From sequence record PQ821641: DNA of 40,091 nucleotides; one strand, given 5' to 3'. Below the pieces are notes generated by a model, which did not search any database, was not told where the DNA came from, and saw only the letters and a list, made by a program, of their open reading frames with translations. Origin of the DNA: Escherichia phage SD6. Positions 1-40,091 of the stretch are shown in pieces. Position 1 is the first letter of the stretch. Each line of letters begins with the position of its first letter. Both the position numbers and the translations under genes were made by a program.

Positions 1-97
1 ACTGACCTTAGCTACTGTAGTCAAGGACTTTAGGTAACACCTTAATAGAAGCTCACTTAGGGTCATCCTACTTATTGGTCTATCCTAGTGTCGCCTG

Positions 98-496
98 ACC
101 TACGGTCCTTGACCTACAGTGGCTGTGGCCTACAGTAGTGACGATGAGTTTTGGACCAAAAGTTTGAGACCACATCTCACAGTTCAAGAACCTCAAGTCT
201 CCCCATAGGCCCTCTTTAAGTCCAGACCAAAGGCCCTACCCGTTACTGCTCCTTGCAGTCACAGCCAGTCTATCATAAGGTTGGACCGATGGTCAAGACT
301 TCAGGTCAACGATAGGTTGAGGCTATGGCTGTAGGTCGGGACGATAGGTAGGGACTATGGGTCTTCTCTGAGTCTCTATCTGTATAGTGTTATAGTATAA
401 CATTACGTCCTACACCTACAGTCTCACTAACCTACAGTCTCACTAACCTACAGTCTCAACCATAAGACACCAACACCTACAGTCACAGACCTACAG
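98..496 (+). repeat. Left-end array of about 8 short direct repeats (core ACCTACAGT, including tandem CCTACAGTCTCACTAA units)
   Basis: Copies of ACCTAC(A/G)GT read at about 98, 112, 128, 413, 430, 445, 473 and 488; the position corresponds to the CCTAAAG-type repeat array near the T7 left end. Confidence 0.55.
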
Positions 497-608
497 TTAA
501 TAGACACAAAGCTATAGACTTAAGGTCAAAGACATGTTAGTCAAAGACTATATCCTCTTACACCATGGGGCCGACGATAGCTTAATCAATATTATTTAAG
601 ATTACCTA

Positions 609-639
609 TTGACTATATGTCTAGACTATGGCCTAATAG
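609..639 (+). promoter_or_regulatory. Host sigma70 early promoter, T7 A1-like
   Basis: TTGACT -35 followed by a 17-19 nt spacer and a TAATAG-like -10; the surrounding sequence resembles the T7 A1 region; the -10 is not unambiguous. Confidence 0.4.
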
Positions 640-749
640 CTTCCGTCAACACGACACGGCAACAACCGGATAGTGAAGACGCCGGGTCATCCCGGTTAAG
701 TAGACAGCCTGATAAGTCATACGAACAACAGGCAGATGACAGAAAGTAG

Positions 750-779
750 TTGACAAGCAGTAACGATAAGATGTAAGCT
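750..779 (+). promoter_or_regulatory. Host sigma70 early promoter, T7 A2/A3-like
   Basis: TTGACA at 750-755, 18-nt spacer, TAAGCT at 774-779, then gtaccacatcgaaac, which closely matches the sequence downstream of T7 A3; upstream CCGGTTAAGTAGACAGCCTGATAAGTC also matches the T7 early region. Confidence 0.55.
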
Positions 780-948
780 GTACCACATCGAAACAACGGT
801 GACGACCAACACTGAAATGGTCTACCTGAAGTCATCTGACTGAAGGGAATGCTCTTTAACAATCTGGATAAACTCTTAATGTGCGCCGATAGCTAGCTTG
901 CTAGCGATAGCGACTAACCACAGGGTCTTTGAGTCTACATCTGAAGGC

Positions 949-969
949 CCTGACTGATAGTCACTAACT
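949..969 (+). repeat. 21-bp element CCTGACTGATAGTCACTAACT, copy 1, just upstream of the first early ORF
   Basis: Exact 21-bp direct repeat of the element at 1265-1285. Confidence 0.5.
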
Positions 970-975
970 TAACGG

Positions 976-1176
976 ATGGACACTATGAAACACTTAAGCA
1001 CAATCACTAATCACTATGAAATATTCGTGGACACTAAAGGTTATGCGTGGATTCAGCTTAAAGAGATGAGAGGAGCGCGTCACCGTATGGTAGTGCGCAA
1101 GGTCTCAAGCAAGCCGTTTAGCAACTACAGCGTAGATACTGTGCGTATAGACAACGAGATCTACCTGATAGACTAA
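976..1176 (+). CDS. Hypothetical early protein (66 aa)
   Basis: First ORF after the host promoters, + strand; no recognisable family; not acidic like Ocr. Confidence 0.5.
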   Translation: MDTMKHLSTITNHYEIFVDTKGYAWIQLKEMRGARHRMVVRKVSSKPFSNYSVDTVRIDNEIYLID

Positions 1177-1264
1177 CAGATAACCGTGAGTCCTACAGCG
1201 AGCGCCTCAGCTCCTTATTTCGCTAACTGAAAGTGATTAACTACAGGTCGTTAACTAATAGCGG

Positions 1265-1285
1265 CCTGACTGATAGTCACTAACT
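1265..1285 (+). repeat. 21-bp element CCTGACTGATAGTCACTAACT, copy 2, followed by TATAGG
   Basis: Exact repeat of 949-969; here it runs into ACTATAGGA, a partial phage-promoter core. Confidence 0.5.
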
Positions 1286-1299
1286 ATAGGATAAACAAG

Positions 1300-1488
1300 A
1301 TGGCATACCGTAAGATGACCAAAGCAGAAGTGATAGCCGAAGTTCTTGAAACTTTCCGCGAGTTCCCTGAGACTTTCAGAGGCGATGACATAGCAAAACA
1401 GCAGTATTGGAATGACTACACAGACAGTCTCTGCAAGTCTGGCATGATTTCCAAACACCAGTATAACACTTGGTCAAACCCATTCTAA
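1300..1488 (+). CDS. Hypothetical early protein (62 aa)
   Basis: ATG with AGGA about 9 nt upstream; early-region position. Confidence 0.55.
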   Translation: MAYRKMTKAEVIAEVLETFREFPETFRGDDIAKQQYWNDYTDSLCKSGMISKHQYNTWSNPF

Positions 1489-1504
1489 CGTAAGGAATAT
1501 AACC

Positions 1505-2029
1505 ATGAAACTGATAGGCAAAGGCGCGTTCACTAAGTGCTACCTGAAGGATTGCGGGAAGCGTGTTCTTCTGGTCTCTTCTGACCCGATAAAGGAGTGT
1601 ATGGCGTGGGGATGGTTCCCTGAGTCTCCACTGTTCCCTGAAGTCAAAATGATTGAGGTAGGCACGTATGAGATGGACTACATGCCACCAACGCGAGGTC
1701 TCAAGGCGCATTTAGATGATGACCAATGGCAGCTCTATCAGGTGCTGCGTGATTGCTTCTCACGGTCTCCGGTATTCTCTCGACCTGCTGAATTGTATCA
1801 CAAGTGGTACGAGATATTCCAAGATGCACACGACAGGTCTGCGTCTGAGACTGTGCGGGAGGGCCTGATGGATGTGCTGATGGCTCTGGATGCTTGCGCT
1901 AACTTCGGGCCAGACATTCAGTTTGAGATAAGCCCACGAAATGTACGGGCTGTGAATGGTAAGCTGATACTAGTGGATTGTTTTTTCCTTATGTCCAAAC
2001 TGCAAGAGGTGAGGTCATCAAGATGGTAA
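1505..2029 (+). CDS. Putative protein kinase-like early protein (short gp0.7-like)
   Basis: 174 aa; N-terminal IGKGAFTKCY resembles a Gly-rich loop and C-terminal ISPRNV...LILVDCFF resembles catalytic-loop/DFG-like motifs; position matches T7 gene 0.7; function tentative. Confidence 0.55.
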   Translation: MKLIGKGAFTKCYLKDCGKRVLLVSSDPIKECMAWGWFPESPLFPEVKMIEVGTYEMDYMPPTRGLKAHLDDDQWQLYQVLRDCFSRSPVFSRPAELYHKWYEIFQDAHDRSASETVREGLMDVLMALDACANFGPDIQFEISPRNVRAVNGKLILVDCFFLMSKLQEVRSSRW

Positions 2030-2199
2030 CTTATGGTCTCTGCCAGCACCACGTCGCCAACGCCCGGCTTATGGTCAGGACCGGGCAGTTAAACCATGAT
2101 GCGACTATGCGTCTCCTGAAAGCGGTCTACGAGGGCCGCAAGCTCATACACGACGCTTACACGCTGAGGACAGGTAAACATGTACCAGATAACTTATAG
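2023..2199 (+). CDS. Hypothetical small early protein (58 aa)
   Basis: ATG at 2023 overlaps the upstream stop (ATGGTAA), suggesting translational coupling; the ORF track begins this frame at a TTG at 1978. Confidence 0.4.
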   Translation: MVTYGLCQHHVANARLMVRTGQLNHDATMRLLKAVYEGRKLIHDAYTLRTGKHVPDNL

Positions 2200-2305
2200 C
2201 AGTGAACAGGCGTTCTACGAGGGATGCTACGAGATGATGAAGCGCGGGGCTTGCTATGTGGCTAATCACCATAGCCTGACCATAACGCTGACAGGTGGAT
2301 ACTGA
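2180..2305 (+). CDS. Hypothetical small early protein (41 aa)
   Basis: ATG with GAGGA about 9 nt upstream; below the ORF-track size cut-off; weak call. Confidence 0.25.
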   Translation: MYQITYSSEQAFYEGCYEMMKRGACYVANHHSLTITLTGGY

Positions 2306-2376
2306 GCGATAGACGAGAGGTCATCTAACTGATAGGTGGCCTCAAAGATTATCACTTAAATTGATAGGAGTTAACT

Positions 2377-2481
2377 ATGAGCACTGCAATCATCTGGACT
2401 ATCTCAGGCTTCGTAGCGTGGGGAATGTTTACTCTAGTAGGCAAACTACCAGTACTTACTCAACTGTTATGGGGTTTATGA
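2377..2481 (+). CDS. Hypothetical small hydrophobic peptide (34 aa)
   Basis: AGGAG 6-7 nt upstream of the ATG; hydrophobic sequence MSTAIIWTISGFVAWGMFTLVG...; its stop overlaps the next start. Confidence 0.35.
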   Translation: MSTAIIWTISGFVAWGMFTLVGKLPVLTQLLWGL

Positions 2482-2681
2482 CTATGGATATCGCACTATT
2501 GATAGCCATAGGCTATGGACTTATAGTCTACGTGCTGGTGAGAGACATCAACAAAGCGCGTAAAGTCTACAAATTCAACTATGTACGTCTGGGTCGCTGG
2601 ACTGTGCGCCAACCTAACGGACAATTCGTGCGCAACTTAGCGAACGTCTGGGATATAGCAACACTTGGGAGCAAACTATAA
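2478..2681 (+). CDS. Hypothetical small membrane protein (67 aa)
   Basis: ATGA overlap with the upstream ORF; predicted transmembrane segment IALLIAIGYGLIVYVLV. Confidence 0.45.
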   Translation: MTMDIALLIAIGYGLIVYVLVRDINKARKVYKFNYVRLGRWTVRQPNGQFVRNLANVWDIATLGSKL

Positions 2682-3007
2682 TGAACAAGTCATACGGGAT
2701 CAATCTGGTACACTCTATGGACGCAGACATGCAAATGCTAAGCCTACTGGCTACCGGGTATCGTCACGGAACGTCAAGTCACTCCGCACGTCAACAGCAG
2801 GAGAGGGACCGGGTACTGCAAGCAAGACTCCGGGCTGAGGGACATAAGTCCGAACTGATGTGTCTGGCGTATGGTGGACGACCAATCGCCGACGATGGTA
2901 AACTTCTGGTCTCAGGCTGGAAGGCGATAGACCAACGGTCAACCCTCAAGCACACGACTCACGGTGACTTCAGTCATCTTCACGCTAACCCACTGATATG
3001 CAAGTAA
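2681..3007 (+). CDS. Hypothetical early protein (108 aa)
   Basis: TAATG overlap with the upstream ORF; no recognisable family. Confidence 0.5.
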   Translation: MNKSYGINLVHSMDADMQMLSLLATGYRHGTSSHSARQQQERDRVLQARLRAEGHKSELMCLAYGGRPIADDGKLLVSGWKAIDQRSTLKHTTHGDFSHLHANPLICK

Positions 3008-3014
3008 TTCTGAC

Positions 3015-3034
3015 TTAACTATCACTATAGGACT
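3015..3034 (+). promoter_or_regulatory. Phage-RNAP promoter-like sequence directly upstream of the RNAP gene
   Basis: TTAACTATCACTATAGGACT shares the upstream half with the promoters at 26425 and 39668 and the ACTATAGG core with all others. Confidence 0.5.
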
Positions 3035-3100
3035 CAAGGTCTAAGACTCCAAGTGAAAGACCAAAGAGACTCTAAGTGAAAGACTAATAACAAGGACTTT
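3031..3100 (+). promoter_or_regulatory. Possible RNase III processing site (R1-like) in the RNAP leader
   Basis: Contains the GACTCAAGGT motif shared with the other putative RNase III hairpins, plus internal repeats CTAAGACTCCAAGTGAAAGAC / CTCTAAGTGAAAGAC. Confidence 0.3.
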
Positions 3101-3104
3101 AAGT

Positions 3105-5786
3105 ATGAGCGTCATCTCTATTGACAAACACGACTTCTCTGATGTGTCGAACGCTATTGAGCCGTTCAACCTGCTGGCTGACCATTACGGGCAAGACCTT
3201 GCAGTCAAACAGCTTCAACTTGAGCATGAGGCATATAGTGAAGGCGAGCGACGTTTCATCAAGAACCTTGAGCGCCAGACAGAGCGCGGGGAACTGGCAG
3301 ACAATCAGGTCGCCAAGCCTTTGATGCAGACTCTGGTCCCTAAGATTGCGCAAGCCGTCAAGGAGTGGCATGAAGGTCCAGACGGGAAGCTGTCAACCTC
3401 TCGTCCTAGCGTAGCGTTCACCATGTTGAGCACTGAAGAGAAGGCCGTCAAGGACCGCTCTCTGCGTATCTCTTGCGAGTCTGCTGCAGTTATTATACTG
3501 AAGGTCATCCTCTCCAAGCTGGTCAAGCCTGAAGGGATACCGATTACACCGATGGCCTCAGCGATAGGTCGCACACTTGAGGACGAAATCCGATTCGGTC
3601 GCATCCGTGACAAGGAGAAGGAGCACTTCAAGAAGGCGATAGCTGAGAACCTGAACAAGCGAGCTGGGGCATCCTACAAGAAAGCCTACATGCAAGCGGT
3701 TGAGGCCTCCATGCTGGAGCAGGGCCAACTGGAAGATGCGTGGGGTACTTGGAGTCCGACCGAGGCGGTACACGTTGGAATCAAGATGCTTGAGATTGTC
3801 ATCCAGTCCACACAACTGGTCGAGCTTAAGCGTTATGGTGCTGGCAATGCAGCGGCTGATGTTGAGATGGTCCACCTGTCAGACTTCTGGGTCAAGAAGA
3901 TGGCACAACGAGGATTCAGCCTTGCGGGTATCGCTCCAGTCTACCAACCTTGCGTCGTTCCACCTAAGCCGTGGACTGGTGTCGTAGGCGGGGGGTATTG
4001 GGCCAAAGGACGCAGACCTCTACCACTGATTCGCTTAGGGTCTAAGTCTGCGGTGGCACGTTACGAAGACGTGTACATGCCTGAAGTCTATGACGCTGTG
4101 AATATCATCCAGAATACACCTTGGAAGGTGAACAAGAAGGTTCTGGACGTGGTGAACATGGTTGAGAAGTTGAACAACACGCCTATTGATGACATCCCTC
4201 AGATGGAGCCATTGAAGCCTGAAGACTATGCGGGTGAGACTGAAGAGGAGCTCAAGGCATGGAAGAAATCTGCTGCTGGTATCTACCGCCGAGAGAAGGC
4301 CCGGCAGTCACGCAGATTGTCACTGAGCTTTATCGTTAACCAAGCGAACAAGTTCTCTCAGTTCAAGGCCATCTGGTTCCCATACAACATGGACTGGCGC
4401 GGTCGAGTCTACGCTGTACCGATGTTCAACCCTCAGGGTAACGACATGCAGAAGGGTCTCCTTACTCTGGCAGTCGGTAAGCCTATTGGTGCTGATGGTT
4501 TCAAATGGCTGAAGGTCCACGGTGCAAACTGCGCGGGTGTCGATAAAGTCACCTTCGAGGAGCGAATCAAGTGGGTGGAAGACAACCACGACAATATCAT
4601 GTCTGCTGCTAAGGCACCGATGGATAGTATTGAGTGGTGGGGCAAGCTAGACTCTCCGTTCTGCTTCCTTGCGTTCTGCTTCGAGTATGCTGGCGTAATG
4701 CACCACGGCTTGTCTTACTCCTGCTCGCTGCCGATAGCGTTCGATGGGTCCTGCTCTGGGATTCAGCACTTCAGCGCGATGCTTCGTGACCACATTGGTG
4801 GACATGCAGTGAACCTGACGCCATCCGGTAAGGTCCAAGACATCTACCGCATCGTGTCTGATCGCATTGAGGAGGAGCTTAAAGTCCTGCTGGTTAACGG
4901 TACTGACAACGAGGTGGTTACCCACGAGGACAAGAAAACTGGTGAGATTACCGAGCGTATCAAGCTAGGGACACGAGAGCTGGCCCGTCAGTGGCTGACC
5001 TACGGTATGTCACGCAAGGTGACTAAGCGTTCGGTCATGACTCTGGCCTACGGGTCGAAAGAGTATGGCTTCGCAGACCAAGTTTACGAGGACATCGTGA
5101 TGCCAGCGATTGACTCAGGGTCTGGAGCTATGTTCACTGAACCAAGCCAAGCATCTCGCTTCATGGCTAAGATGATCTGGGAAGCTGTGAGTGTGACCGT
5201 AGTTGCTGCGGTTGACGCGATGAAGTGGCTTCAAGGTGCTGCCAAGCTGCTGGCTGCTGAAGTGAAGGACAAGAAGACTGGAGAAATCCTGAAGCCTTGC
5301 CTTCCGGTACACTGGGTCACACCTGATGGTTTCCCGGTCTGGCAGGAATACCGCAAGAAGGATACCACTCGTCTGAATCTGATGTTCTTAGGTTCATTCA
5401 ACCTTCAACCTACGGTCAACAAAGGCGCGAAGAAAGAGCTGGATAAGCACAAGCAGGAGTCAGGCATTAGCCCGAACTTCGTCCACTCACAAGATGGTAG
5501 CCACCTACGCAAGACTGTAGTCCACACTCATCGCAAGTATGGCGTGATGTCATTCGCAGTGATTCATGATAGCTTTGGGACCATCCCTGCTGACGCTGAG
5601 TATCTATTCCGTGGTGTCCGTGAGACGATGGTCGAGACCTACCGCGACAACGATGTGCTGCTTGACTTCTATGAGCAGTTCGAATACCAGCTTCATGAGA
5701 GTCAGCGCGACAAGTTACCTGAGCTTCCGAAGAAAGGTAAACTGAATATCGAAGACATCTTGTCTTCAGACTTTGCATTCGCTTAA
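3105..5786 (+). CDS. T7-type single-subunit DNA-directed RNA polymerase (gene 1)
   Basis: 893 aa, collinear with T7 RNAP from the N terminus (FSD...FN.LADHYG) to the C-terminal SDFAFA, including the PCVVPPKPWTG and IHDSFGT motifs. Confidence 0.98.
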   Translation: MSVISIDKHDFSDVSNAIEPFNLLADHYGQDLAVKQLQLEHEAYSEGERRFIKNLERQTERGELADNQVAKPLMQTLVPKIAQAVKEWHEGPDGKLSTSRPSVAFTMLSTEEKAVKDRSLRISCESAAVIILKVILSKLVKPEGIPITPMASAIGRTLEDEIRFGRIRDKEKEHFKKAIAENLNKRAGASYKKAYMQAVEASMLEQGQLEDAWGTWSPTEAVHVGIKMLEIVIQSTQLVELKRYGAGNAAADVEMVHLSDFWVKKMAQRGFSLAGIAPVYQPCVVPPKPWTGVVGGGYWAKGRRPLPLIRLGSKSAVARYEDVYMPEVYDAVNIIQNTPWKVNKKVLDVVNMVEKLNNTPIDDIPQMEPLKPEDYAGETEEELKAWKKSAAGIYRREKARQSRRLSLSFIVNQANKFSQFKAIWFPYNMDWRGRVYAVPMFNPQGNDMQKGLLTLAVGKPIGADGFKWLKVHGANCAGVDKVTFEERIKWVEDNHDNIMSAAKAPMDSIEWWGKLDSPFCFLAFCFEYAGVMHHGLSYSCSLPIAFDGSCSGIQHFSAMLRDHIGGHAVNLTPSGKVQDIYRIVSDRIEEELKVLLVNGTDNEVVTHEDKKTGEITERIKLGTRELARQWLTYGMSRKVTKRSVMTLAYGSKEYGFADQVYEDIVMPAIDSGSGAMFTEPSQASRFMAKMIWEAVSVTVVAAVDAMKWLQGAAKLLAAEVKDKKTGEILKPCLPVHWVTPDGFPVWQEYRKKDTTRLNLMFLGSFNLQPTVNKGAKKELDKHKQESGISPNFVHSQDGSHLRKTVVHTHRKYGVMSFAVIHDSFGTIPADAEYLFRGVRETMVETYRDNDVLLDFYEQFEYQLHESQRDKLPELPKKGKLNIEDILSSDFAFA

Positions 5787-5802
5787 CAACAGGAGAGACA
5801 AC

Positions 5803-6003
5803 ATGCAATTCGCACACCGTGTATCAAACGTATCTGGTGGCAACAAGGTAGTGACCGTAACCTCAGTGGCGGGCAAAGGTCTGGTCAAGGTGACTATGGT
5901 CCCGACTGGAACGGCTAAGGACAAAGGTATCAGCCATAAGGAGCTGATTCAGGTGATCCAGTGGGCACACGAGAAGGCCCTACGGGAAGAGGCAACCAAA
6001 TGA
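5803..6003 (+). CDS. Hypothetical protein (66 aa)
   Basis: ATG at 5803 with AGGAGA 6 nt upstream, immediately after the RNAP gene. Confidence 0.55.
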   Translation: MQFAHRVSNVSGGNKVVTVTSVAGKGLVKVTMVPTGTAKDKGISHKELIQVIQWAHEKALREEATK

Positions 6004-6077
6004 CAGACCTACAGTTACTGGCCTTGTGGCTGGGAGCACTAGCAGTATTCACTTTAATCCGACGCAGAAGAGGTTAA
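6000..6077 (+). CDS. Hypothetical small transmembrane peptide (25 aa)
   Basis: ATGA overlap with the upstream stop; hydrophobic core followed by RRRRG; weak call. Confidence 0.25.
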   Translation: MTDLQLLALWLGALAVFTLIRRRRG

Positions 6078-6100
6078 CCTAAACTATCACTATAGGATTA
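6078..6100 (+). promoter_or_regulatory. Phage promoter (phi1.1-like)
   Basis: CCTAAACTATCACTATAGGATTA matches the window-wide promoter consensus. Confidence 0.7.
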
Positions 6101-6145
6101 GACTCAAGGTCATGACTCAAAGTCGTGGCCTTCATGATTAACCCT
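6101..6145 (+). promoter_or_regulatory. Putative RNase III site (R1.1-like hairpin)
   Basis: GACTCAAGGTCAT...GTGGCCTTCATGATTA; AAGGUCA can pair with UGGCCUU; same architecture as the elements at 13588 and 37264; T7 has R1.1 at this position. Confidence 0.5.
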
Positions 6146-6171
6146 ATAACCTAAACAACTGGAGCTACAAC

Positions 6172-6351
6172 ATGTATCAGAACACTATCAACTTCGAGCG
6201 CATCCGTGAACGTCAGAAGACTGAAGGTTACATTCCGAAGGGCCGCAAGCTGAACAAGACCAAGCGTGGCGGCGGTGTCAAGGGTGCCTTCCGTAACGCT
6301 GAGGGTAAAGACTCTCTGGTTAACCAAGCGAAATACTTCGCAGGAGCATAA
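6172..6351 (+). CDS. gp1.1-like small basic protein
   Basis: 59 aa; contains KGRKLNKTKR, as in T7 gp1.1; correct syntenic position. Confidence 0.65.
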   Translation: MYQNTINFERIRERQKTEGYIPKGRKLNKTKRGGGVKGAFRNAEGKDSLVNQAKYFAGA

Positions 6352-6355
6352 TGAT

Positions 6356-6643
6356 ATGGGAATGTTCTCAAGAGCACATAGTGGAAACCTGAACACCCTG
6401 CGTAAAGCCATCCACAACTGGCAGTCCGAGACAGACTATAACGCAGTGGTCAGCACTTGGTTTGACACGGTGATGAACAGGCACTGCGTCCGGGCGGTTA
6501 TAGTCCACATTCATACACGAGAGGTCCTCATCGAGAAGGACTTCACGGACTACCCGAATATCCACGACGAAGATGTGCAGACAGTAGCGGTTGCCACTTG
6601 GTTTAACAAACAGTTCAACGACTACACTGGTCGATTCCTTTAA
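6356..6643 (+). CDS. gp1.2-like protein (putative host dGTPase inhibitor)
   Basis: 95 aa from ATG 6356 with AGGAG about 9 nt upstream; SGNL and HDEDV motifs as in T7 gp1.2; the ORF track extends this frame upstream from a GTG. Confidence 0.7.
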   Translation: MGMFSRAHSGNLNTLRKAIHNWQSETDYNAVVSTWFDTVMNRHCVRAVIVHIHTREVLIEKDFTDYPNIHDEDVQTVAVATWFNKQFNDYTGRFL

Positions 6644-6660
6644 TTCTGGAGACACTAACG

Positions 6661-7701
6661 ATGACAACTATCAAAACTAACCCGCACCGCGCTGTAGATT
6701 ACTCTGAGTCTGGCATTAAGAAGGCACTGGAAGCAGCCGGGTCTCTGGAAGCTGAAGTGAAGTATGATGGTGTCAGGTTGAATATTCCGGTGCTGCGAGA
6801 GGGTGAGACCTATTGGTTAAGCCGTGAGTCTAAACCGCTTCCAGCACTGGAGTGGATGAACTCTGAGTTAGGCAATGCGTGGACTCAAGCTGACTGGCGA
6901 TGGTTCCTGCGTCAAGCTGGGTACGAAGGCGTGGGCCTGATGATTGACGGAGAGGTCATGGTAAAAGGTGTTGACTTTAACACGTCTTCCGGTCTCATCC
7001 GAACGAAGTGGCTGAAGCCTAGCAACGAGGAGTTCGCTGAATGTTATCCGGGCCGTGGCAAGAAGGTCCCATTCTGGGTCGCACGGTCACTACTTCAGGT
7101 TGTGGTATATGGCGTTGTTGATATGACAACCATAGCAGACCCGAAAGCCGAAGGTCCTATCCATAGCGTAACCCGACTGAAGGCCGAAGCCATCGTCCCT
7201 CTCCTCCAGAAATACTTCCCGGAAATCGACTGGGTTCTGTCTGAGTCACACACGGTCTACGACCTTGAGTCGCTCAACTCCCTGTACGAAGAGAAGCGTC
7301 TTGAAGGACATGAGGGTCTGGTAGTCAAGGACCCGCTTGGTAAATACAAGCGTGGCAAGAAGTCAGGCATGTGGAAGATGAAGCCTGAGGAGACCATCGA
7401 CGGGACCGTGTGTGGACTCGTGTGGGGGACTCCGGGAAAGGCTAACGAAGGTAAGGTGATTGGCTTCGAGGTGCTGCTTGAGGATGGCATGATGGTTAAC
7501 GCCTGCGGTCTGACTGAAGAACAGAAGGATGAGTTTACGGAAGCCTGTAACACTGATACATATATTCTCGGTGGAATCAATCCATACGAAGGATGGCAGT
7601 GTGAAGTCCTCTTCATGGAGCGGTTCCCAGATGGTTCCCTTCGTCATCCTAGCTTCAAGTGCTGGCGTGGAACGGAAGACAATCCAACCGTTAAGAGTTA
7701 A
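6661..7701 (+). CDS. ATP-dependent DNA ligase (gene 1.3)
   Basis: 346 aa; T7-ligase-like IKTNP...KYDGVR (adenylation lysine), GEVMVKGVDFNTSSGL, EGHEGLVVKDP and GSLRHPSF motifs. Confidence 0.97.
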   Translation: MTTIKTNPHRAVDYSESGIKKALEAAGSLEAEVKYDGVRLNIPVLREGETYWLSRESKPLPALEWMNSELGNAWTQADWRWFLRQAGYEGVGLMIDGEVMVKGVDFNTSSGLIRTKWLKPSNEEFAECYPGRGKKVPFWVARSLLQVVVYGVVDMTTIADPKAEGPIHSVTRLKAEAIVPLLQKYFPEIDWVLSESHTVYDLESLNSLYEEKRLEGHEGLVVKDPLGKYKRGKKSGMWKMKPEETIDGTVCGLVWGTPGKANEGKVIGFEVLLEDGMMVNACGLTEEQKDEFTEACNTDTYILGGINPYEGWQCEVLFMERFPDGSLRHPSFKCWRGTEDNPTVKS

Positions 7702-7712
7702 CTAAACGTCAA

Positions 7713-7753
7713 CCCAGTGGTCTTCTGACTGCTGGGATTCTTTGCTTTGTGTT
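7713..7753 (+). terminator. Putative early intrinsic terminator (TE-like) after the ligase gene
   Basis: Hairpin CCCAGUGG-loop-CUGCUGGG with G-U pairs, followed by the U-rich AUUCUUUGCUUUGUGUU; T7 TE lies at the equivalent position. Confidence 0.45.
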
Positions 7754-7784
7754 AGCAAGATATTGTCCGGCCGGCGGCCTGAAC

Positions 7785-7803
7785 CTAAACTATCACTGTA
7801 GGA
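7785..7803 (+). promoter_or_regulatory. Phage promoter, ACTGTAGG variant
   Basis: CCTAAACTATCACTGTAGGACAA. Confidence 0.6.
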
Positions 7804-7832
7804 CAACCATAACCGACCAAAGGAGAAACCTT

Positions 7833-8087
7833 ATGTCTAAAAACTTAATGTTCAACCGATTTACTCGAAGCTTCCACCTGTCGCATAGCCCATTCAGCTT
7901 CCATAAAGCTAATCAACCATTACCCCGCTTTGGTAAGACAGTGGCTCTGTCTCCAGCAGTTCATGCGCTAGTCACCCGCAAGTCTATGCTGAAGGCTATG
8001 GATAAAGAACAAGTTGATGTGCCTGTGGTCGTTACAAAATGGCCTCGCATTAAGCTGGCACTTCTGGTAATTAAGGAGGCGCTCTGA
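7833..8087 (+). CDS. Hypothetical protein (84 aa, gene 1.5/1.6 position)
   Basis: ATG at 7833 with AGGAGA upstream; the ORF track starts this frame at an upstream non-ATG codon. Confidence 0.55.
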   Translation: MSKNLMFNRFTRSFHLSHSPFSFHKANQPLPRFGKTVALSPAVHALVTRKSMLKAMDKEQVDVPVVVTKWPRIKLALLVIKEAL

Positions 8088-8422
8088 TGACATACTGTGA
8101 TAGCACCACATACTGTGAAGCGTGTAATGGTGACGACCGCTTCCCTCACGTTGGTAAACTTGTAGGTAACAAACTCCAAGAAATTGATGGTGTACGAAAG
8201 CCATCCCACTATCAGGTCTTTGACGGTGTGGAATCCATTGAGATTATCGCTCGGTCCATGACTGTCAGTGAGTTCCGTGGGTTCTGCATTGGTAACGTCC
8301 TGAAGTATCGACTCCGAGCTGGCAAGAAGTCAGAGCTGGCGACTATGGAGAAGGACCTGAGCAAAGCAGCCTTCTATCAGGAGCTGTTCGACCTGCATAA
8401 AGGTAAGTGTTATGACTCATGA
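8087..8422 (+). CDS. gp1.7-like protein (DUF3310-type; putative nucleotide kinase)
   Basis: 111 aa; KPSHY...IEIIARSMTVSEFRGFCIGNVLKYRLRAGKKSEL...DLSKAAFYQELF resembles the T7 gp1.7 C-terminal region as remembered; N-terminal CxxxxxCxxC cluster. Confidence 0.65.
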   Translation: MTYCDSTTYCEACNGDDRFPHVGKLVGNKLQEIDGVRKPSHYQVFDGVESIEIIARSMTVSEFRGFCIGNVLKYRLRAGKKSELATMEKDLSKAAFYQELFDLHKGKCYDS

Positions 8423-8639
8423 AGAACTTAAAGCTGTAGGGGTGAAGCGTAGAGCGCTCAGTTTTTACCGAGCATACAAGGCGCTACGTAAGGGTATGTT
8501 AGCGTTCTCATTAGGACACAGTGAGTATTGTGACTATGACCTACTACCGTTTGCTTATATGAAGACTCCTAGTATGATTATTAGGGTAGAGGAGTATGAC
8601 CATTCTGACGACTGTGTAATGGTGAACAGATATGCTTAA
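8412..8639 (+). CDS. Hypothetical protein (75 aa)
   Basis: Start overlaps the upstream ORF end. Confidence 0.5.
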   Translation: MTHEELKAVGVKRRALSFYRAYKALRKGMLAFSLGHSEYCDYDLLPFAYMKTPSMIIRVEEYDHSDDCVMVNRYA

Positions 8640-8730
8640 ACCGAGTGAGTGGTGCGAGCGTAAATTTGAGGAGACAGGTAACGTCGATTACCTTCAGCTC
8701 TACAACTTATGGAAGGAGCGAGGTTTATGA
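8632..8730 (+). CDS. Hypothetical small protein (32 aa)
   Basis: ATG overlaps the upstream stop and its TGA overlaps the gp2 ATG (ATGA); weak call. Confidence 0.25.
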
Positions 8731-8885
8731 CTGAGGTTGAGAAGAAATACATCGTGGAGCTTGAGGGTAGCGTTCAGTCCTTCGAGGTCCCGGTGTACGC
8801 AAAGTCTCTTGAAGAGGCTACCCTGAAGTCCCAAGAGTATGAGGACGCTGGGTTTGTGGTCGGACGGATTCGTCCTGAGACCTAA
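8727..8885 (+). CDS. gp2-like inhibitor of host RNA polymerase
   Basis: 52 aa; [14 protein letters not shown]...GFVVGRIRP matches T7 gp2 SFEVPIYAETLDEA...GFEVTRVRP; below the ORF-track size cut-off. Confidence 0.8.
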
Positions 8886-8902
8886 ACTATCACTGTAGGA
8901 CA
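8881..8902 (+). promoter_or_regulatory. Phage promoter, ACTGTAGG variant, upstream of the SSB gene
   Basis: CCTAAACTATCACTGTAGGACA overlapping the gp2 stop. Confidence 0.6.
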
Positions 8903-8943
8903 TACGTCCAGTTCGTAACTTTTAAATTAGGAGATTTACACCG

Positions 8944-9642
8944 ATGGCTAAAGAGCAACTGAAGACTTTCACCACTCCGGTAGCTGGTATCGTTGAGCCT
9001 TACGCATGGCTGAACAAAGCAGACACCAAGTTCAACGAGCGTGGTGAACACAAAGTCAACCTGACGTTCGACCTGAGCAACCCGAAGGTCCGTAAGATGA
9101 TTGATGTCTTACAGAAGATTCACGACGATGCGTATGCGAAAGCACTCGCAGACCACGAGAAGAACCCACCTCAGGTTCAGCGTGGCAAGAAGCCTATTGA
9201 ACCACGAGAAGGCGACATGCCGTGGATTGAGAATGGTGACGGTACTGTTACCCTGAAGTTTAAATGCTTCGCGTCTTACCTGAAGGATGGTAAGTCAGAG
9301 CCTATCGTATTACGGTTCTACGACACCGATGCTAAGTTAATCCGTGACGTCCCGAATATTGGCGCTGGCTCCAAACTGAAGGTCAAGTTTAAAGTCCTGC
9401 CGTTCAAGTGGAACGCTGCGACTGGTGCAAGCGTTAAGCTCCAGCTTGAGTCCTGCCTTCTGGTAGAACTGAAGGAGTGGAAAGGTGATGGTGCTGGTGG
9501 CGATGGTGGCTGGGGTGATGATGAAGACCTAGGCACTGGCTACAAAGCGTCAACCGATGGCGACTTCGGGTCTGATGACTTTGGTGACGATGGTTCAGAA
9601 GGTGGTGACGACTCCAACTCTGGTGGCGATTACGACTTCTAA
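8944..9642 (+). CDS. Single-stranded DNA-binding protein (gene 2.5)
   Basis: 232 aa; homologous to T7 gp2.5 along its length (GKKP...EGDMPW, VKLQLES) with an acidic C-terminal tail ending in F. Confidence 0.95.
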   Translation: MAKEQLKTFTTPVAGIVEPYAWLNKADTKFNERGEHKVNLTFDLSNPKVRKMIDVLQKIHDDAYAKALADHEKNPPQVQRGKKPIEPREGDMPWIENGDGTVTLKFKCFASYLKDGKSEPIVLRFYDTDAKLIRDVPNIGAGSKLKVKFKVLPFKWNAATGASVKLQLESCLLVELKEWKGDGAGGDGGWGDDEDLGTGYKASTDGDFGSDDFGDDGSEGGDDSNSGGDYDF

Positions 9643-10094
9643 TGGCCCAATGGTCTGCAAAACGGGGGCACTCTGTGGGTGCCTACCGCTCTGGACTTGA
9701 AGCCAAGAACCAGCAGTGGCTGGAACAGAACGGCGTCAAAGCGGAGTACGAAAGCCATTATATCAACTATGTGATTCCGGCTTCCGACCACAAGTACACA
9801 CCAGACTTTATCCTTCCTAACGGTATCATCGTGGAGACCAAAGGTATCTTCGATAGTGATGACCGTAAGAAGCACCTTCTGGTACGAGAACAGCACCCAG
9901 AGTTAGACATTCGGTTCGTGTTCTCCAGTTCCCGCTCCAAGTTATACAAAGGGTCTCCGACCACGTATGGAGCATGGTGCGAAAAGAACGGCTATAAGTA
10001 TGCCGATAAGTTCATCCCGGTTGAGTGGCTTCGAGAGGCGACTGTACGTCTGCCTTCAGGTATACTCATCCCCAAGAAGAAAGGAGTTAAGTGA
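9642..10094 (+). CDS. Endonuclease I, Holliday-junction resolvase (gene 3)
   Basis: 150 aa; YTPDF.LPNGI.VETKG...DDRKKHLL.REQHPELDIR.VFSSSR.KLYKGSPT.YG as in T7 gp3. Confidence 0.95.
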   Translation: MAQWSAKRGHSVGAYRSGLEAKNQQWLEQNGVKAEYESHYINYVIPASDHKYTPDFILPNGIIVETKGIFDSDDRKKHLLVREQHPELDIRFVFSSSRSKLYKGSPTTYGAWCEKNGYKYADKFIPVEWLREATVRLPSGILIPKKKGVK

Positions 10095-10549
10095 TGACTA
10101 CCTGTAAAGACCTTGAAGTTGGAACACGTTACAGATTCTCAAAGAACACCCTGCTGAATAACCCCCAATTCACTGATGCTGTTTTCGAAAAGCGAGAAGA
10201 CCATAGCGTAATTGTGGAGAAGGGGTGGCATCCTGAGGATTACATCGGTGAGACTACCGGCTGGAATGGTCACGAGACCTACAGTGTAGAAGTTGTTGAA
10301 CATCCTCAAGTCCTGCCAGCCTCAAGCGTCCCTCCCGTCACCGTTAAACGTGAAGTCCTGACCATCAACAAGATTGGTGTAGGTCAGACGTTCATCGTCC
10401 ACGGTAAGCCTGACGAAGTGTACGTGAAGATTAGCAACTCTCACGTCTTCAACCATAAGTTGCTCCAGATGCACACGACTGACGCACATCGCTTCCAGTC
10501 ACATCTGAATCTGGTGGTAGTAGAGCTCGTTGTTTATAATGGAAAGTGA
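10091..10549 (+). CDS. Hypothetical protein (152 aa) inserted between endonuclease I and lysozyme
   Basis: Overlaps the endonuclease stop; no T7 counterpart at this locus; no recognisable family. Confidence 0.6.
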   Translation: MMTTCKDLEVGTRYRFSKNTLLNNPQFTDAVFEKREDHSVIVEKGWHPEDYIGETTGWNGHETYSVEVVEHPQVLPASSVPPVTVKREVLTINKIGVGQTFIVHGKPDEVYVKISNSHVFNHKLLQMHTTDAHRFQSHLNLVVVELVVYNGK

Positions 10550-10910
10550 CTGCATCGAGTGGGCTAAGAGTCGCAATAAGGATGGCTATGGTAGACGTAA
10601 ATTCCGTGGTCAATCTATGGGTGCTCATAGAGCAGCTTGGATAGAGACCAATGGTGCTATACCGGGAGGTCTTGTCGTAAGACACAAGTGTGATAACCGT
10701 GCATGCGTAAACATTGAGCACCTTGAGTTGGGGACTCAGGCAGAAAACATGATGGACTGCTCAGTACGCAGGACATTTAATTCAAAACTAACTGAAGATG
10801 ACGTTAAGGATATTCGCACCTCAAGCGAGACCCTTAAGTTTATGGCTGAAAAATACTCAGTAAGTGAGACAACCATAAGTCGAATCAGGAACCACAAGAG
10901 GTGGAAATAA
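10539..10910 (+). CDS. HNH homing endonuclease
   Basis: 123 aa from ATG 10539; HNH-type motif RHKCDNRACVNIEHLELGTQAENM; paralogous to the HNH at 29818. Confidence 0.85.
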   Translation: MESDCIEWAKSRNKDGYGRRKFRGQSMGAHRAAWIETNGAIPGGLVVRHKCDNRACVNIEHLELGTQAENMMDCSVRRTFNSKLTEDDVKDIRTSSETLKFMAEKYSVSETTISRIRNHKRWK

Positions 10911-10912
10911 TA

Positions 10913-11371
10913 ATGGGAAGTAAAGTACAATTCATGCCACGCAAGTCAACTGACGCTATCTTCGTTCACTGTTCGGCTACCAAGCCAGATATGGACATCG
11001 GGGTAGAGACCATCCGTATGTGGCACAAGCAGCAAGGCTGGCTGGACGTAGGCTACCACTTTATCATCAAGCGTGATGGCACTGTGGAAGAGGGACGCCC
11101 GGTCAATGTCGTAGGGTCACACGTTAAGGACTGGAACTCCAAGTCCGTAGGCGTCTGCCTTGTAGGTGGAATCAACGCTAAGGGTCAGTTTGAAGCTAAC
11201 TTCACTACAGCCCAGATGAACTCCCTGCGCAAAAAGCTGGCTGACCTGAAGGCATTGTATCCACAGGCAGAAATCAAAGCACACCATGACGTAGCGCCTA
11301 AAGCCTGTCCAAGTTTTGACTTGCAACACTGGCTATCTACCAATGAACTGGTCACTTCCGACCGTGGATAA
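10913..11371 (+). CDS. N-acetylmuramoyl-L-alanine amidase / T7-type lysozyme (gene 3.5)
   Basis: Near-collinear with T7 gp3.5: STDAIFVHCSATKP, WLDVGYHFIIKRDGTVEEGR, HHDVAPKACPSFDL, NELVTSDRG. Confidence 0.95.
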   Translation: MGSKVQFMPRKSTDAIFVHCSATKPDMDIGVETIRMWHKQQGWLDVGYHFIIKRDGTVEEGRPVNVVGSHVKDWNSKSVGVCLVGGINAKGQFEANFTTAQMNSLRKKLADLKALYPQAEIKAHHDVAPKACPSFDLQHWLSTNELVTSDRG

Positions 11372-11394
11372 TAAACTCTAAGGAGAACAGCTAA

Positions 11395-11610
11395 ATGATT
11401 AAACTCATCGAATTTCTTGGTCGTCTGGTGGTGCGTGGCTATCGTCGTGCTGCGGTACTGGAACGAAAGGTAGAAAAGAAGACTGCTGACGGTGCGGCTG
11501 ATGCTGCTGCTCTGGCTGACAAGTTGGCCATCGCGTCACTGGAAGCTGGCATGAAGGCACGTCAAGCTGACACCAAAGCTGACCAGTTGGCTCAGTTCTT
11601 CAAAGACTAA
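11395..11610 (+). CDS. Hypothetical protein (71 aa)
   Basis: AAGGAG upstream of the ATG; Ala-rich, probably helical; lies between the lysozyme and primase genes. Confidence 0.6.
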   Translation: MIKLIEFLGRLVVRGYRRAAVLERKVEKKTADGAADAAALADKLAIASLEAGMKARQADTKADQLAQFFKD

Positions 11611-11626
11611 ACTATCACCTTAGGGA
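11607..11626 (+). promoter_or_regulatory. Phage promoter variant (ACCTTAGGG core) upstream of gene 4
   Basis: CTAAACTATCACCTTAGGGA differs from consensus at two core positions. Confidence 0.45.
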
Positions 11627-11675
11627 TGGGACCACGAGTCCTGTCCCTCTGTTCGCATTATTGATTAAGGAGTGA

Positions 11676-13379
<1,704 letters not shown>

Positions 13380-13420
13380 GCGTGATATAGCTGATTATAA
13401 GAATTTATGGAGGACCGTTA

Positions 13421-13585
13421 GTGCTAAAGAAACTTAAAGCTCGCTACCATCGGTTCATGTACAAATGGTGGAGCGATGAAGCAACCTGCCTGTCGAACAT
13501 TCTGGGAGACCAAAGGTTCGACTCTAAGGCATGGAAGAAAGCTAACCGGAAGTTTATGTATCACTTCTTGCGTACAGACTTCTAG
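13421..13585 (+). CDS. Hypothetical small protein (54 aa, GTG start)
   Basis: GGAGG about 6 nt upstream of a GTG; fills the gap between gene 4 and gene 5; weak call. Confidence 0.3.
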   Translation: MLKKLKARYHRFMYKWWSDEATCLSNILGDQRFDSKAWKKANRKFMYHFLRTDF

Positions 13586-13587
13586 GT

Positions 13588-13632
13588 CTAGACTCAAGGT
13601 CATTCACATCGAGTGGCCTTTATGATTAGACT
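13588..13632 (+). promoter_or_regulatory. Putative RNase III site (R4.7-like hairpin) upstream of the DNA polymerase gene
   Basis: TAGACTCAAGGTCAT-TCACATCGAG-TGGCCTTTATGATTAGACT, imperfect inverted repeat with the shared GACTCAAGGT motif. Confidence 0.5.
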
Positions 13633-13648
13633 AAACGGAGGATTAACC

Positions 13649-15820
13649 ATGTTTGACCTTAAGAGTATCTGGGGTTCTGACATCGAGACCAACGGTCTCC
13701 TTGATACAGTCTCCCAGTTTCACTGTGGGGTCCTGATTAACGCCGAGTCGAATGAGACCCTTAAGTATGGGGTAGCTCCGATGGTCGGTATCGTCGGCGG
13801 CTTCAAAGAGTATGTGCAGAAGGTGGAAGAGATTGCCGCATCACCTGATGGTATGCTGGTATTCCACAACGGTATCAACTATGACGTCCCGGCTATTGAC
13901 AAGCTGAAGCGTCTGTACTTTGGGAAACGATTTAACTTCCCGAAACACAAGATGATTGATACCTTGGTGCTGGGCCGCTTGATGTATCCCAACATTAAGT
14001 TCTCAGACATGGGTGCGGTGAAAGCTGGTCGTCTACCACCTAAGATGATGGGACGCCAGTCTCTTGAGGCTTGGGGCTATCGTCTAGGTGAGATGAAGGG
14101 TGAATACAAACACGATTACGTTGCCAAGTGCAAGGCCGAAGGTATCGAATATAAGTCTGGGGACGAATGGTTGTTCCCCTCTCAAGAGATGCTGGACTAT
14201 AACGTTCAAGACGTTGTGGTCACACTGGCGTTGTTCAAGAAGTTCCTGACTGACAAGTATTACTTCCAGTCTGAACAGTCCGCTTTCGAACAGATTTATG
14301 CGTTGCGCCTGGAACATGATGCTGCGTGGACCTGTGCGAAGATGGAGCGTAACGGCTATCCGATGAACACCGAGATGGTCGAAGGCTTATATCGTGAACT
14401 TACTGTCAAACGTGCGGAGTTGCTGGACAAGCTGCGCTCGACTTTCGGTAGCTGGTATGCACCAAAGGGAGGCAAGGAGTTCTTCAGGCATCCACGGACA
14501 GGTAAGGACCTTCCGAAGTATCCGAGAGTCGTGTATCCCAAGGTCGGTGGCATCTTTAAGAAGCCTAAGAACAAAGCTCAACGCTTAGGTCTTGAACCTT
14601 GTGAACTCGATACGCGAGACACGATGGAGGGAGCACCGTTCACGCCAATCACTTACGTTGAGTTTAATCCGGGAAGCGGAGATCACTTAGCGAAAGTCCT
14701 GATGGAGCGTGGGTGGGAGCCTGTGGACTTCACTGACACCGGGAAACCTGTAGTCGATGACGAGACGCTAGAACACGTTAAGTTACCAGACGCAGAGGCT
14801 CAGGCTTGCGTAGAGCTGGTCCGTGAGTATCTGGTAGTCCAGAAGCGCATCGGTCAGGCGGCTGAAGGTAAGAACGCATGGTTGAAACTTGTAGGTCCAG
14901 ACGGACGTATGCACGGTTCAATCAACCCATGCGGGGCAGTAACCGGACGTGCTACTCACAGTTCACCAAACATGGCTCAGGTCCCGGCTAACGGTGCTCC
15001 ATATGGTGAGACTTGCCGTGGTGCTTTCGGTGCAGCGTGGAACAAGAAGGATGGTAAGCCAGACCCTTGGATTCAAGTAGGTGTGGATGCCTCAGGTCTT
15101 GAGCTTCGTTGTCTGGGGAACCGAGCGGCTCCGTTTGATGGTGGTGCATATGCGAAGACTGTGGTCGAAGGTGACATCCACTGGGCCAACGCAGTCAACG
15201 CTGGGTTAGCACCTAACGTCCCACGCGATAAGTCGAACCACGACCATGAGGCTTTCCGTAACAACGCTAAGACGTTCATCTATGCGTTCCTGTACGGTGC
15301 AGGGGCCGCTAAGATTGGACTGATAGTCGGTGGCGGTAAGAAGGAAGGTTCAGCTCTCATGAAGAAATTCATTGAGGGTACACCAGCCATCAAAGACCTC
15401 AGGGAAGCTGTGAGTAATACGTTAATCTCAGACTCTAAGTGGGTGGACGGTGAGAACATCGTCAAGTGGAAACGCCGTTGGTTGCGTGGACTTGATGGTC
15501 GCCGTATCCACATCCGGTCGCCACACTCAGCACTTAACGCATTACTTCAAGGTGATGGTGCGGTAGTCTGTAAGCACTGGATGGTGCTGACGGAGAAGAA
15601 ACTTGAGGAAGCTGGCTACGGTAACGGCTGGGATGGTGACTTTGCGTTAATGGCTTGGATTCACGACGAATTACAGATTGCGTGTCGTACTCAGAAGATA
15701 GCCGAAGATGTCGTCCGTATTGCACAAGAGGCAATGCGCGAGGTAGGGCGCTTCTATAACTTCAAGTGTGAGCTTGATACGGAGGGTAAGATTGGACCAA
15801 CGTGGAAAGAATGTCACTGA
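13649..15820 (+). CDS. DNA polymerase (gene 5, family A)
   Basis: Collinear with T7 gp5 (SDIETN exonuclease motif, RQSLEAWGYRLGEMKGEYK, NAKTFIYAFLYGAG, WIHDE); ATG 13649 with GGAGG upstream is preferred over the ORF-track start at 13613. Confidence 0.97.
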   Translation: MFDLKSIWGSDIETNGLLDTVSQFHCGVLINAESNETLKYGVAPMVGIVGGFKEYVQKVEEIAASPDGMLVFHNGINYDVPAIDKLKRLYFGKRFNFPKHKMIDTLVLGRLMYPNIKFSDMGAVKAGRLPPKMMGRQSLEAWGYRLGEMKGEYKHDYVAKCKAEGIEYKSGDEWLFPSQEMLDYNVQDVVVTLALFKKFLTDKYYFQSEQSAFEQIYALRLEHDAAWTCAKMERNGYPMNTEMVEGLYRELTVKRAELLDKLRSTFGSWYAPKGGKEFFRHPRTGKDLPKYPRVVYPKVGGIFKKPKNKAQRLGLEPCELDTRDTMEGAPFTPITYVEFNPGSGDHLAKVLMERGWEPVDFTDTGKPVVDDETLEHVKLPDAEAQACVELVREYLVVQKRIGQAAEGKNAWLKLVGPDGRMHGSINPCGAVTGRATHSSPNMAQVPANGAPYGETCRGAFGAAWNKKDGKPDPWIQVGVDASGLELRCLGNRAAPFDGGAYAKTVVEGDIHWANAVNAGLAPNVPRDKSNHDHEAFRNNAKTFIYAFLYGAGAAKIGLIVGGGKKEGSALMKKFIEGTPAIKDLREAVSNTLISDSKWVDGENIVKWKRRWLRGLDGRRIHIRSPHSALNALLQGDGAVVCKHWMVLTEKKLEEAGYGNGWDGDFALMAWIHDELQIACRTQKIAEDVVRIAQEAMREVGRFYNFKCELDTEGKIGPTWKECH

Positions 15821-15851
15821 CCATCGAACCAAGACCTTGCGTTTCCACACA

Positions 15852-16145
15852 ATGCCTACTGGATGTATCGTCTGCGTGTCCCACAAGAGGAACCAAGATG
15901 GATACTTCCGGTATTCTATGGGAAGCTACAGGAAGGGCAACAAGTTCGCCTTCATGTTTCACAGATGGGTGTGGGAACAGAAGCGTGGGCCTACACCAGA
16001 TGGCTATGAGATAGACCATTTGTGTTTGAATCGTGGGTGCTGTAACGTAGAGCACCTACAGTGTATTCCAAAGCGTGAGCACGTCATCAAGACGAACCGT
16101 GAGCGCAAACTTATTAAGAAGGAGAAAGATAATGGCTATTACTAA
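15852..16145 (+). CDS. HNH homing endonuclease
   Basis: 97 aa from ATG 15852; classic motif GYEIDHLCLNRGCCNVEHLQCIPKREH; directly follows the polymerase gene. Confidence 0.8.
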   Translation: MPTGCIVCVSHKRNQDGYFRYSMGSYRKGNKFAFMFHRWVWEQKRGPTPDGYEIDHLCLNRGCCNVEHLQCIPKREHVIKTNRERKLIKKEKDNGYY

Positions 16146-16428
16146 ACGTTTTAAAGTGTCATTCGAAATGACCGTAAAGGTTGACTCTGAGACTGAAGAT
16201 ATGCTTAAGGAACGCATCTTGGATTTGGCTCGCAGCGTTTGTGATGGTGAGTCCATAAATGCACAGGACAAAGAGTTACTCGTACAGGCCCTTACTCATG
16301 GTGCCGATGGTGCTGTTGCCTTTACTGTTAAGCATGGCGTTCGTAATATAATCCGTGAGATAGGCATTGAGCACCACGGAGAGGGAATTAAGTTTGCACC
16401 AGCAACTATTCGTGAGGTCAAGCAATGA
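16132..16428 (+). CDS. gp5.5-like protein
   Basis: 98 aa; ATG 16132 with AAGGAG upstream; N terminus MAITKRFKVSFEM; assigned by synteny and a remembered resemblance to T7 gp5.5. Confidence 0.6.
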   Translation: MAITKRFKVSFEMTVKVDSETEDMLKERILDLARSVCDGESINAQDKELLVQALTHGADGAVAFTVKHGVRNIIREIGIEHHGEGIKFAPATIREVKQ

Positions 16429-16634
16429 GTGAATACTTACGGGTCCTAGCGGCACTTAAGTCCTGCCCGAAGACCTTTCAGTCCAACTATGTGCGCAACA
16501 ACGCAGCACTAGTGGCTGAGGCTGCGAGTCGTGGACATCTAAGCTGCCTGTCTATGGATGGGCGTAACAACGGTGCATGGGAGATTACCGCTGCGGGCAC
16601 CAAGTTCCTGAATCAACATGGAGGCTGCCTATGA
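16425..16634 (+). CDS. gp5.7-like protein
   Basis: 69 aa; LKSCPKTFQSNYVRNNAALVAEAASRGH closely resembles T7 gp5.7 as remembered. Confidence 0.7.
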   Translation: MSEYLRVLAALKSCPKTFQSNYVRNNAALVAEAASRGHLSCLSMDGRNNGAWEITAAGTKFLNQHGGCL

Positions 16635-17080
16635 AGATACCTGAAAGTCTGAAAGAGCTGGTCCTTGACATGGGTGAGTGCGAGACGGAGCACAGAAAGT
16701 ACGATGAGTTCTACGCATCTTGGTCATACACCTTGACCGAGAAGGACGTTGAGGCATACGCCGAGTCTCCCTCTGATGCCTATGAGTGGCGTCCGTTCAT
16801 CGGGCTGACCATCGTAGCCAGTGGTATGTGGAGTGACAGCTGCGGTTCAGAGGTAAATGACTGGGTCGTATATCGCCAGGTTGAGAAGGAGACCGAAATA
16901 TCTTCCAACTTCTGGAGCTTGATGTCACACCTCAACTCAGAGGATAATGACATGGCCCATGAGTTCGCCAACAAATGGCTGAAGCCTGGGGTAACTCTGG
17001 AACGTATTGAGGAGCCGAAAGTTCCCTTGATGCCAGCTACGGTCGCTATGGCTACGGGAGGTCTAGACGATGGGTTCTGA
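16631..17080 (+). CDS. Hypothetical acidic protein (149 aa) at the gene 5.9 position
   Basis: ATG overlaps the gp5.7 stop; about 29 Asp+Glu versus 12 Lys+Arg (hand count); no recognisable family. Confidence 0.6.
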   Translation: MKIPESLKELVLDMGECETEHRKYDEFYASWSYTLTEKDVEAYAESPSDAYEWRPFIGLTIVASGMWSDSCGSEVNDWVVYRQVEKETEISSNFWSLMSHLNSEDNDMAHEFANKWLKPGVTLERIEEPKVPLMPATVAMATGGLDDGF

Positions 17081-17939
17081 GAAGAAGATAGCTCTGGTGC
17101 TGGATGGTGACTATCTGGTCTTCTCCTCTATGGCTGCTGCCGAGGACGAGACAGACTGGGGTGATGACATCTGGACACTTATCTGCGACCACAAGAAGGC
17201 TCGTCGTATCCTTGAGAACACCATCGCTGAAATCGTTAAGAAGCGCAAGGCGTGGAAAGACGCTAAGATTGTGATGTGCTTCACCGACGAGTACAACTGG
17301 CGTAAGGACGTCCTACCTACCTATAAGGCCAACCGTAAAGGTTCTCGCAAGCCTGTAGGTTACAAGAAGTTCGTAGCCGAAGTGATGGCTGACCCACGGT
17401 TCAACAGCTTCCTGCGTCCTACGCTTGAGGGCGATGACTGCATGGGTATCATTGGTACTCGACCTCAGATTGTTGGGTGCGACCATGCGGTGCTGGTGTC
17501 CTGTGATAAGGACTTCAAGACCATCCCGAACTGTGAGTTCTTCTGGTTGACAACTGGTGAAATCCTGAGTCATACGACTGCCGAGGCAGACTACTGGCAC
17601 ATGGAGCAGACCATCAAGGGTGACTCTACAGATGGCTACGGTGGCATTCCTGGGATGGGTGAGGATACCACTCGTGCGTTCCTTGATGAGCCGTACTACT
17701 TCGTGCAGGAGAGCCGTGAGCTTAAGACTGGTAAGAACAAAGGCCAGATTAAGACTGAGTGGAAGAAGTATCCTAAGCGTGAAGACATGACGCTTTGGGA
17801 CTGTATGGTGACTCTGGCTGCTAAAGCTGGGATGACCGAGGAGGAACTTCTGGTCCAAGCTCAGGTAGCTCGTATTTGCCGAGCCTCCGACTACGACCCT
17901 AAGTCCAAGGAGGTCATCCTATGGACACCATCCATGTAA
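17070..17939 (+). CDS. 5'-3' exonuclease (gene 6)
   Basis: 289 aa; LDGDYLVF, PTYKANRK, SCDKDFKTIPNC, TIKGDSTDGY and WDCMVTLAAKAGMTEEE as in T7 gp6. Confidence 0.95.
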   Translation: MGSEKKIALVLDGDYLVFSSMAAAEDETDWGDDIWTLICDHKKARRILENTIAEIVKKRKAWKDAKIVMCFTDEYNWRKDVLPTYKANRKGSRKPVGYKKFVAEVMADPRFNSFLRPTLEGDDCMGIIGTRPQIVGCDHAVLVSCDKDFKTIPNCEFFWLTTGEILSHTTAEADYWHMEQTIKGDSTDGYGGIPGMGEDTTRAFLDEPYYFVQESRELKTGKNKGQIKTEWKKYPKREDMTLWDCMVTLAAKAGMTEEELLVQAQVARICRASDYDPKSKEVILWTPSM

Positions 17940-18013
17940 TTTACTGGGTCGGACTTCTGGCCCTTTACTGCATGTACAAGTGGTTCGGGTCGAACAACCG
18001 CCCTAAACACTGA
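17921..18013 (+). CDS. Hypothetical small membrane peptide (30 aa, gp6.3-like position)
   Basis: AGGAGG 7 nt upstream of the ATG; hydrophobic IYWVGLLALYCMY; overlaps the exonuclease 3' end. Confidence 0.35.
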   Translation: MDTIHVIYWVGLLALYCMYKWFGSNNRPKH

Positions 18014-18066
18014 ATCTAACCGATAGTCATATCCTATCAATCCAACAGTCATCCATAGGTGAAACA

Positions 18067-18088
18067 CTAAACTATCACTATAGGGACT
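18067..18088 (+). promoter_or_regulatory. Phage promoter (phi6.5-like)
   Basis: CTAAACTATCACTATAGGGACT. Confidence 0.7.
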
Positions 18089-18149
18089 TTAGGACCTAAG
18101 ATATGACTATAAGATAGACTTTAGTCTTAACTTAAAGAGGAGATTCAAG

Positions 18150-18422
18150 ATGGCGATTAATGCTATTGAAAACGTTGTTAAGCAGTTACAGGAAGAAAGA
18201 CTCGATGTACCGAACATCTCCCAGTCTGCCATCCAGTTCCTGCACGTATTGTTCAACGCAAGCTACGCTGAGAAGATGGGAGCTATCAGCCTCCTCAAGC
18301 AGCAAGGCTACAGCGATGCGTTCATTGCCGGGTTTATCAAGGGTCTCCAGTATTGCTCTGACACTCTCGACTCTGCGATTGCTATGCGTCGTGAGCTGAA
18401 AGATACCGTTCAGTTCGATTAA
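18150..18422 (+). CDS. Hypothetical protein (90 aa, gp6.5 position)
   Basis: AGAGGAG upstream of the ATG; downstream of a phage promoter. Confidence 0.6.
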   Translation: MAINAIENVVKQLQEERLDVPNISQSAIQFLHVLFNASYAEKMGAISLLKQQGYSDAFIAGFIKGLQYCSDTLDSAIAMRRELKDTVQFD

Positions 18423-18436
18423 CTGTAGGAGGGACT

Positions 18437-18661
18437 ATGTGTTTCAGTCCAAAGATTAGCACTCCGAAGCCTTCGGTCCAAGCACCTGAACCAGCACCTC
18501 TGAGTGAGGAAGTTGCGTCAGTTGACATCGGAGCTGAATCGGATGTGGACACCAACGAGACCAAAGGTATCAAAGACCTGAAGGTCAAGAAGGAGTCTGC
18601 ACCTAAAGATAAATCGTCAGTGAGCCGAGCTATGCGAGCCTCTGGCGTAAACATGGGGTAA
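18437..18661 (+). CDS. gp6.7-like virion protein
   Basis: 74 aa beginning MCFSPKI, as T7 gp6.7 does. Confidence 0.75.
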   Translation: MCFSPKISTPKPSVQAPEPAPLSEEVASVDIGAESDVDTNETKGIKDLKVKKESAPKDKSSVSRAMRASGVNMG

Positions 18662-18665
18662 GACA

Positions 18666-19070
18666 ATGCTACCATATCTCAACTCACGCGAAGGTCGCCA
18701 CATGTGCGCTTGTCGCCTCTGGGAAGACGGGCAGTCTAACTTCAAGTCATTCGAGGACTTCAAGGCTCATACTTACCGTATGGCTGACGAGTTCGACGGT
18801 GAAGAGTACACAATCTACGACGTCTCAGGTCAACCAGTAGCGTATCTCTACATGCTGGCTACCACATCTTGGCACCGACCGACTACCGGTCTTGACCTTT
18901 CAATCATCGCTATTCGGCGTGACTCGCAGTCCTCCCGCAAGGTTCTTGAGACTGTCAGGCACATCATAAACGAAGAGTGCAAGCGTTGGGGTCTTGACTG
19001 GTATTCTCGTGTCAAGCATGTTTCAGGGTCGGTAGACATCGTAACAACCAAGGAGATTAACCGTGGGTAA
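18666..19070 (+). CDS. gp7-like protein (host range / virion assembly)
   Basis: RLWEDGQSNFKSFEDF...WHRPTTGLD...LETVRH...LDWYSRVKH as in T7 gp7; the true start may be the internal ATG at 18702 (MCACRLWEDG). Confidence 0.7.
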   Translation: MLPYLNSREGRHMCACRLWEDGQSNFKSFEDFKAHTYRMADEFDGEEYTIYDVSGQPVAYLYMLATTSWHRPTTGLDLSIIAIRRDSQSSRKVLETVRHIINEECKRWGLDWYSRVKHVSGSVDIVTTKEINRG

Positions 19071-19311
19071 ATCAATCAGTAAGGCTTTCAAGAAAGTAGT
19101 AAAAGGTGCGTTAGGGACAGTTGGTCTCGGAGCTGATGATGCACCTAAAGTTGTTGAGGCTCAGACCCCAGCTGCACCAGTGGAAGTACCAAACGACCAA
19201 GTGAAAGATGTGGATACTGAAGTTACTGCATCCGACGAGAAGAAAGTGAAGCGTTCCGGTAAGCGTGGACTTCAGGTCTCTCGTACCTCTGGTGGCGGTA
19301 TTTCTTTATAA
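19063..19311 (+). CDS. gp7.3-like tail/adsorption protein
   Basis: 82 aa, GTG start with AAGGAG 7 nt upstream; ends SRTSGGGISL as T7 gp7.3 ends SGGGINI. Confidence 0.75.
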   Translation: MGKSISKAFKKVVKGALGTVGLGADDAPKVVEAQTPAAPVEVPNDQVKDVDTEVTASDEKKVKRSGKRGLQVSRTSGGGISL

Positions 19312-19323
19312 GGAGGCACGTAG

Positions 19324-20892
19324 ATGGCTGAACGTGAAGGATTTGCTGCTGAAGGCGCGAAGGCAGTTTATGATAGACTGAAGAACGGTAGACAGCCATA
19401 TGAGACAAGAGCTCAGAACTGCGCTGCCGTGACCATCCCCTCGCTATTTCCTAAGGAGTCCGACAACTCGTCTACGGAATACGTGACGCCGTGGCAATCT
19501 GTGGGTGCTCGCTGCTTGAACAACTTGGCTGCAAAGCTGATGTTGGCATTATTCCCTCAGTCACCGTGGATGCGACTGACAGTCTCCGAATATGAGGCAA
19601 AGACCTTGAGTCAGGACTCAGAGGCTGCTGCTCGTGTTGACGAAGGGCTCGCTATGGTCGAGCGTGTATTGATGGCCTACATGGAGACTAACAGTTTCCG
19701 TGTGCCATTGTTCGAAGCTCTGAAGCAGCTTATCGTCTCCGGTAACTGTCTGCTCTACATTCCAGAGCCTGAACAGGGAACCTACAGTCCTATGCGAATG
19801 TACCGCTTAGTGTCGTACGTTGTTCAACGTGATGCTTTCGGTAATATCTTGCAGATTGTGACTCTCGACAAGGTAGCGTTTAGTGCTCTGCCGGAAGACG
19901 TTAAGTCACAACTCAACTCAGAAGACTATGAGCCTGACACCGAGCTGGAAGTGTATACGCACATCTACCGTCAGGACGACGAGTATCTGCGCTATGAGGA
20001 AGTGGAAGGCATTGAGGTAGCAGGGACCGAGGGTTCCTACCCACTGACTGCATGTCCATACATCCCGGTACGAATGGTTCGACTGGATGGTGAAGACTAT
20101 GGTCGTTCTTACTGCGAGGAGTATCTGGGAGACCTGAACTCTCTGGAGACGATTACAGAAGCTATCACCAAAATGGCTAAGGTAGCCTCCAAGGTGGTGG
20201 GCCTCGTTAACCCGAACGGTATCACGCAACCACGTCGTCTGAACAAGGCGGCTACAGGTGAGTTCGTGGCTGGTCGCGTAGAGGACATCAACTTCCTGCA
20301 ACTGACGAAAGGTCAGGACTTTACGATTGCAAAGTCGGTGGCTGACGCTATCGAGCAACGTTTAGGCTGGGCCTTCCTTCTTAATAGTGCTGTTCAGCGT
20401 AATGCCGAGCGAGTAACTGCTGAAGAGATTCGTTATGTTGCTGGCGAACTGGAGGCGACCTTAGGTGGCGTGTACTCAGTGCAGTCACAAGAGCTTCAGT
20501 TGCCTGTCGTCCGTGTGCTGATTAACCAGCTTCAGTCTGCTGGCACGATTCCTGACCTTCCGAAAGAAGCGGTAGAGCCTACGGTATCCACCGGTCTGGA
20601 AGCATTAGGTCGTGGTCAGGACTTGGAGAAGCTAACTCAGGCAGTCAACATGATGACCGGTCTACAGCCTCTGCAACAGGACCCAGACATTAACTTGCCG
20701 ACCCTGAAGCTGCGACTGCTGAATGCCTTAGGCATTGACACTGCTGGTCTTCTACTGACTCAGGACGAGAAGATGCAACGTATTGCTGAACAATCCGCTC
20801 AAGGAGCTGTGGTCAACGGTGCGTCTGCTGCTGGTGCTAACATGGGTGCTGCTGTAGGTCAGGGAGCTGGTGAGGACATGGCTCAAGCCTAA
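19324..20892 (+). CDS. Portal (head-to-tail connector) protein (gene 8)
   Basis: 522 aa, collinear with T7 gp8 (YETRAQNCA, TPWQSVGAR, YRLVSYVVQRDAFGN, ERVTAEEIRYVAGELE). Confidence 0.97.
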   Translation: MAEREGFAAEGAKAVYDRLKNGRQPYETRAQNCAAVTIPSLFPKESDNSSTEYVTPWQSVGARCLNNLAAKLMLALFPQSPWMRLTVSEYEAKTLSQDSEAAARVDEGLAMVERVLMAYMETNSFRVPLFEALKQLIVSGNCLLYIPEPEQGTYSPMRMYRLVSYVVQRDAFGNILQIVTLDKVAFSALPEDVKSQLNSEDYEPDTELEVYTHIYRQDDEYLRYEEVEGIEVAGTEGSYPLTACPYIPVRMVRLDGEDYGRSYCEEYLGDLNSLETITEAITKMAKVASKVVGLVNPNGITQPRRLNKAATGEFVAGRVEDINFLQLTKGQDFTIAKSVADAIEQRLGWAFLLNSAVQRNAERVTAEEIRYVAGELEATLGGVYSVQSQELQLPVVRVLINQLQSAGTIPDLPKEAVEPTVSTGLEALGRGQDLEKLTQAVNMMTGLQPLQQDPDINLPTLKLRLLNALGIDTAGLLLTQDEKMQRIAEQSAQGAVVNGASAAGANMGAAVGQGAGEDMAQA

Positions 20893-20909
20893 ACTATCAC
20901 TATAGGAAC
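20889..20909 (+). promoter_or_regulatory. Phage promoter (phi9-like)
   Basis: CCTAAACTATCACTATAGGAACT overlapping the portal stop. Confidence 0.7.
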
Positions 20910-20989
20910 TTAGACAAGATTCACAAAAGCATTAGGCCGGGTGAGACTCCCGGTCGGTTCCTATCATCAACTTAAAGGAGAACGACTCA

Positions 20990-21874
20990 ATGTCTCAATC
21001 AGTTTATGCCGAGTTTGGCGTTAGCTCTAATGCAATCACTGGTTCCGTTGAGGACCTGAACGAACACCAGAAGTCTATGCTTGAACAGGACGTAGCTGTT
21101 CGTGATGGCGATGACGCTATTACCTTCAAGCAAATGGAAGCCGAAAACGAAGAGGCTATCGAAGAAGACGAGAACGTCGAAGAGACTGAAGGTGAAGAAG
21201 ACCACGAGTCAGATGACGAAGAGTCTGAGACCGGTGGTGAGCAGCCGGAGTTCATCGAACTGGGTGATGCACCAAAAGAGCTTACCGAAAGTGTCACCGC
21301 TCTGGATGAAAACGAAGCTGCATTCGACGACATGGTGTCTTCTGCTGTAGAAGCTGGCAAGGTCACTGCTGATGAAATTACCGCTATCAAGGCTGAATAC
21401 GCCAAGGATGGTAAGCTGTCTGACGCATCCTACGCTAAGTTGCAGGAAGCAGGTTACACCAAGCGCTTCGTAGATTCGTTTGTCCGTGGTCAGGAAGCTC
21501 TGGCTGAACAGTATGCTGCTGGTGTGGTTCGCTACGCTGGTGGTGCTGAACAGTTTAATCGCATCCTGTCACACCTTGAGTCAACCGACCCGTCAACTCG
21601 TGAAGCACTGGAAGCTGCTATCGTTCGTAAGGACATTGCGACTACCAAGGCTCTGCTGAATCTGGCTGGCAAGACTCTTGGTAAAGCTGTAGGCGTTAAA
21701 CCTCAGCGTACCATCACCACTCAGGCCAAACCTGTGGTAGCACCTAAGGCTCCTCAGACCGAAGCATTCAGCTCTAAAGCTGACATGATTAAGGCTATGA
21801 GTGACCCGAGATACCTGCGTGACGCTAAGTACACGATGGAAGTTCGAGCTAAGGTAGCTGCATCAAGCCTGTAG
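20990..21874 (+). CDS. Capsid assembly scaffolding protein (gene 9)
   Basis: 294 aa, highly acidic and low-complexity, between the portal and capsid genes. Confidence 0.9.
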   Translation: MSQSVYAEFGVSSNAITGSVEDLNEHQKSMLEQDVAVRDGDDAITFKQMEAENEEAIEEDENVEETEGEEDHESDDEESETGGEQPEFIELGDAPKELTESVTALDENEAAFDDMVSSAVEAGKVTADEITAIKAEYAKDGKLSDASYAKLQEAGYTKRFVDSFVRGQEALAEQYAAGVVRYAGGAEQFNRILSHLESTDPSTREALEAAIVRKDIATTKALLNLAGKTLGKAVGVKPQRTITTQAKPVVAPKAPQTEAFSSKADMIKAMSDPRYLRDAKYTMEVRAKVAASSL

Positions 21875-21876
21875 GA

Positions 21877-21898
21877 CTAAACTATCACTATAGGGAGA
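21877..21898 (+). promoter_or_regulatory. Phage promoter (phi10-like), best consensus match
   Basis: CTAAACTATCACTATAGGGAGA, with a GGTTTCCC-containing leader resembling the T7 gene 10 leader. Confidence 0.8.
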
Positions 21899-22001
21899 CC
21901 AAGAGACAGACTCAAGGTTTCCCCTATTACTTCAGTCCATACGGATTGGGCGTACAGTAAGTAATACACTTTATCTTTCAATTGAATAGGAGAATTATCA
22001 T

Positions 22002-23045
22002 ATGGCAAACGTTCCGGGTCAGAAAATTGGTACAGACCAAGGTAAAGGCAAATCCAGTACCGACGCTCTGGCGTTGTTCCTGAAGGTATTTGCTGGTGAA
22101 GTCCTGACCGCATTCACTCGCCGCTCTGTAACGGCTGACAAGCATATTGTCCGTACCATTCAGAACGGTAAGTCTGCTCAGTTCCCGGTCATGGGTCGCA
22201 CCTCTGGTGTGTATCTGGCTCCTGGTGAGCGACTGTCCGATAAGCGTAAAGGTATCAAACATACCGAGAAAGTGATTACCATTGATGGTCTGCTGACTGC
22301 CGATGTGATGATTTTCGACATTGAAGACGCGATGAACCACTACGACGTGGCTGGCGAGTATTCCAACCAGTTGGGTGAAGCTCTGGCTATCGCTGCTGAT
22401 GGTGCTGTTCTGGCTGAAATGGCTACCCTGTGTAACCTCCCAGCTGCATCCAACGAGAACATCGCTGGTCTTGGTACTGCTTCCGTACTGCAAGTTGGTA
22501 AGAAAGCTGACCTCGACACCCCGGCTAAACTGGGCGAAGCAATCATCGGTCAACTGACCATTGCTCGTGCGAAGCTGACCGCCAACTACGTTCCTGCTGG
22601 CGACCGTTACTTCTACACCACGCCGGACAACTACTCTGCAATCCTCGCGGCTCTGATGCCTAACGCTGCTAACTATGCTGCGCTGATTGACCCAGAGACT
22701 GGTAACATCCGTAACGTGATGGGCTTCGTTGTTGTTGAAGTTCCGCATCTGGTACAGGGTGGTGCTGGTGAGACCCGTGGTGCCGACGGTATCACTATCG
22801 CTTCAGGTCAGAAACACGCATTCCCGGCGACTGTTACTGGCGACGTTAAAGTTGCTATTGACAACGTTGTGGGCCTGTTCTCTCACCGTTCTGCTGTGGG
22901 CACTGTTAAGCTGCGCGATTTGGCACTTGAACGTGACCGTGACGTAGATGCTCAGGGCGACCTGATTGTTGGTAAGTACGCTATGGGTCACGGCGGTCTG
23001 CGTCCTGAAGCGGCTGGCGCACTGGTTTTCAGCCCAGCGGCGTAA
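22002..23045 (+). CDS. Major capsid protein (gene 10A)
   Basis: 347 aa, collinear with T7 gp10A (ALFLKVF.GEVLTAF, KHTEKVITIDGLLTADV, GTVKLRDLALER, AMGHGGLRPEAAGA). Confidence 0.97.
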   Translation: MANVPGQKIGTDQGKGKSSTDALALFLKVFAGEVLTAFTRRSVTADKHIVRTIQNGKSAQFPVMGRTSGVYLAPGERLSDKRKGIKHTEKVITIDGLLTADVMIFDIEDAMNHYDVAGEYSNQLGEALAIAADGAVLAEMATLCNLPAASNENIAGLGTASVLQVGKKADLDTPAKLGEAIIGQLTIARAKLTANYVPAGDRYFYTTPDNYSAILAALMPNAANYAALIDPETGNIRNVMGFVVVEVPHLVQGGAGETRGADGITIASGQKHAFPATVTGDVKVAIDNVVGLFSHRSAVGTVKLRDLALERDRDVDAQGDLIVGKYAMGHGGLRPEAAGALVFSPAA

Positions 23046-23176
23046 GCACCTTTAGCCAACCTAACGTCGCTACAGTAGCGGCTGCACCTGAAGAGGAGAC
23101 CCTAACTCCTCAACAGAAAGCTGCGCGTACTCGTGCTGCGAACAGGGTCGCTAAACTGGCTAAGTCCAACAACTAA
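22002..23176 (+). CDS. Minor capsid protein (gene 10B) made by -1 frameshifting at G GTT TTC (23024-23030)
   Basis: The heptamer GGTTTTC lies 5 codons before the 10A stop and the -1 frame stays open for 51 codons to a TAA at 23174-23176, mirroring T7 10A/10B. Confidence 0.6.
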
Positions 23177-23182
23177 TTGAAA

Positions 23183-23218
23183 CCCCTTGGGTGCCTTCGG
23201 GTGCTTGAGGGGTTTTTT
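23183..23218 (+). terminator. Tphi-like intrinsic terminator after the capsid gene
   Basis: CCCCTTGGGTGCC-TTCG-GGTGCTTGAGGGG followed by TTTTTT; G-U-rich stem like T7 Tphi. Confidence 0.75.
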
Positions 23219-23239
23219 GCTTAAAGTGAGAGGAGACTT

Positions 23240-23806
23240 ATGGCTCAATACATTCCACTGAATGCTAACGATGACTTAGACGCCATCAACGATATGTTAG
23301 CTGCTATCGGTGAACCAGCAGTCCTACAGCTTGACGAGGGGAACGCTGACGTATCGAACGCTCAACGTATACTGCATCGTGTCAATCGTCAGGTCCAAGC
23401 CAAAGGCTGGAACTTTAATATCAACGAAGCTGCTGTCCTGACACCTGATGTCCAAGACAATAGGATTCGATTCTTGCCGTCATACCTTCGTGTAATGACC
23501 GCTGGGGCCACCAGCTACTACAGCAACATGGGTGGATACCTGTACGACCTGTCCACTCAGTCAACCACTTTCACCGACCCTATCACGGTAGAGCTTGTGG
23601 AGATGAAGCCATTCTCCGAGATGCCTGTGGTCTTCAGGGACTACATCGTCACTAAAGCTAGCCGAGAGTTCAACGCTAAGTTCTTCGGTAGCCCAGAGTC
23701 TGAACTGTACCTTCGTGAGCAGGAAGCAGAACTCTATCAGCAGGTCATGGAATACGAGATGGATACTGGTCGCTACAACATGATGTCTGACATAGGGAGG
23801 GACTAA
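23240..23806 (+). CDS. Tail tubular protein A (gene 11)
   Basis: 188 aa; IVTKASREFNAKFFG.PE and MEYEMD.G.YNM as in T7 gp11. Confidence 0.95.
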   Translation: MAQYIPLNANDDLDAINDMLAAIGEPAVLQLDEGNADVSNAQRILHRVNRQVQAKGWNFNINEAAVLTPDVQDNRIRFLPSYLRVMTAGATSYYSNMGGYLYDLSTQSTTFTDPITVELVEMKPFSEMPVVFRDYIVTKASREFNAKFFGSPESELYLREQEAELYQQVMEYEMDTGRYNMMSDIGRD

Positions 23807-24033
23807 TGGCTAGTCACAACCTGAAGATTCACCGCCAGCACTTTGGTCCAGTACAACTAGGTCTAAAGACAGCAGAGCTGAGACTTAACGACCGGGACTT
23901 TAAGGTTGGCGATTGGCTTATCCTGAATGAGTGGGACAACGGGTATACTGGACAACAGGTAGCGCGTAAGGTTGTCCACATTGCTGAAGTTGGTGACATC
24001 GCTGAAGGATACGTCCTAATGAGTATGATTTAA
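23806..24033 (+). CDS. DUF3850 / ASCH-like domain protein (75 aa)
   Basis: H.LKIH...F..V..G.KTAELRLNDRDFKVGDWL.L.EW motif typical of DUF3850; TAATG overlap with gene 11; GGGAGGG upstream. Confidence 0.6.
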   Translation: MASHNLKIHRQHFGPVQLGLKTAELRLNDRDFKVGDWLILNEWDNGYTGQQVARKVVHIAEVGDIAEGYVLMSMI

Positions 24034-24042
24034 GGAGGGCCT

Positions 24043-26400
24043 ATGCCGCTTATCACACAAAGCATAAAAAATCTTAAAGGTGGCATTAGCCAGCAGCCTG
24101 ATATACTGAGGTTCTCAGACCAAGGCGAGGCACAGGTTAACTGCTGGTCATCCGAGAGTGATGGCCTCCAGAAGCGCCCACCTACAGTCTTCAAGAGACG
24201 TCTTAACATCGACGTTGGGAGCAACCCTAAGTTCCATCTGATTAACCGTGACGAGCATGAGCAGTATTATATCGTGTTCAATGGGTCCAACATTCAGGTA
24301 GTTGACTTGAGTGGTAATCAATACTCAGTGTCCGGTGCGGTAGATTACGTTAAGTCCTCCAACCCACGAGATGACATCCGTGTCGTTACCGTGGCAGACT
24401 ATACGTTCGTCGTTAACCGTAAGGTTGTCGTCAAAGGTGGAAGCGAGAAGTCACACTCTGGTTATAACAGCAAAGCACGAGCTTTAATTAACCTGCGTGG
24501 TGGACAGTATGGTCGAACCCTTAAGGTAGGAATCAACGGAGGCGTTAAGGTTTCGCATAAGTTGCCAGCAGGTAATGATGCCGAGAATGACCCACCTAAG
24601 GTGGACGCTCAAGCCATTGGAGCAGCTCTGAGAGACCTTCTTGTTGCTGCCTATCCTACCTTCACGTTTGACCTTGGGTCTGGATTCCTGCTAATCACAG
24701 CTCCTTCAGGGACCGATATTAACTCAGTGGAGACGGAGGACGGCTACGCTAACCAGCTAATAAGCCCAGTCCTAGACACTGTGCAGACAATCTCTAAACT
24801 ACCTCTTGCCGCTCCTAATGGGTATATCATTAAGATTCAAGGTGAGACAAACAGTAGCGCCGATGAATACTACGTGATGTATGACTCCAACACTAAGACG
24901 TGGAAGGAGACAGTGGAGCCGGGAGTGGTAACTGGGTTCGATAACACCACAATGCCACATGCTCTGGTGAGACAATCTGACGGCTCCTTTGAGTTCAATA
25001 CTCTGGATTGGTCCAAGCGTGGTGCTGGTAACGATGACACAAACCCTATGCCTAGCTTCGTGGATGCTGCGATTAACGATGTGTTCTTCTACAGGAACAG
25101 ACTTGGGTTCTTGTCGGGTGAGAACGTAATCATGAGCCGTTCAGCCAGCTACTTTGCGTTCTTCCCTAAGAGTGTGGCGACACTGAGCGATGATGACCCT
25201 ATTGATGTAGCTGTAAGTCATCCTCGTATCTCAATCCTTAAGTATGCCGTTCCGTTTAGCGAGCAGCTACTACTTTGGTCGGATGAGGTTCAGTTCGTGA
25301 TGACAAGCTCTGGGGTCCTTACCTCGAAGTCTATCCAGCTTGATGTAGGATCAGAGTTTGCCTTAGGTGATAATGCCAGACCGTTCGCTGTAGGACGCTC
25401 AGTCTTCTTCTCAGCTCCTCGTGGGTCATTCACCAGCATTAAGCGATACTTCGCTGTAGCTGATGTGTCTGATGTGAAGGATGCCGATGATACAACTGGT
25501 CACGTATTGTCCTACATCCCTAACGGGGTGTTTGATATTCAAGGTACAGGGACTGAGAACTACATCTGCGTCAACTCTACAGGTGCATACAACCGTATCT
25601 ACATCTACAAGTTCTTGTTTAAGGACGGCGTACAGCTTCAAGCCTCTTGGTCACACTGGGAGTTCCCTAAAGATGATAAGATTCTGGCGTCTGCTTCTAT
25701 TGGCTCTACCATGTTCATCGTTCGTCAGCACCAAGGAGGGGTAGACATTGAGCACCTTAAGTTCATCAAGGAAGCAACTGACTTCCCGTCAGAGCCATAT
25801 AGACTACACATTGACTCCAAGGTGTTTATGGTAATTCCAATTGGCTCATATAATGCTGACACCTATAAGACTACGGTTGACATTGGTGCTGCTTATGGTG
25901 GCAACGCTCCGTCTCCCGGTCGGTACTATCTGATTGACAGTCAGGGTGCTTATGTGGACCTTGGGGACTTGACCAGTAACTCTACTGTGATTACCCTCAA
26001 CGGCGATTGGTCAGGACGTACAGTGTTCATCGGACGGTCCTATCTGATGTCCTACAAGTTCTCACGGTTCCTGATTAAGATTGAAGATGATAGTGGCACT
26101 CAGTCTGAAGACACTGGTCGTCTACAGCTTCGTCGGGCTTGGGTCAACTACAAGGACACTGGCGCTCTGAGACTCATTGTAAGAAACGGTGAGCGGGAGT
26201 TCGTGAATACCTTCAACGGGTACACCCTTGGTCAGCAAACCATCGGTACTACAAACATTGGTGACGGGCAGTATCGCTTCGCTATGAATGGTAACGCATT
26301 AACCACGAGTCTAACCTTAGAGTCAGACTATCCTACCCCAGTGTCCATCGTTGGGTGTGGCTGGGAGGCGTCATACGCTAAGAAAGCTCGTTCCGTCTAA
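24043..26400 (+). CDS. Tail tubular protein B (gene 12)
   Basis: 785 aa, collinear with T7 gp12 (SQSIKNLKGGISQQPDILR, HLINRDEHEQYY, DDDPIDVAVS, KYAVPFSE, GRLQLRRAWVNY, GCGWE). Confidence 0.97.
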   Translation: MPLITQSIKNLKGGISQQPDILRFSDQGEAQVNCWSSESDGLQKRPPTVFKRRLNIDVGSNPKFHLINRDEHEQYYIVFNGSNIQVVDLSGNQYSVSGAVDYVKSSNPRDDIRVVTVADYTFVVNRKVVVKGGSEKSHSGYNSKARALINLRGGQYGRTLKVGINGGVKVSHKLPAGNDAENDPPKVDAQAIGAALRDLLVAAYPTFTFDLGSGFLLITAPSGTDINSVETEDGYANQLISPVLDTVQTISKLPLAAPNGYIIKIQGETNSSADEYYVMYDSNTKTWKETVEPGVVTGFDNTTMPHALVRQSDGSFEFNTLDWSKRGAGNDDTNPMPSFVDAAINDVFFYRNRLGFLSGENVIMSRSASYFAFFPKSVATLSDDDPIDVAVSHPRISILKYAVPFSEQLLLWSDEVQFVMTSSGVLTSKSIQLDVGSEFALGDNARPFAVGRSVFFSAPRGSFTSIKRYFAVADVSDVKDADDTTGHVLSYIPNGVFDIQGTGTENYICVNSTGAYNRIYIYKFLFKDGVQLQASWSHWEFPKDDKILASASIGSTMFIVRQHQGGVDIEHLKFIKEATDFPSEPYRLHIDSKVFMVIPIGSYNADTYKTTVDIGAAYGGNAPSPGRYYLIDSQGAYVDLGDLTSNSTVITLNGDWSGRTVFIGRSYLMSYKFSRFLIKIEDDSGTQSEDTGRLQLRRAWVNYKDTGALRLIVRNGEREFVNTFNGYTLGQQTIGTTNIGDGQYRFAMNGNALTTSLTLESDYPTPVSIVGCGWEASYAKKARSV

Positions 26401-26424
26401 CTTATTGAATGGCCTATAGATTTA

Positions 26425-26447
26425 CCTTAACTATCACTATAGGGACT
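26425..26447 (+). promoter_or_regulatory. Phage promoter (phi13-like)
   Basis: CCTTAACTATCACTATAGGGACT. Confidence 0.7.
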
Positions 26448-26476
26448 ATAGGCCCTTAAGGTTATAAGGAGCCTTT

Positions 26477-26959
26477 ATGTATATTCGCAAGGCTACGGAA
26501 CCAGATGTCCACTACTTTCTGTGGCATCTTTCGGCAGATGATGTTAATGAGTGCAAAGCAGCCTATGGGTCAACCGTGGGTCTCTCTGAAAGACTGCTTA
26601 AGCATTTATCTCCGTCATCTGTGGTTTTAACAAACAGTGTAGGAGAAGTGTTTGCCTATGGTGGGAACCAAGGGGACAACGTATGGTTCTTGACTTCAGG
26701 TCTGGTACACAAGCTGAGACCTAAAGAGAAGCGAGAGTTCATAAAGCATATCTCTGAGTACAGGGACTTAATGTTAGACCAATACGGGACCATCTGGAAC
26801 TACGTGTGGTCAGGCAATAAGTCTCACATTAAATTCTTGAAGTTGCTTGGTGCTAAGTTCCATGATGATTGGACTATCAGCCAGGTAACTGGTGAGAGTT
26901 TTCAATTATTCACTATCTCTAAGGAGGACGTATGTGTGAACCAGTATCCATCGGTCTAG
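26477..26959 (+). CDS. Internal virion protein gp13-like
   Basis: 160 aa; assigned by synteny between gene 12 and gene 14. Confidence 0.7.
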   Translation: MYIRKATEPDVHYFLWHLSADDVNECKAAYGSTVGLSERLLKHLSPSSVVLTNSVGEVFAYGGNQGDNVWFLTSGLVHKLRPKEKREFIKHISEYRDLMLDQYGTIWNYVWSGNKSHIKFLKLLGAKFHDDWTISQVTGESFQLFTISKEDVCVNQYPSV

Positions 26960-27519
26960 GAGTCATGTCTGTAGCCGGGGCCACTATGTCCGCATCCCAA
27001 CAGGCCAAGGCTGAAGGAGCATCAATTGATGCTCAGAACCGACAGTCTCAGGAAATGGTTAAGCAGATGAACTACTCTGACGCCAACCTGAGGATGCAGG
27101 AGCGAGACCTGAAGGAGCAGCAGATGGCTGAACTGACAGAGACCACGCTCAACGGTATCCGCAATCAGGGTATGGTCCGAGCTGCGGTGGCTGAGTCCGG
27201 TCTGGAAGGTAACTCTATGGACAGGATTGAACGTCAGGTCGCAGGAGATACAGTCAAGGAGCGAGCAGGGATTACCGAAAGTTACAACCGCGACTATGCG
27301 GCTATCTTCGGGAACCGTATCGCCAACATTGAGAACACCAAGTCTGCTATCCGTGGTCAAGGTAAAATCATTAAGACCAGCCCACTGGCTCATGCACTTA
27401 ATGTTGCTACCGCCGGGATGCAAGGCTACGCCGCTGGTAAGGCAATCTCTGGAGCGTCCAGCTCTGGGGGTGCTGCACCAATTAGTGCTGCTAAAGGTAC
27501 ACCTACAGGTCATAGCTAA
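26932..27519 (+). CDS. Internal virion protein B (gene 14)
   Basis: 195 aa; starts MC..., LEG.SMDRI and ENY.RDY.AIF as in T7 gp14; AAGGAGG upstream. Confidence 0.85.
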   Translation: MCEPVSIGLGVMSVAGATMSASQQAKAEGASIDAQNRQSQEMVKQMNYSDANLRMQERDLKEQQMAELTETTLNGIRNQGMVRAAVAESGLEGNSMDRIERQVAGDTVKERAGITESYNRDYAAIFGNRIANIENTKSAIRGQGKIIKTSPLAHALNVATAGMQGYAAGKAISGASSSGGAAPISAAKGTPTGHS

Positions 27520-27530
27520 GAGGAGGACTA

Positions 27531-29813
27531 ATGGCTAGTAATATTGAATCAGCTCTGGCTAATCGGACTATGGGTCGCGGCAGAGCGCCGGGTAAAACTA
27601 TCTCCGTCAACTATCAAGCAGCCAACGTTCAGGCTCCGACTGGGGACTCCGGGCTGGCCCGTGCGTTAACTAACTTCGTTGAGTCTGGGACAGGATTGTA
27701 CAAGCAGTTCAAGGATGATGAGAAGACCAGAGCTGACGAGCGGTCTAACGAGATTATCCGTAAACTGACACCTCAGCAAAGACGTGAGGCTATCCAGAAC
27801 GGCACATTGCTGTATCAGGACGACCCTTACGCTATGGAAGCACTTCGAGTCAAGACTGGTCGTAATGCTGCCTTTGCTGTGGACGACGAGATTAACGTTA
27901 AGATTCAGAACGGTGAGTTCCGCACACGTCAGGAAATGGAAGAATATCGCCACCAGCGACTTCAGGATGCCGCTAAGTCCTATGCTGAAGAGGCGGGTAT
28001 TAACCCTACCGACGAGTTCTTCCAGCGTGGATTCAACGATAACATCACGGACCGAAACATCGCTATCTACGGGTCCTTCAATAAGTATTTCAGCAAGCAG
28101 TCTGAAGAGACAGCAATGTTGAACACTCGTATTGAGCTGAACTCGTTCCTTAACGATGGGGACCTGATGCGTTCGCCTGAGTCTGGAAAGACCTTCATGG
28201 CCTACCTTCGGGATGGACTGACGACTGCTGCTATACCTTCGGACCAGAGAGCACGAGAGGTCATCACCCAGACGGTACGTGACGCAATCCAGAAGTCAGG
28301 AGGCTCAAACTTCCTACAGCAAGTCCGTGGCGAGCGTATCACCCTTAATGGTGTTGACGCTACCATCGAAGAGATTGTAGGACCTGACGTCTTCAATGCT
28401 GCTATGGTTGAGGCCCAAGGTACTGAGTATAAACTGGTGGCTAAGTATCAGGAAGACTTGGCGTTAGGCGTTCAGTCTGCGATTCTTCAGGATGACCCAA
28501 CCATCGGTCTGGCCCAGATTCAGAAACTCAAGGAGCAGAACAACCAGCTTCAACCCGGTGAAGAACTCACTCCTCAGCGCCAGATGCTTATTAACGCCGA
28601 AGCTACACTACTGGAAGCGGTAAAGCGTAAGTCTGCTGAACAGGCGAAGGAGAACACGAAGTTAATCCAGACCCAGAACAAGCAACTGGTCATTGACCAA
28701 GTTTATCAGCGACGTCTGGCTGGGGACAACGTGTCAACCAACTATGAGGACCTTCCGGTATCTGAATCTACAGGAGAGTTTAAGCGTTCAGACATGAACA
28801 ACTATGCGGCTGCCAAGCTACAGCAGATTGACCAGCTGGACATCCCTGAGGCTGCTAAAGACGCGCAGAAGGTGGCATTGTTAAGAGCCGACACTAACAA
28901 CGGTCCGTTCCGTAATTCCTTCCAGACTCTGACTCAGGACGCTGCTGGTGAGTGGCAAGCTGCGGTCATCCGTGGGCAGTACGACCCAGAAAAGATGCAA
29001 CGCTTCGAATCTCTTCGTCGTGCCTACACTCAGGACCCTTCAAGTTTTGCTGCGCTGTATCCTGACCAAGCTCAGTTGTTCTCTACGTTCGACCAGATGG
29101 ACAAGATGGGTCTGGACCCTCAGACTATGATTGAAGCTGATAAGCAAGCTGCAAGTCAAAGTCGTGAGATGCGCATGGAGTCAGACAAGGCGTGGCAGGA
29201 GTTGAAGAACGACTCCAAGAACACCCAGTTGTCTCGCCTCCCAACGTCTCTGGACTCAAGTGCTCGTAAGGTCTGGGACTCATGGTACTATCGTACAGGT
29301 AACGCTGACGCTGCCACACAGCAGACTCAACGCTGGCTGAATGAGAACACCGTAACGTTCCAGTCTGAAGGTTCTGACGGTAAGTCAATCGGCATGGTGT
29401 CCAAGCACCAGCTTATGGTCGGGGATAACCCAGAGTCGTGGCAGGTAGGTCGAGACATTATCGACACCGCTCGTAAGCAGCTCATTAAGGCCAATCCTTG
29501 GGTAGTGAACTCTCAGTTGTCCGTTGTTGAACAGAACGGCTCTATCTTCCTCCAAGACGCTACAGGGACTATTCGTATTCGCTACGATAAAGAACTTGTA
29601 GGTAAACTCTACCGCGAACAACAGCAGAAGGCACAAGATGCCGCATATGCTCAGGCAGAACGTGACGCCAACAAGCGAGCGCGTATCGTCGGGACTAAAG
29701 CTGCTGGTGACAAACGTCGAGCTGACCGAGAGGCCAACATCGAGAAGCGCGGTGGGATGTACAATGACGTCTCACTGGAGGGTATCGCATATACACTAAT
29801 CGGTAAGGAGTAA
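27531..29813 (+). CDS. Internal virion protein C (gene 15)
   Basis: 760 aa; ADERSNEIIRKLTPQQRREA.QNGTLLYQDDPYAMEALRVKTGRNAA and IRIRYDKEL as in T7 gp15. Confidence 0.95.
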   Translation: MASNIESALANRTMGRGRAPGKTISVNYQAANVQAPTGDSGLARALTNFVESGTGLYKQFKDDEKTRADERSNEIIRKLTPQQRREAIQNGTLLYQDDPYAMEALRVKTGRNAAFAVDDEINVKIQNGEFRTRQEMEEYRHQRLQDAAKSYAEEAGINPTDEFFQRGFNDNITDRNIAIYGSFNKYFSKQSEETAMLNTRIELNSFLNDGDLMRSPESGKTFMAYLRDGLTTAAIPSDQRAREVITQTVRDAIQKSGGSNFLQQVRGERITLNGVDATIEEIVGPDVFNAAMVEAQGTEYKLVAKYQEDLALGVQSAILQDDPTIGLAQIQKLKEQNNQLQPGEELTPQRQMLINAEATLLEAVKRKSAEQAKENTKLIQTQNKQLVIDQVYQRRLAGDNVSTNYEDLPVSESTGEFKRSDMNNYAAAKLQQIDQLDIPEAAKDAQKVALLRADTNNGPFRNSFQTLTQDAAGEWQAAVIRGQYDPEKMQRFESLRRAYTQDPSSFAALYPDQAQLFSTFDQMDKMGLDPQTMIEADKQAASQSREMRMESDKAWQELKNDSKNTQLSRLPTSLDSSARKVWDSWYYRTGNADAATQQTQRWLNENTVTFQSEGSDGKSIGMVSKHQLMVGDNPESWQVGRDIIDTARKQLIKANPWVVNSQLSVVEQNGSIFLQDATGTIRIRYDKELVGKLYREQQQKAQDAAYAQAERDANKRARIVGTKAAGDKRRADREANIEKRGGMYNDVSLEGIAYTLIGKE

Positions 29814-29817
29814 CATA

Positions 29818-30267
29818 ATGAAGAACGGGACAGCCAGTGAGAGACTGGCAGAACTGTCAGTAGCCGAAGAGTCTGGCTGTATCCGATTCACAGGCCACTT
29901 AGACGGAGAAGGATACGGAAGGATAATGGTGGCTAGGGTTAAGTATATGGCACATCGTCTCTCCTACTCCCTAAATAATGGGCCAATACCAGATGGCTAT
30001 GTTGTTAGGCATAAATGTGATAATCCATCATGCATAAATCCTGAACACCTTGAAGTAGGAACGCAGGCTGACAACATTGCAGATAAGGTTTCCAGAGGCC
30101 GACAGGCAAGAGGTAGTGGAGCAGGCAGAGCTATACTGACAGAGGAATCTGTTAGGGAAATACGCTCCAGTCCATTAAAAGTATCTGAGCTTTCCACCTT
30201 ATACGGGGTAAGCGTCGTTTCCATACGAAATATATTGAGGAGAAAGACATGGCAACACGTGGTGTAA
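29818..30267 (+). CDS. HNH homing endonuclease
   Basis: 149 aa; VVRHKCDNPSCINPEHLEVGTQADN; paralogous to the HNH at 10539; overlaps the gene 16 start by 19 nt. Confidence 0.85.
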   Translation: MKNGTASERLAELSVAEESGCIRFTGHLDGEGYGRIMVARVKYMAHRLSYSLNNGPIPDGYVVRHKCDNPSCINPEHLEVGTQADNIADKVSRGRQARGSGAGRAILTEESVREIRSSPLKVSELSTLYGVSVVSIRNILRRKTWQHVV

Positions 30268-33200
30268 GGAACGCAAATCCGGGCAATATCCGTAAGTCTA
30301 AGGACCAATGGGAAGGAGCTATTGGCGATGATGGGGAGTTTGTAATATTTGATAGCCCAGAGTCTGGTGTACGGGCCTTGGGTAAGAACTTATTAAGTTA
30401 TGGTCGCCAAGGTTATGACTCCATCGAGAAGATTATCAACCGATGGGCACCTCCCAATGAGAACGACACTCAGGCTTATATTGACTCAGTGGTCGCTGCG
30501 ACTGGTATTCCAGCTACCCAGAGTCTAGACCTCTCGGACCCGGACACCCTGTCTTCTCTGGCACAAGCTATCAGCTTCCACGAGACAGGCTCACGGTACG
30601 ACCCTGAAGTCTATCAGCAGGGAGTCGCAAGAGCACTCAACGGTATCAGCCCAAAGACTCCACCAGTAAGCGCTAACGTATTTGACGCACTCACGGAAGG
30701 ACTCAAGGCTAAACCTAAAGTAGATCTGGGTGAGAACCTTCCGACCGCTGCTGGTCTGAACATTGAGGGTCAAGCACCTGAAGCTCCCAACGAATCGTTC
30801 GGTGAGATGTTCTATAAAGCTACTGGCGAGACAATGCAGGAGCGAGAAGACCGTTCTACGTGGTTCGGTTTCGGCGCGGCTACAGAAGCTGAAGTGAAGA
30901 ACTCTATGGTCGGCGTGGCTATCCGCGCTGGTCAGACCGAGGATTCACTGGATGTCATTGGCGATGTGTTCAACCCGACCCGCTGGAACAACCATAAGTG
31001 GACTCGTGAGGAGCTGGACCAGATTCGTAACGCTGGGGTTCTGCCTCAGTATTACGGAGTCATTACTGGTGGCTCTCCTCAGAACCTGACCGAGCTTATT
31101 AACTTGGCGCTTGAGAACCAGAAGTTGGACCAAGAGAAGGCCAAGGCTGGGACTGGCGCTCAACTGGCGGCTGGTGTGATTGGTGCTGGCGTGGACCCTC
31201 TGACCTACGTTCCTATTGCTGGGCAGGTTGGTAAAGGTGGTAAGCTGGTCAACAAGATGTTCACTGTGGCTGCTCAATCTGGAGCACTGGCTGGTGTGTC
31301 GGAGATGGCCCGTACCTCAGTGTCTGGTGGTGATGCTCATGTGGCTGAGGCTATCCTTGGCGGTGCTCTCTTCGGTGGCGGTATGACTGCTATCGCTGAT
31401 GGTTTAGGCAGAGCCTTAGGTCGCAACACTAATGAGTTCGCTGGCCCAGCTACACGTCTGGAAGCTCGTGAGACCGCTCGTAACGTTGATGGTCAGGACC
31501 TGTCTCGTCTCCCTATTCAGGAAGGTGAGCAGACCTTTAGTCATCAAGGAGTTAAGTTCGCTGACGTTCCGAACGAGCCGGGTAGTGTACGACTGGAAGA
31601 TGGTTCAATCCTGATTGGTGAGAACCCTCTGAACCCTAAGACACGTCAAGTCTTTGACGAAGTGATTGAGCCTGAACGTGCCGCTGCTGGTGTGAACCTT
31701 GGTGGACTTACCGAGATTGGCCTGAAGCTGCTTCGGTCTGAGAACCCTGAGATTCGTGGAGTAGCTGCTGACTTAGTGCGTTCACCAACTGGTATGCAGT
31801 CTGGGGCCTCAGGTAAAATCGGGACAACTGCGTCAGACGTGTTCGAGAGACTTCGTGCTGTTGACCATCGGTTCTACAACGACATCGATGATGCTGTTAC
31901 TGAGGCACTAAAGGACCCGTACTTCCAGACAGCATTCTGGCGAGACTCTGGCGCATTCCGTCAGGACATCTACCAGCGTGTGTCTATGGCTATCGAAGAT
32001 GGTAGCGGAAACCTGAAGGCTGAACTGACTCCGGGAGAACTTAAAGTCTATGACCTACTGAAGAACCAGTTTGACGCCAAGCGTGAGATGATGGAGAACC
32101 CAGCGATGTTCGGTCGTCCAGACGCTCAGTCTATCTTTCCGGGTAGCCGCTTCAAGGGAACCTACGTCCCTCATGTGTATAGCAAACAGATGAAGGAGCT
32201 ATACATCAAGGAGCTTGGGAGTCCAGAGGCGTTGCAGGAGGCCATCAAGAAGTCATGGTTGACCAGCTATGCGTCTCGACCTGAAGTCAAGAAACGCGTG
32301 GACGAGGCACTCTTAGAGGCTGACCCTACGTTGACTCCAGAGGGACTTGCGGCTGCGGTCGATAAGTACGCCAACGATAAGGCTTACGGTATCTCTCACA
32401 CTGAGCAGTTCGAGCGTTCATCCGTAATGGAAGAGAACATCAACGGTCTGGTAGGTCTGGAGAACAACAGCTTCCTTGAGGCGCGCAACCTGTTCGATAG
32501 CGATATGTCAATCGTTCTTCCTAATGGTCAGACCTTCAGTGTCAACAACCTGCGTGAGTGGGACATGGACAAGATTGTCCCGGCCTACAACCGTCGAGTT
32601 AATGGTGACATTGCTATCATGGCTGGTACAGGAAAGACCACAAAGGAAATGAAAGACTTGGTTGAGACCATGATGAACAAGGCTGGTGATGACGGTAAGT
32701 TGAAAGGCGAAGTCTCTACCTTACGTGACACCTTGAAGATTCTCACTGGTCGTGCTCGACGTGATGGTGCTGACGATGCTGCCTTCGCTACCGTGATGCG
32801 CACAATGACAGACCTATCGTTCTTCGCTAAGAATGCCTACATGGGTGTTCAGAACTTAACGGAGATTGGTGGTATGCTGGCCCGTGGTAACGTTCGTGCA
32901 ATGCTGCATGGAGTCCCTATGTTCCGTGACCTAGCCTTCCGTAACAAGAAGGTAGGGGCCTCAGAGATTAAGGACCTGCACAATGTTATCTTCGGTAAGG
33001 AACTGGACGACTCAATCCGTCCGTCCAAACAGGATGTCATTGACCGTCTACGAGCGTACAGTTCCTTGAGTAAACCAACAGCTACAGCTCTAGGGACTGC
33101 CAAGTATTACACTGGTGAACTTGCAGTACGCTCTCCGTTCACTAAAGTCCTCAACGGTACGACAAACTACCTGTTAGATGCTGGACGTCAAGGCTTCCTG

Positions 33201-34136
33201 TCTGACATCGTGGAGCATAGTCTTACTGGTAGTAAGCGTAAGTTCGATGACCGCTGGCTGAAGACCGCTGGTATCTCTGACGAGCAGTGGAAGGGTATTA
33301 AGTCCCTAATCCGTGAGTCAGTGACTCGTGGTCCAGACGGGAAGTACACCATCAAGGATAAGAAGGCGTTCAGTCAGGACCCAAGGGCTATGGACCTGTG
33401 GCGTATGGGTGACACCATCGCTGATGAAACGTTACTCCGCCCTCATAAGCTGTCCAACATGGACGCCAAGGCTTATGGCCCACTCGCTAAGACTGTCCTT
33501 CAGTTTAAGAACTTCGTCATCAAGTCCATCAATGGGCGAACCATGCGAACCTTCTACAACGCAACGAAGAACAACCGAGCGATGGACGCTGCCTTGTCCA
33601 CTGTGATGTCTATGGGTCTCGCTGGTATCTACTACATGGCTCAGGCGCACGTCAAGGCTTATGCTATGCAGGATGGTCGAGACCGTGATTACCTCAAGCA
33701 AGCTCTGGACCCGACGATGATTGGATATGCGGCTCTGTCCCGTAGCTCACATCTAGGTGGCCCACTTGGGGTCGCTAACATTCTGGGCGGCATCGCTGGG
33801 TATGAGGACACTAAGATGCTCCGCTCGTCTATCCTCCCTCGTTCACCTACAGAGAAGCCTGAACGTGCCATCTCGTATGGTGCGGCTACAAGTGACCCTG
33901 TGATGAATGTCGTAGGTAACTTCTTGGAGCAGGTTCCAGCTTTCGGCTATGCTGCTAACGTTGGTGCTTCGGCTTACAACTTGGCTGGCTACCTCAAGGC
34001 TGATACTCGTGTCAACGAGCGAGACTACATGACCGGGATGTATAACACGTTCCGTGAACTGGTCCCGAATGACCCGATTACCCAGAAGTTGCTGCTTGGA
34101 ACGTTTGAGGAGCAAGGTATCCACATCAAGGACTAA
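30249..34136 (+). CDS. Internal virion protein D (gene 16) with a non-canonical N-terminal domain
   Basis: 1295 aa; from about residue 180 collinear with T7 gp16 (GVDPLTYVP, RLEARETARN, SPTGMQSGASGK, ENPAMFG, GTYVPHVY, GLENNSFLEARNLFDSD, RVNGDIAIMAGTGKTT); the first ~130 aa (RNANPGNIR...RWAPPNEN) do not resemble the T7 N terminus as remembered. Confidence 0.95.
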   Translation: MATRGVRNANPGNIRKSKDQWEGAIGDDGEFVIFDSPESGVRALGKNLLSYGRQGYDSIEKIINRWAPPNENDTQAYIDSVVAATGIPATQSLDLSDPDTLSSLAQAISFHETGSRYDPEVYQQGVARALNGISPKTPPVSANVFDALTEGLKAKPKVDLGENLPTAAGLNIEGQAPEAPNESFGEMFYKATGETMQEREDRSTWFGFGAATEAEVKNSMVGVAIRAGQTEDSLDVIGDVFNPTRWNNHKWTREELDQIRNAGVLPQYYGVITGGSPQNLTELINLALENQKLDQEKAKAGTGAQLAAGVIGAGVDPLTYVPIAGQVGKGGKLVNKMFTVAAQSGALAGVSEMARTSVSGGDAHVAEAILGGALFGGGMTAIADGLGRALGRNTNEFAGPATRLEARETARNVDGQDLSRLPIQEGEQTFSHQGVKFADVPNEPGSVRLEDGSILIGENPLNPKTRQVFDEVIEPERAAAGVNLGGLTEIGLKLLRSENPEIRGVAADLVRSPTGMQSGASGKIGTTASDVFERLRAVDHRFYNDIDDAVTEALKDPYFQTAFWRDSGAFRQDIYQRVSMAIEDGSGNLKAELTPGELKVYDLLKNQFDAKREMMENPAMFGRPDAQSIFPGSRFKGTYVPHVYSKQMKELYIKELGSPEALQEAIKKSWLTSYASRPEVKKRVDEALLEADPTLTPEGLAAAVDKYANDKAYGISHTEQFERSSVMEENINGLVGLENNSFLEARNLFDSDMSIVLPNGQTFSVNNLREWDMDKIVPAYNRRVNGDIAIMAGTGKTTKEMKDLVETMMNKAGDDGKLKGEVSTLRDTLKILTGRARRDGADDAAFATVMRTMTDLSFFAKNAYMGVQNLTEIGGMLARGNVRAMLHGVPMFRDLAFRNKKVGASEIKDLHNVIFGKELDDSIRPSKQDVIDRLRAYSSLSKPTATALGTAKYYTGELAVRSPFTKVLNGTTNYLLDAGRQGFLSDIVEHSLTGSKRKFDDRWLKTAGISDEQWKGIKSLIRESVTRGPDGKYTIKDKKAFSQDPRAMDLWRMGDTIADETLLRPHKLSNMDAKAYGPLAKTVLQFKNFVIKSINGRTMRTFYNATKNNRAMDAALSTVMSMGLAGIYYMAQAHVKAYAMQDGRDRDYLKQALDPTMIGYAALSRSSHLGGPLGVANILGGIAGYEDTKMLRSSILPRSPTEKPERAISYGAATSDPVMNVVGNFLEQVPAFGYAANVGASAYNLAGYLKADTRVNERDYMTGMYNTFRELVPNDPITQKLLLGTFEEQGIHIKD

Positions 34137-34155
34137 ACTATCACTATAGGAAACG
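34133..34155 (+). promoter_or_regulatory. Phage promoter (phi17-like)
   Basis: CTAAACTATCACTATAGGAAACG overlapping the gene 16 stop. Confidence 0.7.
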
Positions 34156-34200
34156 GGAGGCGCTACCATATGTCTCCCTTTAAATCACAAAGGAGGCATA

Positions 34201-36681
34201 ATGTCCACGATTACACAATTCCCTTCAGGAAACACTCAGTACAGGATTGAGTTCGACTACCTAGCCAGAACGTTTGTTGTTGTTACGCTGGTGAATAGCT
34301 CTAACCCTACCATGAACCGTGTACTTGAAGTGGGTCGAGATTACCGATTCCTTAATCCAACGATGATTGAGATGTTGGTTGACCAATCGGGTTTCGACAT
34401 CGTTCGTATTCACCGTCAGACTGGAACTGACTTAGTGGTAGACTTCAGGAATGGCTCAGTGTTGACAGCTAGTGACCTGACCAATTCAGAGCTTCAGGCT
34501 ATCCATATTGCAGAAGAAGGTCGAGACCAAACTGTTGACTTAGCGAAGGAATATGCAGATGCTGCTGGTAGCTCTGCTGGCAACGCTAAGGATAGCGCGG
34601 ACGAAGCACGACGAATCGCTGAGAGTATCAGGATCGCCGGTCTAATTGGCTATATTACCCGTCGCTCCTTCGAGAAAGGCTTCAACGTTACAACATGGAG
34701 CGAGGTCCTGCTGTGGGAAGCGGATGGTAGCTATTACCGCTGGGATGGTACACTTCCAAAGAATGTTCCTGCGGGTTCAACTCCAGATAGCACTGGTGGG
34801 GTTAAATTAGGTGCGTGGGTTAATGTTGGAGATGCCGCATTACGATCACAAATATCAAATCCTGACGGGGCTACTTTATATCCAGAATTACAAAGGGCCA
34901 GATGGCGTGATGTAGGTGATATACGAGGTTGGAACCTGAGGGGCGATGGCTCTGATGAAGCCGTTTTACTACAGCAAGTAATCAATACTGGAAATGTATT
35001 CATACCTAAAGGAATGATTATAAGCCACTCAACTGTAACAATTCCAAAGGGTACACAAATAAAACTTGCAGATGGAGCTGCTCTCAGGTCTTTGGTAAAA
35101 GATGCGCTTTCATTTGAAAAAGATGAAATGTTCAAATTGGCTTCCTCGGCGGCATCTGGAACCACAACCTTGACACTGGCATCAGCCCCAACTTACACAA
35201 ATTTTGACAAAGTAATGATTACGAGGTCGGAAGACACCAGTGACAGTTGGTATATCGCGAATGCCCAAAATCCAGACCAGTTAGGATACCAAGGTGAGGT
35301 TTTCCGCGTTCTGAGCATAGATGGAGCAACTATAACGTTGGCATCCCCAGTGCCATGGGAGCTAACAGTGGCGAATGCAGAGGTTCGAATTATTAAAGGA
35401 CCAACAACAAAAATAACCGGAGGAAATCTAATAAACGGGGCGACTGGCTCAAACTATATGTATCAGTCAAAAGGCGCCTCATTGATTGAGTTTGAGGGTA
35501 CTTCCTTCGATTACAACGGCAATGGTGGCAGTCGCCATGACACCTCCTACGGCATCAAATATTCTGGTACTCGACACAAAAATAGGGTCGGTAACGGGAA
35601 CGTATTTCTTGGGTATGGGTCAGTAGAGTGTACTATTGAAGGAACAGAGCAGAATGGTGGTGCAGGTGGAGATGCTCAGATCATTGTTTACGCTGGATGT
35701 AGAAACATAGTTTCTAAAGGTAATAAATGCTTCCCTGTCGCATCAGAAGCCGGAGTTTACATTGGTGCGAAGTGCATAGGCGGGGCTTCCGTTTCAGACC
35801 ATATTAAAGGCGGTAAATACGGGTTTATTTCAGCATTCGGCGTACAAAAATTTTCCGTCGATAAACCGGTGTTACTCGACCAGTTGAAAGCCGCTATATT
35901 CGCTGAGCAATGTCAAAATTTTGAGGTTGAATCGCCTGTAATCCGTTTTATTAAAACAGGACAACAGACTGTAGCGGCTATCCTGCTCAAAGATTCAGAT
36001 TCTTACGTTATTGACTGTAATATTCCTATCGATACCGGGGATGACGGCTACATCGTTAGCTCATATAGTTCGCCAGCGTATAACACTGTAGCAAGGAAAG
36101 GCATAAGCCTGAGAGCTTCAGGGAAAGGAAGTATTAACCTAAGCTCAGCGATGGTTAATTTCTCGTTAGTTGGCTGTGAAGTTACCGGGGATATAACGCT
36201 GTACAACGGGGATATAGGTTCGTCCGACGGCTTTATTAGTAATAATCGATGCCGATATATGGTTCTGCACTCACTTCAGAAGAGTGAGATTACTGATACG
36301 ACAATTACAGGAAACCAAAATGGATATGGAATACGACTGAGCGGGAACTCTAGATGGAACAATATCAGACGCAGCAAAATCAGTGGTGTAACCACAGCGT
36401 TCTTTGTTAACCCAGCACCCGCAAATATATACACGAATGCGCTTCATGAGGATAACATGATAGATTACTCAACAGTAACCACATTCGTATCATCGCCGAC
36501 TGGAACAACCACTCCAGCGACGGGCTTGTTAAACCCTGCACCGGTGAGGAACTTTTTTCTACCATCTACAGGTTGGCAAGATGCACCCACAACCAAGCGA
36601 ACGATTAGCGGCTGGAGGCATAAAGGCACAAATACCGGTGTGGCGACTGATTGGTTTACTATAGCTATCAATGAAGCATGA
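34201..36681 (+). CDS. Tail spike protein with a T7 gp17-type N-terminal anchor and a putative beta-helix depolymerase C-terminal part
   Basis: 826 aa; residues 1 to ~150 match T7 gp17 (FDYLAR.FVVVTL, DYRF, LVDF.NGS.L.A.DL, HIAEE.RD); the remainder is Gly/Asn/Ser/Thr-rich and repetitive, and the encoding DNA looks AT-richer by eye. Confidence 0.9.
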   Translation: MSTITQFPSGNTQYRIEFDYLARTFVVVTLVNSSNPTMNRVLEVGRDYRFLNPTMIEMLVDQSGFDIVRIHRQTGTDLVVDFRNGSVLTASDLTNSELQAIHIAEEGRDQTVDLAKEYADAAGSSAGNAKDSADEARRIAESIRIAGLIGYITRRSFEKGFNVTTWSEVLLWEADGSYYRWDGTLPKNVPAGSTPDSTGGVKLGAWVNVGDAALRSQISNPDGATLYPELQRARWRDVGDIRGWNLRGDGSDEAVLLQQVINTGNVFIPKGMIISHSTVTIPKGTQIKLADGAALRSLVKDALSFEKDEMFKLASSAASGTTTLTLASAPTYTNFDKVMITRSEDTSDSWYIANAQNPDQLGYQGEVFRVLSIDGATITLASPVPWELTVANAEVRIIKGPTTKITGGNLINGATGSNYMYQSKGASLIEFEGTSFDYNGNGGSRHDTSYGIKYSGTRHKNRVGNGNVFLGYGSVECTIEGTEQNGGAGGDAQIIVYAGCRNIVSKGNKCFPVASEAGVYIGAKCIGGASVSDHIKGGKYGFISAFGVQKFSVDKPVLLDQLKAAIFAEQCQNFEVESPVIRFIKTGQQTVAAILLKDSDSYVIDCNIPIDTGDDGYIVSSYSSPAYNTVARKGISLRASGKGSINLSSAMVNFSLVGCEVTGDITLYNGDIGSSDGFISNNRCRYMVLHSLQKSEITDTTITGNQNGYGIRLSGNSRWNNIRRSKISGVTTAFFVNPAPANIYTNALHEDNMIDYSTVTTFVSSPTGTTTPATGLLNPAPVRNFFLPSTGWQDAPTTKRTISGWRHKGTNTGVATDWFTIAINEA

Positions 36682-36806
36682 TTTGATGCATAGTCATAAC
36701 CTTGTTAGTTTCATCAGAAGGGTATTGAATCGTCGAAGTCCATCTGAGGCTAACTGTAGGGTAACAGCTTTGGGTCACGGACGACCCGCTTTAAACTGGA
36801 GGTTTT

Positions 36807-37001
36807 ATGATTGAGTTAGACTTCAAGAATGAGGTCCTTAAAGCCTCTCCTATCGTCGGGACCGCTGCGGCTGATGGTGCCAGTCGGTTCTTCTTCGGAC
36901 TTACACTGAACGAATGGTTCTACGTTGCAGCTATAGCGTACACCGTTGTCCAGATTGGTGTGCTAGTCTACAAAACGATTAAAGGAGGTGGTAAAACATG
37001 A
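36807..37001 (+). CDS. Class II holin (gene 17.5)
   Basis: 64 aa; KA.PIVGT..AD...R.FFGL.LNEWFYVAAIAYTVVQIG nearly identical to T7 gp17.5. Confidence 0.85.
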   Translation: MIELDFKNEVLKASPIVGTAAADGASRFFFGLTLNEWFYVAAIAYTVVQIGVLVYKTIKGGGKT

Positions 37002-37261
37002 CGCAGATGGACTTAGAGAAGTTCCTCTTAATGCTAGATACTGAACGTGCTCGACTCATGCTGCAAGACCTGCGGGATGACTCTAAGCGTTCACCTCAGC
37101 TTTACAACGCCATTGAGAAGCTACTGGCTCGTCACAACTTCGTGCTAAGCAAGGTGTCTGTTGACGAGAAGACGCTCGCTGATATGGAGGCCCTGAACGC
37201 AGAGTACGATAAGGTGCTTTCAGCGACTGAGGATAATGACACCGGGTATGGCGTTCAATAA
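36998..37261 (+). CDS. Terminase small subunit / DNA maturation protein A (gene 18)
   Basis: 87 aa; RSPQLYNAIEKLLARHNF as in T7 gp18; start overlaps the holin stop. Confidence 0.85.
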   Translation: MTQMDLEKFLLMLDTERARLMLQDLRDDSKRSPQLYNAIEKLLARHNFVLSKVSVDEKTLADMEALNAEYDKVLSATEDNDTGYGVQ

Positions 37262-37263
37262 GT

Positions 37264-37312
37264 GTTAGACTCAAGGTCATTACTATGTGTAGTGGCCTTT
37301 ATGGTTAACACT
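37264..37312 (+). promoter_or_regulatory. Putative RNase III site (R18.5-like hairpin)
   Basis: GTGTTAGACTCAAGGTCAT-TACTATGTGT-AGTGGCCTTTATGGTTAACAC; outer GUGUUA/UAACAC and inner AAGGUCA/UGGCCUU can pair. Confidence 0.5.
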
Positions 37313-37362
37313 AACTAGTGGAGGAGACTCTACGTGAGATCTGATAAACCGGGAGGGCAACT

Positions 37363-37812
37363 ATGCTCGAATTTTTAAAGAGAGCGGCTCCGTGGTTACT
37401 TGCAGCAGTGATGTTTGCTGGTGGCTACCACACCGCTAACAATAAGTGGGAGGCTAAGGTCAATGCAGAATACACCTCGAATCTTAAGGCATCGGAAGAT
37501 ACAAGGCTTGCTGTCCAAGCTGAAGTCAGCAAAGTGTCCAAACGGTTTCAGGACGAAATGTCCTCGCTGGAAGGCAGCACTGATAGGATTATTGCTGACC
37601 TCCAGTCTGACAATAAGCGGCTGCGCATCCGAGTCAAACCCACGAGTGGAACCACGCAAAGTGACGGTCGATGCATCGTTGATGGTTACGCCGAACTTGA
37701 CGAACGAGATGCTAAACGTCTTATCGCCATCGGACTGAAAGGAGACAAGTGGATTAAGGCACTTCAGGACACTGTGAGAGCCTTACAGCAAGATAAGGAG
37801 GTGACGCATTGA
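37363..37812 (+). CDS. Rz-like i-spanin (gene 18.5)
   Basis: 149 aa; N-terminal transmembrane segment [12 protein letters not shown] then a charged helical region; GGGAGGG upstream. Confidence 0.85.
37463..37738 (+). CDS. Rz1-like o-spanin lipoprotein (gene 18.7), embedded in the +1 frame of the Rz gene
   Basis: [25 protein letters not shown] lipobox matching T7 gp18.7 [25 protein letters not shown]; the long N-terminal extension from ATG 37463 matches T7. Confidence 0.7.
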   Translation: MQNTPRILRHRKIQGLLSKLKSAKCPNGFRTKCPRWKAALIGLLLTSSLTISGCASESNPRVEPRKVTVDASLMVTPNLTNEMLNVLSPSD

Positions 37813-39572
37813 GTAAAGACTTAGTGGCGCGTCAGGCGCTAATGACAGCACGTATGAAGGCAGACTTCGTGTTCTTCCTGTTCGTCCTGTGGAAAGCCTT
37901 GTCACTCCCAGTCCCGACTCGCTGTCAGATTGACATGGCGAAGAAACTATCGGCTGGGGACAACAGGCGTTTCATCTTACAGGCGTTCCGTGGTATCGGG
38001 AAGTCCTTCATTACGTGTGCATTCGTGGTCTGGAAACTATGGAACAACCCAGACTTGAAGTTCATGATTGTGTCGGCCTCAAAGGAACGAGCCGATGCTA
38101 ACTCCATATTCATCAAGCGAATCATCGACCTCATGCCTCAGCTTCAGGAACTCAAACCTAAGCAGGGACAACGAGATGCGGTTATCAGCTTCGACGTTGG
38201 ACCAGCCAAGCCGGACCACTCACCTTCGGTTAAGTCCGTTGGTATCACTGGTCAGTTGACTGGTAGTCGTGCTGACATCCTGATTGCCGATGACGTAGAG
38301 GTTCCTAACAACTCAGCGACTCAGGCTGCACGAGACCGTCTGTCAGAGCTTGTGAAAGAGTTCGACGCTATCCTGAAGCCGGGAGGTACAATAATCTATC
38401 TGGGTACTCCTCAGAACGAGATGACCCTGTATCGTGAGCTGGAAGGTCGTGGGTACACCACTACTATCTGGCCCGCTCGTTATCCACGCGACAGGAAGGA
38501 CTGGCAGTCTTACGGCGACCGTCTGGCTCCTATGCTTCAGGCAGAGCTGGAAGAGGACCCTGAGTCATTCTACTGGCGTCCGACCGACGAAGTCCGCTTC
38601 GATGATACTGACCTGAAGGAACGTGAGCTGTCCTACGGTAAAGCTGGCTTCGCTCTACAGTTCATGCTTAACCCGAACCTGAGTGATGCCGAGAAGTACC
38701 CTCTGAAGCTCCGTGACCTTATCGTAGCAGACTTGGACCCAGCGTCCAGCCCAATGGTCTACCAATGGTTGCCAAACCCTCAGAACAAGCGTGAGGACGT
38801 TCCTAACGTTGGACTCATGGGTGACTCATACCACACGTATCAGACTGTAGGTTCTGCCTTCAGTTCGTACACCCAGAAGATTCTGGTCATTGACCCTAGT
38901 GGTCGTGGTAAGGATGAAACTGGTTATGCTGTACTGTATCAGCTAAACGGCTACATCTTCGCTATGGAAGTTGGTGGTATGCGTGGGGGTTATGAAGACT
39001 CTACGCTGGAAGCCTTGGCTAAGATCGGTCGTAAGTGGAAGGTCAACGAGTACGTCATTGAAGGTAACTTCGGTGATGGTATGTACCTTGAGTTATTCAA
39101 GCCTGTAGCTGCCCGTATTCATCCTGCTGCTGTAACTGAAGTGAAGAGTAAGGGTCAGAAAGAACTCCGCATCTGTGACGTTCTGGAGCCTATCATGGGG
39201 TCTCACAGACTTATCGTTAACGCTGCTGCTATCGTCCAAGACTACCAGTCAGCCTCTGATAAGGATGGTGTTCGTAACCCTATCTACTCTCTCTTCTACC
39301 AGATGACACGTATATCTCGTGAACGTGGGGCCTTGGCACACGATGACCGACTTGATGCGCTGGCTATCGGTGTACAGTTCTTCGTTGAGTCTATGGCTAA
39401 GGATGCCAACAAAGGCGAACGTGAAGTCACTGAGGAGTGGCTGGAGGAACAGATGGAGAACCCACGGAAAGGATTCGAGTCCATCCACACTGAGTTCTGG
39501 GACAATGGGGTCCGGGTAACTCACGATACGGACGACGAGCTTGGGCTAGGGTCATACGTTACGTTTCACTAG
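37809..39572 (+). CDS. Terminase large subunit (gene 19)
   Basis: 587 aa, collinear with T7 gp19 ([78 protein letters not shown]); TTG start with AAGGAGGTG about 5 nt upstream. Confidence 0.95.
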
Positions 39573-39667
39573 CTGAATGAATAACTATAGGTGAAAGCTG
39601 CATGAATACGCAGTTAGTAACCTATGGTTACTACCAGTCTAACCTACTGTTTTACAAGGAGTTTGGA

Positions 39668-39690
39668 CTTAACTATCACTATAGGGAAGA
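39668..39690 (+). promoter_or_regulatory. Phage promoter near the right end (phiOR-like)
   Basis: CTTAACTATCACTATAGGGAAGA downstream of the terminase gene. Confidence 0.65.
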
Positions 39691-39869
39691 CCCCAGGTTA
39701 CTTATAGTATTACTGTAGTGAATATACATATGCAGACTTTATGCAATACCTTAGGAGGCAGACTCCGAGTTCTTACCTAAGGCTTGCACCGATGGAAGGA
39801 GGGTGATATTAATCATAATCCCTCCAATACAGATAGTCACCGACCATAGATACAGGAGGTATGTAGCAT

Positions 39870-40028
39870 ATGGCAAAGACCAAAGCTGTGCTTAAAGCTC
39901 TGGCGACCAATCGAGCTACATACAGGTTTCTTGCTGCTGTTCTACTTGCTGCTGGCGTTACTGCTGGAAGTCAGTGGGTCGGGTGGGTCGAGACTCTCGT
40001 ATGTTCTCTGGTCTCTCAGTGTAATTAA
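39870..40028 (+). CDS. Hypothetical small membrane protein (52 aa, gene 19.5 position)
   Basis: GGAGG about 10 nt upstream of the ATG; hydrophobic FLAAVLLAAGVTAG; last ORF before the right end. Confidence 0.4.
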   Translation: MAKTKAVLKALATNRATYRFLAAVLLAAGVTAGSQWVGWVETLVCSLVSQCN

Positions 40029-40091
40029 CGCAATCATGGTAACGATTAATGAGCGGAAGACCTAAGGTCAGTTCATAGCTGACGCTACTCT

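Follow-up and report, generated by a model that had tools for sequence, protein, structure and literature searches.

An imported receptor-binding module with a predicted beta-helix fold on the Kayfunavirus tailspike anchor of Escherichia phage SD6

Pas et al. 2023 (PMC10408124) and Sørensen et al. 2023 (PMC10791037) have described modular tailspikes in E. coli phages whose receptor-binding domains (RBDs) are exchanged horizontally, together with junction motifs, and O-antigen targets are documented there for the spikes of P22-like prophages, the Agtrevirus TSP and the Gamaleyavirus RBP groups. A further point of reference is gp49 of Pseudomonas phage LKA1, an experimentally proven O-antigen lyase composed of a beta-helix and an insertion domain (PMC5701251). 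Here we analyzed the tailspike of Escherichia phage SD6 within the window, i.e., the whole stretch of 40,091 nucleotides of record PQ821641. With good confidence, we read this spike as an exchangeable beta-helix module that was imported onto a Kayfunavirus anchor, binds and probably cleaves a polysaccharide, more probably the O-antigen, and thereby sets the host range.

The SD6 genome is that of a Kayfunavirus (K1F-like), a T7-like E. coli phage, and its backbone shares 93-95% nucleotide identity over 19 kb with many Kayfunaviruses. All features described in the following are located on the plus strand. The gene for the single tailspike (receptor-binding protein) of the phage (34201..36681; 826 aa according to the ORF list) occupies the T7 gene-17 position, with gp16 before and the holin after it, as judged by synteny with the annotated Kayfunaviruses ZG49 and phiHAO1-1; the holin gene (36807-37001) was recognized by its PF10746 match. 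Elsewhere in the window, the ORF in the 26520-26927 region is gp13. The tailspike gene is driven by an upstream phage-RNA-polymerase promoter, CTAAACTATCACTATAGGAA (34133..34152), which overlaps the gp16 stop codon and whose consensus occurs in 11 copies on the plus strand at a chance expectation of 0. A ribosome-binding site, AAGGAGG (34191..34197), can be read from the sequence just 5' of the ATG at 34201. Between 34000 and 37000 neither sigma-70 promoters nor intrinsic terminators were found in excess, and no terminator-like site is present from the tailspike stop codon to the start of the holin gene.

By sequence comparison, aa 1-244 are a genus-conserved adaptor made up of three parts. 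The first, a T7 gp17-type N-terminal tail-attachment domain (about aa 1-130, 34201..34590), was assigned by PF03906 on aa 10-116 (E 6.7e-16, 58.8 bits at a Pfam gathering cutoff of 25.2) and by T7 gp17 structures in the PDB (7boz on aa 6-116, E 6e-16; 8dsp and 8e4g also at ~1e-16). This domain would plug into the phage tail. A putative Ala/Asp/Glu-rich helical neck (about aa 104-150, 34510..34650), yielding weak Alanine_zipper and LEA_4 matches only in Pfam, leads over to a Tail_spike_N (TSP1/gp66-type) domain (about aa 151-226, 34651..34878) inside the genus-conserved region. The latter matched PF18668 on aa 155-211 (E 8.4e-20, 71.1 bits, gathering cutoff 25) as well as the N-domains of CBA120 TSP1/3/4 in the PDB. 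The solved Kayfunavirus-type spike 9vvr aligns near-identically to SD6 aa 1-264, and a trimeric state, known from its solved relatives, is presumed for the SD6 spike.

Homology to the sister phages ZG49 and phiHAO1-1 stops at 34932 and is back at 36761 with 99% identity (blastn), placing the anchor/module junction at 34932/34933. The preliminary description had correctly recognized a T7 gp17-like N-terminus; the ~150 residues assigned to it fall short of the 244 conserved ones, the neck and the Tail_spike_N domain having been overlooked, the start given at 34650 is neither the gene start (34201) nor the junction, and the anchor ends at aa 244 rather than near 34800. Between 34933 and 36760, the sister Kayfunaviruses have unrelated sequence, with an endosialidase-type module standing in the place of the SD6 cassette. 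In view of this loss and regain of homology and of modules 93-94% identical on nucleotide level in a siphovirus and a myovirus, the receptor-binding module (aa 245-826, 34933..36681, 44.3% GC) was acquired horizontally, by recombination, as had been proposed from its composition. At the 5' crossover, a patch coding for YPELQRARWRDVGDIRGW (aa 227-244, 34879..34932) was delimited by blastn ends, base-by-base alignment and peptide comparison; it occurs in Kayfunaviruses as well as in the siphovirus (44 kb) and the myovirus (86 kb). The 5' crossover lies within this short patch, shared by unrelated lytic phages as YPELQxARWRDxGDVRGW, and the 3' crossover within the non-coding stretch past the stop codon. 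There, a donor-derived non-coding remnant (36682..36760; blastn, flank sequences compared by eye) matches the downstream DNA of the siphovirus, minus about 150 nt including the donor terminator hairpin. As in the cassettes of PMC10408124, a genus-conserved anchor is thus joined to a cross-genus RBD, with junctions at the anchor-end patch and in downstream non-coding DNA; the patch fits 'motif 1' of that study by position.

The siphovirus (~44 kb) and myovirus (~86 kb) carriers come from metagenomes and align by blastn with 92.8% nucleotide identity over 34732-36691, plus 36704-36751 in the 3' flank, and with 94.0% over 34879-36691, respectively. More distant carriers comprise P22-like prophages, the Agtrevirus (Ackermannviridae) phages PC3, PH4, RPN242 and A221, the Gamaleyavirus nithesis and a 36-kb podovirus, and donor-type relatives were found on seven different phage backbones. 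In P22-like E. coli prophages, a 73% identical version of the module follows a PF09008 head-binding domain. These tailspikes reveal that the module itself contains a further breakpoint, near aa 457 (35569..35569; blastn and per-segment identities), 3' of which they are 91.5% identical on nucleotide level and 5' of which just 43-53% on amino acid level. The module is rare, its family counting 21 clusters in a set of 1.84 billion representative proteins, and a word-indexed search of 5.8 billion proteins returned six relatives. Part of the module was detected in 1 of 5,426 complete E. coli genomes, and IMG/VR contributed one distant match (27% identity). Among 185,579 species-representative genomes, no relative was retrieved, and none of 50,697 phage records covers the module in megablast; SD6 and phages with a closely similar module are therefore absent from that set.

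In an AF2 model, aa 245-826 fold into a right-handed parallel beta-helix, which would be interrupted by an inserted domain; the C-terminal part is conserved. The predicted fold is strongly similar to solved members and in line with the earlier suggestion of a beta-helix instead of a fibre shaft. The model represents a monomer and draws on only 5 sequences, the shallow alignment being a consequence of the same six relatives emerging from the 5.8 billion-protein searches, and the long strands at model residues 47-175, where an insertion barrel like that of LKA1 gp49 may lie, partly have low pLDDT. Single-sequence searches of Pfam and PDB with aa 245-826 returned nothing, and the SD6 protein matched neither Beta_helix (PF13229) nor Pect-lyase (PF12708) in Pfam, even at E<=1. 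Distant family members match the Pfam entries Beta_helix, Pect-lyase and NosD, with three of them matching each of PF13229 and PF12708. Only the family profile, not the single sequence, reached LKA1 gp49 in the PDB (4ru4_A, E 5.7e-9, profile positions 157-410), a match at the level of sequence homology.

Invariant columns define R-x2-D-x-SD-x-WYIAN-x2-NP-x3-GY-x2-E-x-F (aa 342-368, 35224..35304) as the motif best conserved in the family; in the profile alignment to 4ru4, the stretch containing it is matched with the beta-barrel insertion of LKA1 gp49. On DNA level, conservation with PC3 and nithesis is confined, within the first half of the module, to 35230-35297; the model has low confidence in this region (pLDDT 35-55, aa 346-362). 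Further downstream (35614..35799), an alignment of 18 relatives and a 13-sequence alignment revealed Y472, D491, K524 and D533, the only polar residues invariant in 18/18 relatives, down to 18-22% identity, and hence candidate active-site or substrate-groove residues. According to per-segment identities, the C-terminal sub-module (aa 721-826, 36361..36678) shares 78-80% identity even with PC3, whose version of the module is 42-67% identical elsewhere (blastn 36328-36662: 78.6% identity). It is probably a trimerisation or folding element, with about the last 50 aa being of low confidence in the monomer model.

Relatives of the module are found on phage groups with documented O-antigen targets, and LKA1 gp49, the closest relative with a solved structure, is a lyase of O-antigen; we therefore consider the O-antigen a more probable target than the capsule. 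Consequently, the encapsulated host deduced in the preliminary description does not follow. A capsule (K-antigen) depolymerase and an encapsulated host would be in keeping with the prototype K1F and relatives such as phiHAO1-1, which have capsule-specific endosialidases at the same position, with the many capsule depolymerases among the top structural neighbours (K1 lyase 7w1c, K5 lyase 2x3h, AP22 gp54, KP34p57, K64-1 S2-4), with the similarity to the tailspike of Acinetobacter phage APK20 (30.6% identity over about 220 aa), and with the possibly K-antigen-directed RBP subtypes mentioned in PMC10408124. However, the close relatives all belong to groups with O-antigen-specific spikes, i.e., P22-like prophages, Agtrevirus TSPs and Gamaleyavirus RBPs, and the only solved protein related by sequence is LKA1 gp49. 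Furthermore, the distant homolog P0006 adjoins an Acyl_transf_3/SGNH gene, of a type familiar from O-antigen acetylases. On balance, we regard a capsule target as unlikely, while keeping it in consideration. Fold similarity as such does not separate capsule enzymes from O-antigen enzymes.

Within the preferred O-antigen reading, O143-family O-antigen is a weak lead. E. coli 2017.15.02CC harbors a prophage tailspike 97.8% identical to protein P0004, and its galF-gnd cluster is annotated as O143 family; prophage spikes of the P0004 type comprise 36 member sequences. This lead comes from one lysogen, the wzy of which is frameshifted and the tailspike of which, over the first third of the module (aa 245-455), is only 43-53% identical to SD6. 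A farther-reaching proposal, which we consider doubtful, would see the module as a small family of LKA1 gp49-like polysaccharide lyases marked by the D-x-SD-x-WYIAN-x2-NP motif and the invariant Y/D/K/D. In that case, no phage spike specific for the O143 / Shigella boydii 8-type O-antigen (enteroinvasive E. coli) would have been recognised before those of SD6 and its counterparts in P22-like phages, Agtrevirus and Gamaleyavirus, and the breakpoint at aa ~457 would reflect re-assortment of specificity within a single beta-helix.

Judging from its structural relatives, the module would bind, and most likely cleave, a surface polysaccharide of E. coli; cleavage would allow the phage to reach the outer membrane, and the module would thereby set the host range. 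Enzymatic activity is suggested by the finding that most of the best-scoring phage tailspikes bear PDB titles naming a lyase, depolymerase or glycoside hydrolase, and by the four residues invariant over 18 relatives, as expected of an active site. That the beta-helix is instead a binding-only adhesin without catalysis appears improbable to us. Such a role would agree with the presence of the non-enzymatic beta-helices of the PfbA adhesin and the Vag8 autotransporter among the structural neighbours, with no Pfam catalytic family being matched, and with the catalytic residues of LKA1 gp49, which could not be aligned, the profile alignment ending before Asp497/His499. For a cleaving module, the fold neighbours include both lyases and hydrolases, and lyase chemistry may be slightly favoured.

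In base composition, no part of the window deviates more strongly towards AT than the 3' part of the gene (44.1% vs 50.1% GC). The region 34801-36681, with 44.3% GC compared with 49.8% for the window, lies in the lowest 0.4% of same-length windows, and an unbiased scan returned 34801-36830 as the single strongest GC outlier (LLR 13.9), bearing out the AT-richness noticed by eye before. GC3 of the module is 0.396, 3 SD below the 0.544±0.048 of 27 other genes, whereas its GC2 is higher (0.467 vs 0.403); amino-acid content is therefore no explanation of the GC shift. Since GC3 of the anchor is also low (0.418), the GC contrast within the gene is smaller than the one between gene and genome. Wherever the module is found on E. 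coli-phage backbones of 38-50% GC, it has 43-45% GC, and the SD6 cassette 34933-36760 has retained a GC content of ~44%. The richness in Gly, Asn, Ser and Thr that had been described was reproduced (aa 245-826: 36.1%, remaining proteome: 24.1%, +3.9 SD); the repetitive character is structural only, as BLASTP detected no internal repeats in the module and its DNA is free of tandem repeats. An explanation of the low GC without transfer, by amino-acid composition or by selection acting on a gene long resident in the genome, as the G/N/S/T/I/K-richness of the module and the low GC3 of the genus-conserved anchor might suggest, is effectively refuted by the opposite shifts of GC2 and GC3, the unrelated DNA of the sister phages in 34933-36760, the 93-94% identical modules of unrelated phages, which keep ~45% GC even on a 38% backbone, and the donor-type 3' non-coding DNA that travelled with the module.

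The spike would decide which E. coli strains SD6 can infect, and module swap is a well-documented route for host-range change in phages. With an RBD subtype that has no serogroup assignment in PMC10408124, SD6 provides one more entry for a catalogue of use in host-range prediction, the design of phage cocktails, the engineering of chimeric tailspikes and tailocins, and serogroup diagnostics. In addition, the locus illustrates cassette exchange particularly clearly: both junctions are known to the base, donor-type relatives occur on seven backbones, and an extra breakpoint lies within the beta-helix. As conserved anchors, swapped beta-helix RBDs and junction motifs have already been published, the general understanding is unchanged.

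In comparison with the K1F endosialidase, here represented by phiHAO1-1 gp45, the gene position, the promoter context and the N-terminal 244 aa (~90% nucleotide identity to 34932) are the same, whereas the receptor-binding part is wholly unrelated and the gene measures 2481 nt in SD6 instead of 3195 nt. Pfam found neither an endosialidase domain nor a Peptidase_S74 chaperone match in the SD6 spike, which is thus not of the K1F type. With the tailspikes of the P22/HK620/Sf6 type, which are beta-helix spikes binding O-antigen, it shares the predicted fold and probably the type of target. The O-specific polysaccharide lyase tailspikes LKA1 gp49 and phi297 gp61 (4ru4, 4ru5) differ in host and polysaccharide, and identity in the structural alignments is 9-13%. 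The proposed catalytic residues of LKA1 gp49 are Asp497/His499 (plus Arg329 and Arg459), whereas the SD6 family has its own invariant Y472, D491, K524 and D533; the C-terminal domain of SD6 is of low confidence in the model, and a discoidin-like domain is not established there. Compared with the systems of PMC10408124 and PMC10791037, the SD6 RBD subtype is outside the 15 serogroup-assigned subtypes of the former, the main text of which does not contain O143, and SD6 is devoid of the downstream terminator hairpin of the donor. The module is also found beyond these systems, on the ~44-kb siphovirus and the ~86-kb myovirus. In common with them, SD6 combines a genus-conserved N-terminal anchor with an exchangeable C-terminal beta-helix RBD, and the same groups are involved, i.e., Kayfuna- and Gamaleyaviruses, Ackermannviridae and P22-like prophages.

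The tailspike is encoded by a single plus-strand open reading frame (34201-36681, 826 aa), which holds the whole feature of the preliminary description. The phage is T7-like and belongs to the genus Kayfunavirus; many E. coli members are 93-95% nucleotide-identical to the window across 19 kb of structural genes, and by comparison with annotated relatives the ORF occupies the slot of gene 17 (tail fibre/spike), flanked by the genes for the large internal virion protein and the holin. MT350292.1, named "Enterococcus phage EFA-1", shares 93.8% nucleotide identity with this coliphage-type Kayfunavirus across 19 kb, and its host label looks doubtful. The tailspike gene is preceded by a strong ribosome-binding site and a phage-polymerase promoter (34133-34152, plus strand), one of 11 copies of the T7-type sequence CTAAACTATCACTATAGGRA found in the window when up to three mismatches are allowed (chance expectation 0), all on the plus strand (3014, 6079, 7785, 8882, 11607, 18067, 20889, 21877, 26426, 34133, and 39668). 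Direct terminal repeats are normal in T7-like genomes; none was detected between the window ends (1-600 versus 39492-40091), possibly because one copy is absent from the window or because the window begins at another genome position.

The N-terminus is of the T7 gp17 type, as had been proposed: the tail-attachment domain PF03906 matches aa 10-116 (Pfam, E 6.7e-16), and PDB chains of T7 gp17 match at E values of about 1e-16. The originally estimated ~150 conserved residues proved too few, with Tail_spike_N (PF18668, aa 155-211, E 8e-20) following C-terminal to the helical neck, and DNA identity with 162 phage records ending by gene nt 732 at most, i.e., aa 244. The solved 843-aa tail spike 9vvr is near-identical across aa 1-264. 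We refer to aa 1-244 as the anchor and to the exchangeable receptor-binding part (RBD, aa 245-826) as the module.

Homology with the sister phages ZG49 and phiHAO1-1, the latter with an endosialidase-type spike, ends at 34932 and returns, at 99% identity, from 36761 onward, which delimits the exchanged cassette as 34933-36760. Closely similar tailspikes are found in a ~44-kb siphovirus contig (92.8% nucleotide identity over 34732-36691 and, in the 3' flank, 36704-36751) and in a ~86-kb myovirus contig (94.0%, from 34879). Together with the cassette boundaries, these demonstrate directly the horizontal acquisition previously suspected. The likely homologous crossover site is the patch 34879-34932, which encodes YPELQRARWRDVGDIRGW and is common to all three lineages. 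Downstream, the window has kept donor-type non-coding DNA, while about 150 nt with the donor terminator hairpin are missing. The ZG49 receptor-binding protein consists of two adjacent ORFs of 686 and 386 aa (locus L013, 3501-6741), compared with the single ORF here.

The presumed AT-richness from about 34800 onward is real, with a GC content of 44.3% for 34801-36681 versus 49.8% overall (lowest 0.4% of same-length windows). GC is thus non-uniform along the gene, and an unbiased two-boundary scan ranked 34801-36830 first among all outliers in the window (LLR 13.9), followed by the AT-rich early segment 371-1510 (42.9% GC, LLR 11.1). The shift is located at synonymous sites: GC3 of the module is 0.396 versus 0.544±0.048 in 27 other genes, whereas its GC2 is higher (0.467 versus 0.403). 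GC3 of the anchor is likewise low (0.418). The lowest values after the tailspike belong to two HNH_3 homing-endonuclease ORFs (10539-10910 and 29818-30267; GC3 0.435 and 0.407; Pfam E 1e-16 and 6e-15), probably mobile insertions, the second overlapping the gp16 start (30249) by 19 nt. Of the supposed Gly/Asn/Ser/Thr-rich repetitive character, the enrichment holds (36.1% versus 24.1% in the remaining proteome), but no sequence repeats were found in the module.

AlphaFold2 modeling of aa 240-826 with five homologs in the alignment gave an almost all-beta model of short strands (pLDDT 78.9, pTM 0.77). Its top Foldseek PDB neighbors are phage beta-helix spikes (phi297 gp61, AP22 gp54, LKA1 gp49, the Klebsiella K1 lyase, KP34p57, HK620, and CBA120 TSP1), in agreement with the expected beta-helix and excluding a fibrous shaft. 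A profile of 18 family members recovered LKA1 gp49 also at sequence level (E 5.7e-9), and distant members matched Pfam Beta_helix, Pect-lyase, and NosD. Experiments have established LKA1 gp49 as an O-antigen lyase, which combines a beta-helix with an inserted beta-barrel and a C-terminal domain (PMC5701251). The most conserved family motif, D-x-SD-x-WYIAN-x2-NP (aa 342-368), aligns with the gp49 insertion-domain region; it is invariant yet modeled with low confidence. Its coding patch, 35230-35297, is the only first-half module DNA alignable (76-78%) with the 59%-identical genes of phages PC3 and nithesis. Y472, D491, K524, and D533, the only polar residues invariant in a set of 18 relatives whose identity falls to about 20%, are candidate active-site or groove residues.

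Further carriers combine the module with other anchors: P22-like E. coli prophages (PF09008 head-binding domain; module 73% aa-identical), Agtrevirus PC3/PH4/RPN242/A221 (59%), Gamaleyavirus nithesis (59%), and a 36-kb podovirus (33%). Module GC stays at 43-45% on E. coli-phage backbones of 38 to 50% GC. An extra breakpoint lies within the module, the prophage versions being about 87-89% aa-identical after aa 456 and 43-53% before. Family members are scarce: six clusters turned up among 5.8 billion proteins and 21 representatives among 1.84 billion, and none in GTDB species representatives. Directly after and convergent to the podovirus homolog P0006 lies an Acyl_transf_3 plus SGNH gene (L008, 12564-14408) of the O-antigen acetyltransferase type, with a possible role in serotype conversion. 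About 6 kb from the P22-like prophage with the related tailspike is a Zorya anti-phage system of type I (zorA1-B1-C-D; L009, 18828-25113).

The encapsulated host inferred in the preliminary description is not a necessary conclusion: O-antigen specificity has been documented for the groups that carry the module (PMC10408124, PMC10791037), and the closest solved relative cleaves an O-antigen. A prophage copy is present in a single complete E. coli genome, that of strain 2017.15.02CC (tailspike 97.8% identical to the related protein P0004), whose galF-gnd cluster (NZ_AP027818.1, 1,880,574-1,895,922) is annotated with O143-family wzx/wzy as well as aminotransferase, HAD hydrolase, and ATP-grasp amidoligase genes. 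This gives a weak lead toward an O143-family O-antigen as receptor, weak because it comes from one strain with a frameshifted wzy and because that tailspike module departs from the window's in its first third. The cluster also contains an integrase-core pseudogene, and this lysogen may not make the full O-antigen. An amidated uronic acid occurs in the O-antigens of O143 and S. boydii 8, which would suit a lyase.

The RBD subtype has no serogroup assignment in PMC10408124 and was absent from the searched phage collection. The architecture, the exchange across families, and even conserved motifs at the junctions on both sides of the RBD have been described by Pas et al. 2023 (PMC10408124) and Sørensen et al. 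2023 (PMC10791037); relative to these systems, the only novelty is the RBD subtype and its unusually broad range of carrier backbones.
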